Source of the DNA: Macrostomum hystrix | Taxonomy: Eukaryota > Animalia > Platyhelminthes | Length of the DNA: 64,000 nucleotides | Assembly (NCBI GenBank): GCA_950097015.1 | Contig: CATNEN010000002.1 | Location: 8,928,001-8,992,000 of the forward strand | Reading direction: 5' to 3' | Shown: positions 1 through 64,000 of the stretch, one piece after another | How positions within the stretch are numbered: the stretch's first letter is position 1 | How the letters are laid out: every line of letters starts with the position of its first letter | The notes under the pieces: generated by a model | The model's database searches: none | Told to the model about the DNA's origin: nothing | What the model saw: the letters and a program-made list of their open reading frames with translations, nothing else | Position numbers and translations under genes: made by a program

Positions 1-657
1 CTACGAGAAAATCTGCGCGAACAAGGAGAAAGGCAGCACTTTTTACTTTCTACACTAGCAAACTGTTAGTTGTAATAGTGGATAAAATAGCCGCACATGA
101 GAAAAAATGGTTGCTACAAAACAAGCGCACGGGCACAAGAACACAAAATGGATTCAGATTGAAGAAACTGGATGGGTGAATAACTCGATAACATTATTGT
201 GTACATACCGAATTCTGAACTTGGCAGCAAACTTGTAATGTATGGTAGGTACCAAACGATAGTAGCAAAGCAGGAAAAAATATACATCATAGGCACTTTG
301 AGTAGGAAAAAATGAGCAACCAAAATGAGGAAAATAAGTTGTGCCTTACAGTGTATACATGTTTTGATACTCAGTCTTCAAGTGATTCTACCGATAACTA
401 TTGGTTGTACTATTGTTTGCAATAGTTGGTTGGTTGGTTGGTTGTAATAGTGGGAAATGCAGATTTAAGCAGCTGGAGGGGGTGAATAACTGGATAAAAT
501 TATATAATAAACACTATAGACAAAAAGTTTTTCAGCAATATTCAGAGGAACGACAAAAACATTTTTTTAGTCAGTTGGACCAATTGGCAATTACTGCAAG
601 ATGATTAAATGAACATCATTCATTATATTCGTTGCTTTGTTTGAGATATCGAAGTGC

Positions 658-857
658 CTAGGGGCACGGCGTGTTTTGCAGTAAGCTAATGGCAGGAAAG
701 AAAATTGAAACTAAATAAAATCACCGAGGTTAGAGTTTAGGTAAGTTTTGGGTTCATTGTAACTTCATTTAATTTGACTTTTAAATTCAAACTTTGTACA
801 AAATACAGCAGAGTTTGAAAATAACTTTTCGATTAACATTGTTCGCCGTGTCCCTAG
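658..857. mobile_element. ~200-bp MITE-like element with 14-bp terminal inverted repeats
   Basis: CTAGGGGCACGGCG (658-671) and CGCCGTGTCCCTAG (844-857) are inverted, 13/14 match. The interior (gctaatggcaggaaagaaaatt...tttaggtaagtttt) recurs at 8884-9095. Confidence 0.6.
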
Positions 858-1039
858 CTTTGCCCTAGCAACAAATCTATCAGTCAAAAAAGTAGTGGGA
901 TAGCGAAATTATGCCCAAACTGTCAGTACCGTTAGAAGAAAATCTTGTCGCACCATGCATAAGTGAGGAATCTTGTCCTGTTATAGGAATTTGTATCAAT
1001 GTCGTACATTAACAAAACCTCTATGCTAACAGAGGCCCT

Positions 1040-4000
1040 CTATGCACGCTTACAATTACTACAAAACCAAATTCGCTGCCTAGGCTGCTTATGCAGCCCA
1101 CAACAGTCAAAATGAAACCAAATTTGGCAAGCGTCGCAAAAAATCGACGAACCGGAAATACGGAGGCGACAGACTCCACAGAAGTACTGTGGTGCTCGGC
1201 ACGCGTTCTTTATCATGCTGTTTAAGCATTTTGTATCGATGAAACTGTCGAGAAGCGGCACTGAGTTTCGAACATCTTCCTCGATAAACTGAGGAGGCAG
1301 CTTGTCGGTTGTCGGTAGCGGATCCTTCGTGCCTTGCATGATTGCAATAGCGCGGCGAGCATTAAAGAGCCAGGTAAGCATGCCTGAAAAGGAAGTTTTT
1401 ATTCCCACTAAAAATAACAGAAAAACTGATTTTCTGTACCACCTTTCCATAGTTTTGGTGCATGTGAACATTCTGAAATTTGGCCCGAATGTGCACACCA
1501 ACTTTTTAGCCAACACAATATAAAAAATGACTTTCGGACTTCTTTTCTGCTGTTTTCTTCAGTTTGTTTAGAACAGTTTTCTTCCGAAACACAGCTCAAA
1601 AAGAGCACACAGTCAATGATGAAAATATAAAGAGACGAAAGAAAAACAGTAAAAAACAAAGAATCGCTTACATTTAACTTTTCCGTCGTTATCAAGATCT
1701 GAAAACGCACATGGTCCCTCCACGCGTCTCCTTTTCAGCCCAATAACAGTAGCGCCTGACCCACTCGGTCGGCCCTTCTGCTTTACAGCCTTTGGAAAGG
1801 ACAATGATGTCACTCGCTGCCGTTCGATCTCGGCACGATGCTCAGCTTCGGCGCGACGCTCGGCTTCCGCGCGACGCTCTGCGTCCAGGAGCTGCCGTTC
1901 AATCTCGGCACGACGCTCAGCTTCCGCGCAACGCTCGGCTTCCGCACGACACTCAGCTTCCGCGCGACGCTCGGCTTCCGCACGACACTCAGCTTCCGCG
2001 CGACGCTCTGCGTCCAGGCGCTGCCGTTCAATCTCGGCACGACGCTCAGCTTCCGCGCAACGCTCGGCTTCCGCACGACACTCAGCTTCCGCGCGACGCT
2101 CGGCTTCCGCACGACACTCAGCTTCCGCGCGACGCTCTGCGTCCAGGCGCTGCCGTTCGATCTCGGCATGATGCTCAGCTTCGGCGCGACGCTCAGCTTC
2201 GGCGCGACACTCAGCTTCCGCGCGACGCCCTGCGTCCAGGCGCTGCCGTTCGATCTCGGCACGATGCTCAGCTTCGGCGCGACGCTCAGCTTCGGCGCGA
2301 CACTCAGCTTCCGCGCGACGCCCTGCGTCCAGGCGCTGCCGTTCGATCTCGGCACGATGCTCAGCTTCGGCGCGACGCTCGGCTTCCGCGCGACGCTCTG
2401 CGTCCTGGAGCTGCCGTTCGATCTCGGCACGACGCTCAGCTTCCGCGCGACGCTCTGCGTCCAGGCGCTGCCGTTCGATCTCGGCTTCAAGACACTCAGC
2501 CGGAGCCTGGCGATCTATAGCTGACATAATAAAATCAGGGTCAGTGACGTCCAGAAGCTCTGCCAAAAGGCTGCCAGATTCAGCGTCAGCAGGGCGCTCT
2601 GTTGCAAGGGGCTGGTGGCTTTGTGAAGACACAGTCAGCTGTACAACTCTGTTGTCCTTCCAAGCGCTTAGCAATCGAGAGAGCAGATCCATTCGACGCC
2701 TGAATTCAGCCATGCCGGTCTGTGCCCCGACTTCCGTAATACACGCGGTAATCGCTCGAAGTTTTTTATACTTCTGTGTCTCTGTCAGGACTGCTGGCTC
2801 CCTTGGTCTGTGTTCAGCAACATGAACTGATGCTGGCGCCGGTGGAGCGTCATTCTCTTTCTGACCATAGATATCCAGCCAGTAAGCTCGAGTCCAACGG
2901 CGATGAATTATTCCTTCATCGAACAGAGGTAAGCCATGGTGCCGACGAAATTCAAACATGTGACGACACGGCAGACAAAGGCAGCGGAAAGTGGCACACT
3001 GACAAGATGTCTCATTCACAAACAGCGGACCTTCGTGGGAAATGGCGACACCACCCTGTAGCTCAACCGATGACAAAAGTGAATATTCCTTTCGAATGCG
3101 TGCGAATGCATAAGGTGTGACTACACTACTGTAGGATGAGAGAGCTTCCGGAGGGTTAGCGATGTGGCGATTGAAGCTGTCGAACAGTGCGTGCTTGCTC
3201 TCTTTGGCCATCGAATCCAAAAGTAGGAGTAGATCGGCAACGAATTTTGTGATCTCCGAATTCCTGCCGGCCAGTTGCTTGACTTTCTGATGGAGGCTTT
3301 CCAGCCTTTGAGTACCAGAAGCTCCTAGGTTAATGGAGCAATCACGATAACACTTGACCCATTGCTCCTTGCACGCGTGCCAATTCGGTAGAAAGTAGTC
3401 CATGAATTGTGGTACATTGAGCCGTCCGAGCTTGTCGAACAGCTCATCGTACTCTGCTGGGCGCTTGGCTAGTACCATTTTCTGCAAAATCTCAAGAAGA
3501 ATAGTCTTCTGAGCTGCAGAGATTTTCATCTTTGTCTCAGTGACTTCTCGGCGAAAAGTACGAAGTGAGTGAAAAGCGCAAAGATTAACATTTGCTTTTG
3601 GAAAGCACTCCTGCAGGACTGCTATTGCGGATAGATCCTTGTCGACAATCAGTGAGCAGACTTTCTCACAAGAGTCGAATTGTTGCACGAAAAAGTGCAC
3701 AGCTTTACGAACAGTCTCCATCTCCTCGTTTGCAGTAAGCATCACTGCGACAACCTGACTCACGCCATTACCGTCAATTACTATTGGGAGGTACAGTGGC
3801 ATGCCGCAACTGTTAACTTTGTAGGTTGCATCGAACATAAGTACTTCTGGATAGGCGGCAAAAGTCTGCTTCATTTCAACAGATTGATAGACGAGAGACG
3901 ATACTGTGTTGTCCACTTCGTGAAGCTCGACGGTAGAACCGGGAATGCTGCCTAGCTGCTCAACAACGGCTGCTACGCCACCTCCAGAATTCCGATTTTT

Positions 4001-4290
4001 TTATATCTAATCGCAGGTTCTGAACGTCTTTTGCAGTAACAACTTTGCCGGTGGTCTTCATTAAGTGGGATTTAATTCTGGTTGGATTAGCACCTAGGTC
4101 AAGAAAAAGCTTGGCCTCTTCTTTAGCCTCATCAGAAAGTCGTCTTTGTTTCGCCGTGTGCTGGAAGGCTTCAGGGCAGATTTCGTGATTGTGAGCTCCT
4201 CGAATCTCCTTGAGCAGCAGCTTTCGGCCGTCGGCATTTAAGGTTACTATAACCTCAAAAGGGCACTTCTGCTTCCTCGTCCTACAAAAT
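1040..4290 (-). pseudogene. Mutator/MULE transposase gene (FAR1-like DNA-binding domain + MULE DDE + SWIM + PHD finger), split by a single-base frameshift
   Basis: 3960-4290 encodes CPFEVIVTL...HNHEI (FAR1/WRKY-GCM1 type). 1672-3916 encodes [14 protein letters not shown]...DKDLS...LCAFH (MULE) and [15 protein letters not shown] (SWIM). A phase-1 GT-AG intron at 1384-1671 joins this to exon 1040-1383, which encodes a C4HC3 PHD finger (CGVC...CDACQIWFHFDCC...CSNC). Removing one T from the run at 3996-4002 joins the two upstream ORFs in frame. Confidence 0.85.
1810..2500 (-). repeat. Coding tandem repeat inside the transposase ([12 protein letters not shown] / IERQRLDA units)
   Basis: Repeated 18-nt GCTCAGCTTCCGCGCGAC-type units and longer compound units. 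The transposase frame stays open across them. Confidence 0.9.
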
Positions 4291-6784
4291 GACAAGAAGT
4301 GAAATATGGAAAATCTAATCTACAAATGCACGTTAGTTTCTTTTCTGGCTCGGCCTCTTCTGACTTTCTCCCTTCAATTTTAGCGTTTGATCCTTTTTTA
4401 TGAACGCCGTGACTAGCGGCACAACAGCACTTACACTATGAAAATGTGGACAATAAAAATTTTGACAAGTATCTTTTAGAGCCACAAAAATATTAGGGCT
4501 GATGTAAGTCTGTGAGTATTCATACTCTAAAAATCACAACAGTTCAAGAATTTACAATATTGTTAGTCACATTTTCGTGTTTCATTTGAAGCACAAAAAA
4601 TGACAGAACTTTAAATGACACCTTCTAGTCCACTTATGACACATGACCAGTGACCACTGAGTATTTCATGAATGAAATTTAGACCATTTTGAAACTGTTG
4701 ATATAGTATATTCAGCCTATTCTATAGCATAAGATATATGTTACATGCATCATCCAAGCTATTTTCAAAAATGGGTCAACTAAATCCAACGAAATAATTC
4801 TTCTAACCAGTTCTAACTTCCCTGTATTGATAGCTCAATCAAGACATTGATAGCCATGCCCTTCAAGCATTAAGTCAATCACAGATAATTATGCATGCTA
4901 ATTTTTTAGTTGGCTCCTTTTCCAAGAAAAAATGATAGACTTGTACTTCACTTAAAATATTGGATAAAAGTCCTTGTCTAGCCACTTTGCTGCTTGGATC
5001 CAGTGTAAAGTTAGCACATTTGCAATTGGAATTCAGACAAAGGAAAAATAGAAACCCAAATTGCCTCCATTCTACAGTGATTGACAGTTTGAGGCAATTG
5101 AAATTACATGTGAGCCATAATAATTTACTGAGAAAATGGAGCTGGAACATGGTCTCAATTCTTATACTGATGACCAAAATAGACTCGGGGGAGGTACTTA
5201 TTAGTGGGCCATTCTTTTAAATTGCTGAAACTTACTTCTGCAGTGGCCGGTTTCCTTGCCCTCGAGTTTTGAAAGCACCATGCTGCTCACAGGCAAAGCG
5301 GATGTAGCTGTATGCCAAGTCAGCACTGAAGTTAAAAGGAGAATAGTGAAAAATATTTATATAAGATCTGAAAATCAAAAAAGGAGGGCAGAAAAAAGGA
5401 TTCCATTGAAAAGGGATTCAATAGGACCTTTCAATATGAGAAAAGGTATGCATAGACAATAACTATATCTAATCAGTAGACAGCAAGCTGTATCTTCTGG
5501 CAGATAACCAAAGTTCAAACAGTAGACAGCAAGCAAAATCTCCATGCAAACAAGGCAATCTAATTGGCAGGTAGCCCAAGATCTAGTTAGCTGTCCATCT
5601 GTCTATCTTATTCGATTGGCAATTGGAGGGCCAGAAGGGCCATTCTAAAATTGAAGCAAGTTAGACCTTTGATGAACTTGGCCAAAATAGGCCTTTCAAA
5701 TATTTATTCCACTTTGCATTGAAATATATTTTTTTAATTTGATCAGTACAATACTTGGATTAACTGTCACATTTTAGAGAAAACATAATAAATTCTCATG
5801 AAGCCAAGAACCAATGCACTTGATATAGACTATTGAAGTGAATACAAATTCTGGACTATTCTGAGTGTTACCATAAAGCCAAGACCTAATGCACTTGATG
5901 CAGAATATATTTGATTCATTTTAAAGCTATGCACCAATCGTATAAGGGAAATGCACTGTATGCTTTACAAAAGTATAGGATTGCACAAGAGAGAAGCAGA
6001 ATGGTTTTAGAGAAGCAGATCTTAGAAATTAAATCCTAGACCTCAAACTTCCTTGTCAAAGTTCTTAGATCCAGCCTTAGTCAAATATTTCAAATATGAT
6101 TAATCTAAAGTCTCTGAATCAAACTACTTGTCATAATAGCCATTCAAGCTAGTCAACACTCATAGACAATAGACAACTTAGCAAGATCATCCAAGGATCT
6201 CAAGGCTTCTACTGAGAACATTGATAAGTTATTATCCTGCTTCTATGTCTCACTTTTGGCATTTTATTATCTGATTGCCTAATATCATATTATAAGACTT
6301 TAATATTGCTTATATTGAGAAATATAATCAGAGAGGGTTTGTCATTAATAAAATGAATCTGTTGACCCCATGTTCTACCTTATTAACTAATAACTAATAT
6401 TATATTAACTAATTACTAACTAATGCCATTATAAGTCAAATAGTTAAATTCTACTACTTTCATAAACATAGCAAAATTTAAGTATAGAAAGCTAGCTAAA
6501 GTAGCTATATAACTCTTAGCTACATTGCAAATAGCAAGGCCAAGGCTAAGGACATAGCAAATAATGTTCATATATTATTTTTTAACTTACTAAAATAGTT
6601 TATACAAAATAATTAGCAAAAGCTGACTTGTAACAAATTAATATATGAGGCAGGCCATTATTGTTCACTTTATGCTTTACCCATTTACTATATGATCATT
6701 TTTTAATTGCCACCAAAAGTTATAATGCACTCCCAATTAATTTGTTTATGTGCTGCTAAATATGTTGTTTGAAACTTTGTCTGT

Positions 6785-7530
6785 TCACTCTATCACCATC
6801 TATCACCATCTGTCACTAGCTGTCACCATCTATCGCCACCTGTTACCATTTGTCACCATCTGTCATCATCTGTCACCATCTGCCATGATCTGTCACTATC
6901 CATCACAATCCGTCACCATCTACCATCATCTATCATCCAACATCACCATCTATCACCTTGTTTCACCATCTGTCACCAACTGTGATAATCTGTCACCATC
7001 TGTCATCATCTGTCACTATCTGTTACTATCTATTACCATCTCTCACCATCTTGTACAATCTGCCACCATCTATCGCAATCTATCACAATCTATTACCATC
7101 TGTCACTATCAATAACAATCTGTCATATTATGTCACCATCAATCAATCAATCCATCTATCTATCTCTCTATCTATATATCTATCTATATGTCTGTCTGTT
7201 TATCTATCTCTCTATCTATCTATCTGTCTATCGATCGATCTCATCATCAGACAGCTATCTCCAGATAGACAGACAGACAACCATCAGACCATCTATCACC
7301 ATCTATCACCATCAATCACTGTCTATCACCATCTATCACTGTCAATTACCATCAATCACTATCCATCACCATCTATCATCCAACATCACCATCTATCACC
7401 ATCTATCACCATGTCACCATCAATCTATCTATCTATCTCATCATCAGACAGCAGAATTTCTAATCAGCAGACAGCAAGTTGTATCCCCCTGGAGATCTAT
7501 CTATCAATCAATCTATCTCATCATCAGTAA
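6785..7530. repeat. Degenerate (TCACCATCT[A/G])n and (TCTA)n simple repeats
   Basis: Directly visible low-complexity arrays. The overlapping ORFs are artefacts of the repeat. Confidence 0.9.
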
Positions 7531-7659
7531 TTTTAGTAGACAGAGCCAGAAGGTCTGCAATAACTTGGGTGTCATCAGTAGGATAGAAGTAAAAAGTAAG
7601 AAAATGCCTTCTATATATATATATATATATATACTAGTATTGTATTATATATATATATA

Positions 7660-8814
7660 GGGTAACCTAGGGTAATTTCAGTCAAAATAGTGATTAAATG
7701 CAAATTGTGGTCGAAACACCATGTCGAAAAAATACCATTGACTTTAAAAGGCATGGCCATTTATTAGTGAACATAAAATAGTCAAGACTCCAAATAAATA
7801 TATAACAATAAATAAGTCATTCATTGTGAAATGAAGCACTATTCCAAGGAGTGAGTTGGGGTAATTTCGGTCAAATGTAATGTGTGCAAAAACTTGCCAA
7901 AGAAAAGAAGGCAAGCTGAAATACACTGAATATCATAAACAAAATTGTTTCTGATTTGCCATATAATGCCACCTGTGTCCAATAGTGGCACATGGCATCA
8001 TTTTGTTGCTTATTTGTAGATTATACCATAAATAATGCTAAACATAAATAATGCCATGATTGAAACAAAAAATAAAACAAAACACATTGCATCAAATGAG
8101 TAGCATTGTTACATATTTGCTTTAATCATTGTCTGTCCACAGAATGATAAATTACATGTTGAATAACAGTTTGACAAATGAAAAAAGCAACAATGAAGAC
8201 TCTTCACATGCTTATGAAAAATAAACCTGGAAATTTTGCCTTTTTCTATTTGGCAGCTTTAATAATGTACATAACAAGCAAGATTGACCTTAAATGTTTC
8301 TCTCATGCCTGCACTGTTTTAAGAAACAAAATCCATCTAACTTATTCAGTTTTCCTTATAAAATATGTCTGAGCAAAATAACCTCTGACCAAAATTACCC
8401 CCGACCGAAATTACCCCTGACCGAAATTACCCCAAAAGAAGAAACAACCCGAGCTTCCAAACCAGACACATTTCAGTTTGCTTTTTGCTGAGGAAAAAAT
8501 AGCAAATATCATGCTTTATATTTTTTACCTTTTTATCACGCATTGCTGAACTGAAAGGGACAAAAATAAATCACAATGTGGTGCCTATATTTAGCATAAG
8601 GCATACAAAAACAAAAGAGTTAGTTCATTTTTTAATATCTAGTTCATGTGAATTTTTTATGGAAACATTTTATTGCAAGAAAGTTTCTTCTCTTCTACAA
8701 ATGTATAATATTGTTTTTACTGCAACTCATTATTTTATTTATGGTGTTTGAATTTGCTGATCAATGGCACATTTGACCAAAATTACCCTTGACCGAAATC
8801 ACCCCAGGTTACCC
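7660..8814. mobile_element. Non-autonomous DNA transposon with ~26-bp TIRs and a TA target duplication (Tc1/mariner-pogo-type footprint)
   Basis: Left end is TA|GGGTAACCTAGGGTAATTTCAGTCAA; the reverse complement of the right end is TA|GGGTAACCTGGGGTGATTTCGGTCAA. Subterminal copies of GGGGTAATTTCGGTCA / TGACCGAAATTACCCC occur near 7857, 8385-8433 and 8774-8790. Confidence 0.75.
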
Positions 8815-8883
8815 TATTAGATTAAGTATATTCTAAAACATACTTAAACCCCAACTTTAATCTCAGTTTATATAACATTGTAA

Positions 8884-9095
8884 CTAAGGACATGGCAGGT
8901 TTTTGCACTAAGCTAATGGCAGGAAAGAAAATTTTAACAAATTGAAATGCTAAGGTTAGGGGCAGGGTTTAGGTAAGTTTTAGGTTCAATTATAATTTTT
9001 ATATATTATGGTTTTTAATCCTAACTTTGTACAAAGTACATCAGTAAGATTGAAAAATATATTTAAATTATTAATACTATTCTTTGTATCCCTAG
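8884..9095. mobile_element. Diverged second copy of the 658-857 MITE
   Basis: Shared internal sequence and decayed ends (CTAAGGACATGGCA ... TGTATCCCTAG). Confidence 0.55.
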
Positions 9096-9698
9096 TCATG
9101 GCCCATAGTCCTGAAGGTGCAAGTTGCACTAGATTAATCTAGCACACAAAAGGCCTGAGAGTGGGTGCCAGTGCATATAAATTGGCCTTTAAAGGCCAAT
9201 TTGGCACACTGGCGCAATCAATGTATACTACCTGGTACACTGGCATATTTAACATTCCTATACTGCTTGCAACAGTGGCATACATAGACAAATGCCACAC
9301 AAAAAAATAAAAAAAGACCAACACTGTACTATACTAATGCTAATCAATCAAACTGATGAAAAAGAAATGTACATTTTGTAATCATACAATATGATATATC
9401 TGCATCATTTCATTTCATTTTAGTATAATGACTTATGGCCTTTATATAGTAGTTAAAAATTTATTTCCTGCCATCTCTATACCATCATAGTATAAAAAGC
9501 TGTCAATGTGATAGCAGTGATACAATTAGCCACTTCATAGGCCTAGAAAAGATTATATTATAAATTCTATATGGCCAATATACTCTGATACTCAAAATCA
9601 TATACATATTGTGTAATCAATATTCTGATATAGCAGAAACATAGGGAAAATATTAATGATTTACAGGGTAAAAACGATTTACAAGCAAATAATTATTA

Positions 9699-9845
9699 CC
9701 TGAGAACTTTTGTTTTGCTCTTTCTTTGTGCATGCTCAATACTTGTTGAATCACGTCGCACCAAATTAATACAACTCAATTGCTCAAAGTTCTCCTTAGC
9801 ATTCAGTAACTCCTTAAATGATGCAAATTCGTCTCCAACTCTCAT
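9699..9845 (-). CDS. Exon encoding a ZSWIM3/FAR1-type MULE transposase N-terminus (MRVGDEFASFKELLNAKENFEQLSCINLVRRDSTSIEHAQRK)
   Basis: Translated by hand from the ATG at 9845; it ends at a CAG|GTAATA donor. It matches the VG-x-xF-xS-F-xEL...L-xx-RDS-x-[TS]I pattern typical of the N-termini of this family. It is not in the supplied ORF track. Confidence 0.55.
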
Positions 9846-11550
9846 GGTATGGTAATATTTATCAATCAGCAATCAGTATAGCTCAAGAATATGACAATGC
9901 CATAGACATGGCATAACGATATACTAAAACTTAACAAAGACATGACTATAAGATCCAAATGGAAAATGGCAAAAACAAAATGTGAAAGTCTACTTAACAA
10001 AGTGCTACATGGAGGCTATAGAACCAGGCGTCTCATTTTGATCAACAATAAAAGAAAAGAAAAATGGCTATCGCCGTGTACAAACACACAAAGGCGAATC
10101 CTGTGAACGAAGACACACCGCCACCATGTGCTCAATCTCCTGAAGACATTAAAAAGATGTCGCAATCACCCGTGTCACACCAAAATTTAGATAAAGCAAC
10201 AAACCTGATTGCCGAAGAACAAAAAATACGTGTAGAAAACACCCAGCACTTAATGCTTTTTAAGTTAAGACAATCACATTCCGGTGAATTCACCCATATA
10301 TGGCTTTATAAGAATTTGACAACATTTGTTTTACTATTCAAAATCTTCACGACATATGAATTCTCCACCGGCCACACTTATTTGAGTGGAACAAAAGTTG
10401 AAATAATGTAATTTAAAATCAAGAAGACTGTCCACAGGTCTGCAATCTCTAGCCATCAAGAAACGGTGCAGAAATTAATTGTACAAATTGTGTTCCTTTT
10501 TATTTGAAAATTGGTCGCAAGACTTCAATGGGACAGTACATGTATTTTGGAATATTCAAGCGCGCAATGCTTTGTCTGCTCGCACTTTCTTTTAACAAGA
10601 AAAATATAACTGTCACCTGATGTGGCAAAAAAGTAATAAATTGAGAAGCATAGTAAATCATGTATTTTCTAGAAAATAATGTCACTAACGTGTATTGTTG
10701 AACAAGTACAGTACATGTACATGTAGTTTAACTATTGTAGACAATTTAGGATCATGTGTACATGTAAGTGGGTCCCGAAATTTATGGAAAATGAAACTTT
10801 CAAAACTTTCTCAGAGCATGTAAGCGCGGGTCTTATATTTAATATAAACTTCAGTTGCTAAGTTGAACATCACCTACATGTACAGTGCATTTAACTTCAG
10901 CTACTGTACATATACAGTATGAAGCAAACTTTTGCATTCAAAGCAGTATGCAGTACATATGTAGTACAGAGGTGACGGCTCATTAAAAATATACTCTATT
11001 CACAATCGGGTGCATATAGGGCCAGTGCAGCGTGCAGCTTTGCTGCTAATTCTGTAGTCATTTTTCCTTGGCTAGGCAGGCGACCTACTGTATATATGTC
11101 ACTTAACTAGTGACAAGGTAACGATAACTAGTACAAGGTCCCTACTTCAAAGTATGCTTTGAAGTATGCAATTGAGTGGATATCAATCGTACATGTACGA
11201 CACTGATACCATGTACCACTAATATAGACATATAGTGCATGTAGTAGACATGTTCAGTTTAGTATACTGCATGGTGGTACACCGTTACATGTATGTCATT
11301 GTTTTTAACACTTACTGAAGCTACCAGCAAGAAGTGCCAACTTATGACCACTTATTGAAATTGCAAGAAGACCAAGTATAAACAAAAAAAATGCTATACG
11401 CATCAAAAGAAACATTATTAAGACCCGAAGACGAACTCAGGTCCACTTGCAAGCTTTGGTGTTTGCATTGTTAACCCAACTGCAGTAGTGTGTCTGCAGT
11501 AACGGGCATTTCCGATATAGTTTATTTAAAGCCCATTATTACAACCGCCA

Positions 11551-11883
11551 TCGCCGTGGCTCTAGGCACGGAGTGGTCAATAACTAGGGATACGGCAGCC
11601 GTGTCCCTATACACAGAGCTGGGGACACGGCGGCCGTGCCTAAGTCCACAAAGCTGGAGACACGGCCGCCGTGGCTCTAGGCACGGAGTGGTCAATAACT
11701 AGGGATACGGCCGCCGTGTCCCTATACACAGAGCTGGGGACACGGCGGCCGTGCCTAAGTCCACAAAGCTGGAGACACGGCCGCCGTGGCTCTAGGCACG
11801 GAGTGGTCGATAACTAGGGACACGGCAGCCGTGTCCCTAGGCACAGAGTTAGAGACACGGCCGCCGTGTCCCTAGTCACGGCG
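11551..11883. repeat. 115-bp GC-rich tandem repeat (~2.8 copies) built from hairpins of the CTAGGGACACGGC motif
   Basis: Unit starts at 11551, 11666 and 11781. It contains the perfect hairpin CTAGGGACACGGC-A-GCCGTGTCCCTAG (11814-11840). Confidence 0.8.
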
Positions 11884-12828
11884 TATTATATTAGAAAGTT
11901 TGTATAGTAGGCCTAGGCCCTATCTGAAATGAAATAAAACTTTAGAAGCATTTTATTTTGAAAATACTTATTTTCAAATGGAGAAAACAGTTTTTTATTT
12001 TTATTCAGTCTTTAGCATGTGTAACATTTAACAGATAAAAGTTGTTTATAAAAGTTTTATTGATAAATTTTTTGTTTGCCGTAGAGTTAAAAATGTTATT
12101 AAACTATCACCATTTTAAATATATATATATAAAAGTGAAAACTCTGTCTGTGTGTGTGTGTGTGCAACCTTTTGTCTTTATAGACGCCGAAACCGCTCAA
12201 CCAAATCGCATCAAACTTTGCACATACCTAAAACCACCTACGCTGAGTGCAATAGGCTACTCAAATTCCCGAAAAATCATTTCCTTCCTGCTCAAAAGTG
12301 CAAAAACCTGCTCAAAATCGTCAAAAAATCACGCAATTTGACATATCGTCGCCCCACTTTGTCAGATTTTCTCCAAATTTGATCCACTTACACTTTACAT
12401 GTTTTCCAACAATGCTGTCAATTTTGAACATCTCTACTCAATCCAGAGCAAAGCTGCATCATCTCAAAGTGAGTCACTTTTTGTTTTCCGAGGACAGCCA
12501 CCCCAACTCCCCTCCGCCACTCTGCGGGCCAAATTTTATTACAGCCACCCCCTCCCTTCCCCAGGCGCCGAAGCCCCAGACTGTACATTGTATTTCAAGC
12601 CGTGAATGTAAACAGCCCAAACCCCTAGACTGTCTACTGGCCCCCAAGCAGCACTGAGACTGAGTGTGGTGGCGTCCCAGTGCGCAGGGCTCTCCGGTCA
12701 ATATTTCTCTCCAGCCAGCCTGGGATAGAAGAAAGAGAGAGGCTGGCGTTGACTGGCTGTCAGAGAGGGCAATTCTGTGTCCTAGAAATGATGCCGCCAA
12801 CGAAATTAACTACTAACTCCTTCAGGAG

Positions 12829-13362
12829 TTGCCAGGTGCAGTTTTCACCTACAAGTCAAGTACAACGTTGACTGATGACACCGCTGTGGAGTATCCTGTT
12901 GAGTTTCTGAACTCTCTAGATCCTCCTGGAACTCCATCGCACAACTTGCAGCTGAAAGTTGGGGCACCAATTATGCTCCTCGGCAACCTGAATGCGCCAA
13001 GGCTGTGTAACGGCACCAGACTGATAGTCAGGCGGCTCTTCCCACACGTGATTGAGGCCATGATAATGACTGGATCTGGCAGAGGAGAGTCTGTGTTCGT
13101 TCCCCGGATTCCAATTATCCCCACGGACCTGCCATTTCAGTTCAAGCGACTGCAGTTCCCTGTGAGAGTGTGCTTTGCGATGCCTATTAACAAGGCTCAG
13201 GGACAGTCGCTGAAGGTAGCTGGCATCAACCTGGAGACTCCTTGCTTCTCGCATGGGCAGCTTTATGTCGCCTGCTCCCGTGTTGGAACTCCAGCTGGCC
13301 TATTCATTTTCGCACCAAGGGAAAGAACGAAGAATGTGGTGTATCCCCAGGCCTTGAGGTGA
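12829..13362 (+). pseudogene. Helitron Pif1-family helicase C-terminal fragment
   Basis: YPVEFLNSL..PG.P.H.L.LKVGAPIMLL.NLN..RLCNGTRL, QFPVRVCFAM.INKAQGQSL, FSHGQLYVACSRV and TKNVVY are present. The N-terminal helicase motifs and the Rep domain are absent. Confidence 0.9.
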
Positions 13363-13514
13363 CTCGCAAGCAATTAATAGAAAAGTAGTCACGAATTGAC
13401 CTTGACCTGTCTAACTCTGAACTCTGAAACAGTTTAATTTTGTTTCTTTGACATTGTTATTGTTATGCCATGGCTATTTTCCTTATGTATACGCGTGTAC
13501 ATGCATACTGTATA

Positions 13515-13788
13515 CAGAGGCAGATTTAGGGGGGGGGCGGGGGGGCAGTCGCCCCCATAAATTTTAATCATGGGAATAAGATGCCCCCACCAGGGGCGCC
13601 AGTCGCAGCACTGGCGCCCCTTTTCGGCCGCTGGCGCCCCTTTTTCAGCCGCTGGCTCCCGTTTTTCAGCCGCTGGCGCCCTTTCTTGGCTCCTGGCGCC
13701 CTTTTTCGGCCGCTGGCACCCCCTCTGTGATTCTCATGGCGCTCCCCTGACAGACCGCCCCAAAACAAAATTCCTGGATCTGCCACTG
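13515..13788. mobile_element. hAT-type MITE nested in the Helitron
   Basis: TIRs CAGAGGCAGATTTAGG / CCTGGATCTGCCACTG, flanked by the perfect 8-bp duplication ACTGTATA (13507-13514 and 13789-13796). Confidence 0.85.
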
Positions 13789-15540
13789 ACTGTATAGACG
13801 AGTGGCTAAGAGACATGTTTCTAAAGAAGTAATCAAGAGGGGGCTGTTTGGACAAACTTTTCACTTATTTTTTACTTAAAACGCCCTTAAACAAACTCTT
13901 CACTTTTCATTAATGCAGTAAATGAATATATGGTGACCTTCACTATAAAGTTAATACAGAGACGTGAATTGCTTACTGCTTTGCTTTAAATTTCTGCCCC
14001 AGAAACAACGGGCAAAAAAAGCTAGTATATTTCTAAAAGGCAGTGCGTATCCCCATGGTACAATTGCAATAATGGCCATACTATCCAAATAAAAATAATG
14101 ACTAGCCTATCTGCACAGAACATTGCAGAGATTTTTCCTATCTATTTATATATGCTGTAGGAATACTAACTGGCTTGTCTCAACAGAGAGCTTTAGACCT
14201 ATATATATTTTCCTATCTATCCATATTTTTATACAGTAAAACAAAGCTAATTGGTGCCAAATACAGGTTTTACTTTCTTAGAAACAAATTTGATTGCAAT
14301 TTTACATGGTGTAGATTTTTAGCCATGCATACTTAAGGCAGTCACTTAAGCCAGTCTTTATTCCTACTATATATATACAAACAGATAATAAAGCTATCTC
14401 TCCAGTGTTTTGTGTGGGTTAGCTAGTCATTATTCTCATGGTTCTGTCTGGATAGTATTGTAATAGTGGAAATAAGCATGGCCTTTCTAAAAAGTAGCTT
14501 TTAAATTCTCTATTGGAGTAAATAGGGGTTTTCGCAGACAATGTCTGGCACGCTTGTGAAAAATTACTTGCGCAACTGTGCAGAAAGAAATTTCTGTCCG
14601 CATGGCCACACCTTGTGTGCATAAAGTTTTTGTAAGTATGTAGATGTATAACAAACAGTGCACCCTTGTGCCCCTACACTAATGTCTTGTGTTATTTATA
14701 AATTTATATTTTGTTATACTTAATCCCAATTTACATGTAAAAGTACATATAGATGCAATGCTAGTAGTAAATGCCAGTGCCTCTGTATTCGCACCTTGTG
14801 AGTTTAAATATATGTATATTAAGACACATTATAAAATACATTTAAATGTACATGTAGTTACACATGGTATAGCAGTGTGCACCCGTGCTGTACATCCATG
14901 CTATTGTGTACTTAGGTATACATTTACATAATAAAATAAACTTACATGTACATGTGAGTAATTTTGCTTACTTAGTAGCATATATAGTTTTATAAATTCT
15001 GAGCCAAGACTCAATAACTTCAATAGCATACTTTTTCATTTTCAATGGGAAATACTTTTACTATGTACACATTTTAAATTAGGTAGCCACATAAGTAAAA
15101 TATCTTATTTAATTAGTTTTAAAGCATGAAAACCACATTTAAAGGTTTTTTCAAATGCAAGACTCTTACAGCAATGAAGGTATGACACAAATAAGTTTTG
15201 TATACAAATATACTAAAAGGCTTAACATTCCTACTTTCTTGAAATACACAATTACATTACTATACAGTTTTTCAATTCAGTTTTAGACTTTTCAAAAACA
15301 TTGTTTTTTTAATGGGTTTCATAAAAAGTTGAACTAAGCTTGAAATGTTGTATCTAATTTTTATGTGTAACCCATTTAGCTTATTAAATTAAAATAATTT
15401 TTTTCTTAAAGTTTCCTAGAGTAACATTAGCCTTGTTCAATTAATTTCTTGTTTTCATGATTTTATATTTAACTTCAGTTTTGACTTAAATGGCTTTAAT
15501 TTTCTGTGTTTTTCAATTGTGTTCCAAATTTAGTAGGCTT

Positions 15541-18500
15541 GCTGAATTTGTTACTATAAGAATTAACTGATGAGGAAGTAGCTCCTTTCATGACCTTCAC
15601 CTTTCATAATCCAGATCATATAGTGGGTGCTGAATTTGTTACTATAAGAATTAACTGATGAGGAAGTAGCTCCTTTCATGACCTTCACCTTTCATAATCC
15701 AGATCATATAGTGGGTGCTGAATTTGTTACTATAAGAATTAACTGATGAGGAAGAAGCTCCTTTCATGACCTTCACCTTTCATAATCCAGATCATATAGT
15801 GGGTGCTGAATTTGTTACTATAAGAATTAACTGATGAGGAAGTAGCTCCTTTCATGACCTTCACCTTTCATAATCCAGATCATATAGTGGGTGCTGAATT
15901 TGTTACTATAAGAATTAACTGATGAGGAAGTAGCTCCTTTCATGACCTTCACCTTTCATAATCCAGATCATATAGTGGGTGCTGAATTTGTTACTATAAG
16001 AATTAACTGATGAGGAAGTAGCTCCTTTCATGACCTTCACCTTTCATAATCCAGATCATATAGTGGGTGCTGAATTTGTTACTATAAGAATTAACTGGTG
16101 AGGAAGTAGCTCCTTTCATGACCTTCACCTTTCATAATCCAGATCATATAGTAGGCTTGCTGAATTTGTTACTATAAGAATTAACTGATGAGGAAGTAGC
16201 TCCTTTCATGACCTTCACCTTTCATAATCCAGATCATATAGTAGGCTTGCTGAATTTGTTACTATAAGAATTAACTGATGAGGAAGTAGCTCCTTTCATG
16301 ACCTTCACCTTTCATAATCCAGATCATATAGTGGGTGCTGAATTTGTTACTATAAGAATTAACTGATGAGGAAGTAGCTCCTTTCATGACCTTCACCTTT
16401 CATAATCCAGATCATATAGTGGGTGCTGAATTTGTTACTATAAGAATTAACTGATGAGGAAGTAGCTCCTTTCATGACCTTCACCTTTCATAATCCAGAT
16501 CATGAATTTGTTACTATAAGAATTAACTGATGAGGAAGTAGCTCCTTTCATGACCTTCACCTTTCATAATCCAGATCATATAGTGGGTGCTGAATTTGTT
16601 ACTATAAGAATTAACTGGTGAGGAAGTAGCTCCTTTCATGACCTTCACCTTTCATAATCCAGATCATATAGTGGGTGCTGAATTTGTTACTATAAGAATT
16701 AACTGATGAGGAAGTAGCTCCTTTCATGACCTTCACCTTTCATAATCCAGATCATATAGTGGGTGCTGAATTTGTTACTATAAGAATTAACTGATGAGGA
16801 AGTAGCTCCTTTCATGACCTTCACCTTTCATAATCCAGATCATATAGTGGGTGCTGAATTTGTTACTATAAGAATTAACTGATGAGGAAGTAGCTCCTTT
16901 CATGACCTTCACCTTTCATAATCCAGATCATATAGTGGGTGCTGAATTTGTTACTATAAGAATTAACTGATGAGGAAGTAGCTCCTTTCATGACCTTCAC
17001 CTTTCATAATCCAGATCATATAGTGGGTGCTGAATTTGTTACTATAAGAATTAACTGATGAGGAAGTAGCTCCTTTCATGACCTTCACCTTTCATAATCC
17101 AGATCATATAGTGGGTGCTGAATTTGTTACTATAAGAATTAACTGATGAGGAAGTAGCTCCTTTCATGACCTTCACCTTTCATAATCCAGATCATGAATT
17201 TGTTACTATAAGAATTAACTGATGAGGAAGTAGCTCCTTTCATGACCTTCACCTTTCATAATCCAGATCATATAGTGGGTGCTGAATTTGTTACTATAAG
17301 AATTAACTGGTGAGGAAGTAGCTCCTTTCATGACCTTCACCTTTCATAATCCAGATCATATAGTGGGTGCTGAATTTGTTACTATAAGAATTAACTGATG
17401 AGGAAGTAGCTCCTTTCATGACCTTCACCTTTCATAATCCAGATCATATAGTGGGTGCTGAATTTGTTACTATAAGAATTAACTGGTGAGGAAGTAGCTC
17501 CTTTCATGACCTTCACCTTTCATAATCCAGATCATATAGTGGGTGCTGAATTTGTTACTATAAGAATTAACTGATGAGGAAGTAGCTCCTTTCATGACCT
17601 TCACCTTTCATAATCCAGATCATATAGTGGGTGCTGAATTTGTTACTATAAGAATTAACTGATGAGGAAGTAGCTCCTTTCATGACCTTCACCTTTCATA
17701 ATCCAGATCATATAGTGGGTGCTGAATTTGTTACTATAAGAATTAACTGATGAGGAAGTAGCTCCTTTCATGACCTTCACCTTTCATAATCCAGATCATG
17801 AATTTGTTACTATAAGAATTAACTGATGAGGAAGTAGCTCCTTTCATGACCTTCACCTTTCATAATCCAGATCATATAGTGGGTGCTGAATTTGTTACTA
17901 TAAGAATTAACTGATGAGGAAGTAGCTCCTTTCATGACCTTCACCTTTCATAATCCAGATCATGAATTTGTTACTATAAGAATTAACTGATGAGGAAGTA
18001 GCTCCTTTCATGACCTTCACCTTTCATAATCCAGATCATATAGTGGGTGCTGAATTTGTTACTATAAGAATTAACTGATGAGGAAGTAGCTCCTTTCATG
18101 ACCTTCACCTTTCATAATCCAGATCATATAGTGGGTGCTGAATTTGTTACTATAAGAATTAACTGATGAGGAAGTAGCTCCTTTCATGACCTTCACCTTT
18201 CATAATCCAGATCATATAGTGGGTGCTGAATTTGTTACTATAAGAATTAACTGATGAGGAAGTAGCTCCTTTCATGACCTTCACCTTTCATAATCCAGAT
18301 CATGAATTTGTTACTATAAGAATTAACTGATGAGGAAGTAGCTCCTTTCATGACCTTCACCTTTCATAATCCAGATCATATAGTGGGTGCTGAATTTGTT
18401 ACTATAAGAATTAACTGGTGAGGAAGTAGCTCCTTTCATGACCTTCACCTTTCATAATCCAGATCATATAGTGGGTGCTGAATTTGTTACTATAAGAATT

Positions 18501-21500
18501 AACTGATGAGGAAGTAGCTCCTTTCATGACCTTCACCTTTCATAATCCAGATCATATAGTGGGTGCTGAATTTGTTACTATAAGAATTAACTGGTGAGGA
18601 AGTAGCTCCTTTCATGACCTTCACCTTTCATAATCCAGATCATATAGTGGGTGCTGAATTTGTTACTATAAGAATTAACTGATGAGGAAGTAGCTCCTTT
18701 CATGACCTTCACCTTTCATAATCCAGATCATATAGTGGGTGCTGAATTTGTTACTATAAGAATTAACTGATGAGGAAGTGCTGAATTTGTTACTATAAGA
18801 ATTAACTGATGAGGAAGTAGCTCCTTTCATGACCTTCACCTTTCATAATCCAGATCATATAGTGGGTGCTGAATTTGTTACTATAAGAATTAACTGATGA
18901 GGAAGTAGCTCCTTTCATGACCTTCACCTTTCATAATCCAGATCATATAGTGGGTGCTGAATTTGTTACTATAAGAATTAACTGGTGAGGAAGTAGCTCC
19001 TTTCATGACCTTCACCTTTCATAATCCAGATCATATAGTGGGTGCTGAATTTGTTACTATAAGAATTAGCTGATGAGGAAGTAGCTCCTTTCATGACCTT
19101 CACCTTTCATAATCCAGATCATATAGTGGGTGCTGAATTTGTTACTATAAGAATTAACTGATGAGGAAGTAGCTCCTTTCATGACCTTCACCTTTCATAA
19201 TCCAGATCATATAGTGGGTGCTGAATTTGTTACTATAAGAATTAACTGATGAGGAAGTAGCTCCTTTCATGACCTTCACCTTTCATAATCCAGATCATAT
19301 AGTGGGTGCTGAATTTGTTACTATAAGAATTAACTGATGAGGAAGTAGCTCCTTTCATGACCTTCACCTTTCATAATCCAGATCATATAGTGGGTGCTGA
19401 ATTTGTTACTATAAGAATTAACTGATGAGGAAGTGCTGAATTTGTTACTATAAGAATTAACTGGTGAGGAAGTAGCTCCTTTCATGACCTTCACCTTTCA
19501 TAATCCAGATCATATAGTGGGTGCTGAATTTGTTACTATAAGAATTAACTGATGAGGAAGTGCTGAATTTGTTACTATAAGAATTAACTGGTGAGGAAGT
19601 AGCTCCTTTCATGACCTTCACCTTTCATAATCCAGATCATATAGTGGGTGCTGAATTTGTTACTATAAGAATTAACTGGTGAGGAAGTAGCTCCTTTCAT
19701 GACCTTCACCTTTCATAATCCAGATCATATAGTGGGTGCTGAATTTGTTACTATAAGAATTAACTGATGAGGAAGTAGCTCCTTTCATGACCTTCACCTT
19801 TCATAATCCAGATCATATAGTGGGTGCTGAATTTGTTACTATAAGAATTAACTGATGAGGAAGTAGCTCCTTTCATGACCTTCACCTTTCATAATCCAGA
19901 TCATATAGTGGGTGCTGAATTTGTTACTATAAGAATTAACTGATGAGGAAGTAGCTCCTTTCATGACCTTCACCTTTCATAATCCAGATCATATAGTGGG
20001 TGCTGAATTTGTTACTATAAGAATTAACTGATGAGGAAGTAGCTCCTTTCATGACCTTCACCTTTCATAATCCAGATCATATAGTGGGTGCTGAATTTGT
20101 TACTATAAGAATTAACTGATGAGGAAGTAGCTCCTTTCATGACCTTCACCTTTCATAATCCAGATCATATAGTGGGTGCTGAATTTGTTACTATAAGAAT
20201 TAACTGATGAGGAAGTAGCTCCTTTCATGACCTTCACCTTTCATAATCCAGATCATATAGTGGGTGCTGAATTTGTTACTATAAGAATTAACTGGTGAGG
20301 AAGTAGCTCCTTTCATGACCTTCACCTTTCATAATCCAGATCATATAGTGGGTGCTGAATTTGTTACTATAAGAATTAACTGATGAGGAAGTAAGCTCCT
20401 TTCATGACCTTCACCTTTCATAATCCAGATCATGAATTTGTTACTATAAGAATTAACTGGTGAGGAAGTAGCTCCTTTCATGACCTTCACCTTTCATAAT
20501 CCAGATCATATAGTGGGTGCTGAATTTGTTACTATAAGAATTAACTGATGAGGAAGTAGCTCCTTTCATGACCTTCACCTTTCATAATCCAGATCATATA
20601 GTGGGTGCTGAATTTGTTACTATAAGAATTAACTGATGAGGAAGTAGCTCCTTTCATGACCTTCACCTTTCATAATCCAGATCATATAGTGGGTGCTGAA
20701 TTTGTTACTATAAGAATTAACTGATGAGGAAGTAGCTCCTTTCATGACCTTCACCTTTCATAATCCAGATCATATAGTGGGTGCTGAATTTGTTACTATA
20801 AGAATTAACTGATGAGGAAGTAGCTCCTTTCATGACCTTCACCTTTCATAATCCAGATCATATAGTGGGTGCTGAATTTGTTACTATAAGAATTAACTGA
20901 TGAGGAAGTAGCTCCTTTCATGACCTTCACCTTTCATAATCCAGATCATATAGTGGGTGCTGAATTTGTTACTATAAGAATTAACTGATGAGGAAGTAGC
21001 TCCTTTCATGACCTTCACCTTTCATAATCCAGATCATATAGTGGGTGCTGAATTTGTTACTATAAGAATTAACTGATGAGGAAGTAGCTCCTTTCATGAC
21101 CTTCACCTTTCATAATCCAGATCATATAGTGGGTGCTGAATTTGTTACTATAAGAATTAACTGGTGAGGAAGTAGCTCCTTTCATGACCTTCACCTTTCA
21201 TAATCCAGATCATATAGTGGGTGCTGAATTTGTTACTATAAGAATTAACTGATGAGGAAGTAGCTCCTTTCATGACCTTCACCTTTCATAATCCAGATCA
21301 TATAGTGGGTGCTGAAATTTGTTACTATAAGAATTAACTGGTGAGGAAGTAGCTCCTTTCAATGACCTTCACCTTTCATAATCCAGATCATATAGTGGGT
21401 GCTGAATTTGTTACTATAAGATTAACTGATGAGGAAAGTAGCTCCTTTCATGACCTTCACCTTTCATAATCCAGATCATATAGTGGGTGCTGAATTTGTT

Positions 21501-22284
21501 ACTATAAGAATTAACTGATGAGGAAGTAGCTCCTTTCATGACCTTCACCTTTCATAATCCAGATCATATAGTGGGTGCTGAATTTGTTACTATAAGAATT
21601 AACTGATGAGGAAGTAGCTCCTTTCATGACCTTCACCTTTCATAATCCAGATCATATAGTGGGTGCTGAATTTGTTACTATAAGAATTAACTGATGAGGA
21701 AGTAGCTCCTTTCATGACCTTCACCTTTCATAATCCAGATCATATAGTGGTGCTGAATTTGTTACTATAAGAATTAACTGGATGAGGAAGTAGCTCCTTT
21801 CATGACCTTCACCTTTCATAATCCAGATCATATAGTGGGTGCTGAATTTGTTACTATAAGAATTAACTGGATGAGGAAGTAGCTCCTTTCATGACCTTCA
21901 CCTTTCATAATCCAGATCATATAGTGGGTGCTGAATTTGTTACTATAAGAATTAACTGATGAGGAAGTAGCTCCTTTCATGACCTTCACCTTTCATAATC
22001 CAGATCATATAGTGGGTGCTGAATTTGTTACTATAAGAATTAACTGGTGAGGAAGTAGCTCCTTTCATGACCTTCACCTTTCATAATCCAGATCATATAG
22101 TGGGTGCTGAATTTGTTACTATAAGAATTAACTGATGAGGAAGTAGCTCCTTTCATGACCTTCACCTTTCATAATCCAGATCATATAGTGGGTGCTGAAT
22201 TTGTTACTATAAGAATTAACTGGTGAGGAAGTAGCTCCTTTCATGACCTTCACCTTTCATAATCCAGATCATATAGTGGGTGCT
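15541..22284. repeat. 88-bp satellite array, about 77-78 units
   Basis: Unit GCTGAATTTGTTACTATAAGAATTAACTGATGAGGAAGTAGCTCCTTTCATGACCTTCACCTTTCATAATCCAGATCATATAGTGGGT. Copies are near-identical, with recurrent 76-bp and 39-bp deletion variants. Confidence 0.98.
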
Positions 22285-22981
22285 TAAAATTTCAGGTGTA
22301 ATATCTGAGAGTCAATAACAGGAGGATTGATGTTAAAAAGTTTTATGCTGTTGTAAATGGCCTAATCAGTGTACCTAGGTCCTAAAATGGGGTGGAATTA
22401 AATTTGAAATAATAAATAAAACTTAGACTGCCACTTTATATGAGTAACGTCAAATATAATAGAAAAGTAATAAAAGTTATGTAAATTTTTGCTTCTTACA
22501 AAGCTTGTGATATTTTTTGAGTGTTTCTTTTGTTTATTTTAAATTGTTTATAAGAAAAAAATACAATTTTTTGTGTGATTCTAGAATTCTGAATTAAACT
22601 TAGCATAATTTGAAATCAAACCTTGTACTATTTTTGCTTATCATAATCTGCTTAGATTGTTACCTGTCTGGCTGTCTATCTTTCTGCTATATTTTAAATA
22701 AAATAAAGAAATAAAATTGCCAAAGGAGGTAAAAAAAACTATAGGAAACAATACTATAGATTATGAATTGTGGAATAAAGCACAAGATTGTTTAAATTGT
22801 ACCCCATTCTGCATATTTACTAAGTCAAAATTGTTTCCAAGCCATTGGATAAATAAATTTAAGTTTTAGATGCCTAACTGTCCAATAATTATATTGTGTG
22901 CTTAAATGCTCAATGAAAGAAAATCATCAAATTGTCTCTGCTATGAGTCCATGGAATGTCTTCTGATTATTCTCTGTGCAG

Positions 22982-25818
22982 ATCGTTTCCAACACGGCCT
23001 GAAGACTGAGCGCTTCAGCCCAGCTGCTTCAGGCGTCAGCTCAGGGGCTCAGGATTGTCTGACAAGTCTGGCCAGCGATGCCACCGGCGCCTGCCGCTGT
23101 CTGGCCTACAGCTCCAATGGCGAATTCTTCGCCCACTGCAATGGCACCGCCGTGAAGGTGCGCAAACTCGATGCCAACTCCAGCATAGACCTGCCCCACC
23201 CCAAGGCTGCTCAGCTGGCCTTCTCACCCTGCGGCTCCGTGCTGGCCGTCTGGGAGCAGTTTGCCGTCACGAACGACAATCCGCAGGGCTCGCCTAACCT
23301 CAATCTGTACGACTCGGTCACTGGCGCTTTATTAAAATCGTTCGTACACAAGAAGGTGGACAATTGGCGTCCAGCCTGGACTGAGGACAGCGTGATCTGC
23401 GCCCGGGGCGTCACCGGAGAGGTGCACTGCTACCAGGTGAGAGGGAGAATTTGCGTGATAGCTACCTTAGTCTACGCAACTCGCTGCTAACTTTTTCATG
23501 GCTTCAAGGAACTGAATAAATAACTATCGGGTACACTCTTTACATGATCCCACTTCATCATATTCACACACATTACCTGTTCAGTAAATTCATTACATGA
23601 TCCCCAGTCAGCACAGGATCATAACACATGAACTAATTAAAATTTTAACACTGGTTTTAAGACGTGATTCTGATCAGCAGACAATCCTTATTTGGCACAT
23701 AAACGCTGTTCTGCATATGATCTCAGTTCTGTAATTAATCTCAACTTAGCGCATGATCTCAATCCCAATCCAACACATAATCACAATTCAGCACATAATC
23801 CCAATCCATCACATGATCCCAATCCATCACATGATCCCAATCCATCACATAATCCCAATTCAGCTCATGATCCCAATCCATCACATGATCCCAATCCATC
23901 ACATGATCCCAATCCATCACATGATCCCAATCCATCACATGATCCCAATCCATCACATGATCCCAATTCATCACTTAATCCCAATCCATCACATGATCCC
24001 AATCCATCACATGATCCCAATCCATCACATGATCCCAATCCATCACTTAATCCCAATCCATCACATGATCCCAATCCATCACATAATCCCAATCCATCAC
24101 ATGATCCCAATTCAGCACAAGATCCCAATCCAGCACATGATCCCAATCCATCATCCATGATCCCCAGTTAATCCAGTGAGGTCTTAAACGATTCGCAGGA
24201 CCGGGACTTCTCCACCATGCGCTGCCGTCTGTCCATCGCCGGCCTGGCCGCCTTCTCGATGTCGCCCGGTCGCTCTGACGCCTGCTTCGTGGCCGCCTAC
24301 ATTCCCGGCACCCGCGGCCAGCCGCACAGCGTGCGTATCTTCCGCTACCCGGACCTCAGCCCCACCTCGCCAGTGGCTAACAAGTCTCTGTACAAAGCCG
24401 AGAGCGTCACCTTCCAGTGGAATCGGCGCGGCACCGACCTGCTGCTGCTGACGGCCTCGGAAGTGTCGCATGACTCCTACTACGGTGAGCAGGGCCTGCA
24501 CTATCTGTCCGTGCGCGGTGAATCGTGCGCTGTGCCGCTGCAGAAGGCCGGACCGATTTACCACACCGAGTGGCACCCGGACTCGGCTCACTTTGTGGTG
24601 ACCGCCGGCTCCATGCCCGCCAAGACCACCGTGTTCAACTTGCGCTGCGAGCCCGTGTTCGATTTCGGCACCGGGCCGCGCAACGTCACCTACTTCAGCC
24701 CGTTCGGCAACATTCTCTGCCTGGCCGGCTTCGGCAATCTCAAAGGCGACGTGGAAATGTGGGATTTCCCCAACAAGCGCCTCATGGCCAAGCTGCTCGT
24801 GTCCGACGCCACGCAGTTCCAGTGGTGCCCGGACGGTGTGCATTTCGTTGCTGCCACCACGTCGCCTAGGCTGCGAGTCAACAACTGCCTGTCAGTGTAC
24901 GACTACACTGGCAAGATTGTGTCCAGGCGCGACTTCGACTGCCTGCTGGAGGTGGCCTGGCGACCCCGGCCCGCCTGCGAGGCGCCTCGGCTGCGCTATG
25001 ACACCAGCAAGTCCTTCCAGGCCATCACTCAGCAGAGCCAACCGACTAGGTAGGCAGGCTCGGGTCTTTTTGATTCGCAGCAGCTGGAACACTGAGATTT
25101 ACGAAAGTTTCGCTAACAGTAGGACTATCTAGCCATCTTGCCGCCCGTTTCTATGCCAATGAGGAATTTCCCCCTGAAAGCGTTTCTAGCAGCGCCTGAA
25201 TCCTATCAGCGTTGGGTGGTGACTGATTGGTTGTCAGACTAGGCGATGGTGTCCTGTGGTTGAGCTGCGCCTAGTATTTTGGCTTGATCTGTGAAATTGG
25301 AGAAATTCGCGTCAGGGTGTCCATTGTGGCCTAGTTCCACCTGTTGTAGCCCTTGAAGGTCCAGCAGCTCCGTCTAGATAAAGGTAGGTGACCACCGAAG
25401 ACGGAGATGATGCAGGCACATTCGGGTGACATGCTGATAAATATTGAAGGCCTGGCAAGGCCGCACTGAGGCGCAGTGCAAATTCGTGTATGGGGGTGTA
25501 TGAAATACACGAGCGCTTAAATGAAAAATCTCACCTTTGGCCAGATTAACTGAATATCTCGACGCTCTGAAGAGCTGGCGATTTGATTCTTGATTCAGAA
25601 GATGCGCAACTAAAAATTACATTTTGGCCCATGTTGTTGAGTTTCGTGTGCTTGCGTTGTTCCGTTCAGGTGCAGCAGAAAAAATTGTCAAGGGGAAATT
25701 ACAAAGACTGTATAACACTGGAATAAGACTGGAAAATTTGTTTGTATTTCATGTACACTCGGCATTCCCCATTAGGTACGTGCCGCCACACATGCGCCAA
25801 CGCCAGGCTGGCGGTGAG

Positions 25819-25850
<32 letters not shown>

Positions 25851-26217
25851 GTCCCAGCTGCACAACTACGAGCTGCCGTCCAATCAGCGCCCGGCAGGCG
25901 AGGGCGCCGCCGGTGGCCTGAGCAAAGCGGCCGCCAAAAATCAGCGCAAGAAGGAACGAAAAAAGGCCGCCGCTGCCGATGGCTCGGGCGAGCCTGAACA
26001 GTCCGGAGGCGGCGGCGGCGGCGGACCCCTCGCCGACTTCGAGTCGACGGGTGACGCCGAGAAGGACAAGCGGGCCAAGACTATTCTTAGAAAGCTGCAG
26101 CAGATTGAGAAGCTGCGGGCTGACCAGTTGGCTGGTAAGCAGCTGGAGCTGAACCAGCTTGAGAAGCTCAAGACAGAAGATGAGCTGCGACAGAAGCTGG
26201 ACGAGCTGTACGTTTGA
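22982..26217 (+). CDS. EIF2A: Eukaryotic translation initiation factor 2A; exons 22982-23436, 24199-25049, 25776-26217 (short first coding exon not located)
   Basis: Motifs SYYGEQ.LHY, GPIY..EW, MPAK.T.FNLRCEPVFDFGTGPRN, LAGFGNLKG, PRLRVNN, YVPPH.R, KNQRK and LE.NQLEK match eIF2A. The GT-AG junctions are phase-consistent (0, 2). Confidence 0.95.
23745..24165. repeat. 18-bp intronic minisatellite (ATGATCCCAATCCATCAC)n
   Basis: Visible tandem array in an eIF2A intron. Confidence 0.95.
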
Positions 26218-26689
26218 TTCTGAGTCTGCTTTTTCTCTAAGATTTAGATTTCTGTCGGACAGAGCGCTTACTATTAGTAGCGACAGAGGAAAACTGCGGG
26301 AAATTCGGGTCATTATTATGTTATTCAAAAAAAATTTGACTGTTGTTTAAGATTATCCCAAATATCGCCAGTGCATTCTTCTTCAATGTCATATTTTTAT
26401 TTATGACATTGTTTGTTTGTTTGCCCGGTTTTGTCGAATCCTAAATTTTGTTTTGTTTTTCTGCAAATTGTTTCGCTTTGATTTGATGTTGCGTTTGGCG
26501 CCGGAGCCCTAAAATTATTGGGCGCAAAGTAAATTGTTGACTTTTTTGTTGCAATGCTTTTGTGGAACAATTATTGGGCTTTTTTCGACTTGCTTTTTTA
26601 TAAAGTACATTTTAGTTTTACTGACTAAAGTAAATCAGGTCGATTCTTAATACGGATAAGGATAGGGTCAGAATTACGGTCAATTCAGT

Positions 26690-27680
26690 TCGGTTCTGAA
26701 TAGGGATCAGGTTGATTTTGAATTGGGATCAGGATGGTTTTGAATGGGGATCAGGTTGGTTCTGAATAGGGATCAGGATGGTTTTGAATGGGATCAGGTT
26801 GGTTCTGAATAGGGATCAGGTTGGTTTTGAATGGGGATCAGGATGGTTCTGAATAGGGATCAGGATGGTTCTGAATGGGGATCAGGATGGTTCTGAATTG
26901 GAATCAGGATGGTTCTGAATGGGGATCAGGATGGTTCTGAATAGGGATCAGGATGGTTCTGAATAGGGATCAGGATGGTTTTGAATGGGATCAGGATGGT
27001 TCTGAATTGGGATCAGGATGGTTCTGAATGGGGATCAGGATGGTTCTGAATTGGGATCAGGATGGTTCTGAATAGGGATCAGGATGGTTTTGAATGGGAT
27101 CAGGTTGGTTCTGAATAGGGATCAGGTTGGTTTTGAATGGGGATCAGGATGGTTCTGAATAGGGATCAGGATGGTTCTGAATAGGGATCAGGATGGTTCT
27201 GAATGGGGATCCGGATGGTTCTGAATTGGAATCAGGATGGTTCTGAATGGGGATCAGGATGGTTCTGAATAGGGATCAGGATGGTTCTGAATAGGGATCA
27301 GGATGGTTTTGAATGGGATCAGGATGGTTCTGAATGGGGATCAGGATGGTTTTGAATAGGGATCCGGATGGTTCTGAATTGGGATCAGGTTGGTTCTGAA
27401 TTGGGATCAGGATGGTTCTGAATGGGGATCAGGATGGTTCTGAATGGGGATCAGGATGGTTCTGAATGGGGATCATGATGGTTCTGAATGGGTATCAGGA
27501 TGGTTCTGAATTGGGATCAAGTTAGTTTTTAATTGGGATCAGGATGGTTCTGAATTGGGATCAGGATGGTTCTGAATAGGGATCCGGATGGTTCTGAATT
27601 GGGATCAGGTTGGTTCTGAATTGGGAACAGGTTGGTTCTGAATTGGGATCAGTATTGTTCCGAAAAGGGATCAGGATGAT
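26690..27680. repeat. 20-21-bp minisatellite (GGGATCAGGATGGTTCTGAAT)n
   Basis: Visible tandem array between eIF2A and RPL27A. Confidence 0.95.
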
Positions 27681-27805
27681 TCTATACGGATTTTCGGGTG
27701 CATGTGATATTGATGGGGTTGAGTAGTAGGGATTTTGAGTATTGAGTGATCAGGATGTTTCGCAATGTGGTTAATCCTTCAACACCCGCCAACCGCAGCT
27801 CCGCA

Positions 27806-28451
27806 ATGTCCAAGCTGAAGCCCACCAAGACCCGCAAGCTCCGCGGCCACGTGTCGCACGGCCACGGCCGAGTCGGCAAGCACCGCAAGCACCCCAGCGG
27901 CCGCGGTAACGCCGGTGGCGCCCACCACCACCGCACCAACTTTGACAAGTACCACCCCGGCTACTTTGGCAAGGTGGGCATGCGGCACTTTCACCTGAAG
28001 CGCAACCCCTACTTCTGCCCGGCTGTCAACACCGACAAGCTGTGGTCGCTGGTCTCTCAGCAGACCTACGACAAGTACAAGGACGGCAACAAGGAGGGCA
28101 AGGTGCCCGTCATCGACTGCCTGCAGGCGGTGAGTGTTCGGAGCTCTTCTGTGCTGTCACTGCATCAGCAATTTACTTATTGCTGACTTCGCCATAATGT
28201 CCCTCGAGGGGCTGTCTATACTTACCCACAATGTCCTTCAAAGGCTACCCTAACTGTAAAATATTCATTTAGTCTAAAGCCGCCGCTGACCAATGTCCTT
28301 CTCTGTTACACCCGCTTTGCAGGGCTTCTTCAAGGTGCTGGGCAAGGGCAACCTGCCCAAGGTGCCAGTGATTGTGAAGGCGAAATTCTTCAGCAAAAAG
28401 GCCGAGGAGAAGATCAAGAAGGTCGGCGGTTCGTGCGTGCTTGTGGCTTAA
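27806..28451 (+). CDS. RPL27A: 60S ribosomal protein L27a (uL15); exons 27806-28129 and 28323-28451
   Basis: [53 protein letters not shown]. After a phase-0 intron: [35 protein letters not shown]. An AATAAA signal follows near 28539. Confidence 0.97.
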
Positions 28452-29448
28452 GGCTGCAACAACTGGCCATTTTAAAAGTTAAATTACATCTTGACTGTGC
28501 CCGCATTGTGAGCCTGACTGCCGCAGCGCTGTTATAAAAATAAATCTGAACTCAACCGGAGCGCAGATCTGCTTGGATACAAAAACATTTCTACTCCAAT
28601 TTGTGGAGTTTTTGCTTCGTGTCTTTGTTACTTAGTGAAATCCCTGACCAGTTGCTGGGCAGGTCGGGTCCATAATTCCAATAGAAGAGCTGATTAGCTC
28701 TGTTGCTCGGCCCAGAAGCTGGCCGTGCGCTGTGAAACTTCTCTAGTCTTCTGCTCTTTGAAGTTCTAGAAGCAGTCGGGTGAAAGTGATCGACTCGGTA
28801 ACCGGACCAAGGCCGGCTTTCATCCTCCTTGTGTGAGTCGTCCAGTCTGGCTCGGGTTTTCACTGGTGGTCCGAGCGCCCCCAAGCCGCCGCGCAGATGG
28901 CGCCACCCGCTGCGCTCACGCAAGGATTTAATTGGGGCCCTACGGGTCACCGCGGGCTCGACCCCCCGAGTCCACTCGAAAGCTATTTTGAGTCCGGTGT
29001 GAGCACAGCAGCGGTGGGAGATGTTTGCAAACAATCTGCCGTCCCAAGGCTGCCTGCTGAGGCGATAGTTGTCTAACAGGGCGGCGGCCTTGCCTCTTTG
29101 AATTCCGCTTCCTAATTAGCGGCCCGCTCAGGCCGTTCCAGATGAAGGTGAGGCAGCGAAAGTGAGTTCGGATTGCGGAGAGAACCAATTTTGATGCGTT
29201 AGTGTGCGGGGCACCTCAGCAGGCGGTCCGCCTTGTCTTGAAGTAGAGCATCCGCCATCCAGTCTGGTCCTGGATGGGGCCTCGGGCCACTGAAATATCA
29301 CGCTGTGCTAGCAGAGAATGCAGATTGAACACTCGGGGTCAGACTGAATTCCAAGACTGAACTAAAAACTTCGACGCCTTTGTTCTTTGAATCATTTGCA
29401 TTCGTTTGTCTGTTGTAGCCCATTGTGCTATCCTGAAAGTTTTCAATT

Positions 29449-29882
29449 TATACCTGATATTGAGCAACAGTGTGCTCAATTCATGCCAAATATTGGGCAA
29501 CAGCGTGCTCAATTTATACCTGATATTGGGCAACAGCGTGCTCAATTTATACCTGATATTGGGCAACAGTGTGCTCAATTTATACCTGATATTGGGCAAC
29601 AGTGTGCTCAATTTATACCTGATATTGGGCAACAGCGTGCTCAATTTATACCTGATATTGGGCAACAGCGTGCTCAATTTATACCTGATATTGGGCAACA
29701 GCGTGCTCAATTTATACCTGATATTGGGCAACAGTGTGCTCAATTTATACCTGATATTGGGCAACAGTGTGCTCAATTTATACCTGATATTGGGCAACAG
29801 TGTGCTCAATTCATGCCAAATATTGGGCAACAGCGTGCTCAATTTATACCTGATATTGGGCAACAGCGTGCTCAATTTATAC
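29449..29882. repeat. 33-bp minisatellite (GCTCAATTTATACCTGATATTGGGCAACAG[C/T]GT)n
   Basis: About 13 visible copies. Confidence 0.95.
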
Positions 29883-30604
29883 TCAAGCGTAGGTATTGTC
29901 TAGGTTAACTAGTTACGAGCTATATATAAGCGAGGCAAAAATTGTGCCGTCCTCGAAAACCAATCTGCGATTCTCTATACATTTACTTGACAGCGTGAAC
30001 TTTTTTAAGGCAAACCTTGAAGCCGATGTTCAGCCAGTCGTTTAGGCGGAGCGGCAGGTGCTGGGCAAATAAACAAGAAGAATCGGCATCATGGCACCGG
30101 TGGGCAGTTTCAGAGTTGGCCTTGACGCAGTAGTCGGTCAATAAAGAATTGCGAATCGCCAGGTGTCTTCGTCCAGGTGATGGCCGCGAGAATTCCGTAG
30201 CCGAGGCACAGAGCAGGAATCTGGCAGACTCCAGGAAGAGAAACTCAGTTTGCCAAGGAATGACAAGGAAATGAATGCAGTCCTTGCTTTTTATTCTTTC
30301 TGAGGTAGTTTAAGTTGATTATTATAGTCGTAGTTGATCTGTCATTCTTGTCCTGCCTCTTTGTCTGTTCTTCCCGAAAAAAGATAGGATCACAATGGGA
30401 GATTCCCAAAATCTTAAAATAAGGCACAAAACCAATTTCACCCACAATATGCAACCGTAAAAATGTCAGCTCAAATCAATTTTATTACTCGCTCATCTCA
30501 GTGAGCAGTGCAAACTGTTGCGTTTGCTGCAAAGCAAGAAACAATTGTGCAAATCCAAGCAAAAAGTTTGTCGCATTTTAATTTCATTTTTAACGGCTGC
30601 GCTC

Positions 30605-31387
30605 TCAGTCGCTTGAGGTCTGCGCCGCGGAGGCTGCCATGGCAGCAGCCGCAGCCGCCGCCGCCGCCTGCCGCAGCCGGTGCCGCTGCAGCGAGCAATC
30701 CGGGCACCAGCAGTGCAGCGGGTGGGCCTGCGGGTACATCAGCGGGTGCGGCGGGAACAGGGCACCGTGAAACGGCAGACTCGGCTGAGCCGTCGACAGA
30801 AGCGGCGACATCTTGGGCATCTCGGAAGCTGCTGCTGTTGATGTCGTCGGTATGAGTGCCGCTGGAGGAGGCGGCTGCTGCTTCGGCGGTGGCGGCGTCG
30901 GATTGGCGACAGTCGCCGCGCTGCTGGCCACGAGGTCGGACGGCGGAGTCGGCGTCGCTCTCGGAGATCCGCCGCCGCCGCTGCCTCGATGCTTGTAGAC
31001 TTCTGCCAGGAGTTTTTTCATCTCGTCCAGCGAGCTCTGGAGCATGAGTATGTAGTTCTTGGCCAGCAGGAGGGTGGCGATCTTAGACAGCTTCTTGACC
31101 GACGGCCCGGTGGCGTAGGGGATGACCTCGCGCAGGCCGTCCAGAGCGGAGTTCAGGTCGTGCATTCGCTTGCGCTCGCGGCTGTTGATTTTCAGCCTGG
31201 AAAAATGAGACAAACAATTGAGTACAACGAAATAATACATAAAAATCACAGCTCAGGTGTGCTTGAGTACTGGAACTCACCTGAGCTCTCTGCCGCCTTC
31301 CATTTTCTTCCCACTGCTGCCGCCGCTACCGCTGCCGACCATGTCATCGTCCAGTTCTTCGTCGCCTGAGGTTGATTCGAGCCTCTC

Positions 31388-31438
<51 letters not shown>

Positions 31439-31483
31439 ATGTTCGAAGTTCAGATTTGCCGAGGGACCCATTCGCGGCATCAT
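30605..31483 (-). CDS. Olig/BHLHE22(Beta3)-family bHLH transcription factor; exons 31483-31281 and 31196-30605
   Basis: ELR|[52 protein letters not shown]. The 84-nt intron is phase-2 GT-AG. Exon 1 contains a polyQ tract. Confidence 0.92.
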
Positions 31484-32829
31484 GTCCAGGCCGAGACAGA
31501 ATTCAGTTTCAAGTTTTGCTGGTGGGTTTGTTTAGTTGGCGATCAATTTTTCGTTTGGAGGGCCGATGAGTCGTGTTTAAATAGAGCGGTCTGGCTCTGA
31601 GTCGGGGTTGGCGGCCGCTTCCAAGCTGGCCGGCCACCCCCTCCGCGGGCCAACCGGCATCAAAAGAAGATTTCCTAGGCCCAAGAAGACCCGCTGGGGT
31701 GTCGCTGGCTGGCATTGTCTTCTGCTCCCGCCAATTCCCATCTGGGGCCCGAGTTCTGAGCTGAGGTGGGCTCCGGTTAATTACTCCTACTGGAGGCCAA
31801 GTGAAGCGATGTTTGGGGATTAACTCAGGATGAAAACTTGTTGGGATTAGGAAAGACCCGTCCCGTCCAAATCCGAGCGGCTCTGTCTTAGTCGTCTCCC
31901 GTTCTGTCCGGCCAGATAATCCGAGCTCCTGGGACAATGGCGCTTGACGCCCGGAGTCCCTCCAGGCCCAGCTCAGCCACCTGAGCGGTCGCTCGTCGAA
32001 GTCACCCCTGCGGCAGTCATTGATCTGTGCTCACTCAATTATTGCTTGCCTGAGCTCGACAAAGAATACTTTTTGAGTCGGATTTGGCGAGTAGATTGCT
32101 ACACGTGCCCGCCTTTGAGGGATTGAGCTCGCTCTGCTGACTCGATCGCCCTGTTGTTTACAATATTTGCCAGTCTGAGTCGAATCTAAAGTTGCTTATC
32201 AATCCCACGAATTTCACAATCGGAAAATGTCTCTCTAATCACTAAGTCTCTGGAATGCCAAAGCCTCAATTAAACCCGAAATTCTTGAAATCCAAATTTC
32301 TGTGATAAAAAAGTTTACTGTCCCCAAAATTACACAATCAGATTTCATAAACTTTCGATTTTTTCCAGGAATCCCCTACGTTTTTTAATAATTTATCAAT
32401 CCATACAAAATTGCTAATTAAATGATCTCAAACATTTCCGACCAGGTTACAGTCTCACATCTGTTCTGCCACTCCCACCGTTTTGTAAAGAGGAAAAATT
32501 GTAACGAGGCCGGCTTCTCAAAATCGCGCAACTGTTTCTTCTACCAAATTTAGTTGCTGGGCAAGCATCTCCCATCGCAACTGGACCCACCAGGAGTCAG
32601 GCCGAGCCGAGGCTTCAATTGGCGTTGCGCCTACGTGGCGGGTTGGGCGAACAATTTTGACAGGTTAAACATGAGAAAACCAAGGTTGGAAATTTGTGAC
32701 AATTAGTGACAAAAACAAACACGTGGGAGAAACACGCGTTTCCTATGTGACCAATTGTTTACGTTCGGAAGCATTGTTCTCCAAGACTGAGAATTATGCA
32801 TATTGCAAAGAGGTGAATTCTATTTTGAC

Positions 32830-33270
32830 AATATTATCCACCTGTTAGACAGGATTAGCTACCTGTTAGACAGAATTATCCACCTGTTAGACAGGATTAG
32901 TTACCTGTTAGACAGAATTATCCACCTGTTAGACAGGATTAGCTACCTGTTTGACAGAATTATCCACCTGTTAGACAGGATTAGCTACCTGTTTGACAGA
33001 ATTATCCACCTGTTAGACAGGATTAGCTACCTGTTTGACAGAATTATCCACCTGTTAGACAGGATTAGCTACCTGTTTGACAGAATTATCCACCTGTTAG
33101 ACAGGATTAGCTACCTGTTTGACAGAATTATCCACCTGTTAGACAGGATTAGCTACCAGTTTGACAGAATTATCCACCTGTTAGACAGGATTAGCTACCT
33201 GTTTGACAGAACTATCCACCTGTTAGACAGGATTATCCAACTGTTAGACAGGATTAGCTACCTGTTAGAC
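32830..33270. repeat. 42-bp (2x21) minisatellite upstream of the bHLH and carboxypeptidase genes
   Basis: (CTGTTAGACAGGATTAGCTACCTGTTTGACAGAATTATCCAC)n. Confidence 0.95.
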
Positions 33271-33902
33271 TGAGCTGAATATCTGTTAGACTGCAGCAGC
33301 TCTGTTAGGCAAGATGCAGGATTATCAAGATGGCTTTTCGACCTTTTGACCAGGCTGGGCCAGGGCCCCTATTAGTTGGTTCTGACAGTGCTTTGCACTT
33401 CACCATAATTGGCACAGTCCGCTAGCAACCCAGTGCAGTCAGAGGCACTTTAGTCTGCGATTCCCAAACCAGCAAACCAACAAACAAGGCCGAGCGGAAT
33501 CATGCACTGTGCAGGGGAAGCAGCCTCGTCAGCTCCCCAACCCAATGGCCTGCATCCGCCGGTACCGGCAGGGCTGCAGTTTTTATGGCGGCTCTTGGAC
33601 CCCCGGGGCAGCCAACGAAACTGCGCAGTCCCGAGGGCTGACCAGCAGCAGCAGCAGAAGTGCGTCATATCATCATTTAATCGTCATATCATCGTGACAG
33701 CCGCAAATCTCGAGCTTCGAACCGAGCCGACGCTAATAGTTTCAGCGAATGGTCTAGTCAAATGTGTTTTTAACGTGGGAAAAATTTCCTATCTGAGTCA
33801 GCCGAGTCTTCAAGCTCTGGCAATTAGCTTAATACGCAGGTGATTCCGAATCAAATAAAAGCAGAGCTTCAACACACTCGGACGATCACTCAGTGCAAGA
33901 AA

Positions 33903-35615
33903 ATGCCCGCCGCCCTGCCGAGCCTGGCGCTCTGCCTCTGCTGCCTGCTGGCGCTCTCCGACTGCCAGAGACGCCGCGTCGAGTCGCTGCCGAGGCTCAA
34001 CTTCCAGCCGAGCTTCCGCCAGTACTCCGGCTACCTCAACTCCACCGACAACCGGCGCCTCTTCTACTGGCTGGTCGAGAGCTCCCACGCGCCACCGTCT
34101 TCTGCGCCGCTCGTGCTGTGGATGAACGGCGGTCCCGGCTGCTCCTCTGTTGGCGGTCTGCTCATGACGAACGGTCCGTTCCTGGCCAACGACCGCGCCG
34201 AGCTGGACCGCAACGAGTTCGCGTGGAACCGGCTGGCCAACGTGCTGTACATCGACTCGCCAAGCGGCGTCGGCCTGAGCGAGCCCGGACCCGTCGACAA
34301 GTCCGTGCTCAACGACAATGTCACCACGCAGCTCAACCTGGCAGCGCTGCTACACTTCTACAGCCTGTTTCCCGAGTACCGAGGCCGGCCCTTCTACATC
34401 GCGGGCGAGAGCTACGCGGGCATCTACATCCCGCTGCTTGCCTCCGCCATCGTGAGCAGCGGCCGCCATCCGCAGCTCATCAACCTGACGGGCATCGCGG
34501 TGGGCAACGGCCTGCACGTTGGAGAGCGTGACTTCCTGGCGAACGAGTTCCGCTCGATGGTGGCCGAGTCCATGGGAGCCGCCCTGGATTTAGTCCGTGT
34601 TTACAGAGTGCGTTGGTGGCTACCACCTCTCATTGTAGCCTTGTAGCCTAGAAATTGTAGCCTTGTTGATTCGTCTTGTAGGTCGACTTGAAGGTTGTGG
34701 GTTCGAATCCCTAATCCATTGGAACAATTTGTGTCCTTTGGCATGACACTTAACTCTGCATTTGTTAGGTGTAATTAAAGGTGGGTGTGGCGTCCCCCCA
34801 GTCAATGGACTGAACAGCCGTACGCAGCCTTCAGATGCGCTGCGCATTAGCTGCGGCTGTGCTGTCGGCTGCACATCTGGCACAATCGTGGCAGGTGTAA
34901 TCAATTATCGTCATTATTATTGGTAGGTGTCGGGTGCGCAGGTGGGTGATTGCGCAGCATCCGCATTAACCCGCAGAATCACGATTTGTCAGCGCTGAAC
35001 CCGTACAACATCGCACAGCCCTGCTACAACGACAGCGAAGCTGACAGCTACCCTTGCTTGAACTCCACCGGCCTCGTCAGCTACCTGAATAACCCGGAGG
35101 TCCGGCGAGCTCTGGGCGTCAGCGAGTCCCGCTCCGTGAAATTCGTCATCTGCAACAGCGAAGTCAACGGGGTCTACCGCAAGAGTGAGGGAGACGTCCT
35201 GGGCCAGCTCGTGAGCCTCGCCAGCCGCGGCGTTCCGACACTGCTGTTCCACGGCACACTGGATGTCCTGCTGCCTGTGCACCTCACCCTGCGGCTGCTG
35301 CGGCGGCTGCCCCGAGACTGCGGTGCCGAGCCGGCGGCCTGGTTCTACTCGCTAGCGAAGCCTGGCTACGGTCAGCAGGTTGGCGGTGTCCAGAGGTCTT
35401 TCCTGCGCGGCCGTCTCCGTCACCGCACGGTGGTCGGCGCTGGACACTCCGTCATCACCGACAGGCCGGAGATTGGCCTCCAGATCCTGGAGGACATGCT
35501 GGCTGGCGATGGCATAGATGTTGACGATGCCTGCGAGTCAGCCAAGTCTGTTGACTGCTGCTGTTCACTGATGCTGCTGCTGCTGTTGCTGGTTCAAGTG
35601 GCAACAGTTTCCTGA
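33903..35615 (+). CDS. Serine carboxypeptidase, family S10 (cathepsin A-like), with signal peptide and hydrophobic C-terminal tail; intron ~34608-34976
   Basis: QYSGYL, LFYWLVES, WMNGGPGCSS, WNRLANVLYIDSP.GVG.S, catalytic GESYAG, GTLD and GAGH. The exact splice sites are uncertain. Confidence 0.88.
34643..34920 (+). mobile_element. tRNA-derived SINE in the carboxypeptidase intron
   Basis: B-box GGTTCGAATCC is followed by TTGTGTCCTTTGGCATGACACTTAACTC. The body matches the reverse complement of 62853-63164. Confidence 0.75.
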
Positions 35616-36223
35616 ACCTGTAGCCATTGCATCAGTTTAATTCAGTATTTTTTAGTTTAGAACTCGCGTTTGTGTTGGCAGCAATGCGACCATCCATTTC
35701 AAGTCAATCTGAAAAGTTGATTTAGCGAGCTATGCAGCCTACTCTCGTGAGTAGCCTGACTCGGCTTGGAGCAGCATTGTTCGCTAGATAAATGAAAAAG
35801 AGTTGCCACTTGAATGTTTGAAAATGAAGTCATCTGCTTGCCTGGGTAGCCTGAGTCTGTGATCAATTAGTCTAATAATGTTTGATTATGCCTGATCATT
35901 GTTGATCAACTCAAGCAATCCTTGATCATTTAGGAATCGTTTTTTATATTAGACAACCCTGGCATATTACTGGTATTTGAAATGTCCTTCAATGAGCTGC
36001 ATTAATTTGAAATCGGACAATAAATAGCAAATGTCCCAGGCATCACATCTTTTGAAAAGGTTTTTACCGCTAAATGTTAGTCTGTTTCATTTCTAAAACT
36101 AATCTATGAGCACAGCTCACTAGATGCAACAAGCAGTCAAACTTCTGTTAAAATGTGTACAGAATTTATTCAGAATTGTATTGAAACAAAAACCTGCAAA
36201 CAAGGTTGCATGAGACCGTAGTT

Positions 36224-36290
36224 CAGGGGTCGGCAACCTCCGGCCCGCGGGCCAGATGCGGCCCTCGAAGCTCCCAAATCCGGCCCTTAG
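36224..36290 (+). mobile_element. hAT (Charlie-type) terminal fragment
   Basis: CAGGGGTCGGCAACCT..GGCCCGCGGGCCAGATGCGGCCC is a typical hAT 5' terminus. No partner end was seen. Confidence 0.55.
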
Positions 36291-36319
36291 CTACTCCTAA
36301 CACCTACTATCAGTACACC

Positions 36320-36860
36320 CTATCTCATCTCTCCCCTGTCTCACCTCTACCCTGTCTTATCTCTCCCCTGTCTCATCTCTCACCTGTCTTATCTCTCCCC
36401 TATCTCATCTCTCCCCTGTCTCACCTCTCCCCTGTCTTATCTCTCCCCTGTCTCACCTCTCCCCTGTCTTATCTCTCCCCTATCTCATCTCTCCCCTGTC
36501 TCACCTCTCCCCTGTCTTATCTCTCCCCTGTCTCACCTCTCCCCTGTCTTATCTCTCCCCTATCTCATCTCTCCCCTGTCTCACCTCTCCCCTGTCTTAT
36601 CTCTCCCCTATCTCATCTCTCCCCTGTCTCACCTCTCCCCTGTCTTATCTCTCCCCTGTCTCATCTCTCCCCTGTCTTATCTCTCCCCTGTCTCACCTCT
36701 CCCCTGTCTTATCTCCCCCGTCTCATCTCTCACCTGTCTTATCTCTCCCCCGTCTCATCTCTCCCCTGTCTTATCTCTCCCCTGTCTCACCTCTCCCCTG
36801 TCTTATCTCCCCCGTCTCATCTCTCACCTGTCTCATCTCTCACCTGTCTCATCTCTCACC
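36320..36860. repeat. 16-bp pyrimidine-rich minisatellite (TCTCACCTCTCCCCTG / TCTTATCTCTCCCCTG)
   Basis: Visible array. Confidence 0.92.
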
Positions 36861-37194
36861 TGCTTCGTCGCGGCGGTGGCGTCGTGCGATCGACTTCTGA
36901 GCTTCTTCACCATCAATTTTAGTATCTCGGGCAGGATGTACTTTTATTTTTTCCAGCTTCTCTTCTAAGCTTTTGTTTAGTGAATTCAATTTCCCATTGT
37001 TTTGCGTTAATCATTGTTTTATCCTAAAATATACAAAGCTGAAAAAAGAAAAGTTATAACACTAACTTCAACGAGTTTTAGGCTACTTCGTGGTCTCTTT
37101 AAATAGGATCTTTGTGGTTCTTTGTTTCGTCTCTTGATAAGTTTACTGAGACAGATAATTTGAAGTACAAAACAATTTAGTCATAAGAAATGCT

Positions 37195-38475
37195 CAGTGG
37201 ATGCCAATATTACATACATTTTTCATCTAGACTGCTGTGCTTTGATTATAGTTATTGTTTTATCAGTTCATCGATTTGAAAATCCAATAAAATAAATCTG
37301 CCAATCTTGTTGAGATTCTAGGATGACAACATCTTGAAGAAAAATGAGTGTTAATGTCTAAAAAACACAACTCAAAGTACATTTTAACATCAAATTAGCC
37401 TGAACTAGGATGCCTAGGCATCACTTGAGTAATAGGTGAGCTGTGTTTTTAGCAGGAGCTGCTGGGCATCCGTCAAGATCAGAACGAAAGGCCGAATCTT
37501 TTAAGTCGCTCCAAATCGCGGTCAATTTCCGCCTCCCAGTCTTCGGTCACCTGGCTGCCAGAAGGCGGCCGCTGGGACTCTGGCTGTGGTGGTGGCTGCG
37601 GTTGCGGCGCTGGAAGAGGCTGCGGTGGTGGCAGAGGCTGCGGCGGTGGCGGAAGCTGAAGCAGAAGCTGCGGCTGTGGCAGAGGCTCCGGCGGTGGCGG
37701 ACGGGCTTCGATATTTCTTGGTTTCTCTGCTGGTTGAGCAGGGATTCTTGGAGGCTCTGCTTTCAATCCCGTTGTGTCACTCTTGCGGTGGTCGGGCCGA
37801 CTGCTGGGCGGCGCACCTTTGAAAGCGGCTGCTGGTTTGTTGGACATCGGAGCTGTCACTTTTTGCGAAGTTTTGGCCGCAGCGGCAGCCGTCGCCGCCT
37901 TCCGACGCCGCTCGTCCTCCAGCAGCTGGGCCAGAAGGTCCACGGCTTTGCTGGAAGCTGCAGGAGCTGCTGGCCTCTGTTGCTGCTGCTGCTGCTGCTT
38001 CTTCTGCATGATTGCTTTGAAGATTTTAGCCCTGAAGTGCCTAGCACACACGCAGCTGGCTAGGAAAGACCCGAAAGGTTTGCCTTGAAACCAGATTCTA
38101 CCCGCATCCCTGTTCGCGAGTGGGTCGCAACTCTATTTATTGTGCTTCCGCCCAGAAACAGAAGACAATCAAATAGAGCTGCAGTGGAGCCTGAGATGCA
38201 TGCTCGATACGCACTGACTGAGCTACTCAACTCACAATAGCTTCATCGGTAAGCAACACATATAGCAGATTATTGAAAAATGTGAAGTGCAGCTACTGAA
38301 AGGCATAAAAATGAATGGCAGGTAAAATTATTCATGCTAAAATGGATGAGAGAGAGATGAGAATCGGGTTGCGCAATTTCGAGAGTCACTGTGGGGTCTT
38401 AAGTCAGGATTGTTTTTATAACGAGGGCCCGCATGCTACTGCGGACACGTAATAGCACAAATCTCAAAAGCATTG
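37195..38475 (-). repeat. Left arm of a ~1.3-kb inverted repeat (partner ~54140-55525)
   Basis: Its reverse complement aligns by eye with 54140-55525 across both coding and AT-rich parts. Confidence 0.9.
37479..38130 (-). CDS. Unknown Gln/Pro-rich protein exon (SCDPLAN..GRIWFQGKPFGSF..SCVCARHFRAKIF...EDWEAEIDRDLERLKRFGLSF)
   Basis: The frame is open from an AAATAG acceptor to TGA. A paralogous copy lies in the right arm. No family was recognised. Confidence 0.4.
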
Positions 38476-39276
38476 TACGCGCTCTTCGGTGCCATACGCA
38501 TAAAAGCAATAATACGCACTGCCACCTGTCAAATTTTAACTAATCACCTGCAAATCAATCGCGTTAAAATTAAACAGAAGCGTAAGAAAATTACAGTGGC
38601 AAGTAGAAAAAGGGATGTCACATTTCATCCTGTTAGAATTTTTTTCTTCCCAAGCAAAAATGAAAGGGTACGAGTACATGCAAAGTACAAGTGACAACCT
38701 GGACAGTCTGGAGAGAAACTTTTCACAGGTGTTAACCTGCTTTTGAGTGTCATCGGCTCTTTACAAGGCCCTCCTCGAGAGGTGAGTCGGATAAGTCACG
38801 ACTAGAAAAGAAACAAGAAATCTCCAAGAAGAGGAAGCTGCGGTAAGGCTCTGAATACCCATTCATTTGAGCCAGGTGTGTTAGCCTGCTATCGCGCTGG
38901 TAATCCTATCGATTTCTTGGATTAACCCGGCAGACCTTGCGTTGCAGAATTCGAATCCCTTTAGACTCAAGACATTCCACGTGTACGCTCTCGGGTTCGA
39001 CTCCCTATTCGCACACAGTGAAGGGTCTGGGTATTAGCTCCGTGCAGAATTACCTGTTAGTGTCAACGTACCTGCGTATACTTGTCCCGTTCCGCTGAGC
39101 ACACTCGCACACTGACATACACGCATTCACATTCACACAGGGTGTGTACACATCACCTGAATCATTCATCGTCAGGTGGTGTACACTACTGTATCACTGT
39201 ACCTTCTATAGTAGTTAGTTCTCCTAAGCAAATCAATAAATAAAAGTAAATCAATAACTTTTCCACAAAACTGCAG

Positions 39277-39897
39277 ACCGAAAGAGCTACGAAGGCATCA
39301 GAGAAGCTTTCGCTTGGAACTTTGCGTTCACTTTCCTGCGCCTCATTGTGCCTAAATTAGATGAGCGCATCAGGGCCACTCTACAAGTCGGAAATATGCT
39401 CAGTCAAAGCAAACTCAACGGCAACAGAATTCATGTAGCCCCTGAAAAAACCATAGTAGTAAAAAAATATTTCATTCTAGTTCCGGAAAAACTTGACCAA
39501 AATATTGATATGGACAAACTATTTCACGGCTGCGAGAAAAATTGTCTGCTGAAGTTTGAAGGCCTGGGCTATCAGAGAAAAGTTTTTGTGTACCTGATGG
39601 ATTTGAGCCACTCACGCCATCATCTTTGGAGATTGGGCCTCTCCAGTTTTTGCCATTAAAAAAATGGAACAAGGACAAGAAGTTCCAGAAACCAACGAGA
39701 AAATCTTCCAGCAGTTCAAGGTCGCTCAAAAGCTGATCCTGAACCACGCAAGCTTTCCCAAGCTGCTTTTCAGCAGTCAGCTTGATGCGGGCGGAGATTG
39801 TCCTAATTGGAGCTCAAATGTGGAAGTACTCGAGGTGAGCGATGGTGACAGCCTGCGACAGCGCCTGGAAAGGGAGGCTGTGAGGCTGAGGCTGTGA
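39277..39897 (+). pseudogene. STING cyclic-dinucleotide-binding-domain paralog exon, frameshifted
   Basis: EAFAWNFAFTFLRLIVPKLDERI...KYFILVPE...GLGYQRKVFVYLM, then a frame change near 39606-39612 to HAIIFGDWASPVFAIKKM...FQQFK...LILNH. It is collinear with 47959-48590. Confidence 0.8.
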
Positions 39898-39907
39898 AAG
39901 GGTTCAA

Positions 39908-41000
39908 TCAGAGACTTCTAGAAGTACAACTGGACCCACAAGGCTTTCTTCTCCCCTGCAAGTTGAGGCCGGTTTTCGGCCAATCCTGTGATCCAAACCT
40001 GTGACAACGCCGCCTTGAATACAGTGGCCCTCGATCAGAGCAGATCGTGCGTCCAAAGAAATTCTCCATGAAGACGTCGTCCTCCATAAGCTCGTCCACG
40101 AGATTGGTGAACAAGACCATCTGGTTGGAGGCGCTGAGCAGCTGGCCTCGCAGTTTTTCGCTCCTTCGAATCGCCTCAAAAACCTTCCAGCTGTGGCTCG
40201 CCAGGTTGAACACTACGTCAGTCGGCTTGAACAACCCGCCGCGCTTAATCTCGTCAATAAAGGCAGAGGCAGTCGTCTGGATTGGAGCGTCTACTTCTAG
40301 CGGGGTCAGAACATCCGACTCGAGAAGAAGCTCCCGGCAGGACTCGCAGCCACGTCTGCTCTGCACCAGTTTCTTCGCAATGCAACCGCTCATGTAGTAG
40401 ATGACGGTGTAGTCAGAGCCTTCGGGCTGAACAGTCAACTCCATCGTTGCCGCCATCTCCTGAGCCAGTCTCTTCATTCCAGAATCATGCTCGGGAGTCG
40501 ACTCCGCGATCGCTCGATCGATATCGCGGAGCGAAAACTGAGAAAATTTGAGCAAGCTAATAGCTACGATCTTTTGATTGTTATCGGACAGCTGCCTGGC
40601 AGAAGTGAAGTAGCTAGCTCCGAACATCTGGCGAAGCCACCCAAATCTGCGCTCGATGCTGTCAGACTGGAGGGCACCGAGCAGGATGTAGGAAAAGCCT
40701 TCGTGATCGAGCAGGTGTCTCGCGCAGGCAGCGATGGCTCGGCAGGTATTGCGACAGGCAAGGAAGGTCTCCCCGGACAAGCCGCGGTGGCCGGAGCTTT
40801 CCCAAGCCTGAAGTTTTTTGCAATTTTTTTAGACAAGTTTAACATTTCAGTGCTGTCAATTACTTTACTATTCTATTGTTCTCCATGCATTGATTTTCTG
40901 TTCTTGTGGGCCAGCCTCACTACCTTGCCTGCTTCGATATTGTACAAGTCAATTGTACCGCTTCCAAGAGCACTATTGTGCCCAGTAAACACGTACAGAT
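39908..41000 (-). pseudogene. Decayed P-element/THAP9-like transposase (C-terminal part)
   Basis: W....GLSGETFLAC..T..A......LL...GFSYILLG.LQSDSIERRFGWLRQM.GA and ...GGLFKPT are present. The upstream VRLAHK / NVKL remnants are interrupted by stops. Confidence 0.8.
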
Positions 41001-42424
41001 GACTGCCATCTTCGTTAGTGTGCGAAAATGCGTATTTTGACTCTATTAACATTTACCAAATTACGAGGTTACAGTACTATGCGTTTTTTGTGCAAAGATG
41101 CTACGCCTGGCTTTCAGTGTGGTATCAATAAATAGCATATAGCAAGTGCTTTAAGATGACATCATGCGCATTGTGTTGCGTTAAAGTGTGGGTCCACAGT
41201 TTCGTAATAAGTTAAAAAGACCTGATTTTGCAAAAATCTTTAAAAGAAGAAATACAAAATAGGTAAATAAAACGCCTTCTGACACTGAATAAAAAATGCA
41301 CTTGAAAGTGTCTATTTTGTAATGTAAAAAGTCTTGCGTCCTGCAAAAATCTGCTATGGCGACTTTTTCGAGCCGTGAAGTGGAAAACGTCCGCAATTTT
41401 AAAGTTGTTGAACTTACTCTTTGAGTTGTAAATTTTGAAAATCAGCATTTATAAATTGTATAACAAAATATAATTGAAGAAAGGAATAAGTTGCTTCAGA
41501 AACTAAATTACGATCATTTTTGAATAATTAAATTGTACATTTCAGTCAATCTGTTCCATATAATTTCTACAAGACAAATCGGTTAACAATAATTTTTGTT
41601 GTACGACAAATTTGACTTCAAAATTTTCAAAGCAACTTATCCAAGCAATCACTATCTACATCTGAAATCTTTTCAAGCTTCGATCTGTAGCTATAATATT
41701 CGGTTTTGTTACGCTATTTATTTGTATACTACTATCTTATATATAATTATTGTACAATATATTGTATTTTACAAGTACAAGTTTTACTTGCAATATATTC
41801 AATTATGTTACCAATTTTACACTGTAAGTGTATGCTATAATTTTATTTTTAATATAACTGATGTATAGTATTTGAATAATATTTTATAGCTATTTAATTG
41901 TATTCTGCCATATATTTATCCTTTTTTCTTTTCTCTGCCTTGCCCTTCGCTCCATATTTTTAATAAATTATAGTTATATTATCATCTTAAGTACTCATCC
42001 TTTCACATTTTATTTTGTATTACTCTTTTGTTTTCTATATAGTTTAGACATAGTTTTTATTTTGTAGTTATCAGTAAAAGTTTACTTGAATTTTCATTTT
42101 GTTTGCATAATTTGGACTTAAGACTTTAGTATTGAAGTAAGTATTCTAATTATTTCCACATAAGTGCAGCATGGTGTAAATATCTCTAGCACTCTGCTTA
42201 ATGGTAGAAGTTTGTGGAAATTTTTTTAAATTCTGCTCATTTAGGTATAAATTTAGAAAATTTGCTAGACAATATGTGCATGCCTATGGTCCCTATTTCA
42301 AGCAATGCTTCAAAGTGCTAGACACTTAGTTCATGGTAAATTTTTACCAAGGGATGTTTTTTTTGCTGATATAGAATACCAAAGAAGCATGCACAAAACC
42401 ATGGAAAATAATTTGCATTTTAGG

Positions 42425-45400
42425 ATGATGAACGCACCTGAGAACATCGAATTGCCAAGCAGCTCTGTGACTCTGCTGAGCTCTGCTATCGGTAAGTCTT
42501 GCAGCTGGAACTGGAACTGAGGACTATAATAGGCCGGTCAGGTTCAAAGGGTAAGTCTTGCAGCTGGAACTGAGGACTATAATAGGCCGGTCAGGTTCAA
42601 AGACAGGCCGCTCAATGTCTGATTTCTCGGTTACGTCAGCGGATAAGAGACGTTTCACTATAAGAGACGTTCCACTAGACTTAGATTTTCACATGCCTGC
42701 AATCAGTTAGGAAACCTACGAGCGTATTTTTCCTATCTTTGCTCCATCTGGGCGGTATGTCATAATCTCTCATTTTATGCCCTGACTTCATGTTTATTTG
42801 AGTGATTTAAGAATTGAATATTTACTGTGATTGGGCTATGTTTAGAAAAGTGGCATTGCTGGTGTACAAAAAAGTTTTTGTATATTTTGGTAAGAATAAA
42901 TCTCATGTTACTGTTTTGAGAGCAACCTCAAACTGTACAGAGTCCGATTTGTGAAACTTGGGTTAGTTTTTAAACAATTACTAAAACAAATTCCCAACTA
43001 AAGTATGCAATTTCTACTATTTTAGTACAAGCCTCTACCAAAGTTTGATCAGGTTCGCTAACCTCAGATTTACCAGGTTAGCGTGTTTTGCTGCCGCATC
43101 CATTTCTTTTCCATTTTCTTGTACTTTTTCAGTACTTATTGACGGTGACTACCGCACAGTCAACGTCGCTTTGATTGTGGTCGGAGGAGCCAACGATGCC
43201 AGCAGAGAATTGGAAGACGAAATCAAAAATGGCTTCAGATATGTAGTTTCCGCCAGGGGCGACACAAAGGAGTATCGCATTGTTAAAGTCAGCCGACAGG
43301 ACAACCTGGAGGACTGGGCTAGTGTTGTGGAGCTGGTGTACAACTCTGATGCCATTGTGATTCTGTTCAACCAGAAGCCAGCGGTGTATGTTCAGCCTCT
43401 CCTGCTACTGACGATGAAGCGGGTAATGCCTCCGGGAGCAGGAACTGCTGGATGCCTAAAATTTTAGTATTTTCGGTTGATCGAACAGACACACTGGGTG
43501 ATCTCACCTTCCGCTCATCAAATTGTGTCGCACTATAAAGCAGTAGACATAAAAAGACAAAATCCTGGCAATTTTCAAAGGGCCATCATCTACCGCGATG
43601 ATTAGTTTCTTAGCTGCAATATTTGCTGTGGCTGTTGAAGGGGCTTTAAGAATATCGGTTACGACTTCGGACTCTCGACTTAAGCAGTTGGATTCCAGAC
43701 TTCACTGGAACAAAATTTGGCTTCTAGCAAGACACTCAACTCTTCACTGCTTGAGTTCAGACAGCTGCTGATTGGACATCGGCATAGCTGGGATAGCTGG
43801 AATTGCTGAGATTGCTGATAGCTGGGATTGCTGATAGCTGGGATAGCTGGAATTGCTGGAATAGCTGGGATAGCTGGAATAGCAGGAATAGCTAGGATTG
43901 CTGATAGCTCGGATAGCTTGGATAGCTTGGATAGCTATGATTGCTTAGATTGCTGGGATAGCCGAGATAGCTGGGATAGCTGGAATTGCTTAAATAGCTG
44001 GGATTGCTGGAATAGCTGGGATAGCTGGAATAGCAGGAATAGCTAGGATAGCTGGGATAGCTGGGATTGCTAAGATAGCTGGGATAGCTGGAATTGCTGA
44101 AATAGCTTGGATTGCTGGAATAGCTGAGATAGCTGGGATAGCTGGAATAGCTGGGATGTCTGTGATAGCTTGCACTCTGGGATTGCTTGGATGTCTGTGA
44201 TAGCTTGCACTCTGGGATTGCTTGGATGTCTGTGATAGCTTGCACTCTGGGATTGCTTGGATGTCTGGGATAGCTTGCACTCTGGGATTGCTTGGATGTC
44301 TGTGATAGCTTGCACTCTGGGATTGCTTGGATGTCTGGGATAGCTTGCACTCTGGGATTGCTTGGATGTCTGGGATAGCTTGCACTCTGGGATTGCTTGG
44401 ATGTCTGTGATAGCTTGCACTCTGGGATTGCTTGGATGTCTGTGATAGCTTGCACTCTGGGATTGCTTGGATGTCTGTGATAGCTTGCACTCTGGGATTG
44501 CTTGCACTCTGGGATTGCTTGGATGTCTGGGATATCTAAGGGTGCAGCCTTCAGACGCGTCGCGCCATAGCTGCAGCTGTGCTGTTAACGGCATGTCTGG
44601 CCTAATTTAGGGAACGCAAAATGAATTATGATTGCATTTCCGTATTAACATTAAGGTTAGTATTATTTGGGGGAGAACTGTTAAGGAACTAATATTCAGA
44701 AATTAAATTTCTAGCGCGTATCGACCAGAGGAGTTCAAGTGTACGTTGTGGACAACATGGCTTCCCGAACTCAGGCAGGAGAGACAAAGCCGCTTGACCT
44801 TCTGCAGCACCCGAAAGTTCTCGACCACATCCGGTCCGTTGTGAAGTTGACCAATGAAGATTATAAAAAAAAGTTCGAAAGCTTGGTAGCGGAAGTCCGG
44901 GCCGGCATCGAAGGTGCTCAAGGTGAGAATACTAATTCTATCAATTGCGTAGCAGGAGCACTGGTTAATAACCAAAATGATGTGGAACATTTTTGCTGCT
45001 ACAAAGCTTGCCGGACCAGTACCAGGTGCGCTTTTTCTTCACAAGCTTTGGTTCGCATCGCAGCATTTAAATAACAGTCAGGACTCTTATCCTTCCTCTC
45101 TTCCACTTCTCCTTTACTTCTCCTTTCTCTCTGTGCTTGTTTACGCTCGCCCCTCCTATTGTACTTTCTCCTCTCTCCCTCTTTCTTTCAACTTCTTAGC
45201 AAACCTTCAACTCTCTTTCCGCTCCCTCGTCTCTGATTGGCTAGCTGTTCGTCTCTCTTTCCTCACCCGTCCTTTCCAGCTCTTTCCCTCTGACCCGTCC
45301 TCACTCCTTTTACCCTTCAGCCCCTTCCTATCTCTGGTTAATATATTTGATTCTCGGCACATAGGGCTGGTGCCTGCCGCTGTTCGATTCGTTCAGTGCC

Positions 45401-48400
45401 GAAAATACAGTGAATCACTGCGAAGGCTCCAATATTTATTGAAGTCAACACAAGGGCTGCTAAACTGGAAGGATACAAAACACAGGGGCTGCTAAACTGG
45501 AAGGATACAAAACACAAGGGCTGCTAAACTGGAAGGATACAAACACAAGGGCTGCTAAACTGGAAGGATACAAAACACAAGGGCTGCTAAACTGGAAGGA
45601 TACAAAACACAAGGGCTGCTAAACTGGAAGGATACAAAACACAAGGGCTGCTAAACTGGAAGGATACAAAACACAAGGGCTGCTAAACTGGAAGGATACA
45701 AAACACAAGGGCTGCTAAACTGGAAGGATACAAAACACAAGGGCTGCTAAACTGGAAGGATACAAAACACAAGAGCTGCTAAACTGGAAGGATACAAAAC
45801 ACAAGGGCTGCTAAACTGGAAGGATACAAAACACAAGGGCTGCTAAACTGGAAGGATACAAAACACAAGGGCTGCTAAACTGGAAGGATACAAAACACAA
45901 GAGCTGCTAAACTGGAAGGATACAAAACACAAGGGCTGCTAAACTGGAAGGATACAAAACACAAGGGCTGCTAAACTGGAAGGATACAAAACACAAGGGC
46001 TGCTAAACTGGAAGGATACAAAACACAAGGGCTGCTAAACTGGAAGGATACAAAACACAAGGGCTGCTAAACTGGAAGGATACAAAACACAAGGGCTGCT
46101 AAACTGGAAGGATACAAAACACAAGGGCTGCTAAACTGGAAGGATACAAAACACAAGGGCTGCTAAACTGGAAGGATACAAAACACAAGGGCTGCTAAAC
46201 TGGAAGGATACAAAACACAAGGGCTGCTAAACTGGAAGGATACAAAACACAAGGCTCTCAATTCGTAGAAAAATACTTAAAAGCCAGCTTTTTAAGTGAA
46301 ATGCATGGACTGGACGGCAAATTTCAGGTCATCGAGCAAATTCAACACAGAATTGAGTTCACCAGTTATAAAATGGGGTAGCAGCATCAGCTGGGGAAAA
46401 GTTGGCTGGGGTGGCGCCCTCCCTCTTGACTGGACAGTTGGATTTCAAACGTGAGTTTCCTTGTTTATTATCGGTACTATATTGTGGCGCTGTTAAAAAG
46501 CACAAATGTACAGCATTTTCAATCAATTTCTGGCTTGAAACCTGCTGCGTATCGCAGACTAAAGTTCAGACCTGCTGCTGTCTCACATGGCTTACAGTAT
46601 ATTAAATTTGGTTCAGATAAACTGCCGTTTTTTATTTTCTCAATGAATTTTTCGCTTATAGCTCGTAAATGGCCCTCAACTAATTGTTCTACGAATATAA
46701 CAGGTTCTACTCTACCTGTTAGAGAGTATACAGGTTGCTTGCCTTCTCTCTCCCAGCTACAGCAGTAGATAGAAATTAACGCACTGGATTTAGAGGCCTA
46801 ATTCTGAGTATAGTGAGGCTCACATTCTCAGGCTGCAGTGTGCAGGAAAACAGCTTTTACGAGTGTACTTTATTGCCAAACTCATTGATTGTGTTAAAAG
46901 GAAAATATGGTTAGGGTTAGTCTAGTTCGCATGAGCGGCTTACTTACTTAATTGCAGGGGGGCCTGGGGCACTTGACGCACAAGCGCAGGAACGGCATGC
47001 CCCCAGGCCGGCGAACTAGGCGGGAGTCGCCCATCGCGCCATCTAGACCCCTGAACACAGGCACCTCATACACAGCCGCAAGCCAAGCGGGGAAGGGGGC
47101 AGCAGCCGGAGTGCCTCTCACCCCCAGGCCCGCACACGCACAGAGCTGACCAAACCAGGGGAGGACTTATATGCCTGAAGGGTAGGGACGAGAGGACCAA
47201 GCCACGCGCGCAGACGGCTGGTGAAACCTCGCCGCTCAGAGCACGCAAGGCTGGTGCACACCCGCCCCACCCCCCATACAACGCCTCACACCCGGCCCAA
47301 CGCACAAACACAAACACAAACAAGCAGGCACACAGAAGGCAGGAGCGAAGCTATTATTTCAAGCTTTGATTGCACGAAATATGGTGCACCTCCGCCGGTC
47401 GCTACTGTCCAAACCCCCCAACAAGTCCCGAAATTAATCGTGACTTGAAGGGTGAATCGAACTAGCGTCCTTTGGAGTGCGAGGCAGCGACGTTAGCCGC
47501 TGACCCACTCGCCCCCTCGCATGAGCGGCATTCTACAAAGGCATTTGTCTCCTCTCGCGTTGCTAGGCTAGTTCTCTTTCCAACGAAGAATAACCAAAGC
47601 GCCATTTCGCGACGCAGCTAGGACGCGTTGGCCCCTCGGTCTTAGCTCCATTGTTCGAAGGACATCGAGTTTAGCAAGACCTCTGGTTATGACTGCTTGG
47701 CCAGTTTGAATGCTGGGTGGGGCCATTCCAGTGTCAGAGAATGTCAGCGAAATCCAAGCGCTTTCAGAGAGCCATCTGTCCTTGTACTTTCGTAGCCCTT
47801 CAGTAGAGCTCACATTAGTGGACCAGCTAAAATATTTGTCAACAACGAGGAAAACGTGCTATGACATAATATGATAACAAGGATTCTGAAGCGATGACTT
47901 TCTGCGACACAGCTTACAACAAAAACATAATCAAAAGCTGCTTAAAAACCTGCTCCAGATCCGGCGAGCCATGCGAGCACCGGAGAAGCTTTCGCCTGGA
48001 ATTTCGCCACATCCTTCCTGCGTCTCATTGTGCCCAACCTGGAGACTCGGATCACAGAAGCTCTCTATGATGGCGATCATCTCAGTGAGAGCAAGCTGAG
48101 CAGCGTGGGAATTCAACTGCCACCTGAAAGAATTATTGTGCTCAAAAATTATTTCGTGCTTGCTCCGGACAGACTGGGTCAAGACGTCAGTCCGGACGTC
48201 CTGTTCCCTGGTTGCGTGAAAACTGGGATTTTGTATTTCGATGGCCTTGGCTATCAAAGAAAAGTGTTCATCTACTTGATGGAGCTGGATCAAAGAACAC
48301 CTTCAGGAGAGACGCACGCTGTCATCTTCGCCGACTGGGCCTCCCCGATCTTCGCCATGCGAGACATGAGCGTTGAAGCATCGCAAGGACTGGACATTGT

Positions 48401-50664
48401 TAAAGTTCGAGAGGAAATGTTCGGTCAGTTCAAGAATGCCCTGAAAATGATCATCTACCATCCTTACTTTCCAAGGCTGATTTTCAGCAATCCAGAGAGC
48501 CACATCAGCACTGAGCAGAGCTCAAAGGTGGCGCTGGTTGAGGTGGCCAGCAAAGAGAGTCTGAAAATGTGCATGAACAATGAAAGCAGGAGCTTTGTTG
48601 CCCAACCCCAGGCGAAGAATGCGAGTTTAGGTGGAATGGCGTTTGGGTCAAAGTTTTCTATGGAATGCGCAAATCTGCATCATCTGCTCGTAGCAATGAG
48701 CAGCTCCCTTAGCAATCAGACGGACGCACTTAAGATGGCACTGGATTCCAGACTACCTGGCAGGTACGAACTTTCGGCAGTTAACGATTTGCAATTTGAG
48801 CATTTGCAACAATTCCGGAGAAGTCTTCTTGTGCTGAGTCCTGAGGACTTGAGAGGCACCGAGAATAATAAAGTCACCGCTGCTGCTGAAAAGGTGAGTC
48901 TGTTCAATGCTAACTGTAAGGGTTTGGCAAAGCGGGGCAAGCACTGAGTGGACACCCGCACCAGCCAATCAGATGACCAGCGCCCACACCCCATTCTGGC
49001 TCGGCTACGCAAATTCACGTTGAGAGACTTCAGTCTAGATCGCCGAACTTCTAACCGAAAATTCAGGAGTTCGAAACAAGATATTTCGCCCTGCAGCTGT
49101 GAAATGGGAACGAGAACTAGCTGGTGTAGATAGAGCTTAGGGGATGTGCCAGCGCCTCCTGTCCATAGAGCCGTACGCTGCATTTGAATGCACCACAAAA
49201 GATGCGGCTGTGCCACTGGTTGAGTATCTTCTGGGTTCTGTATGAACCTGTCAACTTCTCAATGCCAGATAAAAATGCATCAATATCTTGTGCTTTCATT
49301 TCAGATGAGCATGACTGGCGAGTGCTGCGTTTCCGTCATCATTGTGGGAGACTTCGGAGTTGGCATTGAAGCTGTCCACGACGTCCTGCCGGATCGGCTG
49401 AGATGCCTGCCCTACTGCTGCGTGGCAGGCGTGCGAACTCTGACTGGCGACAACGTTGAAGGCAGGCTGCCCTTCGGACAGCAGCTGCGAACTCTTGCTG
49501 ACGTCATCGATGGCCTTCGTAAGTTGAAGTAACTGATTGTCGTAAATATTTGTTATTTTTTTGACCATTTATAAACACCTGCGCTCTATTACTCTAGACA
49601 AATTGTTTAGAATCTTGTCGTTTATCACTCTCCATTCAAATTTGCTGTGACTAAATTTCAGGTCTTGCAGAGGTCCACTGTCTCGAAGTTAAGGATGTTT
49701 TTCCGCTGATGTCAATGGCCAGTGTCCTGACCGCGAACATTTGCTGCGGCTTTGTCGACAAGATGGAGAAATGTGAGTTTCTTTCTGGTTTAATGGAAAC
49801 CTGACCGAATCCCATGTGGAAAATTTGTGTAGGATAAAATATTTTTCTCCTGCGATCGATTTGAAAGCGAAGTAACTGCAGTGATGCAGAGTTCCATGAA
49901 TTAAATTTTATAGGATGGATTCGACAGTCAAACGACTTCACGCTAAGGATGGGCCTCGATTAGTCGCAGAAACTGTGGCTGATTGAGATGCAAATCAACG
50001 GAAAAACGTTGGTGCAGGGCTCGAAAATTGAGCACGCTCTAATATTGCAGTGAATAGGCTGCAAAAATGTTACTCCCGATGGATTTCCACAAAGAGTATC
50101 CGAACTAAAAGTTTACTAGAAATCGGTCATATTTCTGGCCGGGGACTTATTACCATTCCACCTGCTGTACGAAACGTAGGAAACGAACTCATCCTTGATC
50201 TTGCAGACATGCGGGACGAGTCTGCTGACGAAAGTCAGCTGGCAGCTTTGCCGTTCGACAAGCCGTACTTCATGATCCTGCCTGCCAGCAATCGCTTCCA
50301 TGAGCAGAGCGCTCTGGAGCAGGGCCTGGCCGACCTTGGAGCCCAAAAAAATAACGAAAGCTTCATGGGATCCAATGGCAGGCCCTACAATTATCAAGTC
50401 TGGCACTGGCAGCATTCAAGACTGGCCTTCGAAATTCCCGGCCAGTTTTCTTACCTGCGCGAGCAGCTGAACTGGGGCTTCGCCGGACTGATCAGCCCGC
50501 AGCAGGTCGACGACATCCTGGAGGAGTTCGGACGAGGCTTGGAGGAGCACTGCAGAAATCACCGGTTTGTCAAGACTGTCAGGTGGAGCTATGAACAAGA
50601 AGGCGCTGCTGGTTTGCTCCAGCTGCTGAAGTCTTTGAGGCATCCACCACTTAAGGATGATTAA
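42425..50664 (+). CDS. Tandem TIR-like/STING/TIR-like/STING protein (~812 aa, no transmembrane region); exons 42425-42491, 43133-43422, 44715-44922, 47959-48893, 49305-49518, 49662-49772, 50051-50664
   Basis: All six introns are GT-AG with matching phases (1,0,1,0,1,1). The joined CDS is 2439 nt with no internal stop. Two segments align by eye to the STING ligand-binding domain, and two alpha/beta segments have TIR-like strand-helix periodicity. Confidence 0.72.
43785..44535. repeat. 9-bp (GGGATAGCT-type) and 35-bp (GATAGCTTGCACTCTGGGATTGCTTGGATGTCTGT) minisatellites in intron 2 of the STING gene
   Basis: Visible arrays, followed by a 3' SINE fragment at ~44545-44610. Confidence 0.93.
45451..46255. 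repeat. 32-bp minisatellite (CAAGGGCTGCTAAACTGGAAGGATACAAAACA)n, ~25 copies, intron 3
   Basis: Visible near-perfect array. Confidence 0.95.
46940..47520 (-). mobile_element. Probable second tRNA-derived SINE family
   Basis: The minus strand starts GGGGCGAGTGGGTCAGCGGCTAACGTCGCTGCCTCGCACTCCAAAGGACGCTAGTTCGATTC (A/B-box-like) and ends in (TAAG)n. Confidence 0.45.
47959..48590 (+). other. STING-like domain 1
   Basis: GEAFAWNFATSFLRLIVPNLETRI vs human STING [31 protein letters not shown] vs RLYILLP; FADWASPIFAMRDM vs VLEYATPLQTLFAM; VREEMFGQFKNALKMII vs [17 protein letters not shown]. Confidence 0.85.
49700..50664 (+). other. STING-like domain 2 (split by one intron)
   Basis: SMASVLTANICCGFV (first helix, in exon 49662-49772); KPYFMILP; MGSNGRPYNYQVW vs AGIKDRVYSNSIY; LAFEIPGQF vs VLEYATPL; FAGLISPQQVDDILEEFGRGLEEH vs [22 protein letters not shown]. 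Confidence 0.7.
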
Positions 50665-50726
50665 TATTTGAAGACACTGTAGCGTGCCTTTGACAATGCT
50701 ACAGATGACAAACAAAAATGCTCCGC

Positions 50727-50921
50727 TTATTCCTTTCTATCCCCAGAGAGTCTTTGTTTTAGAACGTCTTTATTCTTAAGCCATGACTTAACTCGTTGAC
50801 GAGATAAATGTTTTATCAACGTTTTTTCTATTTTTACATTTTTGTGATAAACTTCAGCGCCCCCTCTTGTTAACTCTTGCTGTAATTTTTCTTCATTATG
50901 ATTGACAAGATCTAAATTCAA
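50727..50921 (-). pseudogene. Possible pogo/Tigger (CENP-B/psq-type) HTH remnant
   Basis: KHLSRQRVKSWLKNKDVL resembles the HTH recognition helix. The match is short and weak. Confidence 0.3.
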
Positions 50922-51499
50922 CTAGCATTGACATTGCTTGACGCCTCTATACTCCATTGGGGGAGCAGACGATAAATTAAAAAAAATATTAATACTTTTG
51001 CTGCACTGTTATTCAACGGTCTAAATACTCCGATCTAATCTATACACCTTTACACAGGAAGTTTTAGTAACTTTGTTTCTTGCCAAAATACGAGCTATTT
51101 TAGCAAATCTTGATCATTTTCGCGCAAAGAACATTAGACCTGCGATTTGTTTTAACATCACCATTAATTCGCCACTTATTTTACTTTTATTTTGTTGAAG
51201 CCCCTGTTCAAACTCAGTCGGACTCCCATTGTGAGACCATTTCGGTGTCAGGTTTCGTAACTTTTTTATGGATGAAGTACTCATATTTACCTTTTATTTA
51301 TATTTATTCATATTCTCCTACTGTTTATGCATACATGCGAACATTATCGCTCTACCTGCAGATTGAATAGCTAAGAAATCAAATATCGAGGTGGTCTGGA
51401 TTTTCGAGCGGGAGAGGGCACCACCCGTCTTAGGGGGTGACATTTAAGGGTTGGGGGTTACCATTTGAGATCTGGGAGCGCCAGGAGGAATCGCCAACG

Positions 51500-52095
51500 T
51501 GGATTAGAGAGGGGTTGCCACTGGGTATTTGGGAGCGCCACCGTGAATTTGAGTTAGCCCCACTGGGTATTTGGGAGCACCACCGTGAATTTGAGTTAGC
51601 CCCACTGGGTATTTGGGAGCGCCACCGTGACTTTAAGTTAGCCCCACTGGGTATTTGGGAGCGCCACCGTGACTTTGAGGGGGTCACCACTAGGTATTTG
51701 GGAGCGCCACTGTGGATTTTAGAGGGTCACCACTGGGTATTTGGGAGCGCCACCGTGGATTTTTAGAGGGTCACCACTGGGTATTTGGGAGCGCCACCGT
51801 GGATTTTTAGAGGGTCACCACTGGGTATTTGGGAGCGCCACCGTGGATTTTTAGAGGGTCACCACTGGGTATTTGGGAGCACCATCGTGAATTTGAGTTA
51901 GCCCCACTGGGTATTTGGGAGCACCATCGTGAATTTGAGTTTGCCCCACTGGGTATTTGGGAGCACCATCGTGAATTTGAGTTAGCCCCACTGGGTATTT
52001 GGGAGCACCATCGTGAATTTGAGTTAGCCCCACTGGGTATTTGGGAGCACCATCGTGAATTTGAGTTAGCTCCACTGGGTATTTGGGAGCGCCAC
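51500..52095. repeat. 42-44-bp minisatellite (CCACTGGGTATTTGGGAGC...) inside a GC-ended MITE-like segment
   Basis: Visible array. The right end CCCCCCTGGCTACGGTCCTG (~52152) resembles hAT MITE ends. Confidence 0.85.
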
Positions 52096-52572
52096 CGAAG
52101 ATAACGGTGAGTTAATGTGGATCGCCCCCCCTGCCCCCCTGGCTACGGTCCTGACGCAAGTACATGTCAATAAATTTTCGGTCCAATAAGGGATTGAAGA
52201 AATTTAGCAAATCGCATTGTCTCTCGTGTCAGTTACTCAGTACACAGAATGTCGCTTTCAGTGTGCTGTCGCAGGGCAAAAAGTCATATTGAAATTTACA
52301 TTTTTGGCGTAATGAATATTTTTACTCTTATTTCGATCATTAGATCAATAATAGTTGTGACAAGAATGCAAAAACGACCAAAAAACATTTGGGCACAATG
52401 ATTGACAAGCCAAGATGAACTATTTGCATTGGTTCCATTTATTCCAGGTGGATACGTACAATTATCCACCTACGTAGTCAGTCTTTCGCTTTCTATTTTC
52501 CTATTTAGTCTACCAGCAGGCAAAATTAGCTTGGCAGCACGTGGTAAGTGCATTGTCGCCGCAGCTGTCCGG

Positions 52573-53560
52573 TCAGCGCACCGAGTTGAAGAAGTCGCTG
52601 ACCTCAGCCTCAGTCAGAGAGTCGTTTGCGACGGCTGCTGCGCGCACCGTGCCATTCAGCACGATATCTGCCGATTTGGTGAATCCGATATTCAGACATG
52701 ACTTGCCATTGTGCACAGATCCGTTTGCGATGGGATACATTTTGTGCAAAGATTGCGAAACCTTTCTTGAACTGTACATGAACTCGAAGTGGCTTGAATT
52801 ATGCGATGGAGAAATAGCAGCGACATCGATGAACAAACCGGCATCGCTGGTACTTGAAGGCCAAAGTACGGCGAAGCTGACTGTAAAGTTCTGAATGAAG
52901 CTTGGGATTCGGAAAGGCTGAAAGTCACTAACTAGGCCGCTTTTTTAAAAACCTTCCCTGCAAACGATGGAAGCACCAGCATTGGTTTGCCTGAACCTGG
53001 TCAGCCACGTGAGGCCCTGCTGCATTTCCCCGTAATCGACATTGTCCAGCCACATCTTGGATTAAACTCCGTTGAACTCGGCTCCATCGCTGCTGAACTC
53101 GACTGCCTCTGCTGCGTCTCGCCGCACACCAAGTTGCTCTTGCTGGCTTCCTCATCGTCGCTCATCACCCAGGCTCCACGCAGCTTCGAGCCCACACTGC
53201 TCATCAGCTTCCTGCTCAGCGTCATGAAGTTGACGGCTCTCGCATTGGCGAATGCAGCACAGCTGTGCATCCTGTTGATCCCATTGCTGATTTGTGCATC
53301 GATGAGGTGGCACACGACAATGTACTTGAACAGTGAGCACTGGCGAGTGTCAGAGTCGAACTGGGCCACCAGCAGGCCGCTCATTGTGCTCGCAATGCCG
53401 ACGCACACTAGCTTGCTCGTCACTCGCCTGGTCTGCAGAGCCAGAGCGTCGGGCAGACACCGCGACGTCTCCACTCTGAGCCATTTGGCCTCGCTGCCAC
53501 AGCGGGCCAGCTGGGCGAAGCTGAGGACAATGAGCAGACAGAAACCTGAAATTTCATCAT
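52573..53560 (-). CDS. Putative secreted protein with PAN/apple-like and LamG/concanavalin-like segments
   Basis: Hydrophobic FCLLIVLSFAQLARC, then C....S....VAQFDSDTRQCSL (PAN-like). The last exon reads NFTVSFAV...LNGTVRAAAVANDSLTEAEVSDFFN (LamG-like). The exon joins are not resolved. Confidence 0.4.
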
Positions 53561-54139
53561 TTTCACCTACGTTTGGCACATAGAAATTACGCATTAATAC
53601 TTAGTGACCCTTTCATTTTCGCATGGGAATGTAAATACATTTGACAGAATCAAATGGGACATGTATATTTTTCTACTTGCCACTGTCAATATGCAGCTTC
53701 AGTTAAATCAATTAATTTTTCTGGAATTGAGTACAAGTGTACTGACCATAATTCGCGAAACTTCAACTGACCTTCGAGAACATTCTATACAGTACGAAAA
53801 TATTGATTTCTAGAAAATTATAGAAAATTTTTCTCAGAATATTATTAAGCACAATAATTGCATAATTCACCATAAGTTATCAAACACAAACTCCCCATGC
53901 GCTTGCATCTATAAATAAATAGCTTAATTAAATTTGTTTTACCACACAGTATATTTCTAGAAATATACGGAAACACAAAAATACACTATAAATATACTGC
54001 ACCCGATCCAGCAATAATCAAACCTTTGTGATCTCATACGAGAGGACTCAACTAACTCCAACTAGATATACGAAGTTCATAGTGGTCCTTGATGGCCTAT
54101 TATTGCTTTCACGCGCATGGCACCCTACTTCTAGTAGTG

Positions 54140-54628
54140 TGCTTTGGAGTTTTGTTGCGCTATTACGGTTCTCTAAACTAGCATGCGGGCCTTCTCGTTA
54201 AAAAGCAAGCCTGACTAGACCCCACAGTGACTCTCGAAATTTCGCAACCCGATTCCAATCTCTCTCTCATTCATTTTAGCCTGAATCATTTTACCTGCCA
54301 TTCATTTTTATGCCTTTCAGTAGCTGCACTTCACATTTTTCAATAATCTGCTATATGTGTTGCTTACCGATGAAGCTATTGTGAGTTGAGTAGCTCAGTC
54401 AGTGCGTATCGAGCATGCATCTCAGGCTCCACTGCAGCTCTATTTGATTGTCTTCTGTTTCTGGGCGGAAGCACAATAAATAGAGTTGCGACCCACTCGC
54501 GAACTGGGATGCGGGTAGAATCTGGTTTCAAGGCAAACCTTTCGGGTCTTTCCCAGCCAGCTGCGTGTGTGCTAGGCACTTCAGGGCTAAAATCTTCAAA
54601 GCAATCAAGCAGAAGAAGCAGCAGCAGC

Positions 54629-54662
<34 letters not shown>

Positions 54663-55525
54663 GCAGCTCCTGCAGCTTCGAGAAAAGCCGTTGACCTTCT
54701 GGCCCAGCTGTTGGAGGACAAGCGGCGCCGGAAGGCGGCGGCGGCCAAAACGTCGCAAAAGGCGACAGCTCCGATGTCCATCAAACCAGCAGCCACTTTC
54801 AAAGGTGCACCGCCCAGCAGTCGGCCCGACCACCGCAAGAGTGACACAACGGGGTTGAAAGCAGAGCCTCAACCAGCAGAGAAACTGAGAAACATCGAAG
54901 TCCGTATGCCACCGCCTCAGCCTCTGCCACAGCCGCAGCCTCTGCCACCGCCGCAGCCTCTGCCACAGCCGCAGCCTCCTCCACCGCCGCAGCCTCTGCC
55001 ACCGCCTCAGCCTCTGCTACAGCCGCAGCCCCCTCCACCGCCGCAGCCTCTACCGCAGCCTCTACCGCAGCCTCTGCCACCGCCGCAGACACCGCCGCAG
55101 CCTCTGCCACCACCGCAGCCACCGCCGCAGCCGCAGCCACCACCACAGCCAGAGTCCCAGCGGCCGCCTTCTGGCAGCCAGGTGACCGAAGACTGGGAGG
55201 CGGAAATTGACCGCGATTTGGAGCGACTTAAAAGATTCGGCCTTTCGTTCTGATCTTGACGGATGCTCAGCAGCTCCTGCTCAAAAACACAGCTCACCTA
55301 TTACTCAAGTGATGCCTAGGCATCCTTCAGGCTAATTTGATGTTAAAATGTACTTTGAGTTGTGTTTTTTAGACATTAACACTCAATTATCTTCAAGATG
55401 TTGTCATACTCAAATTTGTAAAAAGATTGGCAGATTTATTTTATTGGATTTCCAAATCTATGAACTGATTAATAAAAATGTAAATCACACTTTGGATAAA
55501 AATGTACGTATATTGGCAGCCACTG
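54140..55525 (+). repeat. Right arm of the ~1.3-kb inverted repeat; its Gln/Pro-rich frame has a CAG>TAG stop
   Basis: Matches the reverse complement of 37195-38475. TAG at ~54640 lies within the CAG run, in the Gln frame. Confidence 0.9.
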
Positions 55526-55562
55526 TTGATAGTTCTCAATTTCGAGTTCAATCTTCAAGTCC

Positions 55563-57137
55563 TTAGTCAGTCACCCGGTCATTGTCGCGATCCTGGCCAC
55601 GTCTGTCTCTTTTGTCGTCTTTGCCGCGGCCTTCGCCAGAGCCCCGCTTTGGATTGAAGCTGCTCATGAGAGAGAGGGAGGAAAAGGGGATAGCAGCAGC
55701 CATCGCACGTTCCAAATGCTGTGTACAGCAATCCAGTCCATGGACTGGGGCCCCAATCCCACTCGAATTTCTAACCCAGCAAATTAATTCTGCCACCCTT
55801 TTTGCACATGGATGGACTGAAAGAATGGGTAATGAGGTGTCTTGGTCTTAAATTGATTTTGGCACAGTATAAGCACCTGATATAAATAGGCCATTTAACT
55901 TTTTAGAATACGGCGACAGAACTATTTGATTGCAAAGTCAGCACTCACACTAGGGTGTACTTGACGGACACATAGGACTCCGGGCAGCAGGTATAGTGGG
56001 TCTCAATTCTCTCAGCGAAGGCCCTGGCCAATGTCCAGTTCTGAAGCGGCTCAAACTCGGTCACGCTGAGCGGGTTGCTGCTCAGGCTGGTGTTCAGCTG
56101 CAGGCTGCTGTGCACCCAGCTGCCCAGCACGGGCCGGCACCTCACGGAGCCGTTGCGCAGCCTCTCGCAGGGAGCCCGCAGCCTAGCCGGCAGCACGTAG
56201 ATCACCTGGGAGAAGCTACGGGCCACGGCAAGAACCGGCGACACTCGGTCGATAATGTAGTTTCCGCTGCGGGTTGAGTCGGTTGGCTGACTGAGCAGAG
56301 TTCAGCTCAAGCTTTAAGCACAATCGATAACTGCGGCACTCACGCGTGGAACGGCCTAACATCGGGAATCCAGATGAGGCTGGAGGGCAGGGCCACCTGC
56401 CTGAGTCCGCCGAAGTCAGCGGGGTTCCACCGGAGCCGGGGGTCGTTCCAGTACTGAGCAGAATTGAGAACACTTCTTTTTATGATAATGATAATAAAAA
56501 TAATTGGAGGATTACAAAAATAATGAGCTGCGGTCAATGGCATATCATTTGGTGACACTGGACCCACAGCCAGCGAGGAGGCAATTCTGTCCATTTCACA
56601 GACTCCAGAGCACACTCTGGGATCTTGGCGCGAGAGGCAAACTGGTTAACCGCTCTGCCACTCACCCCACTTAAAATGCGTCTTATTGCTGCTTTTAGCT
56701 TAAAAGCAACTTGTGTTTATGGAATATACTTATGGAATGTTGTTCAGTGCAGGGAATGTACAGTGCAGCGAATGTGCAGTGCAGGGAATGTGCTGCTCTC
56801 CACCGCAGGCTCACCATCTGGATCCAGACGTCGAGCTCAGCGGAGGACTCCTGGCTCATCAGTGACTCCACTCGCAGCAGACTTAGGCCCAAGGACAGCG
56901 ACACGGGCTCGCTGGAGTTGCCATCGGGCACCGGCCTGGCGATGGAGCCGCTGGTGCCCAGCCGCCGCAGCAACTCGGCCACCAGGCGGTCCTCATGCGA
57001 CTGGGCTGCATCGGGTGGCGATGATTTGCAATGAGACGACTGGCACAGTTTCAACTGATACAAACATGATCCGAGCTCTTACCTGTGACGAGAACTGCCA
57101 GTGTGATTGTGCTCAGCAGCAACAGCAAGCTCTTCAT
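55563..57137 (-). CDS. Acetylcholine-binding-protein-like (soluble nAChR ligand-binding domain, ~256 aa); exons 57137-57083, 57005-56815, 56453-56344, 56266-55949, 55659-55563
   Basis: Signal peptide MKSLLLLLSTITLAVLVT, then SHEDRL, RPV, VWIQMYWNDPRLRWNPADFGG, IWIPDV, GSWVHS and YTCCPESY. The GT-AG phases match (1,0,2,2), giving 771 nt. The protein stops after LVFNPKRG with no transmembrane helices. Confidence 0.85.
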
Positions 57138-57504
57138 GATGGCCTTGTTGAATAACCTGAAGCTCTAGGAAAAGTTCTCAGGATTTACCCTGTGGTTTAC
57201 AGTTGTTGCTGCGCCGTGTTTTGCTTGTAACCAATTTATGCTTGTAACAGAAGATCTTTCAGGTCTTGGCCAGGTGAAGTCTTGATGTGGTGTCCACACA
57301 GCCACCACAGACCACACACAGATGATGCAGCTGATAATTTCCAATGCGACTGACAGATTTTGTTTACTTTGTCCTACAAATTGTAGAAAATTCAACTGTT
57401 TCAGCTTGACTGACTGACAGCTTCGACCAACCACATCGCCCGGGCCTGGACGGAGACGTCAATCAGGTGTTGTCATGTCAACGCAACCTAATAAGCTGAC
57501 AGAG

Positions 57505-57985
57505 TGACAGACTATCAGAGAGAGAGAGAGAGAGAGTGACAGACTATCAGAGAGAGAGAGTGACAGACTATCAGAGAGAGAGAGTGACAGACTATCAGAG
57601 AGAGAGAGTGACAGACTATCAGGGAGAGAGAGAGAGTAACAGACAATCAGAGAGAGAGAGAGTGACAGACTATCAGAGAGAGAGAGAGTGACAGACTATC
57701 AGAGAGAGAGAAAGAGTGACAGACTATCAGATAGAGAGAGAGTGACAGACTATCAGAGAGAGAGAGAGTGACAGACTATCAGAGAGAGAGAGAGAGAGTG
57801 ACAGACTATCAGAGAGAGAGAGAGAGAGTGACAGACTATCAGAGAGAGAGAGAGAGTGACAGACTATCAGAGAGAGAGAGAGTGACAGACTATCAGAGAG
57901 AGAGAGAGTGACAGACTATCAGAGAGAGAGAGAGTGACAGACAATCAGAGAGAGAGAGAAAGTGACATACAATCAGAAAAAGAGT
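57505..57985. repeat. Compound (AG)n-GTGACAGACTATC minisatellite
   Basis: Visible array. Confidence 0.93.
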
Positions 57986-58325
57986 GTACTACTAGACTGG
58001 CAGAGATTATCTTCGCATTTGTTTTGCATTTTGCTTTAAAGTGCATCCTGCAAAGTTTCTGAAGTGGACGGTGAAAAAGCTCGGAATTCGATCGTATCAA
58101 TCAGACGACGCCACAACCGCGACGAAGCCGGATTTCGCGATTCGGACAATGGACAGCTTGATGCCTTCATTTCAGAGCTCTCAGCTTGTCTGAGCTGGAC
58201 GAGTAATCCCATCGATTCCTTGGAGTAACCCGGCAGGGAGTTTAGTAATCCCATCGATTCCTTGGAGTAACCCGGCAGGGAGTTTAGTAATCATATCCTA
58301 AGGATTGTGTGTTCCTTGCAATCCA

Positions 58326-58562
58326 GGATTGGGACACATCATGGATCGGAGGGCTGAGCCACCACGGATTAAGGATTGGGACACATCATGGATCGGAGGG
58401 CTGAGCCACCACGGATTAAGGATTGGGACACATCATGTATCGGAGGGCTGAGCCACCACGGATTAAGGATTGGGACACATCATGGATCGGAGGGCTGAGC
58501 CACCACGGATTAAGGATTTGGACACATCATGGATCGGAGGGCTGAGCCACCACGGATTAAGG
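58326..58562. repeat. 47-bp tandem repeat x5, preceded by a ~43-bp duplication at ~58200-58290
   Basis: Visible. Confidence 0.9.
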
Positions 58563-59719
58563 AGGATTGATTTAGTTGATTGAGTAATGAAAACCGAATG
58601 CAAAAAAAAATTTCAGGTCATAAAATCTGTTGCTGAGCATGTCCTAGGGCATCTGACTCAAGTTGAGTAATGCCTGAAGCTGTTTATTTTTTAATTTGCG
58701 AAACTACAGGTACACATATAAAGGTGCGACAATCCAGTTAGCTGCACTCAAGCATTGCAAATTTAAGATCGCAAATGCATTCAGGACAAACGCTTATTAC
58801 CGGTAACTGTGAGAACCCAGACAAAATGGTAGAAACGAGAAGCTATTTGAAACTTACAAACTAGTAGGAGACAAGTATAAACTCGTAGGAATTAGTAGGA
58901 ACTGTTGCCATTTGCTAGTAGCCACTATTGAGTCAGTGTGAAGCTCACTGCCATACCACTGCGCTAATGACTAGTAAGCAGAATGTACAATGAATAAAAA
59001 CTATGACAATATTAAAATACTAAACAAATAACAAAATAGGCAATCACAAGAACACAAACTGTAACAAATCCCTTAAAGAACTAAATTTTTGTTACTAAAA
59101 AGCGCAAAAACTTCAAGCAAGAGACACGCAGAGTATTATTTTTGGAGACCTACTCAAGCTAAAACACTCACACAGCAGCAGCATGAAAGCTGAACTGCGA
59201 ATAAGGAAAAACGAAACAACAAAGCCTACAAACTGAAGCAAAACACTGAATTTTATAACAGTTATGTACAAGCTATATTAGAAATTTGTAATGTTTTTTA
59301 ATAGAACGAAAATGCCTTGCAATAAACCTGTGCCACAGAGATTGCTAGCATGTGCGGCCATAACATTTTTTGCTAACGACTCGAACAGAAGGTAGGACAT
59401 TGAAAAACCACAACGTAGATATAGACACAAACTTACGACTGAGGATAAACGGATGGGGAAGTGGGGATCTGACCGAGGGATAAATGAGGATATGACTAAG
59501 GGATAAATGGGGATCTGACTGAGGGATAAATGAGGATCTGACTAAAAGATAAATGGATTAAGAAATGGGGATCTGACTGAGGGATAAATGGATTGGGAAA
59601 TGGGGATCTGACTGAGGGATAAATGGATTGGGAAATGGGTATCTGACTAAGGGATAAACGAACTGGGAAGTGGGAATCTGGTAACCATGAGACGGATGGC
59701 TCATTGTGATTGGTGTCAA

Positions 59720-62700
59720 TCAGTGGCTGGCCGGGCCGCCAGCCTCATCTGCAGCAGCGGCGCTGCTGGAGGCCTCCTTGCAGAATTCGGCCAGCACGGA
59801 GTCCAGGCTGAACTTGGCCCTGTACTGGGCAAAGAAGTAGCGCACGTGCTGCTCAGTCTTGGTGCCGACCAGCTGTGCGATGGACCGGAAGTCCTTGCCG
59901 TAGCGGCGCACGCCCTGCACAGCCAGCAGCAGCTCGTCCTCTGTCCACTTCGAGGAGATGGGCGCCTCCGTGCGGGGCTCCTGTGGAGGGCGGGGTTGGC
60001 GCCTGCGATAGTCTACTCATAGTAGAAATGTGCGAATTCAAACAGCAAAAATGAGCAAATTCAACTGTGGAATTCGACCTCTGCTAGACCTTCATTTGAC
60101 ACCGAAACTCACCTGAAAGGCTTCGGCCTCCGCGACCAAAGTTTGCCAGCGCTGGATCAGGTGAGCTCGATTCCGCTGCACCTGGGTGCGCGCCGTCACC
60201 AGCCGGTTGTCGAGAGCTGTCACAATTGCCTTATTCTGCGGCAGTAAGAAGTGTTGGGGATCATGGCTAGTTTGGTTGGAAGATCTGGGAAGGGTGTCAG
60301 TTAGGCTTGAGGATCTAAAGGGGTCTGATGATAGGCCTGAGGATCTGGAAAGGGTGTCAATTAAGGTTTAGAATCTGGGAACGGTGTCAGTTAAGCCTGA
60401 GGATCTGGGAAGGGTGTCAGTTAAGCCTGAGGATCTGGGAAGGGTGTCAGTTAAGCCTGAGGATCTGGGAAGGGTGTCAGTTAAGCCTGAGGATCTGGGA
60501 AGGGTGTCAGTTAAGCCTGAGGATCTGGGAAGGGTGTCAGTTAAGCCTGAGGATCTGGGAAGGGTGTCAGTTAAGCCTGAGGATCTGGGAAGGGTGTCAG
60601 TTAAGCCAGAGGATCTGGGAAGGGGGTCATTCGAGCCAGAGGATCTGGGAAGGGGGTCATTCGAGCCAGAGGATCTGGGAAGGGTGTCAGTTAAGCCTGA
60701 GGATCTGGGAAGGGGGTCATTCGAGCCAGAGGATCTGGGAAGGGGGTCATTCGAGCCAGAGGATCTGGGAAGGGTGTCAGTTAAGCCTGAGGATCTGGGA
60801 AGGGTGTCATTCGGGCCAGAGGATCTGTGAAGGGGGTCCTAGCATACAAAAGATCGACAAACAGCGGTGAAAACAAACGATGCCCACCTCGCCGGAGCTC
60901 TGCTGAGCCATAGCCAGCAGCGCCTCGTAGTCCAAGAAGATCGCATGCGGAATCCGCCGCCTCCGCTGCTGCTGGCCCTGCTGAGCCTGGCGACGTTGCG
61001 TGGGCTGAGGCTTCAAAGGGGACTGCTGCTGCTGCTGCTGAGTTGTCTGCGGCTGCCTGGCTCGGACGCGTCCGCAGCCGGGAGGCAGACTGGGCAGCTC
61101 CGAGTCCGACATGCTGGACTCCGAGTCGCTTCCGTCCGCAGCGCTGGCACCGATGCCGCCGCCTCCTCGGCCAGCGGCTCTGCGACGCTTGTCCAGTGCA
61201 GAGGATTTTGCGCGCGACTTCTTCCACTGATAGTAGTATTTCACGAGGTGGGGCACCGTTTTGTCTGGCAGGGCGTGGGCGATCTTGCCGAACTGCTTGC
61301 CCTGCAGGATGCGGGTTAATGCGGTGAAATTAAATTCTTCTGAGAATTATTCGAGAATCGGAGGTTAAGAGGGAGAATCGGAGGTTAGGGGGGAGAATCG
61401 GAGGTTAAGAGGGAGAATCGGAGGTTAGGGGGGAGAATAGGAGGTTATGGGGGAGAATCGGAGGTTCGGGGGGAGAATCGGAGATTAGGGGGGAGAATCG
61501 GAGGTTAGGGGGAGAATCGGAGGTTAGGGGGGAGAAACGGAGATTAAGAGGGGAAATCGGAGGTTAGGGGGGAGAATCGGAGACTAAGAGGGGGAACCGG
61601 AGGTTAGGGGGGAGAATCGGAGTTTAGTGGGAGAATCGGAGGTTGGGGGGAGAATCGGAGATTATGGGGGGGGAGAATCGGAAGTTAGGGGGAGAATCGG
61701 AGGTTAGGGGGGAGAATCGGAGATTAAGAGGGGGAATCGGAGGTTAGGGGGGAGAATCGGAAGTTAGGGGGAGAATCGGAGATAAGCGGAGAACCGGTGC
61801 CGGATGAGCTGAAGATTTTGAGGCCTAGAAAGCAGTCAGGTGATGATTTCAGGTACAGCGCAAGTCAAACCTGGAAGCTGAAAGCCTGCTCAAACACCAG
61901 CTTCTCCTCGTGAGTCCATTCGTCGGGAAATGGAACAAAATTGGGCAGGTCGGCTGTTGCCAGGTCGATATTGTGCTTGTGCCAGTACAGCATGGCCAGG
62001 GCCTGCTCAGCTGAGTAGCCATATCTGTCACGCGCCAGATCCACAAATGCGGCCAGCTGGGCCTCCGTGGCTGCAGCAGACGGTGGGGGCGACCAGACGC
62101 AGAGGGCTCCATCAGGCGAGTCGCAACGGCTGCCCGGCTGACCAATTAGGGCTGGCGTTGCGGCCTGATAGTCACGACCAACTCGCATTTTTGCATCTAG
62201 TGAGCGAAGGGTAACAAGGGGAGTGCTAAATCATTTACATTTTAAGGCAAAGTGACAAGACAAGCATTCACTTCCTTTGGCAGAGTGACAACAAGCAGTG
62301 CTTAATCCTCAGGTAGAGTGACAAGAAAAGTACACAATCCTTCACTTTTCAAGTTGTGACAAGACAAGTGCAATCTTTCACATTCTTAGGTGGAGTGACA
62401 AGAGGAGTGCTCAAACTCTTACATTCTTAGGTGGAGTGACAAGAGTAGTGCTTAATTTTCTACATTCTTAGGTGGAGTGACAAGTGGAGTGCTCAAACTT
62501 TTACATTCTTAGGTGGAGTGACAAGTGGAGTGCTCAAACTTTTACATTCTTAGGTGGAGTGACAAAGGGGGTGCTCAATTTTCTACATTCTTAGGTGGAG
62601 TGACAAGAGGAGTGCTTAATCTTTTACATTCTTAGGTGGAGTGACAAGAGAAATGCTCAATCTTTCACATTCTTAGGTGGAGTTACAAGAGGAGTGCTCA

Positions 62701-63727
62701 ATCATTCCTATTCTAAGGTGAAGTGACAAGAGTAGTGCTCAAAATTGTTTCTATCAGGTTTTATCAAATATTTATAAATTATAATAAAACTGTTAGCAAT
62801 ACAAAAACTAACATAAATATTGCAAAAACTAAACTATGACAATTTAGTGAACAATAATAATAATAATTTATTACACCTGCCCCAATTGGGTCAGATGTGC
62901 AGCCGACAGCACAGCCGCAGCTAATGCGTGGCGCATCTGAAGGCTGCGTACAGCTGTTCAGTCCATGGACTGGGGGGACGCCACACCCACCTTCAATTAT
63001 CCTAGCTGATGCTGGTAGGGCCTACCCATTTAACAGCTGGGTGAACTGAAGCAATGCAGAGTTAAGTGTCTTGCTAAAGGACACAAATTGTTCCAGTGGG
63101 GTCGGGAATCGAACCCCTGACCTTCAAGTTGTGAGTCCAATGCCCTAACCACTAGGCTACAACCTCTTAGTGAACAGCTATGTTCAAAAAGGCTGATTTA
63201 ACTATTTAAGATAAGAATAGGCCTAGTAATAGCAAATATAAAGAGCATCTAAAACTATAAATATATATATAACTGCCTGCACAATTTTTCAATGGTCCAT
63301 AGCTAGGATGCTTTAAAACATATGAATTAGGCCTATTACTATACAATGCTCAAAAAGTTTTAAAAAAGAATTTGCTAGAATTTCAAAAGTTATGTTTTAA
63401 AGACTTAAATTTTAATAAATTACAATAGAAATGACATTTACCTGCATAAGCTCCTCTTTGAATTATTTCATCTGAATCAGAATCATCAGATGTAGAAAAT
63501 GTTGGGGTATTACTCATATAGACATCTACAAATCCTTTGCTATGCTCTTTGACACTTGTATCATCAGATAATCTTCCTCTCAAGTAGTTGACTTTGTGAG
63601 GAAATAAAGTACTCGCTTTGGATGTATTCTCTTTATGAGACTTGGCAACACTCATTGTCATTGGCATGGAACATTTTCTGAAAGATGTTTTGCTTGAATC
63701 CTGTTCCTTTTCAGAACAAATCTCCAT
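59720..63727 (-). CDS. RCOR1: REST corepressor (CoREST/RCOR); exons 63727-63442 (tentative), 62196-61871, 61301-60888, 60235-60113, 59980-59720
   Basis: ELM2 MRVGRDYQA...EQALAMLYWHKH; SANT1 DEWT.EEK..FEQAF|GK.F.KI...LPDK....LVKYYY.WKK; coiled-coil linker; SANT2 KWTEDELLLAVQGVRRYGKDFRSIA..VGTKT. All junctions are phase-consistent. Confidence 0.92.
60270..60835. repeat. 30-bp intronic minisatellite (GAGGATCTGGGAAGGGTGTCAGTTAAGCCT)n
   Basis: Visible array in an RCOR intron. Confidence 0.95.
61360..61785. repeat. ~20-bp G-rich intronic minisatellite (GGAGAATCGGAGGTTAGGGG)n
   Basis: Visible array in an RCOR intron. Confidence 0.93.
62380..62735. repeat. 41-bp intronic minisatellite (ACATTCTTAGGTGGAGTGACAAG...)
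   Basis: Visible array. Confidence 0.9.
62853..63164 (-). mobile_element. Full-length tRNA-derived SINE
   Basis: Minus strand: GTAGCCTAGTGGTTAGGGC (A-box), GGTTCGATTCC (B-box), GTGTCCTTTAGCAAGACACTTAACTC core and an (AAT/ATT)n tail. Same family as 34643-34920. Confidence 0.82.
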
Positions 63728-64000
63728 GATGACTAGCTAGCCAGTTAAAATAATTGGTCCAAGACTTATATAGAAATCTTTTTGTTGATCAACTAGCTAC
63801 TGCCTTGGAAGAACACTCAAGGTGTAACAAATAGGCTAGTTAATTAATTTACTAGGTTAGCTAGTTAGTTGCTGCTAGGCTGCTTAGCACAGTTATTTAG
63901 TTTATAATAAAACTGTTTATATAAACACAACAAATTACATTCCAGTGTTCTAAATATTAGGACAAAATAGCTTTAGTAGGTGCCTAACAAAGCCTAGCCT

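Follow-up and report, generated by a model that had tools for sequence, protein, structure and literature searches.

Does a flatworm genome encode a soluble receptor in which two STING domains lie on one polypeptide chain? The question was raised by a seven-exon gene on the + strand (42425-50664) of the window, the 64,000-nucleotide stretch of DNA analysed here, which a preliminary description had read as a doubled TIR-STING protein. A doubled STING would be notable in flatworms, which had been regarded as having lost STING; both STING and cGAS have been reported as lost from these animals, and a literature search found no paper reporting STING in flatworms. The host is a macrostomid flatworm, a possibility considered at the outset, because a housekeeping gene close by shows 73-74% identity to Macrostomum lignano; the stretch compared is an exon of a cathepsin-A-like gene (33840-34646), for which the next best matches reach ~50%. 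The other neighbours in the window are a bHLH gene, eIF2A and a MULE transposase. No nucleotide cyclase was seen in the 64-kb window and there is no CD-NTase operon; the gene itself is spliced and eukaryotic.

The seven exons are joined at six GT-AG junctions with fitting phases. A putative exon 1 (42425-42491, +) starts with an ATG directly after TTTTAG/G and runs for 22 codons plus 1 nt to a GT donor; no homologue spans its residues, leaving it without homology support, and the first coding exon of an M. lignano gene is likewise tiny and ends in phase 1 but lies at a different position. Exons 2 (43133-43422, +) and 3 (44715-44922, +), both with AG/GT borders, encode the first and second halves of an N-terminal alpha/beta domain. 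The intron after exon 2 is kept in position and phase in the M. lignano homologues P0006 and P0002, and the phase-1 intron after exon 3 interrupts a codon that aligns with the one split in P0006 (G136), and lies at the L151/E152 junction of P0002. Exon 4 (47959-48893, +), supported by Pfam, PDB and M. lignano matches, is 36-38% identical to the M. lignano homologues (E 6e-20) and holds, without interruption, STING 1 (~47982-48590, +, from Pfam STING_LBD and PDB STING chains), a linker and the first half of a TIR-like middle domain (~48669-48893, +, from the fold of a homologue model). Because both lie in this single exon, the fusion of STING 1 to the middle domain is independent of splicing assumptions. 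The exon 4/exon 5 junction is conserved with P0006. Exon 5 (49305-49518, +) contains the second half of the middle domain, its fold likewise taken from the homologue model, and a linker; it aligns with P0006 450-521, with which it has an LP..LRCLP motif in common, and the phase-1 intron behind it is also conserved. Exon 6 (49662-49772, +) aligns with P0006, P0002 and P0003 through a conserved PLMSM...AN...GF motif and corresponds in the homologue model to the long helix with which the STING fold begins, here the predicted first helix of STING 2.

Exon 7 carries the rest of STING 2 and the stop codon, and its start had to be revised. With an acceptor at 50051, as originally proposed, the exons give a CDS of 2439 nt without internal stop (812 aa), and ~52 residues are brought in that are found in no homologue. 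An in-phase acceptor at 50207 (CTTGATCTTGCAG/AC ATG), with a pyrimidine tract, reproduces the M. lignano junction, a split Tyr codon followed by Met: in P0002 the junction is identical, with TAC split and ATG next, and in P0006 it has the same phase. The matching junction and the extra residues without homologue therefore indicate that exon 7 most likely spans 50207-50664 (+), an extent also supported by tblastn, which would reduce the CDS to 2283 nt and the product to 760 aa. The GT-AG borders, the phases and the stop-free frame described initially were thus retained, with the exon 7 acceptor moved by 156 nt. Residues 73-606 (E 1e-40) and 677-787 (E 1e-11) of the spliced product align collinearly with M. 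lignano PAA63807.1, and five internal introns have the same positions and phases as in two M. lignano genes. Because of this homology the gene model is beyond chance, and on these alignments the seven-exon gene is real. It is a member of a fast-evolving, tandemly expanded family common to M. lignano.

STING 1 is recognisable by sequence, weakly but specifically. The domain matched Pfam STING_LBD (PF15009) with an E value of 1.7e-4 and 21.4 bits, below the gathering cut-off of 27, and PDB STING chains with E ~0.02 (residues 8-145); a profile of the family gave 75 matches among PDB sequences, and all 60 of those listed were STING. The model of the N-terminal half was too poor (pLDDT 41.6) to place STING 1 structurally, and its assignment is by sequence alone. 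At the ligand-contact positions (human numbering), the weak PDB alignment pairs Y167 with F, R238 with K, Y240 with F, E260 with D and T263 with S, while P264 is kept. STING 2 had no Pfam STING_LBD or PDB sequence match and no sequence-level similarity to any STING or to STING 1, and the M. lignano homologues either scored below the Pfam cut-off of 27 or did not match. Thus, where two segments had been thought to align to the STING ligand-binding domain, the first (47959-48590) was placed there by its sub-threshold Pfam score and its PDB matches, but the second was not found by sequence.

The fold of the second half was transferred from an M. lignano homologue, which is 25-33% identical to the window protein. 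Residues 370-712 of P0006 were modelled by AlphaFold without templates or canonical STING sequences, reaching moderate confidence (pLDDT 67.9); exon 7 of the window is homologous to the modelled region (tblastn E 1e-10 to 1e-15). Foldseek returned 148 matches to this model at E <=1e-3, and the 50 listed were all STING or TIR-STING, headed by the oyster TIR-STING 6WT7 (E 1.9e-8, 366 columns); STING domains matched with E ~4e-6 and a TM score of ~0.6. VIA-align superimposed STING 2 of the model on human, oyster, coral, fly and choanoflagellate STING with Z 10.3-11.9 and an rmsd of 3.1-4.0 A over 153-171 residues, and the middle domain and STING 2 together (model 7-343) on 6WT7 with Z 12.8 over 277 residues. 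The modelled homologue thereby supports for STING 2 a STING alpha/beta fold, with a long opening helix, a sheet of five strands that bears a lid hairpin, and helices behind it, so that the second segment took its proposed place by structure.

The middle domain of the same model was matched by VIA-align to the Cat1 TIR (Z 9.5), RPS4 (8.8), RPP1 (8.2), IL-1RAcPb (8.2), a SEFIR domain (7.9) and MyD88 (7.7). The TIR scores (Z 7.6-9.5) are barely above those of unrelated Rossmann-like GTPases (up to 8.1), and the domain is best called TIR-like by predicted fold only. Neither it nor the N-terminal domain, in the window gene or the homologues, matched the TIR and SEFIR profiles PF01582, PF13676 and PF08357 even at E 10, and neither had a PDB sequence match. 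As regards the catalytic glutamate of NAD+-cleaving TIR domains, the acidic residue after the third strand of the middle domain is not conserved, the window gene having EDLR and M. lignano QDLE. According to the model, the protein's second half has the build of the TIR-STING receptors of oysters and bacteria. The complete product is very probably one soluble polypeptide of ~760 aa with the order N-terminal alpha/beta domain, STING 1, TIR-like domain and a very divergent STING 2. A membrane block is absent, in agreement with the initial reading: the highest mean hydropathy of any 19 residues is 1.68, in an Asp-containing strand and the first helix of STING 2.

How this architecture arose, and whether the gene is intact, can be weighed together. 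A TIR-like segment had been proposed before each STING domain; it was recovered by fold in the middle domain, but for the N-terminal domain no more than an alpha/beta build can be claimed. The best matches of its low-confidence model are caspase p20, Piwi MID, receiver and sugar-binding domains (Z <=8.2), all generic alpha/beta folds, and no TIR occurs among the best 50. Profile comparison linked neither the N-terminal domain to the middle domain nor STING 1 to STING 2, and because the halves lack such similarity it gives no support to a duplication of the whole module. The chain could instead have been assembled by fusion as X-STING-TIR-STING, the N-terminal domain being an unrelated alpha/beta domain, and related proteins do vary in build, one lacking the middle domain and one having an extra N-terminal domain. 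Against this, at pLDDT 41.6 the structural search says little, Foldseek of the same poor N-terminal half put a bacterial TIR-STING first (E 6.5e-4), and the modelled strand-helix order is compatible with TIR; we regard fusion as quite possible, if short of probable. A broken partial copy 8 kb upstream could suggest that the locus is decayed. This paralogue relic (39271-39879, +) is a frameshifted copy of the STING 1 part of exon 4 only, with 54% amino-acid and ~66% nucleotide identity to 47953-48545 and, compared with the main gene, a gap of 20 nt that disrupts the reading frame near 39605; none of the other exons was detected. That the main gene is an unexpressed pseudogene, or an artefact of two neighbours wrongly joined, is nevertheless very improbable, as it maintains 760 open codons over seven exons with canonical sites, its junctions split domains so that the pieces cannot stand alone, exon 5 left unspliced meets a stop 14 nt beyond its donor, and M. 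lignano gene models have the same build and the same introns.

STING usually binds its ligand at a dimer interface made by the first helix of each subunit. We infer that the flatworm protein may act in the cytosol to sense a cyclic di- or oligonucleotide, and that its two dissimilar STING domains would pair within the chain via their conserved first helices to create one asymmetric pocket. Binding of the ligand would then cause closure or oligomerisation and bring TIR-like domains together, with TIR-TIR scaffolding or NAD+ cleavage as the output. Some M. lignano paralogues have no middle domain and join two STING domains directly, which fits within-chain pairing. Intramolecular pairing with such a signalling output is a plausible but tentative proposal. 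As a whole, an intact flatworm double-STING gene working by this mechanism seems to us, on balance, the best explanation. It is more doubtful that the full consequence holds, namely a single-chain STING pseudo-heterodimer that would bind an asymmetric nucleotide signal 1:1 in its asymmetric pocket and act through a TIR-like output; if true, a working STING pathway would survive in an early-branching flatworm lineage despite the reported loss.

The same architecture could also pair between chains, each STING domain with its counterpart or STING 1 with STING 2 of another chain, giving dimers or open polymers comparable to the filaments of bacterial TIR-STING. All solved STINGs are dimers of separate chains, filamentous bacterial TIR-STINGs (7UN8, 9LMR) are among the structural matches, and with a TIR-like domain of ~150 residues between the two STINGs intramolecular pairing is not forced. 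The paralogues with directly joined STINGs favour pairing in cis, however, and the first helices of STING 1 and STING 2 are each strongly conserved but mutually different; we consider pairing between chains rather unlikely. Alternatively, only STING 1 might be a working receptor and STING 2 a degenerate remnant, scaffold or regulator without ligand, an arrangement suggested by the conservative substitutions at the contact positions of STING 1 and by the lack of sequence similarity of STING 2 to STING profiles. Yet conservation within the family is about the same for the two domains (27-36% identity for STING 1, 25-32% for STING 2), and STING 2 has the invariant motifs G-R, W and AFE.P, its invariant Arg, Glu and aromatic residues falling in the predicted lid hairpin and the next strand; the G-R-x-aromatic motif would be equivalent to contact residues only by the register of that predicted hairpin. 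A silent STING 2 is in our judgement distinctly unlikely.

Compared with canonical transmembrane STING (TMEM173), the flatworm protein resembles it where STING 1 matches the beginning of the ligand-binding domain, in the helix motif AW...GF.R.I.P and, going by the weak PDB alignment, in conservative residues at the contact positions, but has no four-helix membrane domain, no C-terminal tail motif that we could see, a Pfam score below the cut-off and a second STING fold in the chain. Two STING ligand-binding domains (115-262 and 336-483) also occur in one predicted chain of the octocoral Paramuricea clavata (CAB4035226.1, 501 aa, partial); there, both copies are canonical (Pfam E 9e-83) and follow each other in tandem without an intervening TIR, behind an N-terminal hydrophobic segment, and the gene model may fuse two neighbouring genes. 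The TIR-STING proteins of bacterial CBASS systems (SfSTING, 7UN8; 9LMQ/9LMR) have a TIR followed by STING in a soluble chain, comparable to the TIR-like domain and STING 2 of the flatworm protein, and match the P0006 model over their full length (Foldseek E 2e-6, VIA Z 9.4-9.9), whereas the flatworm gene has introns, no cyclase operon and two STING domains per chain. The modelled fold of STING 2 is also nearer to animal STINGs (the Z scores given above) than to bacterial ones (Z 9.2-9.4).

The closest relatives are M. lignano PAA63807.1 (712 aa), PAA82216.1 (582 aa) and PAA82218.1 (927 aa), which have UniRef entries and are 27-38% identical to the window protein, far more divergent than the neighbouring housekeeping gene. 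These homologues are collinear over the four domains, have intron positions in common with the window gene and are also arranged in tandem, although their builds vary as described above. They are database predictions only, named automatically as STING, Death-domain or SEFIR-domain proteins, and we found no paper on any of the three. TIR-STING proteins have been reported in a nemertean and in several lineages of lophotrochozoans (PMC8662601). Among the structural matches, oyster TIR-STING (6WT7) ranks first for the second half of the flatworm family; like the flatworm protein, it is soluble, lacks membrane helices and carries a TIR-type domain directly before STING. Standard profiles detect the oyster domains; of the flatworm domains they pick up only STING 1, below threshold, and no TIR, and the first flatworm domain can be called no more than alpha/beta. 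The doubled architecture, of which no earlier description had been known, proved to have precedents: M. lignano homologues are public, and an oyster survey records proteins that carry two STING domains together with two TIR domains.

The gene at 42425-50664 on the forward strand encodes, in order, an N-terminal alpha/beta domain (exons 2-3), a first STING domain (STING 1), a middle TIR-like domain and a second STING domain (STING 2). The seven exons proposed in the preliminary description could indeed be joined: every intron is GT-AG, the phases fit, and the 2439-nt product of 812 aa has its sole stop at the end. At the base composition of the window the chance that a random codon is a stop is 0.056, and 760 open codons would arise by chance at about 1e-19; the exons had been picked to avoid stops, so homology rather than open-frame odds is the real test of the model. 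The spliced product was collinear with P0006, a 712-aa Macrostomum lignano protein (PAA63807.1), over residues 73-606 (E 1e-40) and 677-787 (E 1e-11). For intron comparison, the exons of two M. lignano genes (at genomic loci L001 and L002) were mapped. Each of the five internal introns of the window model equals an intron of the P0006 gene in position and phase, the match at junction 6/7 holding only when exon 7 starts at 50207. Junction 2/3 is the same in P0006 and in P0002, an M. lignano homologue lacking the middle domain; at junction 3/4 a codon is split in phase 1 and aligns with the one split in P0006; a Met follows junction 4/5 in both the window gene and P0006; and junction 5/6 is in phase 1.

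The one coordinate that had to be corrected was the start of exon 7, placed at 50051 in the preliminary description and rejected because it adds about 52 residues found in no homologue; the other internal intron positions and phases of that exon set were borne out by the M. lignano match. Position 50207 is an in-phase acceptor with a good pyrimidine tract (CTTGATCTTGCAG), and its use removes the insert. The resulting junction is exactly that of P0002, a Tyr codon split T/AC and followed by ATG, and agrees in phase with the one in P0006. Together, these three features point to 50207-50664 as the most likely exon 7, which makes the predicted CDS 2283 nt long (760 aa), with 50051 as a possible alternative acceptor. 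No homology support was found for exon 1 (from 42425), whose start lies directly 3' of an acceptor-like TTTTAG/G that could be a trans-splice site.

STING 1 lies within exon 4 (about 47982-48590, forward strand) and gave a weak yet specific STING signal at the sequence level. Pfam STING_LBD matched at E 1.7e-4 with 21.4 bits, short of the cut-off, which is 27. Of 17 matches among PDB sequences, 15 were STING (residues 8-145, E about 0.02), and the family profile returned 75 matches there, with all 60 of those shown being STING (best E 2.3e-4). In the weak PDB alignment, the ligand-contact positions show conservative substitutions: in human numbering, F stands at Y167, K at R238, F at Y240, D at E260 and S at T263, with P264 kept.

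STING 2 (exons 6-7) behaved differently in sequence searches: neither the single sequence nor the family profile run against PDB sequences found a STING match. Given this lack of sequence signal, the corresponding homologue region, residues 370-712 of P0006 (middle domain plus STING 2), was folded with AlphaFold, template-free and from a 7-row alignment without any canonical STING, yielding a mean pLDDT of 67.9. With this model as query, Foldseek returned 148 PDB matches at E <=1e-3, and all 50 of those listed were STING or TIR-STING. The best was the oyster TIR-STING receptor 6WT7 (E 1.9e-8, 366 columns), followed by the bacterial TIR-STING 9LMQ (E 2e-6), and anemone and human STING domains matched at E about 4e-6 with a target TM of about 0.6. 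VIA-align comparison with 48,161 representative chains gave Z 12.8 over 277 residues for 6WT7, Z 10.3-11.9 (rmsd 3.1-4.1 Å, 153-171 residues) for human, oyster, coral, choanoflagellate and fly STING, and Z 9.2-9.4 for bacterial STINGs. Window exon 7 is clearly homologous to the modelled region (tblastn E 1e-10 to 1e-15), and the STING fold can thus be transferred to the window gene. Of the two segments originally aligned to STING, the first is recovered by sequence below the cut-off and the second by the fold of a homologue, not by sequence. Within the family, identity is 25-32% in STING 2 against 27-36% in STING 1, and the STING 2 motifs G-R, W and AFE.P are invariant; judged from this conservation, which is as high as that of STING 1, STING 2 does not resemble a copy in decay.

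The middle domain, spanning the end of exon 4 and exon 5, is TIR-like by fold. TIR domains were the best VIA-align matches of model residues 8-159 (Cat1 Z 9.5, RPS4 Z 8.8, RPP1 Z 8.2, IL-1RAcPb Z 8.2, MyD88 Z 7.7 and TRIF Z 7.6), together with a SEFIR domain at Z 7.9, on a scale where unrelated GTPases reached up to Z 8.1. The domain profile matched nothing in Pfam (TIR and SEFIR included) or among PDB sequences; the full-length TIR-STING match helps the predicted assignment and is no proof of it. For the N-terminal domain, the AlphaFold model of P0006 residues 1-350 (N-terminal domain plus STING 1) reached a pLDDT of only 41.6, and fold searches from it must be considered uninformative: Foldseek placed bacterial TIR-STING first (E 6.5e-4), and VIA-align returned generic alpha/beta folds at Z <=8.2, with no TIR among the best 50. 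The profile of this domain had no match in PDB sequences or Pfam. Its strand-helix order fits a flavodoxin-like domain, a description that includes TIR and is not specific to it. A caspase-like identity was rejected (Z <8, His/Cys dyad absent, only 2 invariant alignment columns). Of the TIR domains suggested before each STING, the second is thus TIR-like by fold and the first a candidate. The absence of a membrane block was confirmed, the top 19-residue hydropathy means (1.68) falling inside a strand and a STING 2 helix.

Window searches were run exon by exon and whole-domain work was carried out on homologues. An exhaustive HMMER search with exon 4 through 1.84 billion representative proteins matched only four clusters, one of them an octocoral STING-like protein. 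Word-index protein searches gave zero matches for exon 4 alone and only an already-known M. lignano protein for the family alignment, so the folding alignments stayed shallow at 7 rows; an NCBIfam search gave no match. Profile-profile comparison was not significant for any domain pair, STING 2 with STING 1 included, leaving an internal duplication without sequence evidence. A partial paralogue relic of the STING 1 part of exon 4 lies 8 kb upstream of the gene (39271-39879, forward strand; 54% protein and about 66% DNA identity). It keeps its acceptor site, but compared with the main gene a 20-nt gap puts it out of frame near 39605; its surroundings yielded no more exons that would belong to a second gene. 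In M. lignano, two family members form a tandem pair on one strand, separated by 5.7 kb, with a third on the same contig. These two, at L001 (NIVC01000486.1; 10001-15863 and 21576-25298; 582 and 605 aa), are of the P0002 type, in which a short linker joins the two STING domains, and both domains are encoded in one large exon, interrupted solely by a 93-nt intron that follows the opening helix of STING 2. Another M. lignano relative, PAA82218.1 (927 aa), has an extra alpha/beta-looking domain at residues 1-127 before the usual four; this segment had no match in Pfam. The predicted protein CAB4035226.1 of the octocoral Paramuricea clavata begins with a hydrophobic segment, behind which two canonical STING ligand-binding domains stand directly one after the other (residues 115-262 and 336-483). 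Either such a tandem-STING protein truly exists or the gene model has fused two neighbouring genes.

The neighbourhood offers a measure of divergence. Upstream lies an ordinary host gene, a two-exon cathepsin-A-like serine carboxypeptidase (33840-35615, forward strand), whose exon 33840-34646 shares 73-74% identity with five M. lignano proteins and about 50% with the next best matches in many phyla; the host is thus a macrostomid flatworm but not M. lignano itself. The STING-like gene shows 27-38% identity to its M. lignano relatives, meaning either that it evolves much faster than this neighbour or that the relatives compared are paralogues. The window also contains an eIF2A exon (24217-25053, forward strand; E 4e-61), a bHLH transcription factor exon (30605-31249, reverse strand; E 4e-17) and a 767-aa open frame with MULE transposase/ZSWIM1-3 RNaseH-like and helical domains (1613-3916, reverse strand; Pfam E 2e-29), putatively either a Mutator-like transposase or a domesticated ZSWIM gene. 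Introns 2 and 3, the latter 3 kb long, hold open frames of 105-187 aa at 43892-44455 (reverse), 44977-45495 (forward) and 46451-46768 (forward). The two that were searched had no Pfam match, and all three may be transposon remnants.

A mis-join of two separate genes is very unlikely. A single uninterrupted exon holds STING 1 together with the first half of the middle domain, exon 5 completes that domain, and exons 6 and 7 share STING 2; unspliced, exon 5 would meet a stop 14 nt past its donor, and both order and introns are shared with the M. lignano gene models. The combined models show a predicted protein that is soluble and has two STING folds in one chain, with a TIR-like domain before the second, and the family alignment shows comparable constraint on both STING domains. 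STING binds cyclic dinucleotides in a pocket between two subunits paired via their first helices. In this family the first helices of STING 1 and STING 2 are among the best-conserved stretches, yet are unlike each other. Since there are also paralogues with directly linked STING domains, the simplest reading is that the two domains would pair within the chain to form one asymmetric pocket, and ligand-driven closure or oligomerisation might then lead to output by the TIR-like domain or domains. Pairing between chains and a silent STING 2 are both live alternatives to pairing within the chain. If the latter holds, a natural single-chain STING, with both halves of a normally dimeric receptor in one polypeptide, would test STING symmetry against ligand choice. 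M. lignano is transgenic and amenable to RNAi, so the function is directly testable there.

Besides this possible single-chain STING, the main weight of the finding lies in the history of STING in flatworms. Our literature search found no paper reporting STING in any flatworm, and Wu et al. reportedly described its loss in the group. Neither STING nor cGAS was found in the planarian Schmidtea in a 2026 study (PMC13563047), and cGLR is reported to be absent from most platyhelminths (Li et al., PMC9980059). Two STING folds in one soluble flatworm chain are well supported here. The window gene and its M. lignano relatives indicate that macrostomids retain STING-fold proteins, and STING loss is therefore not phylum-wide; these proteins are too diverged for standard profiles, so profile-based surveys under-count STING.

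The architecture itself, initially thought undescribed, has precedents. A 2024 survey assigned nine STING annotations in three classes to the oyster and listed a doubled two-STING/two-TIR build, though only as one line of a domain table, and the M. lignano homologues are public, some auto-named 'Stimulator of interferon genes protein'. TIR-STING proteins without membrane helices occur in several lophotrochozoan lineages and a nemertean, according to a passage of PMC8662601 citing Gerdol 2017. Oyster TIR-STING (6WT6/6WT7) is known to lack membrane helices, and the window protein likewise has no membrane block; it is a strongly diverged form of the lophotrochozoan TIR-STING kind rather than a new category.

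Follow-up and report, generated by a model that had tools for sequence, protein, structure and literature searches.

A flatworm-restricted gene family probably encoding soluble receptors with two highly dissimilar STING domains on one chain

The window analyzed here, a stretch of 64,000 nucleotides from the genome of the flatworm Macrostomum hystrix, contains at 47959-50664 the last four exons of a gene, as delineated by homology to a spliced paralogue. These exons encode, in order, a first STING domain (STING-1), a TIR/SEFIR-like domain and a second STING domain (STING-2). Judging from the sequence, the gene probably codes for a soluble, membrane-free immune receptor with two highly unlike STING domains on one chain. 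The exons and introns are as follows:

44715..44922, + strand: last part of the upstream coding exon (frame 0), with a phase-1 splice to 47959
47959..48893, + strand: exon A, STING domain 1 (~47973-48490), then the first half of the TIR/SEFIR-like alpha/beta domain (~48680-48893)
48894..49304, + strand: GT..AG intron, from splice dinucleotides and a joint (48891/3 to 49303/5) seen in three runs
49305..49518, + strand: exon B, remaining half of the TIR/SEFIR-like domain in the middle
49519..49661, + strand: GT..AG intron, from spliced contigs and splice dinucleotides
49662..49772, + strand: exon C, 111 bases, helix alpha-1 of STING domain 2
49773..50206, + strand: intron, from a joint (49772 to 50207) seen in four runs, with paralogue matches starting near the boundary
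50207..50664, + strand: exon D, STING domain 2 from strand beta-1 through helix alpha-5, with the stop codon at 50662-50664

The joints are of the GT..AG type and the reading frame runs uninterrupted across the exons, with domain 2 divided between exons C and D. The exon joined onto 47959 codes for a charged helical stretch; its donor GT lies at 44923, the corresponding acceptor AG at 47957-47958, and the loose end of a spliced contig (X6) ahead of 47951 corresponds to its last bases. A 32-base tandem repeat occupies positions 45447-46254. The initial annotation gave the interval 47959-50664, and both of its ends, the start at 47959 and the stop codon, are right, but bases 50050-50206 of the long open reading frame ending at 50664 belong to the intron 49773-50206. 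The spliced contigs were rejected as evidence for expression of the window copy, since at all 19 diagnostic bases they match the paralogue L017, whose 3-base deletion they share as well. Bases that distinguish the window copy from paralogues include 48002, 48012, 48149 and a 3-base insertion at 48678-48680. We also rejected the possibility that the window copy is a pseudogene, as all four exons are open and the splice sites are canonical.

The receptor family is restricted to Macrostomum-type flatworms. A domain-2 profile searched with HMMER against 1.84 billion representatives retrieved three clusters only, all from Macrostomum lignano (E 1.7e-47 to 5e-35), and no canonical STING. The M. lignano proteins PAA82216.1, PAA63807.1 and PAA82218.1 are members of the same family as the window gene. 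They are only 25-37% identical to the window's exons, and the M. hystrix C39 copies, which are orthologous to the M. lignano proteins, are 65-71% identical. The UniRef names of the M. lignano set, which are automatic annotations, include "Stimulator of interferon genes protein" and "SEFIR domain-containing protein". At all 12 paralogue loci of the M. hystrix genome, a match to the first type of STING domain is followed by a match to the second type 0.3 to ~6 kb downstream, and the M. lignano proteins likewise have one type-1 and then one type-2 domain; apart from one frameshifted relic, neither type was ever found alone. In the accessible literature we found no report of STING in Macrostomum, of tandem or double STING, or of a doubled layout in bivalves or in M. 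lignano.

The fold evidence comes from a homologue, from which the fold of the window copy is predicted. Both halves of the homologue present the order of elements of the STING ligand-binding domain (LBD), alpha1-beta1-alpha2-beta2-beta3-beta4-alpha3-alpha4-beta5-alpha5, and the best matches of the STING folds of the family are metazoan chains. At the sequence level, searches of the PDB with the A2 and A7 profiles of domain 1 matched 78-87 chains of STING, the best at E 2.5e-4, and the top family member in the Pfam STING_LBD comparison (PF15009), the paralogue L021, scored 25.4 bits, which is below the gathering cut-off of 27. The window's exons gave no Pfam match at E ≤ 1, and single exons retrieved nothing in PDB sequence searches. 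Domain 2 was not linked to STING by sequence in Pfam, a PDB profile search, hhalign or the HMMER search of the 1.84 billion representatives. The domain-1 alignment gave no match in a word-indexed search, a result of little weight given a length window and word limit that leave out most relatives. The two-STING-domain construct of the homologue was modeled with a pTM of 0.81 and a pLDDT of 81.7. Since such a pTM is hard to attain without confident mutual placement of the two domains, the model fits a fixed intramolecular pseudo-dimer. A shape search of the ESM Atlas with this two-domain model recovered no tandem-STING cluster, the top row being bacterial Cap12 at a TM of 0.29.

In the complete homologues P0001 and P0008, an alpha/beta TIR-like domain precedes STING-1, and an N-terminal four-helix transmembrane domain ahead of the LBD is absent. 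The assignment to TIR scores just moderately above other flavodoxin-like folds. Foldseek returned no TIR match for the TIR-like domain, Pfam recognized neither TIR nor the second STING domain, and feature and structure look-ups in the Atlas yielded leads only.

The residues expected to line a ligand pocket were located in both halves by reference to the STING positions S162, G166, Y167, R238, Y240, E260 and T263. All motifs quoted in the initial annotation, F167, QRKVF and DWASP in domain 1 and F167, NGRPYNY and AFEIPG in domain 2, were found within the following segments:

47991-48035, + strand: domain 1 helix alpha-1, FAWNFATSFLRLIVP, from HMMER alignments with the STING of human, coral and oyster and from a gapless mapping
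48249-48275, + strand: domain 1 lid and strand beta-3, GYQRKVFIY
48330-48347, + strand: domain 1 ADWASP, placed by HMMER alignment against STING chains of coral and oyster and by the family table
49730-49756, + strand: domain 2 helix alpha-1, TANICCGFV, with N at 49736-49738, G at 49748-49750 and F at 49751-49753
50374-50394, + strand: domain 2 NGRPYNY, with R at 50380-50382 and Y at 50386-50388
50425-50442, + strand: domain 2 AFEIPG, with E at 50431-50433 and G, at the T263 position, at 50440-50442

In helix alpha-1 of domain 2, N, G and F occupy the positions of S162, G166 and Y167, and the same gapless reading of domain 1 again gives G at G166 and F at Y167 (48015-48017), with N at S162 (48000-48002), in agreement with the earlier placement of F at 167 in both halves. 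This F is invariant in type 1 and type 2 alike. In domain 2, R58 and Y60 are invariant in the family and E75 is conserved in 11 of 12 sequences; these three residues and the F of both domains are retained among members that are only 25-40% identical, and in both species. An aromatic pair and a lid arginine are common to all known STING receptors (PMC9980059).

Domain 1 has ~18 invariant columns, among them the F at Y167, the W of A-W, the Tyr of G-Y, the basic residue at +2 and a His in beta-4. The ADWASP segment falls on the (L/V)-E-Y-A-(S/T) of coral and oyster STING chains, with E260 matched by D (48333-48335) and T263 by S (48342-48344); across the family, the same HMMER alignments set D or G on E260 and A-(S/A)-P on A-T-P. 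The lid was read in three ways, from a weak HMMER alignment to coral STING, from an I-Y anchor and from the DSSP hairpin pairing of the model, and its correspondence to R238 and Y240 is ambiguous, as the three registers disagree and place K-V-F, Y-x-R or neither there. If the hairpin pairing of the model is followed, the K-V-F within QRKVF takes the place that R-x-Y has in domain 2. Three residues of GYQRKVFIY are conserved in the family, namely its first and last Y and the basic residue at +2 from the first, and K-V-F is specific to the window's clade. The R-x-Y motif occurs in no domain 1 sequence of the family. In members that do not belong to the C2/C7 clade, the E260 position of domain 1 is G, T263 is replaced by A or P, and P, T or Q stands in the place of the domain 2 Tyr.

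The proposal that the two halves are of low identity and arose by an old duplication is borne out. They show no detectable similarity to each other (BLASTP E 34; hhalign probability <1%), and the two types, each with invariant residues of its own, are already separate in all 12 paralogues and in M. lignano. The top piece of the hhalign comparison, though non-significant, sets alpha-1 on alpha-1 in the register adopted here. That the motif correspondences of the manual alignment arose by chance was rejected, this being contradicted by the fold matches. The asymmetry of the pocket residues is confirmed in part: "strongly", as first worded, is too much for this copy, in which D replaces E and S replaces T, both conservative changes. 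With D-W-A-S-P standing for E-Y-A-T-P and, in the hairpin register of the model, K-V-F for R-V-Y, the asymmetry read from these residues is conservative in the window's clade; it is strong in the clades with G-Y-A-A-P.

Our preferred reading, to which we assign a probability of about 0.5, is that the family consists of single-chain STING pairs with one lopsided nucleotide pocket, descended from an ancient TIR-STING duplication. An internal duplication of a TIR-STING unit would have produced the two STING domains, which we infer to pack against each other within the chain as the protomers of an ordinary STING dimer do, and this packing would create one nucleotide pocket with two non-equivalent walls. 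The domain 2 wall would contribute the alpha-1 aromatic residue, the lid Arg, the lid Tyr and Glu-260, the recognition set common to known STINGs; the domain 1 wall would be altered, presenting F, D, S and probably K-V-F in the window's clade. Binding of a ligand would presumably close the lid, upon which the TIR-like domains may assemble and signal.

The roles of the two walls could also be more unequal than this. Domain 1 may be a non-binding structural partner, an option that the initial annotation had offered for one of the halves; paired with domain 2 within the chain, it would stand in for the second protomer, so that domain 2 alone touches the ligand and each chain takes one ligand or half-ligand. 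The G at E260, the substitutions at T263 and in the place of the Tyr outside the C2/C7 clade, and the lack of R-x-Y from every domain 1 sequence speak for such a division of labor, which may hold for the G-Y-A-A-P clades; the invariant columns of domain 1, the F at Y167 among them, and the conservative D and S and possibly K-V-F at pocket positions in the window's clade argue against it, and for the family as a whole we consider it rather unlikely. Pairing could instead take place between chains, like with like (1 with 1', 2 with 2'), so that symmetric pockets of two sorts would form and the chains would be linked into a polymer. That all known STINGs are homodimers favors such pairing, as does the architecture of the window gene, where a whole domain of ~170 residues parts the STING domains. 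Signaling through filaments, reported for bacterial and oyster TIR-STINGs (PMC9402430), points the same way. Against it stand the intramolecular placement in the single-chain model, the linker of merely ~25 disordered residues that joins the STING domains in P0001-type members, and the constant company of the two types, which together make pairing between chains distinctly unlikely.

Least probable in our estimation, at a low level, is the loss of nucleotide sensing, with the STING folds serving as an assembly scaffold or adaptor, or the window copy drifting toward a pseudogene. Searches of the genome revealed no cGLR/cGAS-like, SMODS or OAS-type synthase, the sole Mab-21 match resembling the developmental MAB21L orthologue; dN/dS among the youngest copies is near 1 (0.5-1.2, from few changes); a Pro conserved in the other ten exon-D sequences of the family (P31 in alignment A1) is H in the window copy only; and the spliced contigs derive from L017 and not from the window copy. 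These points are countered by the retention of the domain 2 R, Y and E and of both F residues across two species and by the four open exons with canonical splice sites. Moreover, bacterial cyclic dinucleotides are possible ligands where a host synthase is missing. Returning to the single-chain pair, we propose tentatively, and with more doubt than confidence, that its permanently asymmetric pocket might recognize a nucleotide that is itself asymmetric or non-canonical, or respond directly to cyclic dinucleotides of bacterial origin, in an animal lineage believed to have lost STING and in which no cGAS-like synthase was found.

Flatworms have been stated to have lost STING (PMC4117786, PMC13563047), a statement that is revised by our results, as the early-branching Macrostomum retains about a dozen highly diverged copies. 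The presence of ~12 receptors with no recognizable cGLR raises the question of whether these proteins sense cyclic dinucleotides made by microbes or a molecule that some unknown synthase produces. To our knowledge, every STING studied to date is a symmetric homodimer, and its ligands are often asymmetric. If the fused, non-equivalent pair is confirmed, it would represent a one-chain sensor of defined stoichiometry and a natural experiment on the relation of pocket asymmetry to ligand choice.

Among known systems, the crystallized TIR-STING of the oyster Crassostrea gigas (PDB 6WT6/6WT7) has one TIR and one STING domain per chain and forms a symmetric homodimer, whereas a single chain of the Macrostomum protein carries the unit twice, with STING copies that have diverged past sequence recognition. 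Bacterial TIR-STING (Cap12 of CBASS; Sphingobacterium faecium, PDB 9LMQ/9LMR) is also a homodimer, binds c-di-GMP from an operon-encoded CD-NTase, and has a catalytic Glu and NADase activity; for the Macrostomum family, by contrast, no synthase was found and the STING folds are closest to metazoan chains. The transmembrane STINGs of animals (human, Nematostella, coral Sp-STING1/3) have the same LBD fold and order of elements as both Macrostomum halves. They have in common with domain 1 the alpha-1 motif A-W-x-x-x-x-F/Y-L-R-L-I-x-P, and with domain 2 the set of aromatic residue, Arg, Tyr and Glu. Unlike them, the Macrostomum protein has neither a transmembrane domain nor a C-terminal tail, and its Pfam STING_LBD score stays below the cut-off. 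Finally, whereas the pocket of animal STING is formed by two identical protomers, the pocket proposed for Macrostomum would be built from two unlike domains of one chain.

The gene lies on contig C2 of the genome assembly (G000; 220 Mb, 42 contigs), at bases 8928001-8992000 of which the window, a eukaryotic sequence, is located. Two long open segments of the + strand, 47946-48944 and 50032-50661, have shorter ones between them. Contigs from public runs, placed on window 46300-51400, revealed three GT..AG joints (48891/3 to 49303/5, 49518 to 49662, and 49772 to 50207), and the stretch therefore contains four exons:

47959-48893, + strand, exon A
49305-49518, + strand, exon B
49662-49772, + strand, exon C
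50207-50664, + strand, exon D, ending in TAA

All splice sites are canonical and the reading frame is unbroken across the four exons. The start and end given in the initial annotation were exact, but positions 50050-50206 of the long open reading frame ending at 50664 are intronic. A loose contig end from the public runs joins 44922 to 47959. The intron preceding exon A includes a segment (46950-47520) with contig depth of up to about 585, and many contigs leave it for unrelated sequence at 46958, 47325 and 47514-47516; a dispersed repeat transcribed elsewhere is the probable explanation. Tandem arrays occupy introns and the region downstream of the gene (43784-44533, 45447-46254 and 51518-52097), with units of 9 and 35 bases, 32 bases (25 copies, 98% identity) and 42 bases (13.6 copies).

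The abundant spliced contigs of public runs X4-X6 were considered as RNA of the window copy and rejected as such: all 19 listed base differences from the window and a 3-base deletion match the paralogue L017 (G000:C2:9049693-9050670), exon A of which is 95.8% identical to window 47959-48893. For L017, the joints are therefore proof of splicing and of presence in RNA-like assemblies; the window copy shares its splice sites and frames. Of the window's exact 31-mers, 43-48% occur in these runs, but a window-specific base (T at 48149) is confined to a single X6 contig (depth 56). The window copy is likely transcribed.

Judged by its sequence, the first domain is a STING domain. A profile built from 13 exon-A-like sequences retrieved 78-87 PDB chains of STING and almost nothing besides (best E 2.5e-4), mainly through helix alpha-1, where the alignment to human STING is unambiguous (S162 to N, Y163 to F, Y167 to F). 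Weak second pieces of the match place (f)-a-D-W/Y-A-S/A-P on (L/V)-E-Y-A-T/S-P, and the Pfam STING_LBD score of paralogue L021 is 25.4 bits, below the cut-off of 27. For the second domain, neither Pfam nor phmmer and profile searches of the PDB returned a match; hhalign against the domain-1 profile found nothing, and BLASTP between the two halves detected no likeness (E 34). Among 1.84 billion cluster representatives, HMMER matched the domain-2 profile to just three proteins, all from Macrostomum lignano. Sequence methods alone cannot tell whether domain 2 is STING.

Both domain types are present in two complete M. lignano proteins, P0001 (582 aa) and P0008 (712 aa). The fold of P0001:150-582, modelled with 22 aligned family sequences and exon pieces (mean pLDDT 81.7, pTM 0.81), retrieved 105 STING chains with Foldseek at E <= 1e-3, and its domain 2 displays the complete STING element order from alpha-1 to alpha-5. 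Searched one by one against these P0001 regions, window exons A, C and D give tblastn E values of 6e-24, 0.03 and 4e-14, respectively. Given the predicted fold and these alignments, homology identifies each half of the window's protein as a STING LBD.

The initial annotation had placed F at the Y167 position of both domains, and a gapless reading of alpha-1 from the VIA alignment starts bears this out: in P0001, each half has F at Y167 and G at G166. An incidental MAFFT alignment of the exon-C pieces agrees with this register. In the window, these residues are:

48015-48017, + strand, F at the Y167 position of domain 1
49751-49753, + strand, F at the Y167 position of domain 2

In domain 2, a constant offset of 91 connects alpha-4 (F291), alpha-3 and E260 to the E of A-F-E-I-P, and R-x-Y falls at the start of beta-3. 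Retention of R-x-Y and E, also proposed initially, largely holds across 12 domain-2 sequences of the family: R is invariant (12/12), Y is replaced once by F (11/12) and E once by M (11/12, the exception being paralogue L007), with the T263 position varying among G, T, A, P and V. L007 (G000:C2:9060744-9061193 and its exon C) also carries D at the G166 position and may have a degenerating or re-specialised pocket. At exon D residue 31 (50299-50301), the window copy has H (N-R-F-H-E-Q) versus Pro in the other ten family exon-D sequences (N-R-F-P-E/D-Q).

Domain 1 falls into two groups. In the C2/C7 clade, to which the window copy belongs, alpha-1 carries N, F, F and is followed by G-Y-Q/E-R-K-V-F-I/V-Y and D-W-A-S-P; the counterparts in the C39, C38 and M. 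lignano clades are Q, L/Y, F on alpha-1, with Y/F-x-K-x-(V/I/M)-x-x-Y and G-Y/F-A-A/P-P after it. The lid can be read in three differing registers. According to a 2-bit HMMER match to coral STING, the Tyr of G-Y lies on Y240; anchoring at I-Y puts it on R238, and pairing of the beta-3/beta-4 hairpin, from the DSSP string of the model compared with its own domain 2, brings K-V-F to the place of R-x-Y. The hairpin register appears best supported. Under it, domain 1 of the window would retain the canonical set with conservative replacements (F, K, F, D, S), where domain 2 has F, R, Y, E, G; the replacements of E260 by D and of T263 by S are conservative. The 'strongly asymmetric' pocket claimed initially is confirmed in part: the asymmetry is real, but under the hairpin register it would not be strong in this clade.

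At 12 genome loci, a type-1 (domain 1) match has a type-2 (domain 2) match lying 0.3 to about 6 kb downstream of it:

C2: the window copy and six further loci
C7: one locus
C38: one locus
C39: three loci

The same pairing exists in M. lignano, and the duplication is therefore older than both the family expansion and the species split, in line with the old duplication initially proposed from the dissimilarity of the halves. A putative fixed intramolecular pair, suggested at the same time, fits the pTM of 0.81 and the universal pairing of type 1 with type 2, which supports that interpretation in part. Between the youngest C2 copies, dS runs from 0.01 to 0.09 in the STING exons but reaches 0.76 in the middle domain, with dN/dS of 0.5-1.2 based on few changes; constraint is visible at deeper divergence only. 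Within the C2 paralogue cluster (G000:C2:9.046-9.106 Mb; L004-L008, L016-L021), L018 and L019 are mosaic relative to the window copy (dS 0.06-0.09 in STING-1 versus 0.47-0.76 in the middle domain), suggesting gene conversion between paralogues. A lone, frameshifted and truncated type-1 exon copy at window 39276-39879 (+ strand), whose protein is 86-94% identical to the paralogue at C2:9104091-9105023, is a pseudogene relic of the family, since exons B-D are missing downstream of it.

The middle domain, between the two STING domains, is encoded by the tail of exon A together with exon B and matches P0008:372-548, the model of which (pLDDT 84.3, pTM 0.78) retrieved generic three-layer folds only with Foldseek; a TIR/SEFIR-like fold is likely, albeit not decisively so. 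The predicted architecture is a TIR-STING unit doubled in one chain, the second TIR-like domain having been lost in P0001-type members.

As to the ligand source, the sole Mab-21 match in the genome, a single open frame on contig C24 (128.7 bits; L029 866-2221, - strand, in the region of G000:C24:4853213-4853761), looks by eye like a developmental MAB21L1/2-type orthologue. A six-frame, exon-by-exon search, able to miss divergent synthases, gave no SMODS, OAS or immune cGLR match. This agrees with the published picture of flatworms, in which immune cGLRs are absent from most species (PMC9980059) and STING is absent from planarians and schistosomes (PMC13563047; PMC4117786).
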